The position numbers were made by a program, and so were the translations under genes. From assembly GCA_036172245.1 (NCBI GenBank), contig JAYWIR010000038.1, positions 1,798,001 through 1,862,000 on the forward strand: 64,000 nucleotides of DNA, in the 5' to 3' direction. This document shows, one piece after another, positions 1-64,000 of the stretch. The DNA comes from Raillietiella orientalis (taxonomy: Eukaryota). Each line of letters begins with the position of its first letter. Position 1 is the first letter of the stretch. Under the pieces are notes generated by a model, which worked only from the letters and a program-made list of their open reading frames with translations, searched no databases and was not told the origin of the DNA.

Positions 1-1624
1 ATGTTTTCTGTTTTTGCAGCTCCCCCCCTCCCCGCCCCTGCTCTCGGCTGCTCCCCGCCGGTTCGCACGATCCGCAGCTCCGAAAGTCGAAAAGACTGCT
101 GTCCCTGCCCCTTCGCGGCGGGGCCTGCCCGCCGCCGCCTTCCTCGGCGGCGCGCTCTCTCCTCTTCGCCGAAGCCGGGCTCGAAAATCCACAGCGCAGC
201 GGCCAGCCAGAAGACTCTTCTTGCCTCGAGAAGTTTTTGCCGCTGCTGCTGCTGTTGTCGTTTTTGCTGGTCGCCGGGCGTTCCGACTGCTGCTCGCGCT
301 CGCCTCTTGCTCCTCTTCCCCGCTGGCACCACAGCGGAAACTCCCGCTCGCGCGAGTCCGCGATGACGTGCGGGAGACGCGCGCGCGTTTGGGAAACGGG
401 CCGAGATTGGGACGCAACCTGGATCCGAGCAATTGACCGCTGTATTATTTATTTATTAATGCTTCCTGAAGCCCGTCGATTACGGTTAGCCCATGCTGAC
501 TCGCGTTCGTAGCTGAATGAATTGCATGCCTCCATCTGCCTTCCAGCTCGTGCTCTCCCTCAATCATCCCGGAACATAAAATGTATCTTATGCACGAAAT
601 TCCAGGGTCGTTTGAGCCGTTTCATTAACTCAGGGAAGCTGATAAGCACCAGCTTGATTTGGATGCTAAGTTGTGATGCCAATGAGATCACGCAAGCATA
701 TTTGATTGCATCTCGATTATCAAACTGCATGGCACTGCCCGACGCGTAAATTGCATACCTTTCCAGTGCGCCATTCAATTAAAAGCTGAAAATTGGTGAC
801 AGGATCTGTGAATGTCGCCTGTGCTGATATGGAAGATTTATGAAAGTGTCATTTCGTATTTTTTTTCTTTCTATCGTTTTTTTTGGGGGGGGGGGTTCCT
901 TTTTTATTGTTCCATTTAGTAATTGTGACACTGGACAGGTCAGAGAAGCACGCAACGAGGCACTCCTGAATCTGCATGTAACAAAAACGACTGGTTACTA
1001 TGGATACCCTCCTCCGCATGCCGGCATGTGGAGCACTCTGATAATTTCCCGAAAGATGAAGACTTTGCATTCTTACGAAACGTTTGAAATTTTAATAGTC
1101 TGCCTTCGTGAAGCACAGGACCGTTTGTGCTCGTCTTGGTGTTTGCTCTGGCATTCGACGTCACAGATGTGTAGGACTGCAACAACGGGTGAGGAGACGA
1201 GTAGCTTGCTGGAAACTCTCAAAGAACGTCTCTGGGAAAGAAGAAATGGTGGAAATGGTACACGGGGCAGCGAGAGCGCAATTCCGTCCCTCAAACGTAC
1301 AGCCAAGTCACTCCAACTTCAAAATTAATAGGTAAGGAGAATCCGATTCCCGCTTCTGGACCTGTCAACTGCTCCCTGACCGGATGTTTGCATTGATGCG
1401 TTGGCAAATTGATTTTACAGATTTTTGTACACGCCGTTTCATTGAACGAGATGTGATCCGAGCCAAAAGTTCGATATTTTTTTTTAATTTACGTGCTCAG
1501 TAAAGTGTGCACGACCCCATCTTGCCGTGTAAATCGGACGTTCGGATGAGTTCATTGCCTCCGCACTACACTATTTATTCAAATTAAGAAAATAAGCTTC
1601 GGAATCATCCTCAGGCAAAAAAAA

Positions 1625-1625
<1 letters not shown>

Positions 1626-1666
<41 letters not shown>
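1626..1666. repeat. (CA)n microsatellite
   Basis: Uninterrupted cacaca run read directly from the sequence. Confidence 0.97.
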
Positions 1667-1671
<5 letters not shown>

Positions 1672-4234
1672 ATGCTCGTCTCTAACGACCCCTTGCTTTG
1701 CCAATTTGAAAGAAGGGGATGACTAAATGGCCCACCGTATTTGTATTAATAAGCTCCTTATTTTTGGTTATTCATCTGGCAGCTCTGGAGCCATCAAGTA
1801 TAAAGATAAACGTGCTGCATTCCTCATTAAGCTATTCAGTGTATGTTTCAGAAGAGTTTGGGGTATTTCGAAATCATATCTCTAATTGCCTGCTACTTAT
1901 CTTACAGAAGTGTGGAACAACAAAAGAAATTCTTTTACAAAGGGGATTGGCTGCCTTTGGACCAAGAGCTTCCCACAATTGATCCCATGTGTGTCTCGGT
2001 GGCACGCCGTGTAGCCGTTATTAAAATGAAAGCAGCAGCACTCCATCATACGAAGCTCGTGTGCTTTATAGATTCCGTCTCTGAAACTGAATTTTGCGGC
2101 TGAAACCCATGAATAATAAAGCGCCGCGGGGAGGGGAGGGGGACGGAGCCCGCGTTCAAGGGCGGGGATGGGGCCAACAATGGGAATCTTGCCCTTGCCG
2201 CCCTCGCATGCCTGGGTGGGTTCCGCGTCCGCAGAAGACGGTTTCTCAAAGATGTGGCAACTCCCTTCCCGGAAGAAAAGGAGGAAAAAAAAAAAAAAAG
2301 GAAAGAAAATGGACGCGAAAATCAAAGAACGTAAAGTGCTGTTTGCTCTTGGAGCGCAGAGGCTCGAGAGGGGAGCAGGGAGAACCCAACAGCGACGTCT
2401 CCTCCTCGCAATCAGCTGCCGCCGAGTCCTCCTTCCCGGTACTCGGCGAGGATTCTTCTCCCTGCTCCTTTCCCCGGGTCGCGACGGGTTGCGAGGAGCG
2501 ACCAGACAGTGGGGATTTTTCCTCCTCCTCCCCATCTTTTCAGACCACTACGACGACAATGATGACAACTTCGAAGCCGTCCAGCAGGAAGGGGAGAGAT
2601 GGGGAGGGACTTTCCGAAAGACGGAAGATGGGGAAAACGAAACGATACCATTTGCCGTTGTCATGATCGTCGTCGTAGTGGTCTGGAAAGGAGAGAAGGG
2701 CTGGCGGATGAGAAAACATTCCTTTGGCGGGAGAACAGATTTCTCCAGGGAGTCAATTATATCCAAACGGCACCAAGTGAAGTGAAGGCAGGAGAAGCCT
2801 TCTTCATTTGGGTTCATCAGAGCCCCGGCGTAATCGAATTCCTTCCTTCCTGTCTTTTTACCTCACGAATACAGCAATGGTCTCCTCTGGGACCCTGGCG
2901 TTGATAAATTTCTGATAACGGAATTAGGTTATTACAGAGGAATGCTTGTGCGAATATGGACGCTCACGGAGTGACGGGAAGACGACGGAGATTGTCTCCC
3001 TGGAGACGGCACTCCGTTCGCGACGGAGGGTGCGCTCTGGCCGCTCCTGCTGAGGCAGGCGAAGGGGGAGGCATTCATCCCTCCCTCCCTCACCGTGGCG
3101 ACAACTGCGCAGAAAGGAATGGGAGTGGGGGGTTGAAAGGGTTCTTCTCCCGGATGAGATCCCCCAGCGTCCCAGAGACGAACGGACGTAGGCAGAGATT
3201 CGTACGCAAAGAGAGGAGGGGTGGTGGTGGTGATCTATAAAGCAGCACTGCCGAGACGGACCTGGGGAAACCGTGCTGTCCAACCCGAAGGTCTAATCTG
3301 TGGACCCAGAGTCCCTGGGATCCCGAACCTTTTTTTGTTTTCCTGGCCGCTGTTCCCGAGGCCAGCTGGTCTAGAAACCTCCCTTACCCACTTAAACGTT
3401 GCAACCGCCAAAGCCGCCTCTGAGAATGAGGAAAAAACCCGACGAAGGAGTGAAATCTCCCTCTCCGGAAGAGTGGCGAGGTGGTCTGAGGCTGCAGGAG
3501 GAGTCAGGAGGCGCTCTCTAGAAGCTCAGAGAGGTGTTCAGATGGGGAAAACTTAACCATCTTTCCGCTGTTCATCAGGATCGCATCCCCAACCACACCT
3601 GCAGGAAGCCTTCCTGCGGATTGGAGCACAGCTGCTGTTCTTTCAAACTGCCAGGTACTTCACGCTCTCATCTTCCTCCCCTCATCCGACTGGGGTTTGT
3701 TGCAGAACTAGATGAGGCTTCTCCCTTGCCGGTCGAAGGCTAACTCCGATGACACGAAACCCCCCAACGACCCACGAACTTCTGACTATGTTCGCGGAAT
3801 TATCGGAGCTCGGAAGCCGTTGCCTTGCCAACGTCTCCGAGCGCGAGGTCAGCGAGCCCTCCAGGCTGCTAAATTTTTCTTTCAGGTTTCCCAAACCATG
3901 CTCCAGGTTCGTCACCTTCCATTTCTGGAGGATAGCTTGGAGGATAGCTTCTCTCTTTACCGGAAAGGAGCTCTGCACAGTTTCATTCTTGCAAGAGTTT
4001 CGTACTCACTCACTCTTTCAGCGGTCTGGAATCACCGCTCTCATCGGGTAGGTGGTCCATGAAGATGGTGAGTCATGCCCCGAAGCGAATTTCCGTCCCA
4101 GGGTGGAGATGAAGGCTTTGCTTCCTGGGTTGTGTGACCTTCGTGTCATCGCAGGCTTTGAGCTTTTAAGGAGGAACGGCGCTTCCCTCGGACTCGTTTC
4201 GCTCTTTCGAGCTTTTCCTTGCTCGCAGATGTTT

Positions 4235-6500
4235 TCACCCGGTTTTTCTGAGGCATTTATCATAGAAAATAATAAATTTACATTTGTGTGGTAGAATACT
4301 TGGTTTCACCACGTTGTAAAGAAACAGAGTGAGCCTGCCAAACACCGGTACGTAGATCGGCGAGGTCCACTTTGGCGGCGAGGGAGATGAACAAACAGAA
4401 AAAGGGAGGAAGAAGGGAAAGTTTTTCACGGGGAGAGGAAGGAGGGGGAGGAATCGAGGAAGAGATTGTTATTCTCTGAGAAACGTCCTCTGCACCCTGT
4501 CCAGGATGCTGGCAAGATTGCTCCGTATGTTACCCAAGTGTGACCATCTCGTGGCAGTTTTCAAGGAGGTTCCTGACCAGTGGATGGCGTCCCTTCCTTT
4601 CTGGCCTCTGAATTTTTCATTCCTCTGATCATTCCAGGCCTCTACTATCCTATGAAGGCAGCAGAGAACAGCAAGGAACACGGCTGGCGGCAGTGTGTCA
4701 CGCACGAAAAGGCGGTGCGGCATACCAAGCAGACGAAGAATTTCCTTTTCCGGACTGCGGCAGGAATGCTGTGAACCCTGGTATAACCCACGTGCCCTTT
4801 CGGCAGCAGCGGAGCTTTTTGAGTGCACCCGGAACTCGACTAGCTGCTGACTGCACCGGACGAGATCTACGTTCACCGATCTTGTTGGTTCGACAGGGTG
4901 GTCCGAAATCCACCGAGCGAGGTTAACGCATGATCACATCTTATCTTCATGGTGACTGCGACGACCTGCTGCTCCAGGTGTCGTCTCGTTGTGCCACCCA
5001 CGGTTCGGCAGCTGTGATGAGCTGCTGCTAAGACAGAGTAGCAGCGTTGCCATGTCAGCTCTGTGATGGACCGAGAGCTAAATTACAGCCTGCATGGGCG
5101 CTCGCGGAAGTGGATTGACTCCTGCGGAGATCTCCTGGAGATTCCCGTCCTCACCCGCTGTTCCCGTACGATTGAAACACGGAAGATCCACGCATTCGTT
5201 CTCTTCTGGGTTCTGAAGGAACTCCTTTCCCCTTCGGGAGCCTACCAGCTGTTTCTTCATTCTAGAGTTCAGCGCACCCTCTGGATCAGCTTGCTTCCTT
5301 CCATGCTCTTCCGCACCAACCATGAAAGCTCCAGGAGATTCTCAGTCTCCTGCGCATGGCAACCCGCTCCCAGTACTAGCGGTGATGCCACCTGGTGCCG
5401 GGGACGCCCGAAAGAAACGGGCGGCCAAGACTGCGGAAAGGAATTCCGCACTCGGAAGCCACCTTGTTCCGGCATCCGAACTTCATTTCACCCACGCCTT
5501 AGCTGTGTCACTGCTATTTTTACTGACTTTCCCTGAGCGGCATTTTCATGCCCTCGAAGTTTCATTAGATCCTGGGACGCCGTCAGGAGGATCGTCGGGT
5601 CAGTGGTTCTTCCCCTGGAGACCAAATGGCAAACGAAGGCAAGTGCCAACCGGAACGGGCGAACGCTGAGGGGACAGGCAGTCACAGCGACGAGGCATCA
5701 CCAGTCCTCCCTGGGTTCCCGGTCCTCTCAAGGCGGCAACAGCCCCTTCCGGAAGCATCATCCTCAGATCTCGGACTTCCACGCTTTTCTGCTTTGGGGA
5801 GAGGGAAGGTGGAGGATCGCCCAGCCTCGGGGAGAGCAATCAGCAGAATACTCAGCTCGCTATCCAGGAGAAGCCGTACAAGAAAAAGAAGAGACGGATG
5901 ACAAGCTGTTGGACAGAACGCAAAGACGTCCGCCGGCTTCTTCTACAGGGGTCCCAGGCCGTCGGCAGAAGACTGCTTCGCATGCAGAAGACGCGATGGG
6001 GATGATTCCATCCGGACCTCGGCGGATACCCATCCACTTGATGCAGCGGCGAGAGATGCGCGCGCGGTCAACGTGGCGGAGGGTCCTCTTCATCGCCTCT
6101 GATGAGGAGACACCGGTCGACGAGGCAAAGGACCGAGAGAGTCGTAGAAGACTCGTATCCACGCGATGCTCAGGGGAGCGCAGACCCCTCCTCTCCTTCC
6201 GAGAGTCCGGCCTCCCTCCGCTCCGTCCCTCAAAATGCCGGGAACCATGGAATCCAGACGAGGATCCAGGGAGTTGCCTTTTGGGAAACGGGCGCGCAAA
6301 AACGGCTCGCCCTATCACGATCTCCGGAACAGGAAACACCAGAAAGATTTCTCTGGGGCGCCGTTGGGGGCACTCGCGTGTGCCCCTCCCTATTCCCGCT
6401 CTCTTTCCTCCTCGAGAGGATGAGAAGAAACTTCCCCTTCCGCTCCTCTCTCGCGCGCGCCCGCTTCCCCGTAGGAAGACAAGGAGAGAGATATCCCGAG
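4235..6500 (-). mobile_element. Decayed L1/Tx1-like non-LTR retrotransposon: 3' half of ORF2 plus 3' UTR
   Basis: Frameshifted pieces: GPDGIIP (pre-RT GPDG motif), RCDCLSP (degenerate RQGDPLSP), C-terminal LFVRDTLPPAVFLAVLCCLHRIV...AIHW...ILDRVQR* ending at 4469, and the family 3' motif at 4235-4262. The 5' boundary is approximate. Confidence 0.75.
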
Positions 6501-7156
6501 ATCCCGCCGCATCCAGGGAGCAGCCCTCGAATTCTACGCGGAGAGACACAGGCTAGAGGAAGGAAGGGAAGGGGTGGAAATGAAAAAGGGCGGAGGCGGA
6601 CTTCGCCGCGTCTGCGATCCCGTGGGGATCGCAGGCGCGTGGCGGCGCGTACCCCTGTGGTACGTGCCGCCACGCGCCTTGGCATTCGAGACGCTCCCGT
6701 CCGGCGGCGAAGCGGGCAGTCTGGTCCTCCCGTCGAAGGGCCACCATCTTTTCTTTTCTCTTCTTTTCCCCCCTTTTCCCCCATCGGAGGGTGAAAGGAC
6801 CTGGAAGCTCTTCTCGCGGCCCTCCCGGCGGGTTGCCGGCTCCGCTGTTCCTATCACTGTGCTCTCCCCTTTTCTCCCGCCCACCAGGGGGGCGCCCGTA
6901 CGTAAGAAGTGGGTTGTGCACCTTCGGGGACTGCTCCTTCCCGCTTCCCCGCTGCCCTTCGGTCATGTTCCCTTTCACAAGGGCGCCGCCCTCTCGGTCT
7001 TTTCCGGAATTCTCGGAGGGAGTCGAGGTCGACCGAGAGCCGATCCGAGGGCGACCCGGGGTGTGGCTCTTTTCCCTCAACATCCCGCAGGGGCAGATCC
7101 CTTCTTCCCTCCCTTCCTCTCTGACACGCCTCCTCCTCTCTTGAGGAACCGGTGCG

Positions 7157-7745
7157 ATGGAAGGGCTCGTTGCGCGAGCTAGGTTTCGGTGTAGCAGCGA
7201 CGCAAAGCTGAAGGACAGGGAAACTCGGGCGCGGCGCTTCGTGGCCGCAGCGCTTCTGGAGAGGTGGGCCTATGGCCTCCTCGACGTTCCCAATATGCTG
7301 CCGCCGCGGCACCAGTGCCCCACTTGGTCCCGGAGGGGTGTCCTTCCTCCGTGGATGGGCTGCGTTCTTCCAGGCTGGGGGTGCGGACTCGGTTATCGGT
7401 CCAAAAAGCCAGTCAGAGGAAGCCATCGTGGAGGGAGGGGAGCGAACAGCCACCAAGCGATGGACCGCGCGCGTCTCCACCCTACCTCAAGGGACGGTTG
7501 ATTCTTCGCCTCTCCTCCACGCAACCACCTTGTGGGCGTGCCCTCGGAAAGGGTCGTTGGAGCACCACAACCCGCGTCGCCTCGGGTGGCGCGGAACTCA
7601 GCCAGGACCAAAGGCAGCGGCACACCAGCTCGTAAGGGGGTGGTCTCGACTGGAAGCTCACGCCTTCGCACAGATCCAAGTTAACTGGGTCGAGGGCGCT
7701 TCTCCGGCGTTTCCGGGACGCGGCGGCTGCGGCCTCGGGACTCCA
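7157..7745 (+). mobile_element. LINE ORF2 post-RT fragment; diverged direct repeat of ~30150-30400
   Basis: 7500-7740 aligns by eye with 30150-30400 (gatccaagttaactgggtcgagggc vs gatccaagtaaaccgggtcgagggc). AQIQVN/AWIQVN corresponds to AWAKING in the other copies. Confidence 0.6.
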
Positions 7746-9499
7746 AGAAGGTGCTCCTTGGACCCCTTAAGGTTCGAAGATCCCTGGAGGTCAAGGGACG
7801 TCGACAGCGGCAAGGAAGGGAAGGAGCGAGTGGTCGGAGGAAGCAAGGAAACGGAAGCTGTTCGGGCGCTCTCGGGAGACGCGGATGCTTTGCGAGGCAT
7901 CTGGGCCCTTTCGCAATTAAGAGGAAGGGGAATTCCTAGGGAAGGAACGCAGACGCGTCCGCAAGAGGAGCTCTAGACACGAGCGGAGGAGGCTGGAGAT
8001 CTTCCGTGCTAAGAAGGAGGAAGAACGCTGAAGCAATTTGCAATAAATTATCACCCGGCATTTCCTTGGATGCCTCTTCCCTCCTTGACGTGCCAGCGAC
8101 GCGGCGGCGGCGAGGCCCAAAGATCACTAATCCGCGTGAGCGCTGAGGGAGGGGTGGGAACGCTCGGACTGGGGAAGAGGTGTGTGCCGGCAGGGGCGAG
8201 CCGCTCGGCCTACCGCGCCTTCTGGGAGCCCTGCGGCGGTGCGGAGGGACGAGCCGGTCGGATCCAGGAGACCACCGCCATCCTGGACCCATGCGAGGGG
8301 ACAGGGGGCGATTTCGATTCGAAGACACTTTCATGTGACTCCGCCTCGGAGGATGCGCGCCCGAGGCGGCACAGGGGCGGTACCGCTCTGCCCTCCGGCG
8401 TTCGAGGTCGGTGGCCAGCCGAGGATGCTCTGGCGACCCGATCTAGAGCCCTGCCGTTCTCCATGTCGTCCCCCCCCATCTTTCGCCGCGTAGCCTGCAG
8501 AGAAGGCCTGGCCGCGCCCATTCGCTGGCCCTGCGGATGGAGGCAAAAAAAGCGCCCGGGACGCTTTAGAAGCTCCTCCGCAAGCGTTTCTTCGAATTTC
8601 GCCCGCCGTCGCGCAAGTCTAGGGAGCTCCTGCACGCGGTCTTCGAGCGTTTCCGCGGCTCCACCCCCGTCCCGGGGAAAGAGGAAGGGAAGAAAGGAGC
8701 GGACGGAAGGTGGGCGTGAAAAGGGAGGGGGGCATCTCGAAACGCTCCCGGAAGCCCGGAGTGGAGCTGCATCCGGCGGGACGCGTCGGCCGCGACCGCA
8801 ATCGGCAGCGATGCGCGGTGCCTTCCGCGTTGCATGGTGCCGGGAGACTTCCAGCGAGCTCCTCGCCCCCTCTCCTTTCCAGGCAGGGATCGTTCCCTGC
8901 GGCGCGCGCGCACTCCCGCGTGCCGAGCTCCGCGCGCAGTCCGAGGTGTTCGGCAGATCTCCTTGGCGCCCGACGGGTGGCGCGCGAAATGCTCCCCCTC
9001 TTCTCCCTCTTCCTTCTCCCCCCCTTCGCTCTCCCCTTTCGTTTTCGCATGTCGCGGCGGACCCTGCGCATTTCTGGAGCGAGATCGAAGCAACGGAAAA
9101 ACACGGCAGCTGTGCAGGGAGCTTCATTCAGCCCGTCTCTCATGCAAGAAGGAAACATTCACATGAGGATGCTGCGATGTAACCTGGGAGACGAGCTCTC
9201 AGGTCCGACGCTGCATGAAAAGAGAGGAAGTCGTCGTCCGCAGGATTGCCAGGGGCGGAGGGAACCGGGAGCGCGTATCCCTAGTGACTTATAATTCCGA
9301 TTCCCAGGAGACAGGGGTCCTCCTTCCGCTCTGCTATCCCTGCTGCAATCCAAAGAGAAGGACTCCTTGCTTTCTGCGGTCGAGCCAAACTTTCAGTTCC
9401 CCTGGTAACCATGCAAGATGTATATTTTTTTCCTTTTTTTCCCTTCCCCTTTCCCTCCTCCCTCCCCCCTTTCCTCTTTTTTTTAGGGAAAAGGCTGAG

Positions 9500-11200
9500 A
9501 ACCTGCAGGAGTGAGGGGGAAATGGAGTACACGCCCTCCTACCCGCCGAAGCCGAAGAAATCTTCCACCCTCCTCCGAAGGAACGCCGGGAGGCAAAAGC
9601 GAGTCCGTGGAGCGCAAGCATTGTCCATCTGTGCAGGCCGGATTGCCGCGTCAAGGGGAGCCGATGAGCACTGCTCGACGGATCTCGGCCAACACCCATG
9701 GTTGCCATTCTCTCACTTTCGTGTCCACTGGGTGCTCACAGATCCGACAGTCGGAGCTTACAAGCAAGAATGACTTTGAGCCCTTTCTGTCCCAGGAAGT
9801 CACTTTACTGACGGGTCACGAAAGTTCTTCCCCGGGAACCGTCGCCCCTTCCACAGAGAAAATGTCCCACTTAGCGAGAACCAGGCATCCGAGTCCAAAA
9901 TCTTCGGGACGAAGCAGGGGGCGTTCACTCCTTCGCACAGCTATCCACTATCGTCGAGGAAGGAGCTGGCAAAGGTCTGCTCGAAGAGGGCACTGTCGAC
10001 CCCGAGCTCGACCCGCGAAGAGCTCCGTGTCCTGGATGCCTAGGAGCTTCAGGATGCCGGTCGTGAAGTCATCCATCCCAGGACCCAGCCCCACTCCGTA
10101 GGCCATCTCCGTGCCGAGGACGAACCTCACGACAATCGGGGAAGAGGCGAGGAGCCTCCTCTGCCAGCTGCGAAAGCACGAGCGGAAGATTAAGGTAGCT
10201 GCTGCTTTGCAGCCAGAAGGCTTCCTGCGGGGTGACGAGCGCTATCCGGTCAAGGGAAGACCCCCGTATCCTCCCGTTCCTCTCCTCCTTTCTCTACCCG
10301 CTACGGGGCAGAAGCAGCCGAGCAGGTGTGAACGCAGGTTGCACTTCATAAGAGCCAGCCCGCTCGATATCTCCATAGCAACGGGGATCCTCGTCTAGCG
10401 GGGTATCTCTTCACGCGCACCCTCACTGTGGCTCCCGCCCTTTTTGAAGAGGACAAGCCGAGGTCTTTTCGGCGACCTCAAGACCTACCTTCTACCGATT
10501 GAGACTGAGTTTCGACAAGAGCTAGCCATCGCCAGGGGAAACCCGGGAGAGAGCCGGCAGCCGCGAGATAATTCGATCCGTCCTCCACCCCCAAGTCCAG
10601 CACGACCGGTTCGGGAAGAGCCCTTGACTCGCATCCTCGGTCGTCCTCGTGCGCGAAACTCGGACTTCATCGCTACGGGGCGTCAATGTCTGGTCGACTC
10701 ATCAAGAAAAGCAGCCCAAGGAATGCATGTGACTAGCGGCTGGTGGCCTGCAGCCCGCCAATCCCGGGAGAGGATTTCAGGCTCCCACTGGACCTGGAAT
10801 TCCGGAAGGCGGGAGCCGAGTCGTTCCAGACGGCGTCCCCTGCCAGCATGAGGGGGAGTAGGGGGGAGGACGCGACATCAGCGCTCGGGGAAGCACAGTA
10901 GGGAGGAGACCGAACTGTCCCTCTTGTTCGTAAACGGGAGTGCACCCGTTTCGCCAAGGGCTCCTTTGGTTTGGTCTCTAGAAACCTGGACTGGGGCACA
11001 AAGAACGAACACGTTCTTCGGGATTTAGCAGAAGGGCAGCAAGCGTGAAGAGAACGGCACGGGAAAGTGCTCAGGATAACCGGGACGACCAAGTGGTGGG
11101 GGCACATCTCGGGTCACCTGCCACGACGGACAACTGTCATGACGCTTGTGACAGGGTAACAAGGTGGCGGAAGTTGTTGAGAATTTAGAATCCACCTCTC
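9500..11200 (-). mobile_element. Highly decayed LINE ORF1-end/endonuclease remnant
   Basis: Cys/His-rich remnant near 11025-11110 followed by weak APE-like motifs. Many frameshifts and uncertain boundaries. Confidence 0.35.
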
Positions 11201-11539
11201 CAACAGTCATTCCACCCACTCAAATAGAAAGAAAAACGCTCTACCGGAGTTGCCTCTGGCTTCGTCTCGACCTCAAGCATGAACCGACACCACCACGTTC
11301 GGTCTTCTTGCCCTGAGAAGTTTTCCATCTTGCATAGCGGATGTTCACCCGAGTTGTCCGGGGCGTTTCTTTAGTAAGAAGAAACAAACAAACAAGAAGC
11401 GTTGCGAAAGTAGTGGTGGGGCTATTGGCCCTGGTCACTCGTCCAAACAATGGGGAAGCTGTCGAGAAGCTGAAGCGCCGACCGGCGAGGATGACCTCGA
11501 CAGCAGAGGGGGAAGGAAGGAAACGGAACAAACTACAAA

Positions 11540-12984
11540 TCAAAAAATAACTTTGAGGGGGATGGAAGGGGGAGCTCGGGAAGGGGTACAGTCACAACCT
11601 GCCGGGAGCCGTCCTCTGCATCCTCTCGAGGATGAGTTTCTGTTCCCCAGACCGTCTCGTTGCCTTCCGCAAAAAGCGGTAGGGAGAAGTGGATGGCGTC
11701 CCTGGCGCGGCTTCCTCCTCTGGCGCCGCTCCAGGCCACCGTGATCCCGCGTAGGCGTCAAAGAAGCTGCCAGGGATGCGGCCGGCGGCAACGCATCGTG
11801 CGCGAAGAGCGTTTTCGGTGCGTCTCTGGGGTCGCCACCGGGGTCGGGGTCCGGAGGGTCGTTTTCTGCAGAGGAGAAAACGACCCTCAACGGTTCCCGC
11901 AACGGTCGCAGGGAGGGACGCGGTCGACGAGCAGGTGCGGGAGGGATCCACGTTCCCCGTATCTGCTGCAGTTTGGATCGACACTGCCTTCCTCCTCATC
12001 CCCGGGTGAAGGGATGCCGGAGGGCGTCGCATGGGAGGTCTCGGTGCAGCAGCAGAAGCGCCCGATCCCCTCCCCCTCCACTCGAGAGGAGGGAGGGTGC
12101 GGTTGTTCAGGAGCGCCGGGGGTCACTCGAACTTTTCCTCGCGGAAAATTCGCGCAGCTCTCCCCAGAGCAAAAGTCCCTTTCGGTGGGCGACTCGGGGT
12201 CTCAGCGTCAGTTCAGCTGGTCCAACCATCTAGCGTCTTCCACCTGGAAGTGAGCTCACTGGAGACCTCCCATTTTTCCGGTAGGTTGTTGCGAAGATGC
12301 TCCTTCAGGGTGGTAGCGCCGCGGCCAGGGAGGTTGTTTCCGCCCACGCACACTTGGTGGGATGCACGAGGGTGTCCTGGAGAGAGCAGCCGTCGCAGAA
12401 GGGGTGCACCAATCCTCCCTGCTGCCGTAACTCCGAGCTCGTCTCGTTGATCTTCGCCCTCACGTGCGAAGGGCTTTCTTCAACCAGGCACTACCGTTCG
12501 TGAGCACCTGCATCTCCCCCTGGTCTATGCAGGGGTAGCTGAGGTCCGCAATGAGGCACGTTGCAGCAGCATCTCGTAAGGAAAGAAGATCCTCTTCATC
12601 CGATGATTCGTGTGACCAGGAGTCGCGCAAGTTCGCACAAGTTGGTGCCCCTACATTTTGCCACCAGGGACAAAGTTCTCTACCAAAGCTGCCATTCCGG
12701 GCGCTCCAGCTTCTGGAGTTCGAGATCACCATCGCAACGCGGAGCATGCAGGTCCTTCGAGCGGACACGAGTCTCGCTGACCGGAATTGCGCATCCCACC
12801 TCCAGCCTTTGGACTGCGACCCGCGCCGGACTGTCAGATTCTCCCAGGCCTCTTCGACAATCAGGAGTGATCCCATTCTCTGTTTCCTCTCATCCGCCGA
12901 AGCAACGATCCTCAACTTTCCGCAAAGTCTTTGTTCCGGGAACCTTCCGCTCCGTGCAGCGACTCCCCTTGCAGCGGAAGGCAT
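11540..12984 (-). mobile_element. Decayed LINE APE endonuclease plus linker
   Basis: ORF 12460-12984 (IVASADERKQRMGSLLIV...NLRDSW) resembles APE endonuclease motifs. The downstream segment shares 'GKWEV' with the + copy at ~14770. Confidence 0.5.
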
Positions 12985-13139
12985 GTCCTGGTGCTTCAGG
13001 AGACTTGAGAGTCTTGGAAGGAAAGTCCGTGCTGCATCTTATTGGTGTCGGCTGCTGCATGATGGAACATCGTATCGTTTTCATCGTCGACGCTGATGTG
13101 AAGAACACCGAGGTCTCCAGACTGGAAGGAACAACGGAG

Positions 13140-13430
13140 AAGGCAGCTGCCGACCTTCCAGCTGCGAGGATCGCCGCTCGTGCAGCCGACTTTCTGGGAT
13201 GCCAAGGAAGAGGAGGTGGTCCTTGTGGACCGGTTAGCCTCACGGACCGGTCTGTTCGCGAGCCTCTCCCCCCGTCTCCGCAAAAATAGGGAAAGCTTCT
13301 CCCCGATGTTCCCAAGAAAACAGTGCTGTGCAGGGGATTTCTTTCCAATCTTAGTATATGTGCCGCCGAAACAGGATTTCTTTCGGGTGCTGCCGGGCCT
13401 CTTCGAACGGGCGGCACGACCTGACGCATC
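13140..13430 (+). mobile_element. Possible BEL/Pao gag (DUF1759-like) remnant; inverted copy at 15750-16010
   Basis: QLPTFQLRGSPLVQPTFWDAKEEEV...LFASLSPRL resembles the remembered LPxFxGDPxxWxxFWD motif. It is clearly homologous at nucleotide level to the - strand copy. Confidence 0.45.
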
Positions 13431-14049
13431 TGCAGCGCTTCTCGTTGCGTGCGTGTCCGGTGGTGTTGGCGTCCCTCCGTCATGGTCTTTGGCTCCGCGC
13501 CGTCTCTCCCTGAACAGCTTCCTCCCCTCCCTCCCCAGCTCGCCCTCGTCTGCTGCTCCTGTTGCGACCGCTGTCGAGGAGTCTGGTCCTGTCTTTCTTC
13601 TGGCTCTCCATTCTGCCTCCGCCCGCTCTTCCGGAAGAGTCCGTCCTTTGGCGAGTCAGCAAGGCGGGCGAATCACCCGTCAGCCCAGGAGACATCCGGA
13701 TCTCAGGGACTCGAGTCTAGGAGACGCAGAGGTGGTCGCCCGTTCCCGACGAAGAAGACACCTTGAAGACCGGGAGGCGCGTCTGTTCGAGTGATTTCCG
13801 CGACAGAGCCGATGGACCGCGTCCATCCGAGCAGCCTCCCTTTCCCTGATGGGAGCGAATCCAACGTTCTTTCTGCAGGCGTAGACGCAGGAAGCTCCTG
13901 GATGCATGGAGTTCTCCTCAGCGTGAGGCGGGAGGATGAAGTACGATCTCCAAGGAAGAAAGGAGCAAAAGATGCTTTCGAGCCTGCGCCTGGAATCGGT
14001 TGCTCGGGTCCAGAGATGAGGAGGCTGGCGACACCGATCCTGGGCATCT

Positions 14050-15480
14050 TCTGAAGATGAGATGGTCGTGAGGGAAGCTTCGGATGCTGCATTTCTCCCT
14101 CCAGGAGCGCTACGAACCGCCCTCTGGCGAGAAAGAAGGTCGATCCCGCGGTCGACCTCCGTTCACTAGTTCGGAAGCGCGCGGCAGGCATCCTCAAGGG
14201 TGTTCAGGACGGTTCCGGAAGCCGCGAGGGACCCTTGTTGCCCACGAAGGTTCTCGAGGGTTTGCCCACGGAGACCTCGAGTCCGTCTTGCGGACTTGTG
14301 TGTTCCGCGTCGGGACGGCGGCCTCGACTTCCTGATGCTGGAGCGGCTGGAGCGTCAGCTCCAGTTCCGGATAGTTGCCTTCGTGGCGAGGAATCGGAGC
14401 ACCACCTGGTGCGGCCCTGCACGCCTCCTTGTCGAGCAGGCCACCGGTAACGCATCTTACGTTGCACTCCGAAGCCCCATCTGCCACTGCGGACTGCAGC
14501 TTCGGAGGGCGGCCAAACTCGCGAGGACCAACCCGGGATAGATCTCCATCCACCCCGCGAACGGTAGTGCCTGGTTTCAGGGAACCGTTCGCCTGTGAGC
14601 GAGGATCCACAAGCAACGCGCGGAACAAGTGCGAAGATTACTGTTCGTTCGGCATAACAGCCGCACGCTTCGAAAGATCCTGGAGGATCCCGAAAAAGCG
14701 AGTGGGAAGAAAGAACTTCCCTTGCTGCAGCGTTGCCCTCTCTCAGGAAACATCTGGGCAGCGACATTGCGGGAAAATGGGAGGTTTTGGTAGAAGATCT
14801 CCGGGAAGAAGAAGAAGATCAGGGAATGGAAAACGGGTCAGCTGACCAACGCTGCGACCCCGAGTACAACTCCACACGGACTCTTGCGCTGGGACGAGCT
14901 GCTGGATGTTTCAATCGTACACCTGAAGTGGCCCCGGTGCTGATGGACACGCACACCCTCCCCATGAATTGGCAGCAGTCGGCGCTGTTGGTGCTGCATT
15001 GGGGTCTCCCGTGCAATGCCCGCCGTCACCACTGGACGCGGGGGTTGTCGACCCCAATTCCACTAACAGGAGCAGGAATCCCTCCACCACCTGTTAGTAG
15101 ACTGTTGTCCTCCGGTCCCTATGGGAACGGTTTGCTGCGGCCCTGGGAACCCCTGCAGGCAACTCCAGGGACGCAATTGACCCGTTTTTGTTCTCGACGC
15201 CCTTCGGCCAGCGGCCTCTGAGTAGGCTGCGAGACTGCCTTGCAGCCTACTCGGAATAGTCGCTGCATGGAGCAACGCGGCAGGAGGACCCAACGATGGC
15301 GATGCCAGCGAATACGCCGTCCGCTTTTTGAGGATGGTGACGCGATGACCCCACCTGGAAGTCAACATATAGGAAGAGCTTGCCGGCATCCTCCAGAGGA
15401 TGTGACGGATCCTCCCAGCAGACTGTGATCCCTTGCCACGCCCTTCTCAGTTCTTTTATTTATTTTTCATTTTTGTTTTT
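14050..15480 (+). mobile_element. Internally deleted LINE copy (endonuclease remnant joined to C-terminal domain; no RT seen)
   Basis: SLQER (LQET-like) at ~14095, GKWEV linker at ~14770, then LPMNWQQSALLVLHWGLPCNARRHHWT, stop ~15427 and a T-rich 3' UTR. Confidence 0.6.
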
Positions 15481-15749
15481 AGGTGAAAATCGAGGGTTTG
15501 CCTGACGGAAACGGCCTACCTCATCCGCTTCTCGAGCTGTGTCCACCCTCGGCCCATTCCATGGGCAAGTTCACTTCTGGGCTCTCCTAGCGGCGAACCG
15601 AGCAAAACAACGACGGTGTTGCCAAAAACAGCAGCGCTCGGTGAAAGAATGCCGGCAATCCCATGTCCGGCTGTTACAAAGGGCAGGAAACTCCAAAAAG
15701 AAACCTCGGAGGCAGACGCGGTGTAGAACCGCAACAGACGTTGCAGACC

Positions 15750-16010
15750 CGGCACGACCTGCCAGGTCTGCGGCGTTCGAAGTCCTCCAGCGTCCGAAAG
15801 AGATCGCCATCACAGCACTGTTTTCTTGGGAGAAACTTTCTCCGTTTCTGCGGTGACGAGGGGAGAGGTTCGCGAACAGGACGGTCCGTGCGGTTAACCG
15901 GTCCATGAGGGCCATCTCCTCCTCCCTGGTATCCCAGCAAGTTGGCTGCACGAGCGGCGATCCTCGCAGCTGGAAGGTCGGCAGGTGCCTCTTTCCGTTG
16001 TTCCTTCCAA
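15750..16010 (-). mobile_element. Possible BEL/Pao gag (DUF1759-like) remnant, copy 2
   Basis: HLPTFQLRGSPLVQPTCWDTREEEMALMDRLTARTVLFANLSPR, near-identical to the 13140-13430 copy. Confidence 0.45.
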
Positions 16011-17870
16011 TTGGTCTGCACGACGCCTTCGCAGAGCTTCCGTCCAGCGCCTTCACTCCTCTGCCGCTCCCTTCCGAACCCTTCCTCGTCATCCCAAACT
16101 TCACGTTTTCATCAGAGGGGAAAGAAAGGGGAGGTCATTCCTTTGTTCCGCTTGGTGAAGAACTTCGCAAAAACCTCGCTGGTGGCCGTGTGGCTGCGGT
16201 CTCCGCGTGCGGCACCACCAGGAGTCGCCGGTTCGAGCCCCACCCGGGGAAGTGGCGAGGCCGGGAATGGGGCAGCACTGGTGGAAGTTGGAAATCCCTG
16301 AATGTCCCCGTTGACTGACCGGGGATTGGAAGCTGACCCCCCGGGGTTCCTTTGTGAATGGAAGAGCCGGTTCCCTTTGTGGTTCCTTTCTGGTTATGAA
16401 GATAAAGCCGTCCTCCAAAGGTGAGGGGGACCCCCTCCATCTGGTTCAATGGAGCTGGTTGATTTCCTCTCGGGGGTTGTCTCTCCAGACGAGAGTCAAG
16501 AAACGTGCTGCTCCCTTCGGAGAGCGTCCCTCCGGGGTTTTCTCTAGGAAAGGAAAGGAGGAGCGCCCTCCAGATAAGAAATTCCAGGAGCGGATCGCTT
16601 CCGAGTTCCCTCCAGAGAAGAAATCAGTGACGCCCCTCCACATGGGGTCAGTCCGGAGAGAATAAGGAAGGGGTTCCCCACAAAGCGCAAGAGGGACGGA
16701 CTCCTCCCTCTGGAGCCTTCCAGTATTCATAGGGTGGTCCCTCCGGGGTCATCCCCATACTTGAAGAGTGGCACGCGCCCTCGGGTGGCGTGGACGGTGC
16801 TTAAATAGCTTTGTAAGCCCCCCCTTCTTCCCCAAGGAGGTGTACGGTTTTTCAGCACCCTTTGAGAACCAAAAGGAAGAAGAAAAAAGCTCCAGGGTGT
16901 GGCCAGCCCTCTTCAGGAACTCGTAGCGGATGCTGCAAGTCGGGGGCTATGACGTCACCGGAAAAAGCCTAGTCGTTCCGATTTGTCTTTTTCTCGCTGA
17001 GTGAGAGAGTGAGAAAGAAAAAAAAAACGAAGGCAGAGCTAATGGAAAGAAGCAAAACGAGCGAGAGGGACTCCATCACGCGACGGATACCATAGGTGGC
17101 AGCAGTGGCGGCGGCGAGAGTACCACAGTAGTTGGAAACGACCTACATGTAGGAACCAGGCGGCGGCACGAAGTCGCTCCGAAGAGCTGACCACCCGTGC
17201 CGAGTGACACGAACCGCAGAGGCGGAGCAGGAGAAACCGATAAATCTCAGCTGCGAGACCGGGCAGGGCGGGATCTCCTCCCGGCGACCTCGGAAGCAGA
17301 CAGCCACGCGGAGACCTCGAGGCTGCCCCTTTCCGAATTAAAGGACGGAAAGCGGAGGCGTGAAGACCCAGGAGGGGCAGCCCCTCCGCAGCAGCGTCCC
17401 GTTCGCTTTTCCGAAGGAGTGCTCTCACCCGTTGTGGTTGTGGTTGTTTTCCACACTCAGGGAGGTTGAGGAGAAAGCACGACCCCGAGGAGATCTGGTG
17501 CCTTTCTGGCAGCGTTGCCGGAGCATCGCGAGATGCTCACGGCGCTTCTATCCAAACCTCAGGGGAGATCGGAAATCCTTCGACAACCAAAAGAATGCAC
17601 TCAGGTGGGATTCCCTTCCGCTGTTCGTTTTTGCACACCCATTTTCATCGGGCAGCAGGAAACCCCTTGGCGACTGGAGACTGCGTGCCAGCTCGCCGAC
17701 GCGGCAACGCCAACGACCCCTTCAAAAAGGCTCCTCCGTGGGGCCGAGCCCCATCAGTCAATCCGGAGGTGCCCCAGGGACAGATCGCTCTTTCCCCTTA
17801 CGTAGCAGCAGCCTCCGACGCTGCCGATGTCTGCGCTGAGGGCTCCCGTACAACCCGCGCGCCATCACCG

Positions 17871-20480
17871 TCGCCGGGTTGCCCCGGGGCGTTTCTTTTC
17901 CAAATAAAGACAAGCAAGCAGTCCATGTGGATCGGTGAGTCCACGAACCGATGAAATTTCCACGGAGAGGGGAGAGCAAGAAGGAAAGCAGACCACCGAC
18001 TCTCAGGCTGGCCGCTCAGAAAGAAAGGGAGGGCGTAGAAGAGGGAACAGTAGGTGAATAAATGAAGAGGGGAAGGAAGATGGGTCACCGGTCAAACCCA
18101 CTGCGTCTTTTGTAACCTGCGTGAGATGCAGACTCTGGGCATCCTTCAAAGACCACTTTGCCACATTCCCCGCCACTGAGGATTTCAGGCGTGTGTTCCC
18201 CCCTCCCTCGCTGGGGCGCCTCCTGCGTGTTCTGGGACGCCGCGATCCTGCTGACGCAACACACAAGGGGGGATGGGGGCGATTCGGGGAGCGGAGCATC
18301 CCGAGCGAAGCGTGCCACCGGAGTGTCTTCAGGTCTAAGGCAGAGCAGCTGCGAGGTGTTCCCAAAGCTCCCTGCGTCCCAGCAGCAAAGAGGTGCGCAG
18401 GAAGTTTGTCTTTCACCTCAGCTGGTGCGATTGGGAAAGGCTCCATCCCTCGTCCAGCGATGTCTCCGCTGGTTGCTCGGGGCTCCGTGCGCGAGAGACA
18501 AAAAGCCTCCTCGTGTTCCTGCCACCTGAGGGAGGGAATGGGGGGGAAATCACGGGGACATCCGATGGAAGGAAGAGGTCACAATCGCTGACGGCAGAAT
18601 ATCCCGGGATTCCGCTCAGCGTAGCGGTCATTTAGCGCGAACATGGGGTGTCGCCGCGTCAGTCAACCGCCCCGTCTTCCGGTGGTGATTCATCAGCCTC
18701 GTCGCTCCTGCCCCGAGGTCGCTCACCCTGCCGGTTGGCAGCTGCCGTTCCTCCCCTATAGGAAGGGAAGCGCTGCGGCTAGGGAGCTGGCAGTGTCCCT
18801 ATTCTTCCCATCCCTTTCCACTTCCTCCAAGGAGGCAACTCCCTGGTTGTGGATGGAACGCATCACGGTTGAGTCTGTGCTCCTGGTGCGGATCGAGGTG
18901 CATACTGCCTCCAAGAGTTCTGGTCTGCGATTGGCAGGGTATCCACTGGTGTACTTACCAGAGGGCAGGAAAATCCGCCTCAGTGGGCACCCAAGAGCCT
19001 TTCATGCTCTTTTGGCTGTGAGGTAGCAACGACGCCGTTCCCTCGCAACCGACTGCGCATCTCGGGATTTCGCGCGCAAGCAGGCACCCAAGCCGCCGCA
19101 TCCACAGTTCTCGTCCGTCAACCGTTCATGAACTGGAGATGTAGCTATATCTACTGAAGCGTGAAAATGCTGCATCCTTTCTTGGCACAACGAGGTCTTC
19201 GAGGCGAACCTTCGGCCTTGTGTAGGCCCCACAGTGTTTTCCGCAGGAAACCGCTCGTCTTACACCTCATCTTTCATGGAAGGAGCGCAACCAGAAAAAA
19301 AAGGGGAGAAAGGGGGCAGAGAAAGGGGACAACGAGGATGTTCCAAATGGAGGCTTCTTTCTGACAAGCAAAACTCTCCACCTTGGAACGGTGCCAGCTC
19401 CATGTCTGCCTTCTAGAAGCAACCGGACCAAACTTCTGCAGGGAGGAAGTCTCCTAAGGGAGCACCAAGGTATATTTCATGGTACTGCATGAGTTGATTT
19501 CCAAGCGGATCCAGTCCACCTATTTTTCCTGCGCTGCATCCACGGGGACGACCTTCGACTTCATCCTGTCTACTCTCATTCTCTCTACTGGACGAAGAAT
19601 TCCTCGAGAGAAGCGGCCGGGGTTGGCAAGGGAGCAGGAGAAGAAGGTCGTTGGCGTATAAGGACAGCTGGATGGCAGGGTCGCCAGAGTTTCTCCTGTA
19701 TGCCTTCAGCACCATCTCGAAGGAGGCGCTGAACAGCATAGGGCTGAGGCTGTCACCCTCCATACCTGACACCTCTGCACACCAGCACGCCATGCACGTA
19801 TCGACCGATGGAAGTAACATTGGTAATGGCATTGCTCCAAGGTGAGTGCAGGTAAAGGAGTCTGCGTTCCAGGAGCTTCAGAAGGAGTTCCTGGTTTACG
19901 CAGTCGGAAGACTTTTCGACACCGCCTACGATCACCAAGGCCCTGGCGTTTTTCCCTCGCTTTCTGGACTGTTGACAGGACGCTTTCCTGGGCTCTTCTA
20001 GCCATTGCGGCACGCAGTCACAACCCTTTTCTGCAGACGGAGCCAGGTTTCGCTCAAAGAACAGGTTGTTTTCCATACTCCTGCCAGGGATAGCATGGGA
20101 CTGCTTCCGGCTGATGGCGGAGTTCGCAACCTGCCCTAGACTCAAGATCCATAGTTCCGGGATCAGCTTGACCTCTGCGTTCGCCAAGGTGAACAGACGC
20201 CAACTTCTCATGCTGCATATGTCTACTCCTTCCGGGAGGAGGCGGACTCGTGCTGACCGGAAGCAGGCAGGCAGCTTGCCTCTCTGTGGAGTCAGCATCG
20301 CGCCAGGCGGCACAGTCCTGCGGCGGAAACTGGGAAAAATTTCGCTGGCAGCCACCACCACCACCTTCCTCCCTGGAACTTTTTGGGTTTTCCGATGGCG
20401 GCACGCCGGCACCACTGAACAAGCGGGAAGTGTCGCTTGCCGAACTGAGCCAGGTGAGTGGAAGTGGAATCTTTCCCGCA
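17871..20480 (-). mobile_element. Decayed L1/Tx1-like LINE with recognisable reverse transcriptase, C-terminus and 3' end
   Basis: RT motifs in order: SWRLFTLANAEVKL, QSHAIPGRSMENN, VEKSSDCVNQELL, GDSLSPMLF, LSLYANDLLL (YADD changed to YAND), YLGAPL. ORF2 ends ~18085 and the 3' motif is at 17871-17897. Confidence 0.85.
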
Positions 20481-20489
20481 CCTGGCTAG

Positions 20490-21007
20490 TGCCTTGTGCT
20501 GCCTACCAAGCAGACTCTGGGCACGTCCTTCTATGGACCCCTCATCCCGGTGGACAACCCCCCTTTCTTAGGCCCCTCTTTGTCGGATTGCCACTCCTCC
20601 CGCAGCCGCAATTTGCAGCAGCAGAGCTCTGCTGCCTGTACGGTGCCGTCGTGGCAAGGTGCGAGGCCGCAGAGACAGGGGGATTTCTTCGCTACCCGGT
20701 TTCTGGGTCAGGATGGACCTACCTGGGAAACCCTAAGGATGAGCTCGCTCACATCCTGCCTCGAATGCAGAGGACGGGAATGTGATTCCTTCCCTTTCCT
20801 CCCCCTCCTCTGCCTTTTAAACACACAATCTGTTTGGCCTTATTTTGGCTTCTTGTTTTCTTTCTTCGATCCTCTCCGTTCCCGTTATGAGCCTTCGTCA
20901 GCAACCTTCCTTCCCGAGAATGGTTGAACTCAGTGCGACGTTACGTCCCGCCGACTTCTGGCTGTTTATTTTTGATAAATAAACGCTCCAGCGTAACCAG
21001 GAGAGAA
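20490..21007 (+). mobile_element. 5'-truncated LINE 3' end
   Basis: PLFVGLPLLPQ...AAAELCCLYGAV...LAHILPRMQRTGM* (stop at 20785), pyrimidine-rich UTR and family 3' motif at 20978-21007. Confidence 0.7.
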
Positions 21008-22899
21008 TCCACTGGACTTTACGGTCCAGAGAGATGCAGTCGCCAACAGTCGAAAGCAGTTGCTGACGCAGGCGTTCCCCTTACTTCCCACGATTAGAGC
21101 TTTCGTAGATGCCCCCATCCAAGGAACCTTTTAGTAAAACGCGGAACGATTGTGCGCGTTCGAATGGAGACAGGGCGGGAGGATGGCGAAGGCCATCCTC
21201 TTCCTCTTCTGTTGCCTTCGCCATCGTCTGCAGCAACCTCGAGCTGCTGCTCTGAAAGGCACGGACTCCTCCAGAAGGTCTCCTTCTCCTTCTCTTGCCG
21301 ATCTTGGTGATACGTTATGATGACCGGGACACGTGTCAATCGGACACGGTCGGGTCAAAAAACCTACCTTCCCCCCCCCCCCCCCACCAAAATACCAGGA
21401 TCAGCAGCAGAGTTCCCACCCGATGGCGACTGCCCTTGCAGACACGGAAAGTGATCCGGGAGCCTCTCCCAGACTGCCTAGCAGCATCAACAGCCACTCT
21501 CTGCCCACCCAAGCGAGGGAGCTCTGCGTTGGGAGGCAAAAGGAACGGCTCGAGTTGAATGCCGGTCGCTTCCTGTTCCTGCGGAATGGTCTCGTGCTCC
21601 TCTGTGGGTTTCTTTCTTTCTCTCTGTTCTTTTACCTCCTCTCTACGAAAAAGAATTTAGCTAGCAGGGTCCTTCCATAGAAACACATTCATCAAATCCC
21701 CTCTCTTCTACCGTCGCTCAGAGACCTGATTTGCCCTTTGACAAATCAGCTCTATCATTCGTCTCCGCCAGTGAGTGAACTCAGTTACCGTTGTTTTCCG
21801 GGTTTCTCGTTCTGGTAATCCCATCTATTTCCATCATAACAGCAATGACTCCGGGATGAGAGTGTTTCAGGTTCCAGTTCCAGCTACTGCCATTATTTTA
21901 TGTAAATTTATTAATTAAAAATTTTGAAGAGCTCTGTTCTGTGAGACATCTCGAATACGCACTCGGAAAAGAAGAAAAAAGAAGAGGAAAAAAAAAATGA
22001 AATATCTCTTAGATTCTGACAACAGAGACGAATTTATTCGGTGGGTCCTCAAAAGGGGAGTGCAGAATCCGCAAGTGATGGATGATGCAAGCACGAGTTA
22101 CGGGAAACAGGCAGAACCTGGGATTTGAAAAAGATCGCAATGGGAACATTTTCACCGTGCGTTCACAATTAGCAATGCGTTATCTGCTTGCGGCCCAAGA
22201 GCCTCGGATGCGTCAGATCACCTCGGGCACACGTGACCTTGTTAATACCGGGATGCCTCTTCTCTCAAGAAGAGCCATAAATCACGCATCCCACAGCGCG
22301 CATACCGCTGTTAACAAACACCTAGAAATAGCATGCGCCCGCTGCCTATTAATAAGAGGCGGACGCCCGTCACGTGACGTCATTGTTAGCCAATCTGCGC
22401 AAATGGCCCCTTCAGCCCATCGCGCGGGCACGCCACGGCCCTCGCATGGTTGGCCGGCTGTGTGCCAACGGGCCGGAGGTCGCTCAGCGAGCTGCCGGCA
22501 GAAGCCCTTTCTCACGGCAGCGCCTGCCTTCGTGGAGTTGCCAGTTGCCCTGTCCCCCGTACTTCCCGTGCCAGCACGTACCGTACAGCGTACGGACGTC
22601 GGGGAGGATACCGTTCCCTCGCAGGAACGGCGCGAGAGGTTCGACCGCAGCTCCCGGAGGGTCGATTCGCGAGCCTTCGCAGCTGTTACCGCGCTTGGCA
22701 GCCGAGGGCATCCCTCCCGTCAAGAAGATGGCTCCTTCTCCACCTCTCTCCCTGCCTTCAGGTTGGCCGGACGAGCTCACAGGGAGGGAAGGAAGCTTCG
22801 CACGTCTCGGGAAGGGCGAGCGACGTCTCGCACGTTCCGAGCGGCGCGGTTCTCGGCGCAAGACCTTCAGGATTTCCTGGAGGGAGAGTCGATCCCTTC

Positions 22900-23670
22900 T
22901 GGGAGCCGCAGCATGAAGAACGGGCTTTCGCTCGGACAGCAGCTCGCTTCTCGTTCTGGTGGCGTGAGGAAGAGGGAACTCCACCCCTGCTTGGCTGCGG
23001 AGACCACCCGCCGCTCTCCCACGCGGAGGAGAAGGGAAGAGTGAAGTGCGGGCTGCCAAATTGCCTGGCCTGGAAGCCGTCGACGGTGTCAGGAGCCGGG
23101 ACGCCAAGTAGACGCCCAAAGAAAGAGGAACTTCCCTTGAGGGGAGACCCACCGCGACAGGTCCTCAGGCCCGTGGGAGAACGCGCGACAGTCATTTCCC
23201 TAGCTCGCCTCTCGCGCTCCCGCTCGCAGCTTCCCCGCTCCCACGCACCAACCCACACGTCTTTCTAGCGGGAGAAGCCCCCCTTGTCCGTGAAGGTCGG
23301 GATGTGTATACAGAGAGCCGGGAGACGACCTCTGTCGGGTGGCTCAGCCAAGACGGTGCGAGCCGACTCCGCCGAGGGCCACGGTGGACGTCCACGCTCG
23401 CTCGTCGCGAGTCCGGCAAAGAACGGACCGTCTCCAGGGTTTATGTAGACATGACGGGCGCACCTTCCAGCCCATGCTGAAAAGTCCGGAGGGACCGGTC
23501 GCCTTGTCTTATCTCCTGCTGGAAGGGCCCTTTTCTGCCCGGAGCTCCGCTCCACGAATCTGCCCTTCCACGGCGGATGGAAGCTGCCTCGCCTCTCGCA
23601 AACGCGCCCCGGGTCACCTCCCAGCAGTTTCGCCTCTATTCCCGGAGACTTCCCGAAGACCGGGAGCTGT
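22900..23670 (+). mobile_element. Probable decayed LINE ORF1 with degenerate zinc knuckles
   Basis: SYLLLEGPFSARSSAPRICP and CLASRKRAPGHLPAVSP resemble two decayed CX2CX4HX4C knuckles of Tx1-type ORF1. The match is weak. Confidence 0.35.
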
Positions 23671-26410
23671 GGTCACGAAGGCTTCACGCTGACGAGATCA
23701 GATGGCTGGTTCGACCTGCTCGTTAACGGAGGCGGAGTGGTCACCTTGTCCTTCGGCCGAGTGCCGTTCAAAAACCAGCGCCGGGCCGTGTTCGTTCCGT
23801 GGAGCGAGGTGAGGCGGGGCGGAGCGCGCGCGGGAAAGCGGGGTGGAGCGCGCAGGGGAAGGGGAACGCCAACCGAACCTGCAAACCCCGCGGAATTGCA
23901 GGTGGTCGTCATCGATCCCGTCGTCATCGGCATGACCGGGTCGGACGAAGCTCTGGAAGAAGCCGCCGATCACTGTCCGGATCACGATTACGATCTCATG
24001 AAACCCGTCGTCTTGTCGACTCTGAAACACATCTTCCAGAGGGGAGACGCCAGCAAGAGCGGCATCCTCATGGAGTCCCAGGTGGTCCAAGAGAGCTTGG
24101 AGATTCCCGGAACCGAGATACGCATCGTGTACCACAGCTCGAGGGCGGAAGGTTACAAGTCCACGATCCGCCTGCAGCTCACGCCTCCCGCGATCCCGGA
24201 GTCTCTTCGCCAGGTGCACCTGTCCGTCTCCATAGAGGGGGTGCTCTTCGAGAAGATCCTCGAAGCGGACCCCAACCTCAAGTTCACGTACGCCTGGGAC
24301 CGCTACAACGTGTACAGGTCAGGGACGGGGAGGGACGCGAGAAAGAAAGGGTCGGCTGGAATGCCCTCTGCAGCCAGCGCGTGTACGGCGTCACGACGGC
24401 GACCGTGAAGGTGGGCTACCAGTACGACGGGTGCGGCGCCATCATGTGGGACGTGCAGACGACCAAGGTTAGCGCCCAGGACATGAGCATCTCGGAGATC
24501 GGAGGCTGGAACCTGGATATCCACCACCGGTTCAACTTCCACGAAGGTGAGGCGCTCGGGAGAGTGAGGAGGTGTAGGTGGGCGGAAAGGGGCGTCGCGT
24601 GGTCCGTCGTCTTTCCCCACGTCCTTTCCCCCCTCAGGGATCGTGCACAGAGGCGACGGCGGAAACATCTACCTGAAGCAGAAGCCGCGAATCGTGCTGA
24701 CGGCCATGGGCGACGGCCACCAGAGATCTCTGGAGTGCCTGGAGAAGGTGGCGTCCGGCAACCGGTCGTCCGGCCCGTGCGAGGGCGCGTCCGCGGGCCA
24801 GCAGCAGCTGTTGGCGGCGCACGGGGTGGCGGCGGCGCCGGACGGCAGCGTGTACGTGGCCGACTTCAACCTGATCCGGAGGATCCGCGTGGATGGGTCG
24901 GTGAGGACGGTGGTAAAGTTCAGGTGAGTGCAAACGCCATGTGCCCCTTCCCCGTCCCCTGCACTGGCGCGGTGTCCCAGGGACCACAAGACGTCGCACC
25001 ACTACTACGTGGCGGTGAGCCCGATCGACGGGTCGGTGTTCGTGTCGATGCCCGAGGCGCCCGGCATCTTCCGCGTGCGCAACCCCACGGACCCGGCCGA
25101 CGCGGAGGACAACCTGGAGGCGGCGGTGGGCGGCAGCGGGCAGCGGTGCCTGCCCGGGGACGCGGGCGCGTGCGGGGACGGCGGCCCGGCAAGGGATGCC
25201 AAGCTGAGCTACCCGAAGGGGATGGCGGTGTCCTCGTCGAATAGCCTGTACTTCGCGGACGCCACCAACATCCGCGTGGTGGACCGTGACGGGATCGTGG
25301 TGACGGTGGTGGGGAACCACCTACAGCGCGGCCCATGGACGCCGATGCCCTGCGCGACGCTGTTCGACAGCAGCGAGGTGAGTCGTCGGAGGGTGCATCC
25401 GCCGTCCGGGCACCGCCCGCTGTTCCCAGTTCGAGCTGCGGTGGCCCACCGACCTGGCCGTGAACCCCCTGGAAGACGCGCTGTACTTCCTGGACACGGC
25501 GCACGTGTTCAAGCTGGTGGCGGGCCGGAAGAAGGTCAAGCTGGTGGCGGGCCATCCCATCCACTGTCCGCTGTCGCCGTCCGCGGACCCGCAGGTCGCC
25601 ATCCACGCGCCGCTGCTTTCCCCCCAGGCGCTGGCTTTCTCTCCGAGCGGCGACCTGTACGTCGCCGAGAGCGACCGGGAACGGTCGAATCGGGTGCGCG
25701 CCATCGGCAGCGACGGCAAGATCAGGGACTTCGCCGGCGGCGAGAACCGCTGCAACTGCCAGAAGGATCCCGGCTGCGTGTGCTTCCAGGAGAATCACTT
25801 TCGTGCACCGGACGCTCGGTTCAGCGCCATCACGTCGCTGACGGTGACCCCCGACGGCACGCTTTACGTGTGCGACCAGGGCAACAACCGCGTGTTCGCC
25901 GTGGCGTCGGGGCTCTCCCTGCTGCACCTGCCGGCCGAGTACGAGGTCCCCGACCCGACCGCCAAGCAGGTGTACGTATTCAACCGCTTCGGACAGCACG
26001 TGACCACGAGGGACATCACCTCGGGGAAGCCCCTGTACCGCTTCACGTACACCGTGAACACGAGTTCGGGGCAACTGAGTTCGGTGACCGACGCGTCGGG
26101 CAACAAGGTGTCCATCCTTCGGGACTACGCGAACCAGGTGACCTCGATCGAGAACTTCCGCAACCAGAAGCTGCTGGTGGTCATGTCGCGCACCAAGCGG
26201 ATGCTGCAGGAGCTGGTGACCCCGGAGAGGCACCGCGTGCACTTCGACTACTACGGGACCTCGGGACTGCTGGAATCGAGGAAGGACAGCTCGGGGACGG
26301 TGTACAAATATGTGTACGACGGCAACGGACGGCTGACGTCCTTCGTCACGCCCACTGGTCAGTCCATCGCCCTGTCGTGGGACCTCAGCGCCAAGGGGTC
26401 GTACGTGACG
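23671..26410 (+). CDS. Ten-m: Teneurin (Ten-m-like) internal fragment, 6 exons: 23671-23808, 23902-24317, 24374-24546, 24638-24923, 24981-25377, 25430-~26410 (~797 codons; FN-plug, NHL repeats, start of YD shell)
   Basis: EGFTLTRSDGWFDLLVNGGG, CPDHDYDLMKPVV, YHSSRAEGYKSTIRLQLTP, EADPNLKFTYAW, QRVYGVTTA, SEIGGWNLDIHHRFN, LRWPTDLAVNPL, YVFNRFGQHVTT, YTVNTSSGQLSSVTDASGNK. All five introns are GT..CAG with consistent phases and the spliced frame has no stops. No start, TM/EGF exons or C-terminal exons were found in the window. Confidence 0.95.
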
Positions 26411-26849
26411 AGCGGCTCCAGATGGCCGTGCGGTCGGTGCAGATTCTTCCCAATCTCCGGGCCCCGGCGGGGAGGGACGGGAAGAAGGTGCTCGCGACCG
26501 AACCGCTTCCACCTGAACGGGCGTGGACCCGCAGGCCCTCCGGCTCCCGCGGGTACCTCCAACGAGACTCGCGCGGTCGATGCGCTGTCGGGGATGCCAC
26601 CCGTCCCGGATGCAGGGAGTTAACGCGTGCTGTTTCTGGGGCGTCCGGGAAGAGGACTAGGGAGAACACCCCTCTCGAAGCCGTTGTTTCCGCCAGCATC
26701 CGCAAGGGAAGAGGAGAGGGGGAACGCGTGCACTAGAGGGCAAGACCGAGAGGCAAGAAGAGGTCGAGGGCCTTGGGAACGCGAGGGCTCGCAGGGGTGG
26801 CGGCGGGGATTCCTGAGCGGTTCCCTCCCCCTCTCTTCAGAGAGAGGGG

Positions 26850-29064
26850 GGGGGAGGGGTTAGTCGTCGCTGCGGACGCGAGCGGATCCCGAGCGGAGCA
26901 CAGGGAGGTCAAGAGAATCCTCTGACCAGGGAGAGGAAGCCCTTGGTGAAAGAGCCGCACCCGGGGCCCTTGTGGTCGCAGTCGATTTGTGTAAAGCTTT
27001 CGAACTGCGTCAACCAGGAACTCCTTCTGGAGCTCCTGGAACGCTTGGGACGTCTTCCTGGCTTACCTGAGCTCCAGCTGGCGCTTCGCGCTAATTAACA
27101 TTACTTTCAGCGGCCGGCACGTGTACGGCGTGCCGGTTCGGCGCGGCAAAAGGCCTGAGCCCCCTGCTCTTCAGCATCTACTTCGAGTTGGCGCTGGAGG
27201 GAATACAGGGAGACCCTAGCAACCCTGCCGAGCTCCTGTCCCGGCACGCCTGCTGTGTCGGCCTATGCCGACGACCTTCTGCTCCTGCTCCCCAGGTCCG
27301 CCCCGGCATCGGCTCTCGAGGATCTCTTTGAGCTGCTGTGCCGCGGGACGGGCCTGGAGGTGAACAGGGAGAAATCCTCAGTACGTCGTGGGGCGGACTG
27401 CCGGACTGGATCCGCTTGGAGATCCCCACGGGCAGGTGCATCAAGTACCTTGGCGTTCCGTTGTGGGACTTCTGCGTTGCAGAAGCCTGGTCCGACCGTC
27501 TCCGAAAAGTGGAATTGGCGATCCAAGAATGACAAGTTTTACTTGCCGGAACGGGCTGCAATGTGGAACGCTTTCGCGGCCCTCCTCCTTCGCCCCCTAC
27601 TTTCTGTTTGCCCCCCTCCACTGATCATGAAACAAAGGACCAAGTTCCTCCTGCTGGAAAGCCCTTCGGGGCACAGGGAGGTCTCGTGTCCGCTTGGAAG
27701 ATATTTGCGCTCCACGCAGGGACGGTGGATTGGGCCTTGTGACGCTGGAGCGCATGGAGCGGCAGCTCCAATTCAGAAGACTGCCCTTGCGGCGAAGTTT
27801 TAGATGATACCTTGGTGCGAACCCTCACGACTCCTCGCCAGCAGAGCGACCGGCTGAGAAGGATTGTCCTCGATCCTCGTGGCATACCAGCACAGCCTCA
27901 ACAACTGTGGCCTTCAGCTGCGCCAGATGGTCGCCCTGATGAGGAAGAACCTCATCAGGGCGACCTCGCCCTGATCTCCTGCCTCCCCGCGAATTGCACT
28001 GCCTGGCTTCAGGAGTCATTTTCTGCGTGGGCCAAGATCAACGGTTCGAGCGAGTCAGAGTACAACTGTCGAGGCCCCAACGCTTGACAGCCCTTGTAAG
28101 AGATAATCAACAACCCGCGGAAGTTTCTATGGGCTTCTTTCAGCCCCCTTGCCTCCGTGCTGCCCTCCCTCAAGAACTGCTCTCATCCGAGGCAGGAGAA
28201 AATCGTTGAAGGCGTGGACGTCTCGAGAGCTAGCGGACGCTGCGACCCTGAGACTTGTGCGCTAGGGCGAGCTGCTTGGCATACCTCCGAAGGAGGTGAA
28301 GTGACTCCCAGAGTGTTGGAATACTCACACCCTGTCCCTGAAATGGCAAGAGACGGCGTTGCTAGTGTTCCATTGGGGACTCCTTTGCAAAGCACTCCCC
28401 TTCCATTGGACTTCAGGGACTGTGGATGCCAATTGTGCAGGGTGCGGGGGACAAGAGACCTTCCCCCACCTCATCATCGAGTGTGTCGCCCTTCGTCCCA
28501 TGTGGGATCGACTCTCAGCGATCTTGAACATTCCCAGGGGCGATCCGAAGGACATTTTCCGTCGCCTCCTGATGCAGGACACCCTGCCAGCAGCCGCGTA
28601 TGTAGCAGTTCTCTGCTGCATACGCGGTATCCTGGCGAAATGGGCTACGTCCAGGAGAGGCCATAACAGCCGGAACGCCATTCACTGGGCGGCTCTCAAC
28701 ATTGAGAAAGAAGCTTCCCGATGGTCCCGACTCAGAACATTACGTCCAGCACTTGTCCCCATCTTGAACAGGATGCAGAGGACCACTCGGGGCGAACAGT
28801 GATCCCTTCCCAGCCCTTCCCTCCCCTAAAAGATTTCCCTCCCCTTGGTTTTTTTCTTTGTTTGTATTTTTGTTTATTCTTTGTGGTTTGTCCTTCCCCA
28901 TCGCTTCCAGACAGGATCTCAGCGGCCTGCGGGCAGGCAGCGGCAAGTGTCTCAAGACAGGCAGAACCACGTGTTCTGCCTGCACACAATTATAAGACTT
29001 TATTATGAAATTTTTATTATAAAAATTTTAATAATAAATTCCTCAGAATATCCGTGCGATAAAA
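26850..29064 (+). mobile_element. Decayed L1/Tx1-like LINE: RT, C-terminal CCHC (zf-RVT-like) domain, 3' UTR
   Basis: ALVVAVDLCKAFE, LSPLLF, SAYADDLLLLL, GLEVNREKS, IKYLGV, WLQESFSAWAKING, CAGCGGQETFPHLIIEC, stop at 28802, AT-rich tail and 3' motif at 29033-29064. Confidence 0.9.
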
Positions 29065-29069
29065 TCCCG

Positions 29070-29700
29070 AGAGAAGATGCCGCCGGGCTCGGTTTACCCG
29101 CTTCCACGGCCGCTTGCCACCTGCCGCCGCTAACCCGTCCTTCCCGGGCGAAGGGACTCCGGTGGAGTGACCTGCTTGCCTTACCTCCCGAAGAAACTCG
29201 TAGTCCCCCCTTGTGCACAGACACCACGGTGCTACCGTTGCGGTGGAAACGGAGACGCCCTTCCTGCAGCCAGCGCGGACATCCGCTTTCCGGGAGAACC
29301 GCCTCTCCGATCTGTTCCAGGTGCGGAGCGATGGAACCGTTCCCGCCCCTCCCGTTGGACTGGGGTGCCCTGGAGGACTTGCGGGCTGAGAATCCCTTTG
29401 GCTCTCCATCGACCACGGGGCACTGCGGTCGACGACTTGCAAGGATTTGCAGGGACGCTTCTTTGCCGGAGGCGGGCTGAAGGCATCAGGCAACCACCTG
29501 GCTCATCCGCGCCATGGTGACGGACCGCCGTGTACGGGAGTCGCACTCGCAGCGAGAGAAGGCCACCAACAAAACAGCCGCTTCTATGAGGACGGCTGCA
29601 AGGTGGTCTCAACACCTTCCAGAAGAAACCATCAGAGAGGTCGCCACCATCCACAGGCGCTTCTAGGAAGAAAGGAACGAATCATACCAGAGACCCCAAC
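29070..29700 (+). mobile_element. LINE C-terminal fragment
   Basis: LRWSDLLALPPEETRSPPLCTDTTVLPLRWK...ICSRCGAMEPFP, homologous to the other copies. Confidence 0.7.
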
Positions 29701-29829
29701 CGTTGCCTACGTTTTGGAACCCAGCCTGCGTGCCGTAGTCATCTCCAGTGAACTTCCTTTTTTTCTTAGGCGTCTGTTGTATCACAGGCACACCGTTCCT
29801 CTCTGACTTGTGGTTCGTTTTCAACTAAA

Positions 29830-30520
29830 CGTTTCGGCGTCACCTGGTAACAACCTCCAAAGCCGCCGACGTCGGCTGGTCCCCTCCACTCCCGCGGTCT
29901 CAGGGGGTCTGGAGGAGGAAAACTCAGGCCGAGGGAGCGCACTCCTCACGAGGCGAGCGCACATTTGGTTGCAAAAAAAGGGCTCCGGATGGCAGAAGTC
30001 ATCTCCCGGGTCACGAACCTGCTGCTTACATCCCAGAGGCTGCCTGCTGAAGACCGCGAAAGTCAAAGATGCCTATCTTTGACTGTGGATGTCTCTGGAG
30101 GAAGAAGGTGGATCGCGCGCCTCCACCTCGCCACAAGGAGCGAATGTTTTTTCCTATTCTCTCCTCCAACCAGCCTCCGCGTGGGCGTGTCCTCGGAAAT
30201 GGCCGCTGATAGCCACAGCCCGCGTCGGTTGGGGATGCGAGGAACCTAGCCCGAGCCAGGGGCAGCATAACGCCAACTCGGAAGGGGAGGCAAGGGGTGG
30301 TACCGACCGGGAGCCACGCCTCCGCATGGATCCAAGTAAACCGGGTCGAGGGCACTTTGCTGGGCTGCCGCCGCTGCGGCCCTCATCCGCGGCTGCAGCG
30401 AGACGGGAGTGCCCGAGAGCCCTCCTTCCCTTCGCCCTTGCGACCCTCGCACACCAACAGGCGCCATTCGCCGCTTGCCAACGCGCTATCCGCCATCGTC
30501 GTCGGGGGCGCGGATCGGAT
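29830..30520 (+). mobile_element. LINE post-RT fragment (repeat of 7157-7745)
   Basis: Nucleotide similarity to 7500-7740 and ASAWIQVNR motif. Confidence 0.55.
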
Positions 30521-30562
30521 TGGTGCGAGGGTCGGTAGGGGGCGCATGCCAACTCGGCGTTG

Positions 30563-31600
30563 CCACCCAGATACGCCGGGACGTTTATTTAAACTCTTTT
30601 TACGGTCATTATAAAAACTGGTACAAGGCCCCACTAACTGCCAACATTTCGCAGGACCTGCCGGGACTCCAGTTCTCGGACCAGCGTGACTCTCCTCGGC
30701 AGTGAAAGGGGAGGGGGGAAAAAACAAAAAGAAAAATAAAACAATAAGAGGAAAAAAAAAGAATTTGGAGGGCGGGGAAGGGGTCACTGACCACTGGAAG
30801 GAGGGTCCATCCTTTGCAGGATACCCTCGAGGTCCTTCTTCAGTCCACCCAGCTGGGGCCATCCGGTAGCTCTCTGCAGGAAGCGAACAGCATACGGGAT
30901 GACGTCCCTCTCGTTGGCGTCTTCATCTTTGGCTTCACTCCAGGCCTCCACAATCCCACGGATGCAGCAAAGTGCTTCCAGGGCTGCGGCTGGCTGCAGG
31001 GCATCCCACACGAAGAGAAGGCGGTAAACGTCTCTGGGGTTAAGCATCCCAAGGGTCGTTCCGAAACATTCCCACAGGGGCTGGAGGGCAGGACAGTCAA
31101 CTATCAGGTGGGGGAGCGACTCCCGCTCCCCGCACCTGGCACACTCAAGGTTTACTCTCCCTCCCGTCCAATGGAAGCAGCTGGCGTTGCAGGGTAGACT
31201 CCAATGCAACAACAGGAGTGCCGACTCTTTCCACTTGAGGGGGAGGATCCTGGAACCATTCAATTCCGGGGGCCACTTCAGGTCATCCGTCGGGATGCCG
31301 AACAGCTCGCCCCATAGCAGAAGTCCACGTGGAAGGACAATCGGGGTCGCGGCATTTCAGCCCTCTCATGGTCCAACCGCTCATCTTCTTCTCTCTGCCC
31401 GCGATCCGACAGGAGACTTGCCACTTCGGTGTCCGGCCGCTGACGAGGACCCTCCGTAGCAAGGTCAGCGCCGTAGCTAAAGGGGTGGTCTCCGCGCAGG
31501 TGCTCCTGGAGGGACACTCCAGAATGGTCCGAAGAGTGCAGCGGGCGTAGGGCCCGAATCGCAGGCAGGAGGGGGACCATGCGGGCGCACCGCCACACGC
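30563..31600 (-). mobile_element. 5'-truncated LINE 3' end with intact-looking CCHC domain
   Basis: ORF 30784-31263: LPLKWKESALLLLHWSLPCN...CARCGERESLPHLIVDCPALQPLWE...ILQRMD*. 3' motif at 30563-30589. Confidence 0.85.
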
Positions 31601-32199
31601 GGTCGCTCGGGTCTCATGGAAGGCACGGCGCGGGGCACGCGCAGAATTCGCGCCGTTCTCCCGCGCCCGCGTGACCCGGCCCAGAGAGAACCCGACGCGC
31701 ATGCGTGTGCCCGCAGCATTCCATCCGTCACCCGGGACGATGAGTTAAAAAATGGCTCCGCCGGAGATGGGCCATCAATCCCGACTTGGCGGCGATCGCT
31801 AATGGCGAAGTTGGGACGATGGAACGCGCGCCTCCAGTGACGCGTGAGGCCGCGACCTTTCCATCCCCGGGGAATCTCTTCCGGTTATCCGTCCGTCATC
31901 AGCTCTCCCCTCTCCTCTCCCCGCTCTCCCTGCCCCTCCTCCTACCGCGGCTCTTCGGCACAGGCGAACCCCCGGTTTCGCGAGTGAGTTCCAAGGGGAA
32001 CGCGTGGGAGGGAACCATCTGTCTTCCCGCGGAGCTCCCAGCGGGGCATCATCCCTCCTTTTCGCAGCCGCACCTCCTCCTCTTTGCAGGAGCGACGGGT
32101 TCTCCTTCCGTGCCTCCTCACGCCCTGGTTTTCCCCGTCTTAGTGAGCGGGGAACGGCGGGATGGAAGTACTGGCGAGGGGTTCCGGCAAGGATGCTGC

Positions 32200-33000
32200 G
32201 CCATCTCCTAACAACCAGTCTCTACGAGCCGCTTCAGCGAGTTTGCTGCTGCTGCTGTTGCTGCCCGCCGTTTTTTCGCTACTCCGTCCGACGGACCGTC
32301 AGGGGTGAAGGGTCGGGGGGCGCCAAGCTGCAGGTAGAGCGTCCGGATGTTCGTAAGAAAATAGCCCACGGCCTTGGAGCGGAGGGAGCACAGTCAGCGC
32401 GGCCCTAGGGCTGCTGCGGCTGCGGGCTGCATCAAACTCTGGAGGAGGAGGCGAAGACGCTTCGCGATTCCGAGACGGAGCTGGAGGAAACAGAATTCTT
32501 CTGGAAGGAAGGCTCCCTTCCTTGCACGCAGGCGTCCCTCAAGATGGTCGCCAAGGAACGATGGGCCTTCTCTCGCGGGACACCTTCGAGGACGTACATT
32601 CCTCAGCAACCTGGAAACTCCTAGAACATCCCATCCCTTCTCCCGGAGTTCGACTAGCGTACCCAGACTCAGTGGGAACCGCTCTCGTCACCCCCTTCGC
32701 GCACACGGTCATGGATAACCTTTCGCCCCACCCTGACCAAGAATCGGGATGTTTCCCCAATCGGAAGGTGACTTGGAAGGATTTTCCGTCTGATCCGGGA
32801 GATCTTCCTGGAATGAGCCGCTGCCGACTACAACTACTTCCAGGTATAGTTGAGGAGATAAGAGTCCTTATTCGCCCGCCTGGGTTCCCTGGGAGATTGC
32901 TAGGCCTTCATGCCCCTTCATCCCAGTTCCACAGAGAGCTTGTAGCAGAAACAACAACGCCGGGAGCTGCAGGAAAGACGCGCGCGGCAGAAGAGCCTGG
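32200..33000 (+). mobile_element. Probable LINE endonuclease-RT linker remnant
   Basis: EEIRVLIRPPGFPGRLLGL resembles the EEIxxAI...KxPGxDG linker. Frameshifted. Confidence 0.35.
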
Positions 33001-34039
33001 CGACGCGTTCGTGCGGCGCGTCTGCCTCCCTCCCCAGCGAGCCGCTGGCCGAATTCGTCCCGCGGAGCTTTCGAGTTTCCATGTGGCTGAGCGCACTCCC
33101 TGTCAGCCTCCTTCCTTCGGGGTCTGCGTTGATGGAATGATGATGAGAGTCAAAGTGACGTTTGGACCTCGTCTTCCTGCTCCCCTCTCCCCCTCCAGCA
33201 GTCCTGCGTTCGGTCAGCCCGCGCCGCTCGCCGCGGCAATGAATCTCCCTGCCTTCCTCGGCGACCGTCCGCTCCTAATTTCTCCTTGTTTCCGCGGCGG
33301 ATTTCCGCAGGGTCTTCCTCCCCATCTTTCCCTTCCTCCTCCGAGCGCGTCTCGGACTGTCGCGGCCCAACGGATCGCAGGGCATCGCTCCTTCGCTGCA
33401 CCAATCTGGAGGAACAAGCAGCGCGAGATGGCGTGCTCGCCGACGGGAGGAACAAGGATTCTTTGCCCTTCGCACGAAGGGCGGGAAGCTGCGACTGTTG
33501 GCGAAACCCGGGTCACAGAGTGAGGCCGCGGGTCCTGGCGAAGGCCAATCAGTAGGTCGTGTTTTTGATTGGCTGATCGATGGGTTTCATTAAAGCGAGC
33601 AAACGCACCCCGGGATTGTGTCCCTGCGCGGCAGGCAGTCCAGATGGGAGTCCAGGAGAGGCTCCGAGCCGTCAGGCAGGGGAGAGAAGGATCGACGTCT
33701 CCTGATGCTGCGCGCAGCAGCAGCTCCCCGCTCAGAGTGCAGCAGCAGGCACGGAGAAGCAGAAGGGGAACGAAACCGCCGAACTTCAAAGGGGAGCAGC
33801 GACGGAGACGGCGGACGGAAATGTGAATTTCGGAGGGGAGGTGGCTAACAGGAGAGTGGCGAGTGAAGCAGGGAGGAGAACGAAGCGAGCCGGATGGATG
33901 CCTGGCAATCGGGAGCGCGAGGCGTTTCCTGAGCTAGGGGAGAGGGCCGAAGAACAGCATCGCCGCAGTGCGAAGGCGTCTCTTGACGCGGATAGGGCGG
34001 CAACTGGCGGAGGTGATTTATTGCCGGCGGTCCCGCCCT

Positions 34040-34310
34040 CCATGTGGCGGTTGCGCGCACGGTCTGATGTTCCTCCGAAGAAGCCTTTCGCGACCGCTCC
34101 CGACCGCCGGCTCCCGGTCTCCCTCGGAGGCTGCGCCGAGCCTCGGCATGCGCATACAGAGATGTCCTGAAACACCGCGCAGCTGCGGAGGCACGGCAGC
34201 AGCACCTCATCCGAGGCGCAGCGGGAGAGGGAGATATGGATGCAGCGAGGAGTCTCCCAGAACACCAGACTGCGCATCCCCTTGAAAGTCGGAATCCTGC
34301 AGACGGGTCC
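34040..34310 (-). mobile_element. Possible BEL/Pao gag (DUF1759-like) remnant, copy 3
   Basis: IPTFKG...FWET...IH...SDEVLLPCLRS...KGFFG follows the remembered DUF1759 motif order, with frameshifts. Confidence 0.35.
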
Positions 34311-37204
34311 GCGAGCGGCTCCCCTGACGTGATTGCTGGCGCAGAACGTGCTTCGTGAGGGGTGGGTGGGCAAAAGCGGCTGACTCTAAGGTGACCGGCC
34401 GTTTACTCCCCTGGACCATCTCCGTGTCGCCGGCTCCCATGAGGTGCTTCTGGATCTTCCAGGAGCTCGCCCAAGACTGCGCCGCTTTGCCTTGGCGCCA
34501 TCTTCGCGAGAGGCAGCTGCAGTGTACAAGTGAGAACTGCGCCCGCGTATAGGCTGCGCTCAGAGTACGCACGCGCATGCATGCATGTGCAATCTCCAGA
34601 GGGGAGTGTCAGGAGACTCTTTCGGCTCCCACTGGGCTGGGAAAGAGCATGGACTGAGCGCTTTTCCAGGTTAGCGGTGCTCCTTGGTCTGGCCCGAAAG
34701 TCGCATGCGGAGACTGCAGCGGCTGCAGTTTCCGTCCTCCCTTACCCCATCACCTCAGATGCTGCCTGCGAGCTGGAGAGTTCCGTCGCACCTTCTGGAG
34801 GGTGCGCGTGCAGCAGCAGAGCGGACTGGCGGCGGCGAGACACGACTTCATCAAGGTCGAGCGCTTCCGAGGAGGAAGCGCACGCAGCTGGTCACTCGCA
34901 GGGATCGGGAAGGATGGGGAGGCACAAAAGTAGCGAAGAAGGCAGGGCCCCTTTCCTTCTTTCATAGCACCATCAGGAAGACCAAAGAGGCGAGAGAAGA
35001 ACAGAGCTAGTAGACACCAACTCCTGGGAGTGGGTAGTGGCAGGGAGGGAAGGTGGTTCCTAACGCGAGAGGGCAATGGCTGCCGTTGCGTGAACTGCTG
35101 CTTCTGTCACCACTTCAGTAGCTCCCGAATCTTCTGCCACGCCCGTATTTCTTGCAGTTCCCGGATCCGCTGTTCTTCTGCCGCACCCGTCACTTTTGCG
35201 AATCTCGGCCTTGCTGTTCTTCTGCAGCTTCCGTTGCGTTTGCTGTTCGCGGAGATGCCGCTCTGCTGCACCCGTCTCTGCCCGTTCGATAAACGAGACG
35301 AAAAGCACCGGGATGAGTGGCGCATCCAGAAGTTCCCGAAGGTTTCAGCAGTAGCAGAGGCTCCGCTGCTGAAGCTGCGTGGCCCGCTTAGACAGACATG
35401 ACCAGAGGCTGCAGAGAGTAGGAAGAATACGGGATCCAGTCGATGTGTGGGAGTGCACGCGGGGGGATGCACCTCCGCGTTCATGCGTGCACGGGCGCGC
35501 AGACTTGCGTATTCTACGCGACGCCCGCAGTTCACGTGTCAGCATGCGAGTGGGGAATGCCTACAGGCGTGTGGGTGATGCGTGTGTGCTCAGGTAGGCA
35601 GGTGGCTCGATAGGCAGGTGGGCGCGTAGGGGAACGAAAACCAGCGGGCAGGCATGCTCACTCGTTCCCATGCACCCAATCGTCCCGGTGGACAAGGAAG
35701 GGATACCACCTGCGGCTGCCCTGAGGTCCTCAGGATGCAGAATGGGCAGGACTCTCTCTGCCATTCGAAAGGGGAGGACCGTGTTTCGGCAAATGCAGGT
35801 CCCACATCGGCGAGTCTCTAGGGAGGGACGCGGAGTCTGCTGGCAAGGTGACCGGACGGGATGAGCACTGGAAGGGAAGACGGGAGACGCATCCCGAAAG
35901 GAATTCATTTCTCCCCTTCACCCGACTCCCTCCGAGTGTAGAGCAAAAGGCAACCCGCTGTCCTTAGGAGGCTGGCGTCTCCCCGAAATTGGTTCCGGGA
36001 GGCGCCCCTTCGGGAGCCAATTTTCCGGAGAGATTTCTCGGATTCCCGGAGGAAAGGGGGAATGACCGTAAGTGGTCCACCGGGATTCCGCGAGAAGATC
36101 GAAGTTTCCGGCAAGGGAGAGAAGAACATCTTCCGGAGCTGCTGGTTTTACTCTCGGTCTGGCAAAACCTCTCCGGAAAGTGTGCCAAAGCGGCAGGAAG
36201 GGTGGGATTCTAAGAGAATGGGAAGTCCTCCAGCTCTTCCTCCAGCTCGCCTCCTGCGGCCGCCGCTCCTCCTCCTTCCCTTCCACGGAAACATGAGCGT
36301 GGGGAGGGAGGGAGAAGGGATGCGTCCAGGTACGAGGCGTGTGCGCATGCCCGTCACCGCACGCGCGTTTTCCTCCTCGTTTCTTGGCGGTCCCACAGAT
36401 CGGGGTCGTCATTCCCACCTTTGCGCCCCGATGCGAACCCCTTCGATCAGCCCCAGAGAACGCAGTGTAAAGATCCCGCGAACGAGGTGATCTGCGTTTC
36501 GATTGCTCCGCGTCCTCTGCCAGGAGTGGCGCGAAGCAACGACAGCGCGAGCGTCTCCTCAGCCGTGAACAATCATTAAGCATCCGGGATCTGAGAACAG
36601 CGCGGGACTCTCGAGAATCATCCCGCTGCAGGAAATCCCCTTTGTCTTCGCACGCTCCGGTGACTCCGAGCAGCGGCCGGGATGCGTGCGTCAACTTCCC
36701 TTCTCCCAGGCAGCGGCGGGATGCTTCCTCCTCCTCCTTCTCTTCCTCCTCCTCCTCGCCCCGTTTCCTCCGCGAGAGCGGATTGGCATCAGCATCCCGC
36801 TGCTCTGGACCGCTTCTCTAGTGGCCGTCGGAGGGAGCAGCGGCATACTCCGCGGAGCGGGCGCCCGCAGACGCGTAGCGGGGACGCGTCACGAGAGCCG
36901 CTCCCCTCCCTCCACCCCCCCCCCTTTTTGAGCTGGAGAGGAGGCCGCTAGATCTTCACCCGCTGCGAGCCCGATCCCAGCTGACCGCCTCGGTTCCGCA
37001 ATCCCAGCAGTGCCGCGCCTGCCGCACGCGGCCCCACGAGTTTTAATTGCTTTCTCTTTCGTTTTCTTTCGCGTTCCGCGGGCGATCTCACGTCCCACTC
37101 CACGGTCCATATTTTATCCCTGCAGGCACCTAATTTGCTCCAGACGAGCGATACAAATCTTGGGACGAAGAGTTTGGGAAGACTCGATGGGGAGGCCTGG
37201 ATCC

Positions 37205-37335
37205 TTAGCCCTTCCTCGTCCTCCTCCTCTTTTCTTTCTTTTCCTCCCTCTCTTTCTCCTCTTTCCATCCTTCCTTCCTTCCTCCCGCTTTCCTCCTCCT
37301 CCCTTTTCTCCTTTCCCTCTTCCCAATCCTCTTTC
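37205..37335. repeat. CT-rich polypyrimidine low-complexity tract
   Basis: Almost purely C/T sequence with cct/ctt units. Confidence 0.85.
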
Positions 37336-40300
37336 CCACTCGAGCAGACACCGTACCGCAGCGGCAGCAGAAGTAGAGATGGCAACAGCCTCGGCGTCTT
37401 CTCGGGACGGCATCACCCCGACGTTAACGGAGGTCCTCGGAGCGACCCGTCGAGGAGGGAGATCCACGAAGGAAGGAGGAAGGAAGGTGGGGAGAGGAGC
37501 AGCCTCCTTCTCCGCCTGGGTGGGACGCAGAAAGGGGGACACGTAAATCCTCTGCGCCTGATTTACGAGGGCGGAGGGAGACGTTGCCGGGGTGATAAAT
37601 CGGAGGTAATGGCTGGTCGGATGGCAAGCCTCCTTGAACGGACGCGACTCCAGCGTTCCCTCGGCAACGCTAGCGAAGGCTCGATGAGACGACAGTAATG
37701 ACGGCCTCGACGACCTTCCCCTTCCCCCTTACCCTGTGCGGATCCTTCTCTGGAGTGTCACGAGAACTGCGGCCGGACCACCTGCATCCCCCGCGTCCCC
37801 ACCCAACTCTCTCCCCGAGTTGGGCAAAAAGAGCGGTAGTGGAAGCAGCAGAGGCTGCATTTGTACCGCGGCAAGCAGCAAGCCGAAAGGTTGGAAGAAT
37901 CCCTCAGGAGGAGACCGCAGATGGCGAGGACGCTGCCTCCCGGGCGCGCGACCGTTGGATAATCTTCGAAGTCCTTGGCTCACGCGAGGTGGGAAGGCCG
38001 GCGACTTTGGATCGCGGCATCCCGGAGACCTTGCAGGGAGGCGGCTCCTTGCCGTCTCTAGGGGAAGAAGGGGGAAGGAGGATCCGTTCTCCTCCCTTCT
38101 TGGAAGGCGGGAGGGTCTCCACACTGGGGAAGGGGAACTGGGGAACGGAAATGGTCTCCCGAGGGGCGCACCTGAGTGTCCGAAAGGGAACAAGACTACA
38201 GGACCTCCCGGAGGAAGGTCCCCACGGAGATCGTCGCTCTCTCGCGTCCGCTTAGGCATGTTTCGGAAAGGAGGGAGGGGCCGACGAACCCCAGGACCCT
38301 CGGAAACGTTCCGAGGGATCGGAGGTCTGCTCCCTCCCTTTGCCCGAGGGAACGAGGAACGCCTTTGGCGTCGCCGTGACTCCTAAAAGGGAGGGTGAGT
38401 CCAGGAGGACGTTCCTCCTCCTCTCGCTGCTCCCCTCTCGGAGAGGAGGGGGATAGGCGGGGAACCACCTCATTTCGAGGCGGGGGGGAGAGGCAGCGCA
38501 ACCCCCTTCCCCAACTCCACGTCCTCCCCCCTCTCATTTTTCCCTCCGACCCGCTTGCTATGTGAAGAAGGAAGACGGCGCTTTCCCGGAGAAATGACCT
38601 CACCACGGGCGAGACCCGAGTTCCCTGACTTCCCCGTCTACCCAAGATGACTTCTGAGAAGGCGATGAGGCAGTCGCAGCACTTGTCTCACCCCTGCGGG
38701 GGGAAGACGAGTGGAGACGAGAGGACCCCCTCCTACACCTCGCCCAGCAAAGCGCAGGGAGAGCGCGAGGGCTTCGCGCGCCTGCCCCCAGGGGCGCCAA
38801 CGTCCTACCTCCCCAGGTGGATGGGAGACTACGAGGGTGCTTCACTTCGCTCTTTCCCGTGCCTTCCACTTCTCAGGAAGGAGAGTCGTCTAGTCCCAGC
38901 TCTCCCCCCAGACCCCTTCAACAAATCCCCCTTCTTCCGTCAACCCCTTCCCCTGACCCTATTCCAGAGACCGCACCCGCAGAGGTCGTTTCAGCGGCTG
39001 CGGTCGCATCTGGTTGTCTTCTTGAGGGCTCCCAGCTTTCCCTCAGGAGCGCCCGGATGCGGTCGCCGCCGCAGCAGCAGCAGAGCCATCTCCTCCTAGT
39101 GTCGTTGCCGTGGTATCCTCAAGGGAACGTTGCCGAGGAGGGCTTTCTTGGGAAGCGGGAAGATCTCCCGAGAACCTCTAGGTGAGAAGGGAGGTTGGGA
39201 GGGGACTCGAGGCTCCCGGTCAAGAAGAACGGAGAGGGTGAGAAGAAGGCATGTGGATTCGCTCCGCATCCCGAAACGCGTGCTCTCTCCTCCTTTGCGC
39301 CGGCGCGAAGAGGGGCGACTCCCGATCCCCTCCATTCCCGAGCGAAGGCGGAGGGGGGACGCTTGCTGAAGGAGACGCAAGCAGAGAGGAGGATGAATTA
39401 TTCATGACGGCAGACAAAGCGGAGGAAGCAGTCGCTCGGAAAAAGATGTTTCACCTCGCAGCATCTGATTAAAAGGGAGAAGTGGCCTGTCATTTCGTGT
39501 ACCGCATCCGGACCATCGCCTCCAGATCATCCTCTGCAAACAATGGGCCGGTTGCAGAGCGCGTAAGCGATCCTCCACCTCCTTCTCTTCGAGTTTTTGC
39601 TATTCTTTCTTCCCGTCGCTCTCCCCTCCCGAGATATTTCCAGCGAGAAAGGAGAAGCAGAGACACATTAAGGCGAAAAACTCTGAGACTCAGCTCCTGG
39701 TGGCGGGAGGGATGAGGAAAGAGGAAGGGACCCATGCCAGGGAAACGGCAGCAGAGGCGACAACGGAGGAGAACTGGTCCACCTTTCGAGCTCTGTGCGT
39801 ACAGTAGGATGCCTCAGGAGATATCAGCGGGTGCCTGAAACGACCGCTTGCTCCACGCGAGCGATCCCTCAGGAAACTGACGTGGAAATTCCTCTTTCTT
39901 TCTTTCTTTCTCTTCTCCTATTTTTCATTTCCCCTCCTCCCTCTCACTCCTATTTTTAGCGGCTCAGGTGAATTAATAGAGCTATTAGGAAAATTCCAAG
40001 ATTAAAAATGAATCTGTCCAACCGGCAGTCACATTTCTTGAAAAAAATCATACTCCAAGATAAATGTCTGTCAAACGCCAGCCCGTGTTCTTTGAGCCTA
40101 CGTGTCTCTCCTCCCGCGTACTCTGATACTGCATCATGCATTATATTTAAAAAGCGTGACGCTCTAAGTCAGAAAAAGCCCACTGTGTAGCTTATGCGCA
40201 ACAACGCGTCGCTGGCATGAAAAATAACTGCATGAACTGCATTCCTCTTATGATTTTCTTGATTAAAATGAAAGCATTTTCCTAGGAGGAAAATCCATTA

Positions 40301-43300
40301 CCACTGCCTCTGGTATCACTGCTTCCAACAATGTCCACGAGTCTTTCCGGAACAGCGAACGGATGTCTCTCGTGTCTCGCTTTCGTTGTCCACCCATCAA
40401 TTCGTAGTTTCTCTGGTGTTTTTCAAAATCTCCCCTAGGTTTATTTTTCATCTACACTCGTTAAGTGCAAGAGGACCGTGCTTTCCGTTTTCGTTTCGTT
40501 TTGTTTTTGTCTCTTCGCATGCGTCTGTATTTTTTGAACCTTTACAAAAGAAGAATTCGGACCGACTGTTGGTCCTAAGGAGGTCATCCAAAAATGCTCG
40601 TGAAAAACGAAATCCTCGACTGCATTCGGTGAGAATACAGTCACCTGCCTTTTCCTAAAGTTTATGTTTTGCATGTTCGTCTGTCTCGCCTTTCACTTTC
40701 CGTGTTTCTGGCTGAAATTCCATCCTGGTAATCATGGCATTTCGTTCTATAAATCTTTTTTCATGCCCCTTACTCTTTAGCTGCTTTCTCATTTACCGTT
40801 TCAGATTGTGTAATGAGTACCGGAGATGCTTTAGGATTGCCAGGTATCACACAGATCCAAAAAAAAAAAAAAAAATCCTCGAGGATTCCCCGACCTAAGA
40901 AAACGAAGCAGAGGAACTGTGACGACTTCCGACCCTGAGATCCTCATTTCGAATCGGAAGATTCTGTACTCCTTTGGAAGTGTGAAGCGGGGGCGGTGGG
41001 GGGGGGGGCATTTCCGCTTCTCTTTCCTTCTTTTTTTGAGCTGTCCTGCACCTGCTTACCGTACACCGGATCGTCGCAATATCTTCGGATGCGTTCGGTA
41101 CATCCGGCAGCAGCTAAGAAAGCAGATTTTACCTCCTCTGCCTGGAAGCACGAACCGTTAGTTGGTACTGAGATCTGCAAGGCAAGATTCAAGCACTGCA
41201 TGAGTGCAGTATGGCGCAAACACGCGGTTTGCATCTTTTCGATATCTGCTTCCAGCTGATGTATGCCAGCATCCTCTCGGATGCAACGTTCGGGACGAGA
41301 TGCGTGCTCATATCGATAAACCATTACTTGCAGAAACGTAAAACCGCACAGGGCGGTCCTCAAGAGCTACATTGTGGAATCGTCCAGAGGAGTGTACCAA
41401 AAGTGGTTTTGAAACCAAGTGGCGTTCCGAGGCACAGCCAACGGATTCCGAAATCTTGATCAACGTAGTTAATGACTCCACGTTGTGTGATGTTCGCATG
41501 ATTTGTCAGGAAAATGAATTAAGTGCTTCGAAGGCAAGGGACATAAATCACTCGGACGCTTTTTGAGTTCTGGTCGGTCCGCAGAAGACGTTTGGCGCCT
41601 TGTTCCCACAACCACACGTTTTTTATTTTTTTTTTTTCTTGTTCTTTCAAATGAGCTACTGCTCTCGGAAAGTTCCTTCTCTCCCCCCTGTGACCCCCCT
41701 CCCTTCCCCCCTCTCTTCGAGTTCCTGCGACAAATGTATGAGAAATTTACGGGCAGAAATTTTCGGAAGCGTTCTCCATCGGAAGTTCGTCGTTCGAGCG
41801 TGAAATCCATCTCTGCTGTTCCTGCCGAAGCAGCTAGGATTCGCACCTCGGCACTCTCAACGAGAAATCAGGACCTCTTGCATCTTTGTTCACCTGCTCA
41901 GTCTCTGGCGATCTTCATGGCCATTTTTCCAAATCTCGTTTCCCGGTGAATGCGTCGACCTCTTTCTGCGTTGCTAAGAGTCGGTATTTATTCGACTTTC
42001 GCACCAGGGAAAGCTGGAGGCCGTCACTGCGCGAAGATTCATATGATGCAGCATCCTTGAGATCACAAAGGCCACGCCTGCCAGTTCCGCAACTCGGTGC
42101 AGAGGAAGTTCGCCTCTGAAATTCCATTTCCCCGTGAATACTCCCGCAGGTGGAGAGAAACGTTCGCGAGATGAATCGGTTTTTGAAAGAGGCCTAAAAG
42201 GCGTGGAAACAAAAGTACAGAAGAGCGTGGTGCAAGATCGAGAATAAGAAGAGGAAGCCAAGGTGCACGGCAGCGCTTGACGGCAACACAGATTCGGAAC
42301 TCTTTTGATGTCTTTGCCAGACCCTGAAATAGATCCTGGTTGTCACTCAGGCTGCATGTACTTTCTGCCACTAACGGCAGCCTGCGCTGTCGCTCAAGAG
42401 CAACCCTTCCTTATGGCAGAATCCGTCGCCTCGCAGATGCCTCTTCAGGGGGAAATGATCGTTCGCGTCGAGAGGAGTCGAGCGTGCCCTGTGGAACTGC
42501 AGACGATGATGATGTCTCCGAAAGAACTAAGATGCATCTGGCGAAATGATGAAGCAGCGAGCGTATGTGTTATTTGTGAGCGCCACAAACCAAAGCGCTC
42601 AGCGTCCAGCTTTTATGGAAAGGAGCAGAAGGGTGTGTGGAGGATTGTGCTCTTGTCTACCACATAACTAAATCTCATCGTGGTTGTTTCACACGACTGT
42701 CCTAAACCATTCCAAAATTCCAGAGGATCACTTGAAAACTCCACTCACTTCATTCCTTCCCCATAAATTTCACACGATGTGAACATTTCCATGCATTCTT
42801 TCCGGAGCTTGCCTTTCTTTTCGGGATTAATCTTCCTAATTACCACCTCGGGGTCATTGGTTCTCGCCTTAGTTTGCGCTGGCGGGCTTCGATATCTCCT
42901 GTGATAATTACTTGGCAGCGCATGCTTCTAGAACTAGGATTGGCTTCTTTAGCAGCTGAAGACACGCGAATGCATCCTTTACTTTCGCAACTCCTGATAA
43001 AGCTACTCTCCTTCCTGAGACATCAGTTGCTGTGTGTGTTTTCGTTTTATTGTTTCATTTTCCGAAAAATTTGGCGAATGTCTTTTGCCAGCTGCGTAGC
43101 AAGTACACCATTTGCGTCAGCAGCTCACGATAGAACGCCTGGTTCCGATGTTTCCAATGTCTTCGATGTCCGCTTCTGTATAGCAGACCCGTGCGAGAAA
43201 GGAGGCTGGAATCAAAGCACCTTCTTATCGGAAACATGTTTTGGACATTCCTGCGTCCGTAGATGCGATTTGGATTTTCATTTGACGGATGCATTCAGCA

Positions 43301-46300
43301 AACGGAGGGGGGAAGGGAAGGAGGGAGGAAAGCGAACCTCTAAAGGCGAATAGCGCGCGCAGCTGCTGGAATTCTTCCGCTGCCTGTTCGCAAGGGTTTG
43401 CTGGTCCTCTCCCACAATCCCACGGAGTTCTCCGCAAGCTTCCCGTTTCGCCTCGACGAACACGCGTCGACGGACTGAACACGCGTGCAGCGTGGGCCAT
43501 TCCACCTACTGGACTTTCCTATCCGTCCACACGTGACATCAGCACATTTCCGGTGATCGTGGCACCTTTCTGAGGATAGCTGGTCGAGCTGCAGCGCGAG
43601 TTCATTTCCAGGGGGGAACCTCTGGAAAGATGCAGAACCTAGCAGCGAGAGCAGGGCCGGCTGCGGCAAGATCTTGGAAGTCTCAGTGTGGTGGCGAGAC
43701 GTATATAAAACACGGGCCCGACATTCGAGTGGATGAGCAAATAATTTCAAGTCAACGGTCAGCGATTGCTTAACAAATGCTTCCAACAGCGCGGGCATGG
43801 TTATTTTATGGATGTGCCAGTGAACGGGATAACTGACTCGTAACTGACCTCTTATTTGGCTAGATTGATTGGTAATTCCGTTGAACAGTAATGTGTATGG
43901 GCCTTAAATGATTGATCATGATGTCGAGGGAACATTCACTGCAACCTTAGAAAACACGCCCCCCTAAAAGTGAAGGCAATTCGTTGCTTTTGTAACTATT
44001 TTATGTGACAGCCATAAAGTGCTTGTACAATCCCAGAATGCAAGAATTTGGGGAAAAATTTTGGTAATTGGAAAATGCTGTTTCGCTTTATCATGGCTGT
44101 TCATCAATGTGCAACACGTGACGCAGTCGCAAGATCTAAACTCTGTTTTCCTCTTCGATTTATCTCATTGTAGTGATGGCTATCCCAAAAAAATCACTGA
44201 GGACACAAAGCAAGCATAAACATCCCGAGAAGAAGAGAAAGGAAGCAGCGCCTTGCAAAAAAGGTTTTCAACAGCCATTTCGTTAAAATGAAAATTTGAT
44301 AATGGCGTTTCAGATGTGGAATATTTGCAAACGTTGGTTTACCTTTCCGCAAATTCTGAGTGCAATCTTTCCTTAGCACACTTTCAATTTTCAAAGTTTT
44401 CCATGCCTACTGGAATGTTCTGGAAAAGCTGACCATGATCTCACTATAGAGCAAATAAGCGTATGAGTTTTAGAACCCCGTTGACGTCTTCATTTTGGAT
44501 CGCTGTTTTCTGTTTCCGTTTTTCGTCACGTTATTTGGTTTTCAAAAGCCTCTAGTCCTTAAGAACTGCAAGCAGGTTTTCCTTTTCGAATATTTGTTTC
44601 GAATTGTTCTTTGTAGCTTCTCTTGTTTGATAAGTAGAGGAATCTATCAACCTGGATTTACTCTAGTATTGTAGTCCGGAAAAACAGAGCTACATAACAG
44701 GCAACAGCGTTGGCAAGACTGGATAATGCGAAACATATATTTGCGTGAGAAAGCTTTGTTCTTCAAAAGTGGTTACATCGCGGATCATTTTTTGTAATGA
44801 TCCGTTTTTGACTGGAAAAAATACTGCATTTATTTTTATTTTTTTTAAAAAAAAGATGTTCTTGTTTTTTATACAATTTACCATACATTACCTTTGAGAT
44901 TTTTGTCAGTAATCTTTTCTTGAAATAGGTAACCATGATTTAAAGCTTTTCGATTTCCTTAATGAAATTCGTTAGCGGCTTTCATAACCTTATTAAAAAT
45001 GAAGAGGAAGACAAAGATAGCAATTAATTTTAATGTTCATTAAAAACACCATGATTGTAAAAAGTTACCACCAGAGATATCAAGAATTCGTGCAACCTCT
45101 CGTGCTAAGAACAGGAAACTCATTTTCACACAAGAGAAAATGAGAAACAAACCCCCCAAAAAAAATCTGGGTTCTTCTCTTAAATCTTAGTTCTCATAAC
45201 TTTCATTACCTGATTGATTTTTTTCATGTTCCGTCTAAGAACACAAGAAAATTCATTTTCTCTTCTCATTAATCAAAAAGTCATCTAAAAACATGCCACG
45301 TCTGTCATCAGAAAAGTTCTTTAGAGCCAACGATATTTCCTCAAAAGCACCAATAAATTTGCACACTAGCACTGTTAATGTTAAGAAAAAAAAAAAAAGA
45401 CTTCATTTATGATAAATCACTTGTAGGAAAAAAAAATGAAAAATAAATGAGGATGAGTGTTTGAAATGACCGTTTATAAACAAATGTTTTTGTTTCAAAT
45501 GTTGTTTGACCCAATAGACGAAAAAAGCATTCAAGAAGATATTCGAAATTCACGAACATTTTACAATTGACTCTAAGGAGAATGCCACACGGTGAAAATC
45601 CAAGCAATTTTTCTGTACCATTATAAAAACAAAATCAGCAATACCAACAAGATTAAGGTATGAGACAGGAAAGGGAGAAGAATACAACTTTCTTTTGGTT
45701 GATATGTTTCTTAACATCCGAGTTAAAAGGCTCTCCACGATTGCAATGCATTGTGTTTGCACAGTTCTTGAAGCAAATTTGGAATCAGCAGGATAATTCC
45801 ATAAACTACTGTCACTGCTGATTGCACAGCTTGCCCTCTACGATTCCGTTCACGACTGCAAGGACTCCGTCTCAGCTGCTGCAACAAATGGATGCGACAT
45901 TACCGAAGCACTCGTCACCGAGCAACATCGGGTCTTTGGATCGTAACTCAGCGTGGGGATGGACTGATGCAGATTGAAAAGGAAAAAAAAAAAAAAAGAG
46001 AAGTTTTTATCACATCTGACTTCATTTGCATCACAGAAACAGAGAATTCGTATGCGCCTCTTCCGTTCTTGCAGCAGAAAAGTGTTGCAACAGCACCACG
46101 AAAAAACAAAGCTTTCGAAGGTTTAGGGAAAAGGCACATCTAAATGTGGGCTTCGAAAACTGGAACAAGATCTTCGGGAAGGCAACAAAAAATTAATCCA
46201 GAAGAAAAACTAGGCATCTGTTTCCTCCTGCAAATTATTATTGTCCATTATACTCTTCGTGTTCGTATTCCTTAAATGCTGATGCGGAACTACACAGTTC

Positions 46301-47956
46301 AATGAACTTTTTAGTTGGTAATCAAAAGGACTCAAAGTATCTCTTTTAGACTTTAGACATAGATGGATTCTTTGGAAGTTCAGAAATCCTACTTCGCTTT
46401 CAGAATTGGCAGGTTGGGGAAAAGTTAAGGGTTAATAAGATAAATTGCAACGAAGTGTGTGTGTTTTTAACAACTTCATGTGGGACATTATCCGGCAACA
46501 TGTGATAAGGGAAGGATAACAAAATAACGGAGAATCCTCCTACATTTATTACAAAAATAAGAGTAAAAACACAATCCATGTTTGTCGATTAGTCTGAGCG
46601 CATATCGTAGCATAGGTATACACTTGAGTGCTTTTGGTGTATAGCTGCACCTATATAATTGCAGGCAGGCATGCATGTGTACAAATAGACATGCACCTCC
46701 TTTTGTTTTTTTATACACATTAAACTAAATGATTTCCACACAAAGTCTGCATGATCTTTCTGCAGTAAACGTTGTTGAGAAAATTTGGAGTTGGCCAGGC
46801 TTATAGAAGACCACATGAAAGGAAGAAGAAAAAAAAAAAAACACTACTTTTTTTCAAAATTGATTCACTCTTTATCTAGTCACTGACTTCTTTTCTGTAA
46901 TCACAACCGCATCAGTGTAGAGCAGTCAGCTGCAAAGTTCTGTCTTTTTATTGACGACCTGACCACTGTCATTCTCTTACAAGAGTGAGGTGCCCAGGCT
47001 GCTTGCCTACGCTCTTGACATAAAAGCATCCTCTGCTTGCTAATGTGGTACCTCAGGTGGCTAATACTGTATTTTGGTCCAAATAAATCCAAATCATGGT
47101 TTCTCTTGTACTTCAGACCTAATGAGTACTTTGTGGATACATACACATTTGAAAGTGCTGTCCCGTAGCTTTAGGTGTAGACTTTGCCTTTTGGATACCT
47201 TTTTGCTGAAATCATGAGGGAATCCATGCAATTCCGTATGATGCTTTATATACGCAAACAAGAAAAGCAGGAAAGACTGGCAGCTGAGGGCTGCAATAAC
47301 GATTGTACGGGACCTTTTGATCGGATTCATGAATGCCGACATCTTTTAACTGATTGCCGCATAGAGTTTCCCCAGCATGTCACCCCGCAATGTTTCTCTT
47401 CTAGGAGAAAGTGAAAGAAAAAAGTTCCAAATTTAGTTGTATGTACATTTGAGGGGATGATTACACTTCTCCGGAACTGTAATGCCAGAATACTGTGTCA
47501 TGCTTTCTTCAGTAGCCAGAATGACCTATTTTTTTTTGTGCATTAAAGGATTTTTTCTTCGTTCTTAAACATTTAAGGGGTATTGAGGAGCAGCTCAAGT
47601 TTATTTGTGATCCAATGCAAAATAATTTATGAGACCGCCCTACCTGTAAATTCCCTTGAAACCACCCTCCGGTTCGCCATTTTAGGGATTCGTAAATTTT
47701 TTAATTCTGTACCAACTACTGGTGTTCTACCCACTTTTCTTCTTTTTTCTTTTTGTTACAAGGTTTTATATTGATCAGATCCTCCTTCGTATCATCGTAA
47801 CAATTTTTCTCTAAAGGCAGTTACTGTAATAAACAGCATCATGTTTAACACACAAAGCCTTATTCTTAAAATGCGAGCAGTATTCTGGTAAAGACTAAGA
47901 TTCGATTCCCCTAAGATTCGAAATGCCCTTTTCATTCATCCTGCACCAGGGCACAC

Positions 47957-47962
47957 TTTATT
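47957..47962 (-). terminator. AATAAA polyadenylation signal overlapping the SCFD2 TAA stop
   Basis: Minus strand reads cgcTAATAAAgtg. Confidence 0.45.
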
Positions 47963-49925
47963 AGCGACTTCTGCAACTACTTAACAAGTTGGTAAATTCC
48001 TTGGGCAGCAACCACCTAAGAAGATCATGAGGGCGCAAAAGTCGTGTACTGCCCAAGATGATATCGTGTTGCTTGCTCATCCGCCGTATCTCTTGGATTT
48101 CAGAAACCGTTATGCCTCCAATTACGTACACCAAAATAACGGGGCAGTCATCAGGTCTAGGTCTTCTCCCTTTAACCAGTGAACTACTATTTGGTTAGCA
48201 GCATGACAAAGATAAGACGAACAAACCTGATCCGATTTCTAAGGCTTGGAAATTCTTCATGGCAACATAAATCAATTAATTCGGGTCGTTTTGGATCAAA
48301 AATGTCCTTGAACAAGCAGTGAAGGAGGCTTTGATATGACCGAGACTTTGTACTATCGATTAACACTCTGTCAATCAATAATTAGCGAAACAAGTTTTTC
48401 AGGTAACATACCGATACTGGCGAAGAGTTTGATGTAAAGAACAGCTCTGTCGCAATCTCGTAACACTGTCTAAAAGCAGTTCTTGACTTTCTAAAATTAA
48501 GACTCGGTTAACAACCATAGACCAATATACTCTCTACCTGCACTTGATAATGGAAGCATTTCTTCAATCTGATTCAACAAATTCTGTTCAACAAATGAAG
48601 GCATTTGTTTCCTGCCAGAAACTTCTAGGGCATAGGCATGAAGCAACAGTAATAGAAGGCTATCAAGGCCTAAATGGTGAATCTCATCCTGGTATGGGCG
48701 AATCTCTCCCTGCAAGAGTGCCCTTTCCATGTGCATTAATTTAGACCAACGGGATGAAACTGTTGCTTTCTGACTATGTTGTACTGCTAAAGCTGCTTGA
48801 ACTAACCCAAAATTTTTCCTAACAGATGTTCTGTCCAGCTTTCTCACAGCAACCTCAAGAGTTTCACAGTCACTTAAATCAGGTTGCAAATCTATCAATT
48901 TCCTTAACAGTTCATCCACAGTTGGTTTTGGAGATCCCATTATGAGGGAATTTATTAGCTCACAACGGGCAAGGCAACCTCGAGGGTACTGTGGGTGTCC
49001 TATGGGTAGGAGAGACAGCTTAAGTGGGGACAGATCCACATGAACATCCACAGTATGTCCCAAAAGAGGTGGCAGAGTGGCCAGTACTGGGTCCAATAAA
49101 TTATTCCATGAATGACCAGAAGGACCAATGAGATCTAATGTCCGATCCAAAAGGATGAGAGAAAGGCGTCCTTGAGCACGTTTTCTTCTTTTAACTGCAG
49201 AAGGCAAAGCTGCTAGAGCACATGCAACTTGGTTGCTCATTGGTCCAATGCTAAACAAGAGCTCTTGAGTATCTAACTGGTGCAGTAAAGCATTCAAGAG
49301 GCATGCTGTCTCTTCGATCCCTTCTTTTTCCAGCTGATAGAAACTGATCATTATGAATTCCATAAGTTCATACACACCAGTGGGGTGGTAAAAAATTCAT
49401 CTAGACTAGGAGTTACAAATAAGAATGGAGTGAGGCACACTAAACTCAAAGGGAAGTGCAATATCTTCACAATGCATCCCTACAGATTACAGTATTTCCA
49501 TGACTGTCATAATAGCTACTTACTTGGTTGCCTGTCCATTGCAGAAGGTCATCTACTACATTTTCCAATTGTACTCTATGATCATCAGCTGTAACAACAG
49601 TAAGTTTTTTCAGTAGAAGAGATCCCTGGATCAACTTCTGAATAGTGCCAATTAGTTGTTCCTTCAAAGGTTTGCAACTCAGTATGACAAGAGCAGTGCA
49701 TCCAACACAGGGAATCTAAACAACATAATATAGTGAACAAAGACAAAATACCTCCAAAGCAGATAGTTTATAGACTGCAATGGCTTTTGCCTGTAACAGG
49801 CCTTCCAGTCCACATGTCCAATGGAGTCCCTCTATGGTGGGTTCATCTATATACACCGTTGCACCCTGACAATGTTCGAGCACTTTCCCCCATAGCTGAC
49901 GCCCCACTGAAGTCATGCTGATCAT
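47961..49925 (-). CDS. SCFD2: Sec1 family domain-containing protein 2, 7 exons: 49925-49752, 49715-49524, 49479-49378, 49333-48538, 48490-48412, 48367-48227, 48186-47961 (569 aa)
   Basis: N-terminal WGKVLEHCQGATVYID...EGLHWTCG, ALVILSC, LLQWTGN, SLILLDRTLDL, and C-terminal RPRPDDCPVILVYVIGGITVSEI...GSTRLLRP match SCFD2 as remembered. Six GT-AG introns give a continuous frame. Confidence 0.92.
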
Positions 49926-50704
49926 GGTGCCAGTGATAAATTACGACTGGCTAGTATTTGATTTCCTTTCTTCAGTGAAACTAGTATATTGTTGCTCTGG
50001 CACAGAGTTAATTGATAGTCAAAACTGTTTGGCCACTCAGTTCCAAGATGATGCCAAGCACCTGTCTCCTGTTCATCTTGATCAGTGAGTTGCTGGCACA
50101 CTACAAACACTGTAACATTAAAGTTCTGAGCACAGTAACGCAGTTGCTGACTCAACAATGAGAAGAAATTATCTGAGCTAATACGGGTCTTGACTTCCCA
50201 AAAGATACTTGTCACACTGTCAATAGCTATCACACCAATATCAGGATCAGCATGCAGAAACTGCTCTAACTGGTCCACAACAGTTTCTAATGTGTTGCCA
50301 TCATAGCAATAGATAATCTGAAATCTGCTTAAAGCTTGTGCAACAGCTGCATCCAGTACGTTAGCAGAAAACTGTGCTTTCTGCTTTAGTTGATACTCTA
50401 CGAGATTGTGTAATCTGCAGATATCAAAGTGCTTGTCACAGTCCAAAAAAAGAGCTTTGGTATTGAGTCCTCCAATATGAATACCTTCATAATGATCAGG
50501 AAGAATAAACTGGGCTAGGAACTGAGTCAAGAGAATAGTTTTTCCTGAGCCAGATTCACCAACAATTGCAAAAAGAGAATCAGTACGAATGCTTTCTGAA
50601 AAAAGTACCCCATCAAGTTGCATCATTGCAGATCTCTGTTTCAGCCTAGCTAAAAGATGCAGACCACTTTCTGTAATGATACTACCTGATTCGTCATTCT
50701 TCAT
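49922..50704 (-). CDS. XRCC2: RAD51 paralog XRCC2, intronless CDS (260 aa)
   Basis: N-terminal ESGLHLLARL (XRCC2 ESGxxLLARL), Walker A GESGSGKT, ILP..GG....LFLDCDKHFD, Walker B VIAIDS, C-terminal HLGTEW. The ATG at 50704 is preferred over the ORF-track start at 50779. Confidence 0.92.
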   Translation of the reverse strand: MKNDESGSIITESGLHLLARLKQRSAMMQLDGVLFSESIRTDSLFAIVGESGSGKTILLTQFLAQFILPDHYEGIHIGGLNTKALFLDCDKHFDICRLHNLVEYQLKQKAQFSANVLDAAVAQALSRFQIIYCYDGNTLETVVDQLEQFLHADPDIGVIAIDSVTSIFWEVKTRISSDNFFSLLSQQLRYCAQNFNVTVFVVCQQLTDQDEQETGAWHHLGTEWPNSFDYQLTLCQSNNILVSLKKGNQILASRNLSLAP

Positions 50705-50722
50705 CTTCTTTGGGGCTACGTA

Positions 50723-50765
50723 CTTGGAAAACAAATATATATACAAAACTTCAAAATACATGTAC
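50723..50765 (-). other. Candidate 43-nt intron in the XRCC2 5' UTR
   Basis: gtacatg...tttgttttccaag; same size class as the SCFD2 introns and ends 18 nt before the ATG. Confidence 0.45.
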
Positions 50766-51647
50766 CAAAGCAAATACAATAATAAATTCGGTCCTTAGAA
50801 ATATTTCACATCATTGCCACACAACATTCATTGGGATATAAGAATTCTGGAACCTAAATATTACAAGCATACTGCTCGCACAAGTGACGATCAAAATGAA
50901 ACCCTAATCTTGATTTATGTATATAATGCTTGTGCAAAACATATTTATATGTACAAATACAGACAAGTGTATGTATTTTCTGTCACTATTCAAAGGGCCG
51001 CATTGGAATCATTCCGTACAGACAGTGAGGTGTTGCATAGTCCTCAGAAAGTGCGAAGTATAACATGACCTATTTGTCCCTCAATATGTGTTACCAAAAT
51101 TCAATGCCTGAAATTCAGAGATGAGAAATGTATTGAAAAAAACGTGATAGGAAACATGAATCTAAGTATAGACTATATATTTTTAAATAGTTGCATAAAT
51201 TTTCACGAATAGTTGTTACCTGGAAATTGCTTTATGTGCTCTGGTACTATGGTCAAAATGTCTTGCCACTCTCACTTACCTGGAAATGTGAATTGTTCAA
51301 ACATGCTTGATGAAGATGGATGAATATTTTTTTCTTTACGAAAACGGATATGATAATAATTTTATCCCTACTCTAAACATGCATGTATGAAGAGTCTGCA
51401 GTTAAAACCCAAAGCATTAGCAACAGAAATCAAAACTCTTTGAAAAAATTTTATCATATGATGGGCATCTCTTCCGAGACGACTTGCTAAAGCGCCATGG
51501 ATGCAAGAACGGAGAGAAAAAAAACAATGATAAAAATGAGAAACGGTTTGAAATAATGGAAAGTATGAGCATTCAAAATTTTTCAAATCACAACTTAAGG
51601 CTGCATACCGGATCATTTCGATGAGTACGGATCGGTAAGATCGTTGA

Positions 51648-52830
51648 TCACCCGGATATGCCGGGGCATTTATTATTCTAATTTACAATAAAATTAGATA
51701 ATAAAGTCTTTTAACAGTTTTTTGTCGGGGAACACTTGGTTCTCCCACGCTGGAGGACTTGTCGGGAGCCGGTGCTGAGACCGGCGAGGTCCTCTCCCGA
51801 GGCTCAGGGGATGGGGAAACTGAAACAAATTGAAACAAAAAAAAAAAATAACGTCAAGGTTAACCGTTATATGGGGAAGTGGAGGGCAGGGAACAGATCA
51901 CTGGGTGCCTGGGCAGGTCCTCTGCATCCTATTGAAGATGCAGACAAGTTCTGCTTTTATCATGAGAGTCAGATGCCACCTTGTCGCCGTCTCCGTGGAG
52001 ATCGTCGTCCAGTGGATGGCGTCCCTGCATCTTGGGCCTCTTCTTCTTGCGTGCCACCTTTGCACGATGCCGCGCACGCAGCAGAGGACTGCTAGAGACG
52101 CAGAGGGGCGCAGGCCGTCACGCAGAAAGAGGCGTCGGTATATATCCTTAGGGTCGCCTACTGGAAGATGGAGGACTGGGGCAAGTCGACTCCAAAGTCC
52201 GACCAGGGCGACGCACTCGAAAGTAAGATGCGGGAAGGTTTACCTTTCACCGCACTCGACGCAGCGGGCATACACGTCCCCTAGTGTCCAGTGTGACATG
52301 CGTGCTCTGCTTAGCAGTCCCCAATGCAGAAAGAGCAACGCCGTCTCCTGCCACTTCAACGGGAGGGTGCCGCTATCCCAACACGCTGGGGGCCACTTCA
52401 CCTCTTCCGGAGGTATTGCGAGCAGCTCTCCCCAGCGCGCAAGTCCTCGAGGCGGGACGCTCGGGGTGGCAGCGTCCGCTAGCTCCCGAGTCGTCCACGC
52501 CTTTAATGGTTTCCTCCTGCCTCGGATGAGGCAGGACACTTCCCACGATGCTTCCTCGTTGCTGCTCCTAATGGAGGACAGAACGGGGGCAAGGGGGGTG
52601 AAAGAAGCCCACAGAAACTTCCGCGGCTTGTTGATGATCTCCTGCAGGGGCTGTCGAGCGTTGGGTCCTCGACGGAGGCAGTTGTACTCCGCCTCGCTCG
52701 TGCCGTTGATCTTGGCCCACGCGGAAACTGACTCCTGAAGCCAGGCAGTGCAGTTCGCAGGGAGGCAGGAGATCCAGGTGTTTTCCCTTATCAGAGCGAC
52801 CATCTGGCGCAGATGAAAGTCACAGTTGTT
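51648..52830 (-). mobile_element. 5'-truncated L1/Tx1-like LINE insertion upstream of XRCC2
   Basis: WISCLPANCTAWLQESVSAWAKINGTSEAEYNC...LPLKWQETALLFLHWGLL...CVECGE is near-identical in places to 27970-28450. GC-rich island in AT-rich DNA with a complete 3' tail and hairpin. Confidence 0.9.
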
Positions 52831-55800
52831 GTTGAGGCTGCGGTAAGATCATGCGACGGATCCAAATGCCAAATCCTTCCTTCGAACAATATAAGGCAAA
52901 ATTTTAGAATTTTGTTTCCTTTTGAATGAATCATGAGATAAGATCACATGTGCTAAATAAATAAATACGCAGACCACAATTAGACCACATAATCTACAGA
53001 AAATAATTCAAAGAGTAGGATGATAAAGAAATGAAGCACTGTGTTGCTCCAATCTCGGTAAAAGTAAGCAATTCCCACAATGAATTAACTGAAAATTGAA
53101 TTAGCTTCATATCGTTCAAGTTTGCAATCATCGGCTTCCTTCAGGGAAAGGATGCAATGGTCTTTCACAGGTATCCCCCGGTCAGTGAATAGTCTATAGT
53201 TGTTTACTGGGTTATCACCTACAGATGTACACCGTAATGCAGGAAAACATCAATGGAATTCCTCACTATTTATCTCAACTATTTCACAATCATTGTTAAG
53301 AAAGGGATTAAATCTTAAGGGATTTTTTTTGAGTTCAAGTTGTAAATACTGTTATGGAGAAATGAGAGGTTCAAGAAATTTTAATTAACTTAAGCAATAA
53401 TCACAGTACATTTTTAATATTGCGTCGTTTACAGGTGCAAAGATTGTTATTTGGAAGATCATTCATCAAATATTCACTTGTTTTGAGAACAGCTGATAAG
53501 ACAGTATTAAGTAGTATTGATAATTATTACGAAACATTAAGGGATAGGGTTAAAAAAATGGAATTGCTTCTTTCTTATTAGAAACTTTTAATTATTACTG
53601 TAAACCATTTAAGGAATCATGACAGTTCCTATGGAAAACAAATATTGAGAATCTATGATATAGGTTTCAAATGTCCTGGAGAACAACTTCGGCAATTGCA
53701 TGAAGCTTTTGCTATTATAGTGAGTTTGTTTTCAATCCCTATTTCTTTATCGTTCCATCTCTTTGGAAAACATTTCGAGAATTTATTTAACTGAACCGGA
53801 ATATGATTTTCAAAACAGTCGCATACTGATGATATTCCAAAGCTATTTGAATTTTATATAAATCACGTGCACATTTGTATGTATTATTTAACAATTCACA
53901 ATTTACAGTATCAAGTTGATGACGTGAATTATTATTCATGTGATTTCAAACACATCGCATCATTACATTACATTAACTATCATTACTTAGATATGAACAC
54001 ACATGGTAAATTGAAGTCGTAGTAGTACATCACATGATATGTCATGTGCCTTGTTTATTCTACATAATCAGAGAGTAACTATGTTTTTCGTTTATCACAT
54101 CCTATGGAATAAAACGGCTAAATATACTGCAGCATAAAGAGATTGCATCAATTTAGATCTACGTTATGTGGTAACTTTTAATCAGTGTTTTTCATAACTG
54201 ATTTTTATGTTATCTTGAGATGTCTAGATTCCACTGTCTAAACCACAAGAATTGTTTCATTTCAGTAGTTCTTATTCTTGATAATATCTCAAAGCAAATT
54301 TGCATTAAACCGAATCTTATGAGTAGGACAGTTTTAGTGGTTCAAAGCAAATAATGGGCTCTTATCTCATTTTTATAAAAGAAAAATCACAGAAAGTTTT
54401 TAAGACAAATTTCAGTGATACATTTTTTTGAATGCAAAGTAATGCAACTTGAACTTTAATACGAATTATTCTTAATGCCTAAATGTGTTGAGTGAATTTA
54501 AGATTAGAATACTGAGCTAGAATGCGATTCTGCTCATATCCTTTCTACTTTTAATGTGTTAGCTATTCTTTAATCAAACGTCCAACTAGAATGTCCTTTT
54601 TTTTTTTTTATTTGGCAATTTAAAAGAAAAAAAAGTAAAGAAACAAATCTGTTCTTCAACAATCCAGATTTCTTGTTCTATATTGAAGCCATTCTAGGAC
54701 GAGATTGTATAAAGTGGAAAATAAAGAGTGCCAATACTTATTAAGTATAGCACATGAGATCCGGTAAATTTGAAACGAATAAATTTGTCAGTCCATGTGG
54801 ATCCAAGAAAGTTACTTGCATTGCTAGTAAGGTACATGTGCCATTGCGACTTAAGTTGATTTAAGACAACCATGATAGATTTGACAGCATTTGTTGTTAT
54901 GTGTTACTAAGAGAACAATAGTCACCTCCCTGATCAGTTTCTCTAAACACAAAAAATTTTTCGCCATTTAGGATAATTTGCTACTTTGCTTCTTAATTAG
55001 TTCCAATCTGTTCTTTAACGTAATTCGAAGATCTATACATTTCAATAGAAAAAATTTGACAATTATAAAACTGAGGATTTGATCTTAGCAATCTTGGAAT
55101 GCAAGCATGTGTAATTAAAGATATAACATTGCTTTTTATTTGTGAAAATCATCTGTAGAAAGGAAGTACATTAAAGCTGAAACCTATTTTAATAGAAGAA
55201 AACCTTTTAGAAGAATATACATTATTCACTTCATCAATACAATTGCTTCTAAATGTCACTATAAAATTACAAACAAATGTAGACTTGGAAGTATGTATGT
55301 CTTCATTAGTAGATTTTAATGTTAATTAATTATAATTGGTTGCTTGCAATTTGCATTGGTAATCATCTTTTATGCAAATAGGAGGAATTAGCTATTCATC
55401 ATGACTTCATGATAGCATACAAAAAAATAAATGTGGAATGATGATTCCACCCATTTAACAATTCATAAAATAACTCCTAATGGTTACTTTAAATGCACTG
55501 TCTTAAAAATCAAGAATCGGATAGTGATCAGATAATACGTTTGGATTACTGTAGTTTTAAAAAGAGTACTCTCCACTGTTGTGATACAAAACAATAGCAT
55601 AGAAGCATAAAAATATAATAATAATTTGAATCCGAGATTCTGAAGCCATGTAGTAGTTGAAGGCCTACATTTTCAAGACACTGCCACAGCTGAAGTTAAA
55701 ACTACATTCAACTGCATTTTTACAGTACATATAAAAAACTAGTTCCTTCACAAATTGGAGCAAATTCTAAGCTGCAACTAGGGAATGCATTGCTGACACA

Positions 55801-58800
55801 ACATAAGATCTATTATGAGTCACTTCAAAAGCACTAAATATCAAATAATACCTTTAGAAAGAACTTTGGAGACAATATATGAAATACAAGACTCATACTG
55901 TGTCGAGTGCAGCATTAGTTTTTCAGAGCACAATTAAGTATTTTCATGTATAATTGTAGAGGAAGGAATTTTTGAGGTGTGCAGATTGTGGTGGAAATAC
56001 TCATTGTGGAACATAAGACAGAGGCACGGTTTCTTAAGTATGCGTTGCCAGCTAGGTAACCGAAATTTAAAAAACATTGACAAGAAAGACTTTTGAGAGA
56101 TGACGGAGCATATAAAATGCATTTATAAAAATGAATGCAACGTTATGCTCGGAATAATGTGCTTCACTATATTCAAAACATTCGAACATGTTTCCAAGGT
56201 ATGGAGTTCAACTGAAGATGAAGTAAGGCAGGGATCACTCCCACCATAATTGCAAATCATAAAAAATGCCAAATTAGTTCCTCGCATGACCTCCAAGTGT
56301 GTATATTCAAGCAAATCTTCCTCATCTGCCAAACACGAGAAAACAGCATCTGAAATGAAATGCGAAAAGAATTCCGAAGATGAGAAAGGTAAAATGAGCA
56401 CATAAAGGAAAATCACTGGAAGGGAAATGCCCAAATGACGAGTGACCTGGACCACAAGGCTCCAGGCAGCCCGAAATCGTTGTGAAATAATAGGAAGAGA
56501 AATCGTTCTACTGTCGAGAAACTTTGTCCGCCTTCGCTGTATGAGCCACACTTCAGTCGAGAAAGGTTCAGATCTGGAGATCACAGAGAAGAACGAAGAA
56601 AACAAGAGATCACAGAGGTGAAGCTGTGAATGCGCACAATGCTTTAAGCAAGCGACCTCCCCCAAACACTGAAGTTGAGATTTCCCGCTGCATTTCTTTT
56701 CACAGTGTTGAGAGCAGTGCAGCGTTAACGCTTTTTTGCCACCTTCATGCCGATTAAGAATCCACTGTGCTCTATTTCACCTCTGCTTCGACTAAATGGG
56801 TGTGTGCAATGCCATTGACTAGATCGCAATCTTCAAGCCACAATCTTCACTGATCTTTCTGGCAGTTACTTATGCGACCCTAAGCGCCGTTTCATTTTCA
56901 TATCGGACTGTTATGTTAGCTTTTAGGTGGGCGTTCGCAACTTCTCGGTAACCAACTCTTTGAACTTTATACCTTTTATCAGGAAATCTCAGAGGAATGA
57001 GCAGAAGCTAGAGGCTACAAAAAATTGACTCATTCCATTGTAATGATGTCTTCGCGTTGAATGGATGTTCAGCATGGACAGCTTGTCTTTTTGGAGCGAT
57101 GTTTTCCACTTTTCGTTTTTGGAAATTAATTCGATTTAATCAGAAGTGTTTCTATACGTTTTTTTTTGTTTGTTTGCACATATTTTCCGTACCTTGCTTG
57201 TTTGCATCAGTCAAAGTTTAGTTTTTGTCTTGTTTTAGAAACAACGGTCTGCATCCAGGATGTCTTGGAAATTTCGACAGTCCATGCTTCCAGAGTTTCT
57301 CTCGTAGAAGAAATGATTTGATTTTCATCACTCTCAGGAGATCCGCAGAGGCACAGTTCCTAATAAGTATTGGCCCTTTTTCCCATCATAATACCTTCGA
57401 AGATCAAATTCATGTACCTAATAAGCCTTCCAAATCACTGTTTGCTGTTCCCTGGAAAATGTGCATGCCTTCAACCTAACCTGATTTCTTCATTGAAGTT
57501 CTGACTGCCTGTTCTGCTGGTATTCCGCCTCATTCATCATTGGGAGGGTTTAAAATAACACAAGAGTGAACCAGCAAATTGCACCTAGGAGGGATTTTCG
57601 TTTAGAAACAGTGTATGTGGAACACTTGCGGGTTGCACGCAAAAGAGCTTAAAACACGAAGACTCTCACTAGTGCTCGGCTTGCTGGAAAAAACAGAAAC
57701 GTATGCCCTTCTCCTGATTACAAGAATTCAACACTGTAATCTGAATGGAAGAATGAATTAGAATGGGTAAAATGACTTTGCGGGAGTACATAATGAATTC
57801 TGTATGAGTTCTTGGGCTTCAAAACAGTGGACCCAGGATCGTCTCAAAGGATGCAACCATTTGACACTGAAAAGACTGCCTCTAAAGATCCACAGATAAA
57901 TCACCTTCAAAATTTGCTCAGATAGGAAGGAATAGTTTATGTTAACTAACGTGACTCAACCTACTTACTAAAACCCGCTCTATCCAAACGATTTCTACCA
58001 TTTGCATTCAAAAGCGATTCAGGGAAGGCATAAAGGAATGAAGGAAGACAAAAAGGTGTCGACTCTTCGTGGGCACAGGCCACAAGGAATGAAGAAGAGA
58101 TTTGGTCTCCAGACGAAGCAACACCCCTGATATAAGTTCAAGCTTTGCCCAGAGGATATACGAGCTGTCACGTTGACTTGACAAGCATGCAAACAGCTTC
58201 TTGCTTCATATTCATCCCTACCATCCAGCTACCAATGGATCCGCAGTCATGACTCGCTGGGGACAGAGTACGCAGATTTTTTACAGTGCCAGTTCGAGCA
58301 CATTTCCTGGACGGCGGTTCCACTCATTCTGTCCGCATCAACCATGAAAGAGCGATAAAAAAAAAAAAACCATATCGACACACACGAAAAATGGAGCAGA
58401 CAAACGGCACTTTTTACCCTGAACGACTTTGGCACGTCATATCAGTATCTCAGTAGCTGGTCTGATTCTTTAATCCATTTCCGCATAAAAACAACAGAGC
58501 CACGACTCCGCCATGTTATTGAATACCGTGGTCTTAGCCAATTTCATTTTACTGCTTTGTTTTCACAAGATCCGGAAACCTGGAAGAGAAGCGCCGTGCG
58601 GACTCACTGACTGCTCTTCCCGGATGAACACAAGGAATGTTCAGATTAAGGTGAAAATATCTTTCACTAATGTGAATCTACAGAGCTGGAGCTGACAGCG
58701 CGAAATGTCCACTTTTGCTGAAGTTCCAGTTGCGGCCGACTTGAGGAAGATCTGCTGCATGACTGTCTCCGTCAAGAAGCACCAATTACGACCGGCCGGT

Positions 58801-60390
58801 GTCCATACGCATTAGACTGTCTACTTTGGATGTGATCAATGGAGACAGCCTCTCACGTTGGATCGAAGACGCTCTTATATAAAAAAACACCTCGCAGCGC
58901 TCGCAGGTTTTTCTGCAGAAGAATGAAGATTCCATCACGAGCCGATTTCGTTTCCAATCAGGACGATAAGATTGCTTGCTGCTGACGCCTAGGGCACACA
59001 GTCTTGTGGGTTCGAGTCGTGTCGAGACGAGGCTGATCAAAGCGAATGACGAAAGAAATCAACGATGAAAGATAAATCAAACGAATTGTAATTAACGTTA
59101 ATTAAAGTGCACTCAATTTTCAATACAGCACCTATGTGTAACTGGATTTCTAAAACGATGCCCTCATTTGCTGCAGACACAACACCTTATTATAAGAATG
59201 ACATAATCACAAAAAGGGCAAACAAAAACCATGCATTCATGTAAATGTATGCACACGTATATTAAAATGGACAAACAATATCGAATAAGCAAACACACAT
59301 CCACATACCAGCAAATATATTCAATATGCGTTTGTCAATCATTTTGTTCATTTCCATCTTCGAAGATTTCCTATGGATGATTCGTTCGATAGATCAGCAC
59401 ATCTTGCCATTTCTCAGCGACGAACCGAAGAAGAATGAATTCAGAGAACACGCTTCCTTGCTCACGAAAGAAAAGAAGGGGGGGGGGGGGGGGAAGTCTC
59501 AAAAACCCTGGCTCCTTCTAGACGGGGGGATCGGAAACCCGCGAGGTTGCGCAGCGCAGCAGCGAATCTTCCGAGTTGCTTCGGGAGATGCTGCGCGCTG
59601 CCTCCGCGATCGCGAAGAGAACACCCAACAGTTGTCATCCCCAACGCACGTGCACGTTGCGCGGCAATCGGGCGAATCGACACGCAGAGAGCGGACGGAA
59701 GATGGTCAGGGAGGAGCGGACGGGGCGCTGGAGCAGTCGACGAGAAGACCCCCCTTCGTAGGTCCCGTTGCCGCGCTGGCGCGGGCCTTTCCGACGGCAA
59801 GTGGTGGCCAGTGGCAGAGCGGAACGTCGAGAAGAGAGCGCGGAAGAGAGAGCGGTTGCGGCAGAAGGCATTGCTGGTGACCACGCCCAAATCATGGCAT
59901 TCAGATGCGTTCTCGATTCTTCTCTTCATGCTGACGAAGACGCGCTTGGGATTTTCAGGCTGGAAAGCGTGGGGCCATCTGAGCTCTTCGAGTCGGCAGC
60001 GGCCGCGCGCAGGCACGGATGGAAGAGGGCATGGCGACTGGACGGGTGGCGGGATGCCGCTGGCCTGCTTCCCCGCTCCGGTCCAGGAGTGGCGTGCACC
60101 TGAGGATGCAGATGCCGAAGGCGCGATCGCCGGGCGGGAAAGCGCTCGCCGAGGACGCTGAGCGCTTTGCTAGGTTTGGCAGTTCCGCACCATGGCGACA
60201 TCCAGGGTGATGCCGCGACAGGGGTGGGGAAGTTGTGATGGGAAGGGAGCAGCAGGGAGGGCCGAACGCGTACGCCGTCGTCCCCCACGAAGCGATCGAT
60301 GCGAAGCGCTGATCCGTGGTCCGCGGTTTCACGGCGGGGGTCGAAATCCGTGCGCGGAAGGATCGGAGGAGGAAAACGGAAAGGAAACGC

Positions 60391-60435
60391 GAAAAAAAAA
60401 AAAAAAAAAAAAAAAAGAAGAGGAAGAGGAGGAGG
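60391..60435. repeat. Poly(A)/purine-rich tract
   Basis: Long A run followed by gaag/gga units. Confidence 0.85.
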
Positions 60436-61360
60436 CAAAAAAGGTCGCAATAAACGCAGGGAAAAAGTGTACGATTCGCACACGTCGCGGCGGCTCGGAG
60501 GGGTCGAAGGGAGCGATCGGTCGGTAAGGTCGGCGAATGACGGGGAGGATGCAGCGCAATTGTCGTGGTTTTCACAAGCGTGCACTTCGGCGAGGGTGAT
60601 GGAATTCGTGTTTCCCCGTTTCCGGTTCCCCGTGCACGGGGACGTGTGTCTTCCTTCGAGTGCGCCGCGAAACGAGCCCGCTTTTGCCAAGGTTATTGCA
60701 AAAACACGCGCCTCCTTGCCGTGTGGCCTTTCGAGCCTACGAACGAAGAAGGCAGGAAGGAAGGAAGGAAGCAAAAGGGGGGGGGGGGAACGGAACGAAG
60801 ATCGGAAATTGGGGAGGCCCCTGCAATGTTTTCCGAAGCGTCCTGGGGGCGGGTCAGGAGCCCTCGACTTGTAGACTTTGCTCTTCGGGTTGGGAGGTTC
60901 CCCGTTTTGCAAGCTGCTTGTAGCAAAGAAGCAGAGGAAAGCTTGCTCTGCTTGGTTGTGCCGCTTCGAGTTGCAACCACAAGTGGTTTTTTTTTTTCTT
61001 TTTCCCCCTTTTTGTTTTTTTTTTTGTTTTTGTTTTTTGTTGTCGTTGTATTGCTGTTGGTAGCTTTTGGTGGTGGAGGTTATGAGGCGTGGTACGAATG
61101 GGAAGGTAGCCGAATAGCAGGCATTTGGCCAGAGGTTATGTGTGTGGTTTCCCATGGGGTTAGCTGGCCGACTTGGGGTGGGCTTGTCTGCTGATTTTTT
61201 GTGGGTTGTGCATGTGAGGCCAACCCATGGTGGGCCATGGGCTGAGCAGTGATGCTTTCCTTCTGGAAGTGTCCATGCCACAGGAAGCATGGGCCATGTT
61301 GCCAGTGTTGATTGTGCACAGTTTTGTTGTAGGATGCGATTCGTCAAGTAAAAAGTGAAG

Positions 61361-63797
61361 ATGAATTCAATGCAGTATTTTGACTGCCACTTGTCCTGGG
61401 ACAATTATCATGAGTTTCTGATTGCTGAATTATGTGAATGCCATGGTGAACAAAAATATGCAGACCTGTTCATCAGATGTGAAAATAAAAGCATTGGTTG
61501 CCACAAGTCAGTGATGGCAGCCTCCAGTGATTTGCTGAAAGGCTTGCTGAAAAATGAAAATTCAGATGTGCTTATCTTATCAGGATACAAATTTTCCACA
61601 ATAAAGTGAGTAGTTTTTGTTTTGCATTGCAAGGGAGTGCGTTGGTCCGCCATGTATGAATTTTTGCCATGGGTGGCAGTGAAGTGTTGCCCATTTGGTC
61701 AATTGATGATGAATAGTCATGAATGGAAGGAGGTGTTGATTTCGTTGCTTGCAAGAGGAAGTGTTTTTGCTCATTGAATTGCTGTGCAGATCGCATTTTG
61801 CTGTTTGTTTGATTCGCGGCATGCACACGTTTGCGTCTGCATGCCACTTTTGCCATGATGGATTTTTTTCCCTGCCATGTGCGGCCCGTGCAGTGTTGTG
61901 TTGCCTATTTTTGTTGGCTGGAAGGTGGAACGGGGATTGTTGGAAGTCGTGGTCCAGTGTTTTCGGTACTGCAGAAGAAGGGAGTGAGTGTGCCAAATGG
62001 AGCTGAGGCAGTGGAAGGGAGTGGCATCAAATGGTGCAGCTGAGGGTGATTGTGTTTTCGTTTTTCTTGGTTTTTCTGTTTGACGGGCGTGTCCGTGAAG
62101 GTAAGTAGAGGAAGTGTAGAAGGAGACGTGTTGTGTGAGCGTTGCTCGAATCGTTCAGTTGAAAGTGTGTGTATGTGTGCGCGAGCGTTGTGTGTTTTGT
62201 TTGTGGTTTTCGTGATTTTTGGACCGCGCACTCCCATTATGTGAGGTGAGTGCAGCTTTTGATCGTGTGCGCGTGTGTTTCAGGTGCCTGGTGAAGTTTA
62301 TTTATCTTGGAGAATTGAGCCTACCACTGCACAGCTACCAGGACTTTATTGAGACTGCTCGCGACCTGCAGATCAAGGGAATCGTCGACAATCCGCTGAT
62401 CTCGGATTTTGACCCGAGGCTGGGTCAGCATGTTAGGCATGTTTACTCATCTGAGGGAGTCAGCCTGCAGAAGGGTGTTGGAGTGGGAGCGAGTACAGGC
62501 TACGAATCGGAAAGCTGTGAAAAGCTGGACGATTACTGGGAGTGCAGGGACAGCGATGACCTGCAGTGGGAGTCTGGAGTGTGCGGCTCAGATGTACAGG
62601 ACGATTCATCGTTGGACAGCATTGGGAACGTGGTGTGCAGCCTGCTGGAGGAGCTGGTGATGCAAACGGAAGTGAACATTGCTGCAAATAGTTGTGAACC
62701 TTTGTCTCCCAGCACCATGGACAGCGAAGGTGAGTTGGAGGTGGTTTGGACACCAGGGTGGAGAGTGGTGCATGAGTGGTTGTGAGTTTTTTCTTGTGAG
62801 CATGCGGTTATGGTTTTGATGTGTGGATTTGCATATTTGGAATTGTGATTCCATGGTTGTGTTTGTGTGCACCAGAGCCGCTGAGGGGATCTCGAGGAAC
62901 GCGGGATCACCCTGTGAGGACATGTTCCCGCTGTCATCGTGCATTTCACAGCCGAATGCTGTATCAGTTGCATTCGTGCAAAGGGACCCACTCCCGTGCT
63001 GGGAAGAAGGCAAGCAGCCGTGGGAGGATGCGTCCTTCATTTGGTGTGTGCGACGGGCAGGTGGAGCGTCATCCTCTGGTGAAAGTGCGGCGGCTAGATG
63101 ATAGCCAGCTGTGCAATTTGGAGGAGCGGACGACCTCTCCTGGATCAGAGGAAACGTTGGATAGAGATGAAGAGAGCAGCTTCTGCTGCTTGGAGTGCAG
63201 CGAGCAGTTCTGCTCGTTGGGTGCGCTGCAGCAGCACATGAGCATTCATGCAAGGGTTCACCGCTGCAGCATTTGCGGCTGGAGCTTTGAATCGGAAGAA
63301 GGAAGACTGTTGCACGAGAATGAGCACAATGCGTCGCCGTTGCTGTGCGAATTGTGCGGGAAGGGGATGAGAGCACGGGAAGCATACATGCTGCACTACC
63401 GCCTGCATTCTGTGGACAGGTGAGTGTTGGGTTTGCAGACGTTTTGGGTGCATTTCAGTGGTTGTTCAGGGAAGAGAGCGCGTTTTCTCTTCCGTCGCTG
63501 CTTGCCCGAAACAGCAGTTTCGGTGGTGTTGGCAGCAGCAATTCTTCTCAGGTGGGCAAGTCTCACAGGTTGCTGATGTCTGCACGTGCGAGGCTGAAGC
63601 ACAAGAGGCGAGGGAGGCCGCCGAACGGTGCGCATCGCGTGTCGGTGGTGGAGGTGAAGAGCACGCCCGTGAAGAGAATGTCTCTGGACAAGAACCAAGT
63701 GCGTCGACTGAACGAGACGATGGAGGAAGTTCTGGAGGACATGTGCAGTTGGTTTGCTGAAGATGGTTTGGTTACCAGCGATGAGGAGTACTTGTGA
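61361..63797 (+). CDS. BTB/POZ (ttk-type) C2H2 zinc-finger protein, exons 61361-61605, 62284-62729, 62876-63419, 63470-63797 (520 aa)
   Basis: BTB: HLSWDNYH...YADLFIRCENKSIGCHKSVMAASS...K|CLVKFIYLGELSL...FIETARDLQIKG. Fingers: CLEC..HMSIH, CSIC..HENEH, CELC..HYRLH plus one atypical finger. GT-AG introns have consistent phases; the last exon is less certain. Confidence 0.88.
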
Positions 63798-64000
63798 TGG
63801 AGCTCCAGCAGCTGCCAGTTGGTCGCATGGCGCGGAGACTCTTTGGGGAGGAACGGACGTCGTTGTGCGTCGTTTTGGGTGAAGTCGCCGTTTCCTCGAG
63901 ATGGGAGGTGTGCTGGAAGAAATCCGGAACTTCCCCCTGGAGCCATGACGTGTTGCAGGGAGGGAGGGTGCGTCTGGAAAGCTGGGAAGCGATCTCGAAT

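Follow-up and report, generated by a model that had tools for sequence, protein, structure and literature searches.

The locus described here raises the question of how an animal genome can express two genes whose coding regions leave nothing between them. In the window, i.e. the whole 64,000-nt stretch of DNA that was analysed, two unrelated and intact housekeeping genes, one of DNA repair (XRCC2) and the other of vesicle traffic (SCFD2), lie head-to-tail on one strand and overlap by 4 nt. The best reading is that they would form one transcription unit, in which translation of SCFD2 would depend on reinitiation at the AUGA or else on an internal start site. That the locus is a genuine dicistronic unit of the kind catalogued in Drosophila, here in an arthropod-like animal, is an interpretation to which we give slightly less than an even chance.

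Judged from its similarities, the upstream open reading frame (ORF) is XRCC2 and not another RAD51 paralogue. Indeed, in a phmmer search of the PDB, the human XRCC2 chains were matched at E 4.3e-19 (residues 11-196 of the query against 8-181 of the chain), whereas XRCC3 (E 1.5e-7) and RAD51C (E 1e-4) scored worse. The Walker A motif GESGSGKT aligns with GPEGTGKT, Pfam recognized AAA_25 (E 8.6e-8) and Rad51 (E 4.1e-5), and the closest Atlas clusters carry the name XRCC2, at 281 and 250 aa. A word-indexed protein search with XRCC2 returned no match. An in-frame ATG located further upstream, at 50761, would add 19 residues; the ORF list gives 49922..50761/50704 for XRCC2 and 49716..49925 for the start of SCFD2, both on the minus strand. 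The original prediction held that both proteins look complete. For XRCC2, the PDB search detected no similarity between the last 64 residues and the solved XRCC2 chains, so that this half of the claim is qualified, and it matched the last 72 residues to repeat-protein artefacts only; the AlphaFold single-sequence model had a pLDDT (34.5) too low for use. By its length (260 aa vs 250-283 aa in the nearest Atlas clusters) and by a reading of the strands that end the RecA fold, XRCC2 appears whole.

The downstream gene, modelled as seven exons and 569 codons running from 49925 to 47961 on the minus strand (Table 1), is by its homologues SCFD2 rather than another SM (Sec1/Munc18) protein. A search of 1.84 billion representatives with the protein gave 129 matches (E<=0.001), mostly of 600-690 aa; the best of them (622 aa, 37% identity) belongs to Atlas clusters automatically named 'Sec1 family domain-containing protein 2', and the last exon matches positions 523-574 of the 575 of the Pfam Sec1 profile (E 1.8e-9). 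A word-indexed search of exon 4 against longer proteins returned no match. When SCFD2 was aligned to 19 homologues with MAFFT, its conserved W...V.ID...E.LHW.GG block started at residue 12, and the N-termini of the homologues lie 0-11 residues before it. The claim of completeness stands for SCFD2, whose N-terminus is complete as judged by this alignment, the ATG at 49925 (or 49916) being the true start.

Table 1. Features of the XRCC2-SCFD2 locus, in positions of the window, from the upstream to the downstream end of the unit.
Feature	Position	Strand	Basis
XRCC2 coding region, single exon, 260 codons + TGA, Walker A GESGSGKT	49922..50704	-	ORF list, PDB phmmer, Pfam, Atlas
Stop (TAA) in frame with SCFD2, five codons (15 nt) before its ATG	49941..49943	-	frame 2 translation '...SQS*FITGTMISMTS'
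ATGA stop/start overlap	49922..49925	-	direct sequence read and frame translations
Second in-frame SCFD2 ATG (M-I-S-M), 6 nt past the last base of the XRCC2 stop	49914..49916	-	sequence and gene model
SCFD2 exon 1, 174 nt, conserved N-terminal W..V....V.ID....E.LHW.GG block	49752..49925	-	gene model, MAFFT with 19 homologues
SCFD2 exon 2, 192 nt, after 36-nt GT-AG intron 49751-49716	49524..49715	-	gene model, alignment
SCFD2 exon 3, 102 nt, after 44-nt GT-AG intron 49523-49480	49378..49479	-	gene model, alignment
SCFD2 exon 4, 796 nt, after 44-nt intron 49377-49334; RRK...LIDRTLDL core	48538..49333	-	gene model, homologue search, alignment
AATAAA inside SCFD2 exon 4	48956-48951	-	motif scan
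SCFD2 exon 5, 79 nt, after 47-nt intron 48537-48491	48412..48490	-	gene model
SCFD2 exon 6, 141 nt, after 44-nt intron 48411-48368	48227..48367	-	gene model
SCFD2 exon 7, 226 nt including stop TAA 47963-47961, after 40-nt intron 48226-48187; Sec1-family C-terminus	47961..48186	-	Pfam Sec1
AATAAA overlapping the stop of SCFD2; probably the poly(A) signal that both genes share	47957..47962	-	motif scan

Read directly, the minus-strand letters of the junction are ...ctggcaccATGAtcagcATGact. They bear out the predicted overlap of the XRCC2 stop with the first SCFD2 start: the XRCC2 frame reads GCA CCA TGA, its stop being 49924-49922 (-), and the SCFD2 frame, which is -1 relative to that of XRCC2, reads ATG ATC AGC ATG, its first ATG being 49925-49923 (-), at a stop-to-start distance of -4 nt. 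The alternative methionine proposed for SCFD2 at 49916 is likewise present, and, as had been stated, neither a 3' UTR with its poly(A) site nor a promoter can fit between coding regions that overlap. Because the SCFD2 frame is closed by the in-frame TAA 15 nt upstream and the list of AGs has none between this TAA (49943-49941) and the ATG, the frame cannot be extended upstream in exon 1 and has no hidden upstream coding exon.

The -1 offset of SCFD2 could also be the mark of a one-base assembly error or of a programmed -1 frameshift at the junction, either of which would make a single fused XRCC2-SCFD2 frame. This is extremely improbable: the same TAA confines any shift to 15 nt, in which the longest run is TTT, the final 60 nt of XRCC2 contain no X XXY YYZ slippery heptamer, and an XRCC2-like part is present in 0 of the 129 SCFD2-like representatives, which, together with 21 metagenome SCFD2 loci, are distant relatives (23-37% identity). 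These results weaken the frameshift fusion that had been proposed; as for an assembly indel, the genes would still abut even if there were one. The metagenome loci were retrieved with a 6-sequence alignment, a 22-sequence alignment being too diverse for searching, and XRCC2 was found near SCFD2 in none of the 21 (tblastn, E<=1), many of which have little upstream flank. The arrangement was thus encountered nowhere else among these proteins and loci, which counts against the dicistronic reading. A search for XRCC2 in metagenome contigs and genome contigs gave no match.

XRCC2 has no intron vs six in 1.7 kb of SCFD2, which makes an origin of XRCC2 as a retrocopy plausible. The same difference would be expected if the XRCC2 ORF were a recent retrocopy in the SCFD2 5' UTR that acts as a long upstream ORF only, a working XRCC2 being located elsewhere; this is, however, a most improbable reading, given a frame open over 260 codons, an intact Walker A motif, the lack of any poly(A) remnant between the genes and a GC3 (0.33) that resembles that of SCFD2 (0.37).

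The ends available to the transcripts bear on the number of transcription units. The last 60 nt of XRCC2 contain no poly(A) signal, the nearest variant being AATATA at 49990, and downstream of the XRCC2 stop the motif scan found AATAAA only at 48956, in exon 4, where the original prediction had placed it, and at 47962, at the SCFD2 stop. As a poly(A) signal is impossible before the SCFD2 start and the next AATAAA lies about 1 kb on, it is nearly forced that every mRNA with the full XRCC2 coding region runs on into SCFD2. Furthermore, only one of the 116 short ORFs (50-109 aa) between 43.9 and 59.3 kb is Pfam-positive, and it is the last exon of SCFD2; of the 73 longer ORFs between 32.9 kb and the end of the window, Pfam recognized two, XRCC2 and a zinc-finger ORF (62.8 kb). 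There is no other recognisable gene in about 15 kb, and since a pair at -4 nt lies in so gene-poor a stretch, the overlap exceeds what chance would give and is not a by-product of genome crowding. No part of the window matches an Rfam family at gathering score. A piece of the neighbouring teneurin gene has a better match in Drosophila Ten-m (E 1.3e-107) than in the best vertebrate chain (E 7.2e-63), and the Atlas clusters nearest to XRCC2 and to the best SCFD2 match are mostly from Arthropoda; the teneurin gene and these clusters indicate an animal that is arthropod-like.

Overlaps of this kind between conserved cellular genes of animals had been considered rare, a view weakened by the Drosophila data. 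Indeed, 14 of the dicistronic pairs have overlapping coding regions and two, CG33649/DNApol-gamma35 and Tgs1/moi, overlap by exactly 4 nt, both being flagged 'all di/polycistronic' and 'unrelated' (PMC4528330, File S1). Like XRCC2-SCFD2, these two pairs consist of unrelated conserved cellular genes on one strand with a 4-nt stop/start overlap; in both cases, the genome is arthropod-like and not generally compact, and the Drosophila list includes DNA-repair genes (Rad1, mus312, mei-217/218, Pif1), as does the present pair with XRCC2. According to excerpts of the same paper, FlyBase lists 159 dicistronic gene pairs, and the stop-to-start distance in exclusively polycistronic loci ranges from -34 to 319 nt, which encompasses the same-strand distance of -4 nt found here; 45 of the 159 loci have no monocistronic alternative for either gene, and an internal start site for the downstream gene would therefore be common in such loci (PMC4528330). 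Drosophila dicistronic mRNAs are backed by cDNA, RNA-seq and start-site data (PMC4528330), whereas that of XRCC2-SCFD2 is a predicted one, and the analogy with Drosophila is indirect. The layout is thus already documented in Drosophila, and the gene pair itself is different: Xrcc2, Rad51D, Sec1 and Scfd2 are absent by name from the 12 supplementary files that were searched. Among titles and abstracts, no literature was found on an XRCC2-SCFD2 pairing, the two being co-mentioned only in a NonO/SFPQ review, and XRCC2 occurs with 'dicistronic' only in a plant microRNA review unrelated to this pair.

In a dicistronic unit, transcription would begin upstream of XRCC2 and continue to the AATAAA at 47962-47957, and the six short introns would be spliced out of the two-gene transcript. 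XRCC2 would be translated through ordinary scanning, and some of the ribosomes ending at the UGA would not leave the mRNA but start again at the overlapping AUG, or at the one 6 nt on, to give SCFD2. An additional monocistronic SCFD2 transcript starting from within XRCC2 may coexist.

If such a short transcript were the only source of SCFD2 protein, the locus would consist of two overlapping monocistronic units, with an SCFD2 promoter inside the 3' portion of the XRCC2 CDS and XRCC2 mRNAs that carry SCFD2 as a 3' UTR and end at the exon-4 AATAAA or at the shared end. This arrangement, which we regard as somewhat unlikely, requires no unusual translation; the AATAAA at 48956 could terminate XRCC2 mRNAs, and the sequence CCAGTC, which we take to be Inr-like, is found 21 nt before the ATG of SCFD2. 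However, a check by eye, which is a weak test, revealed nothing that resembles a TATA box or a DPE at the appropriate spacing, and a promoter within a coding exon must coexist with protein constraints. Excerpts of the Drosophila survey report that, in 114 of the 159 FlyBase dicistronic loci, one gene or both also have a monocistronic alternative, which for the 3' gene usually comes from an alternative downstream promoter, but both pairs with a 4-nt overlap are exclusively dicistronic (PMC4528330). The two possibilities originally put forward, namely a single bicistronic mRNA or SCFD2 transcripts that start within XRCC2, both stay the leading readings and are not separated by these data.

The pre-mRNA might also be cut in two as in a spliced-leader (SL) operon, the leader being joined at an AG near the first SCFD2 ATG and XRCC2 being polyadenylated beside it. 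Several AGs lie around the junction, for example at 49919-49918, an acceptor that would make the second ATG the first AUG, but the pyrimidine tracts of these AGs are weak (0.25-0.60), the poly(A) signal needed at the end of XRCC2 is missing from its last 60 nt, and no SL RNA family of Rfam occurs in the window, although a leader gene need not be nearby. To our knowledge, trans-splicing is not known in most arthropods. Excerpts from published accounts report it in copepods, which are arthropods, and describe in Ciona intestinalis and Oikopleura dioica SL operons that, like the present pair, have same-strand genes at about zero distance under one promoter, operons without an intercistronic region being the rule in Ciona (median distance 1 bp). 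However, according to the same excerpts, the zero distance of Ciona runs from poly(A) site to acceptor and not from CDS to CDS; in both animals, the poly(A) site is directly followed by the trans-splice acceptor and the genes keep UTRs of their own, whereas here the coding regions overlap. An SL operon is therefore improbable.

Two monocistronic mRNAs could finally arise from a shared non-coding 5' exon upstream of XRCC2, spliced either to XRCC2 or to an acceptor within the end of XRCC2, shortly ahead of the SCFD2 ATG. Such a promoter arrangement has precedents, 130 FlyBase genes being flagged as having a common promoter and 5' non-coding exons in excerpts of PMC4528330. AGs are available at 49952-49951 and 49948-49947, but their pyrimidine tracts are poor (0.25 and 0.35, respectively) and the upstream exon is not one that sequence alone would allow to be recognised, and we consider this alternative very improbable.

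As regards translation in the favoured dicistronic unit, leaky scanning past XRCC2 to SCFD2 is disfavoured by the 13 ATGs that the XRCC2 coding region holds. Bacterial ATGA coupling displays the identical four-letter overlap and relies on 70S ribosomes and Shine-Dalgarno sequences; unlike bacterial ATGA pairs, the present genes have spliceosomal introns and animal homologues. Reinitiation following a 260-codon ORF is inefficient without help, and TGGGA is the core motif of the TURBS-type elements that can provide it. In the last 270 nt of XRCC2 (50199-49925) TGGGA is absent, its sole occurrence being at 50200 (the host 18S may differ), and the 200 nt around the junction are not more stably folded than shuffled sequences (z -1.15; 24 of 200 shuffles at least as stable). 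The proximity of stop and start associated with TURBS-type termination-reinitiation (within about 20 nt) is found here, as the codons overlap. In excerpts of a 2023 review, termination-reinitiation after long ORFs is classically associated with AUGA and UAAUG overlaps, and the efficiency in caliciviruses is 3-20%. Caliciviruses, influenza B segment 7 and SART1 share with the present locus a long upstream ORF followed by an out-of-frame overlapping stop/start, but the viral cases require a structured upstream element pairing with 18S rRNA, whereas no such motif or significant structure is found here.

If one mRNA gives both proteins, the locus would be a clean natural test case for the restart of animal ribosomes after a long frame; for cellular mRNAs, the distance rules of reinitiation and the existence of TURBS-like elements are called open in the excerpted 2023 review. 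A bolder proposal is that the two-gene mRNA would be the sole source of SCFD2, ribosomes reinitiating efficiently after the 260-codon ORF without a virus-like rRNA-pairing element, and that the repeat described below could mark a cassette moved or regulated as one piece. This is unlikely, but its consequences would be a distinct cellular termination-reinitiation mechanism and a dose of a membrane-traffic protein tied to that of a recombination-repair protein. For annotation, the locus matters as gene finders are prone to miss or truncate one of two overlapping genes; for evolution, it is a candidate case of an intronless gene copy riding on the transcription unit of a host gene. The known functions of XRCC2 and SCFD2 are unaffected by the overlap.

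Two minor observations concern repeats. A 20-nt inverted repeat brackets the XRCC2-SCFD2 unit; a transposon cassette, considered for this reason, was rejected, no target-site duplication being visible by eye in the flanks and the repeat having no further copies within the window. The only tandem repeat in the window is a CA run at 1626-1671.

On the minus strand of the Raillietiella orientalis contig, the gene of the DNA repair protein XRCC2 and that of SCFD2, a Sec1 family protein of vesicle traffic, overlap by the four nucleotides ATGA (49925–49922). Read in the XRCC2 frame, the junction is GCA CCA TGA; in that of SCFD2, which is -1 relative to XRCC2, it is ATG ATC AGC ATG. The XRCC2 stop (49924–49922) and the first SCFD2 ATG (49925–49923) have bases in common, and a second SCFD2 ATG starts 6 nt past the stop. 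The stop/start overlap advanced in the original prediction is therefore borne out, every coordinate checked agreeing with direct reading of the sequence.

Features of the XRCC2–SCFD2 region and of its surroundings (window positions)
Feature	Position	Strand	Description
Teneurin gene	23455–26733, probably longer	plus	TTR-like, FN-plug, NHL and YD-shell domains (Pfam)
SCFD2 gene model	ends with TAA 47963–47961	minus	7 exons, 569 codons
XRCC2 coding region	50704–49922	minus	single open frame, 260 codons, not split by an intron
TATATATAT run	50735–50743	minus	32–39 nt 5' of the XRCC2 ATG, within the possible 19-codon extension
Inverted repeat, 20 nt	47872–47891 and 50861–50880		brackets the two-gene unit; 18/20 complementary, first 12 perfect
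C2H2 zinc-finger ORF	62216–63420	plus	Pfam zf-C2H2_4, E 1.2e-6

The best matches of the XRCC2 ORF are human XRCC2 chains (E 4.3e-19; query 11–196 versus chain 8–181), other RAD51 paralogues being far weaker (XRCC3, 1.5e-7; RAD51C, 1e-4). In Pfam, it matches Rad51 and related P-loop families, and its closest Atlas clusters, chiefly from Arthropoda, bear the XRCC2 name (281 and 250 aa). We give very little credence to a dead retrocopy as the origin of this intronless frame, whose Walker A motif (GESGSGKT) is undamaged. A further in-frame ATG at 50761 could add 19 residues; alignment with the human N-terminus favours the start at 50704. The interval from 50880 to this start contains six upstream ATGs. 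Taken as a TATA box, the TATATATAT run would leave XRCC2 with a 5' UTR of only some 10 nt.

All six introns of the SCFD2 model are GT–AG (36, 44, 44, 47, 44 and 40 nt) and its last exon matches Pfam Sec1 (E 1.8e-9). A search of 1.84 billion representatives with its large exon 4 (48538–49333) gives 129 protein matches (E ≤ 0.001), mostly of 600–690 aa. The best of them shows 37% identity and belongs to Atlas clusters automatically named Sec1 family domain-containing protein 2. Both proteins had been proposed to be complete. This holds for the SCFD2 N-terminus, as the model start coincides with those of homologues in an alignment with 19 of them, where a conserved W..V....V.ID...E.LHW.GG block runs from residue 12 onward. 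By contrast, similarity to solved XRCC2 is not detectable in the last 64 residues of XRCC2 and its single-sequence AlphaFold model is too poor for use (pLDDT 34.5), so that its completeness is judged from length and a reading of the end strands.

The junction constrains the transcripts. An in-frame TAA lies five codons 5' of the SCFD2 ATG and no AG follows before this ATG; therefore, a hidden upstream coding exon of SCFD2 cannot join here. Alternative splicing from a shared promoter is quite improbable. Likewise, the overlap of the XRCC2 stop with the SCFD2 start leaves no space for an intervening poly(A) signal, so an mRNA with full XRCC2 necessarily includes at least the beginning of SCFD2. 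It probably carries much or all of it, judging from the signals: 3' of the XRCC2 stop, only two AATAAA motifs occur, one within exon 4 at 48956 (48956–48951, as originally predicted) and one overlapping the SCFD2 stop codon at 47962, with weaker variants at 49772 (TATAAA) and, within XRCC2, at 49990 (AATATA). In the main rival reading, which we consider somewhat unlikely, the SCFD2 promoter would lie inside XRCC2, and XRCC2 mRNAs would use SCFD2 sequence as 3' UTR.

Our tentative best reading is a dicistronic locus, on whose single mRNA SCFD2 would be made by reinitiation at the AUGA after XRCC2 termination, an internal SCFD2 transcript possibly coexisting. Leaky scanning to SCFD2 is ruled out because XRCC2 contains 13 ATGs. 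A -1 frameshift fusion, suggested earlier, is disfavoured: the shift window spans 15 nt, no X XXY YYZ heptamer occurs in the last 60 nt, and phmmer (E ≤ 10) detects no XRCC2-like part in any of the 129 SCFD2-like proteins. An assembly error or a true XRCC2–SCFD2 fusion has a very slight probability. No virus-like reinitiation element was detected: the sequence TGGGA, which we take to be its core motif, does not occur in the final 270 nt of XRCC2, and folding of the 200-nt region spanning the junction is unexceptional (z -1.15; 24 of 200 shuffles fold equally well or better).

AUGA and UAAUG overlaps are the classic layout of viral termination-reinitiation, which needs a structured rRNA-pairing element, the rules for cellular mRNAs being unknown according to the same review (PMC10275272). 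The earlier argument that the layout is rare for conserved cellular animal genes is too strong, since it is documented for such genes in Drosophila, an arthropod (PMC4528330). In that study, loci with polycistronic transcripts only show stop-to-start distances of -34 to 319 nt, and 45 of 159 FlyBase loci lack a monocistronic alternative. Its File S1 gives 'OVERLAP' in 28 of 350 gene rows (14 pairs). Two pairs, CG33649/DNApol-gamma35 and Tgs1/moi, have the same 4-nt overlap as XRCC2/SCFD2 and are both flagged 'unrelated' and 'all di/polycistronic'. Xrcc2, Rad51D, Sec1 and Scfd2 are absent by name from 12 supplementary files of the study (PMC4528330). The layout is thus already known. Literature searches did not find this specific pair. 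A spliced-leader operon seems improbable, although copepods have spliced-leader trans-splicing (PMC4664967). Ciona operons often lack an intercistronic region; however, the distance there separates poly(A) site and trans-splice acceptor (PMC7986045).

XRCC2 searches of metagenome and prokaryote-genome collections gave no matches. With a six-sequence SCFD2 alignment as query, 21 metagenome SCFD2 loci were recovered; they share 23–37% identity with the model across long alignments, and XRCC2 tblastn (E ≤ 10) against them gave only two chance-level matches (E 6.3 and 8.7). Several of them resemble transcripts starting 45–118 nt 5' of the SCFD2 start, and only a few (L004, L006–L008) include 0.6–4 kb of 5' flank. 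On these data, the pairing is not a general feature; such distant loci are uninformative for the R. orientalis lineage.

The window is not compact. Among ORFs of 110 aa or more, 4 of 150 from 1 to 32.9 kb have Pfam matches (E ≤ 1e-4), all of them teneurin pieces; from there to the window end, 2 of 73 match (XRCC2 and the zinc-finger ORF, at 62.8–63.4 kb). Among 116 ORFs of 50–109 aa at 43.9–59.3 kb, only the SCFD2 last exon matches. The pair is an island with several kb of unrecognised sequence on either side, and its overlap is therefore not a by-product of crowding. The teneurin piece matches Drosophila Ten-m (E 1.3e-107) better than any vertebrate chain (7.2e-63), its introns (57 and 52 nt, GTGAGT) are very short, like those of SCFD2, and the Atlas neighbours of the best SCFD2 relative, like those of XRCC2, are chiefly arthropod. 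From these resemblances, we conclude that the gene affinities are arthropod-like, or at least ecdysozoan.

The arms of the bracketing inverted repeat lie about 157 nt 5' of the XRCC2 ATG and about 70 nt 3' of the SCFD2 stop, past the AATAAA. Its score was reached by 3 of 500 shuffles (361 x 396 nt flanks); no further copy occurs in the window, and inspection by eye revealed no target-site duplication. The repeat may have arisen by chance, represent the termini of an old mobile cassette or serve as a pairing element. GC content is about 57–67% at 6–40 kb versus 30–44% at 44–58 kb, and GC3 falls from 0.88 for the teneurin piece to 0.33 in XRCC2 and 0.37 in SCFD2; such a sharp break amounts to isochore-like heterogeneity within 64 kb. 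The ORF 5' of the zinc-finger ORF looks BTB-like by eye, Pfam BTB falling short of E 0.001. Long purine/pyrimidine-rich low-complexity tracts at 59900–61400 encode K, E or F runs in several frames, and beyond 60 kb the sequence has a strongly positive GC skew.
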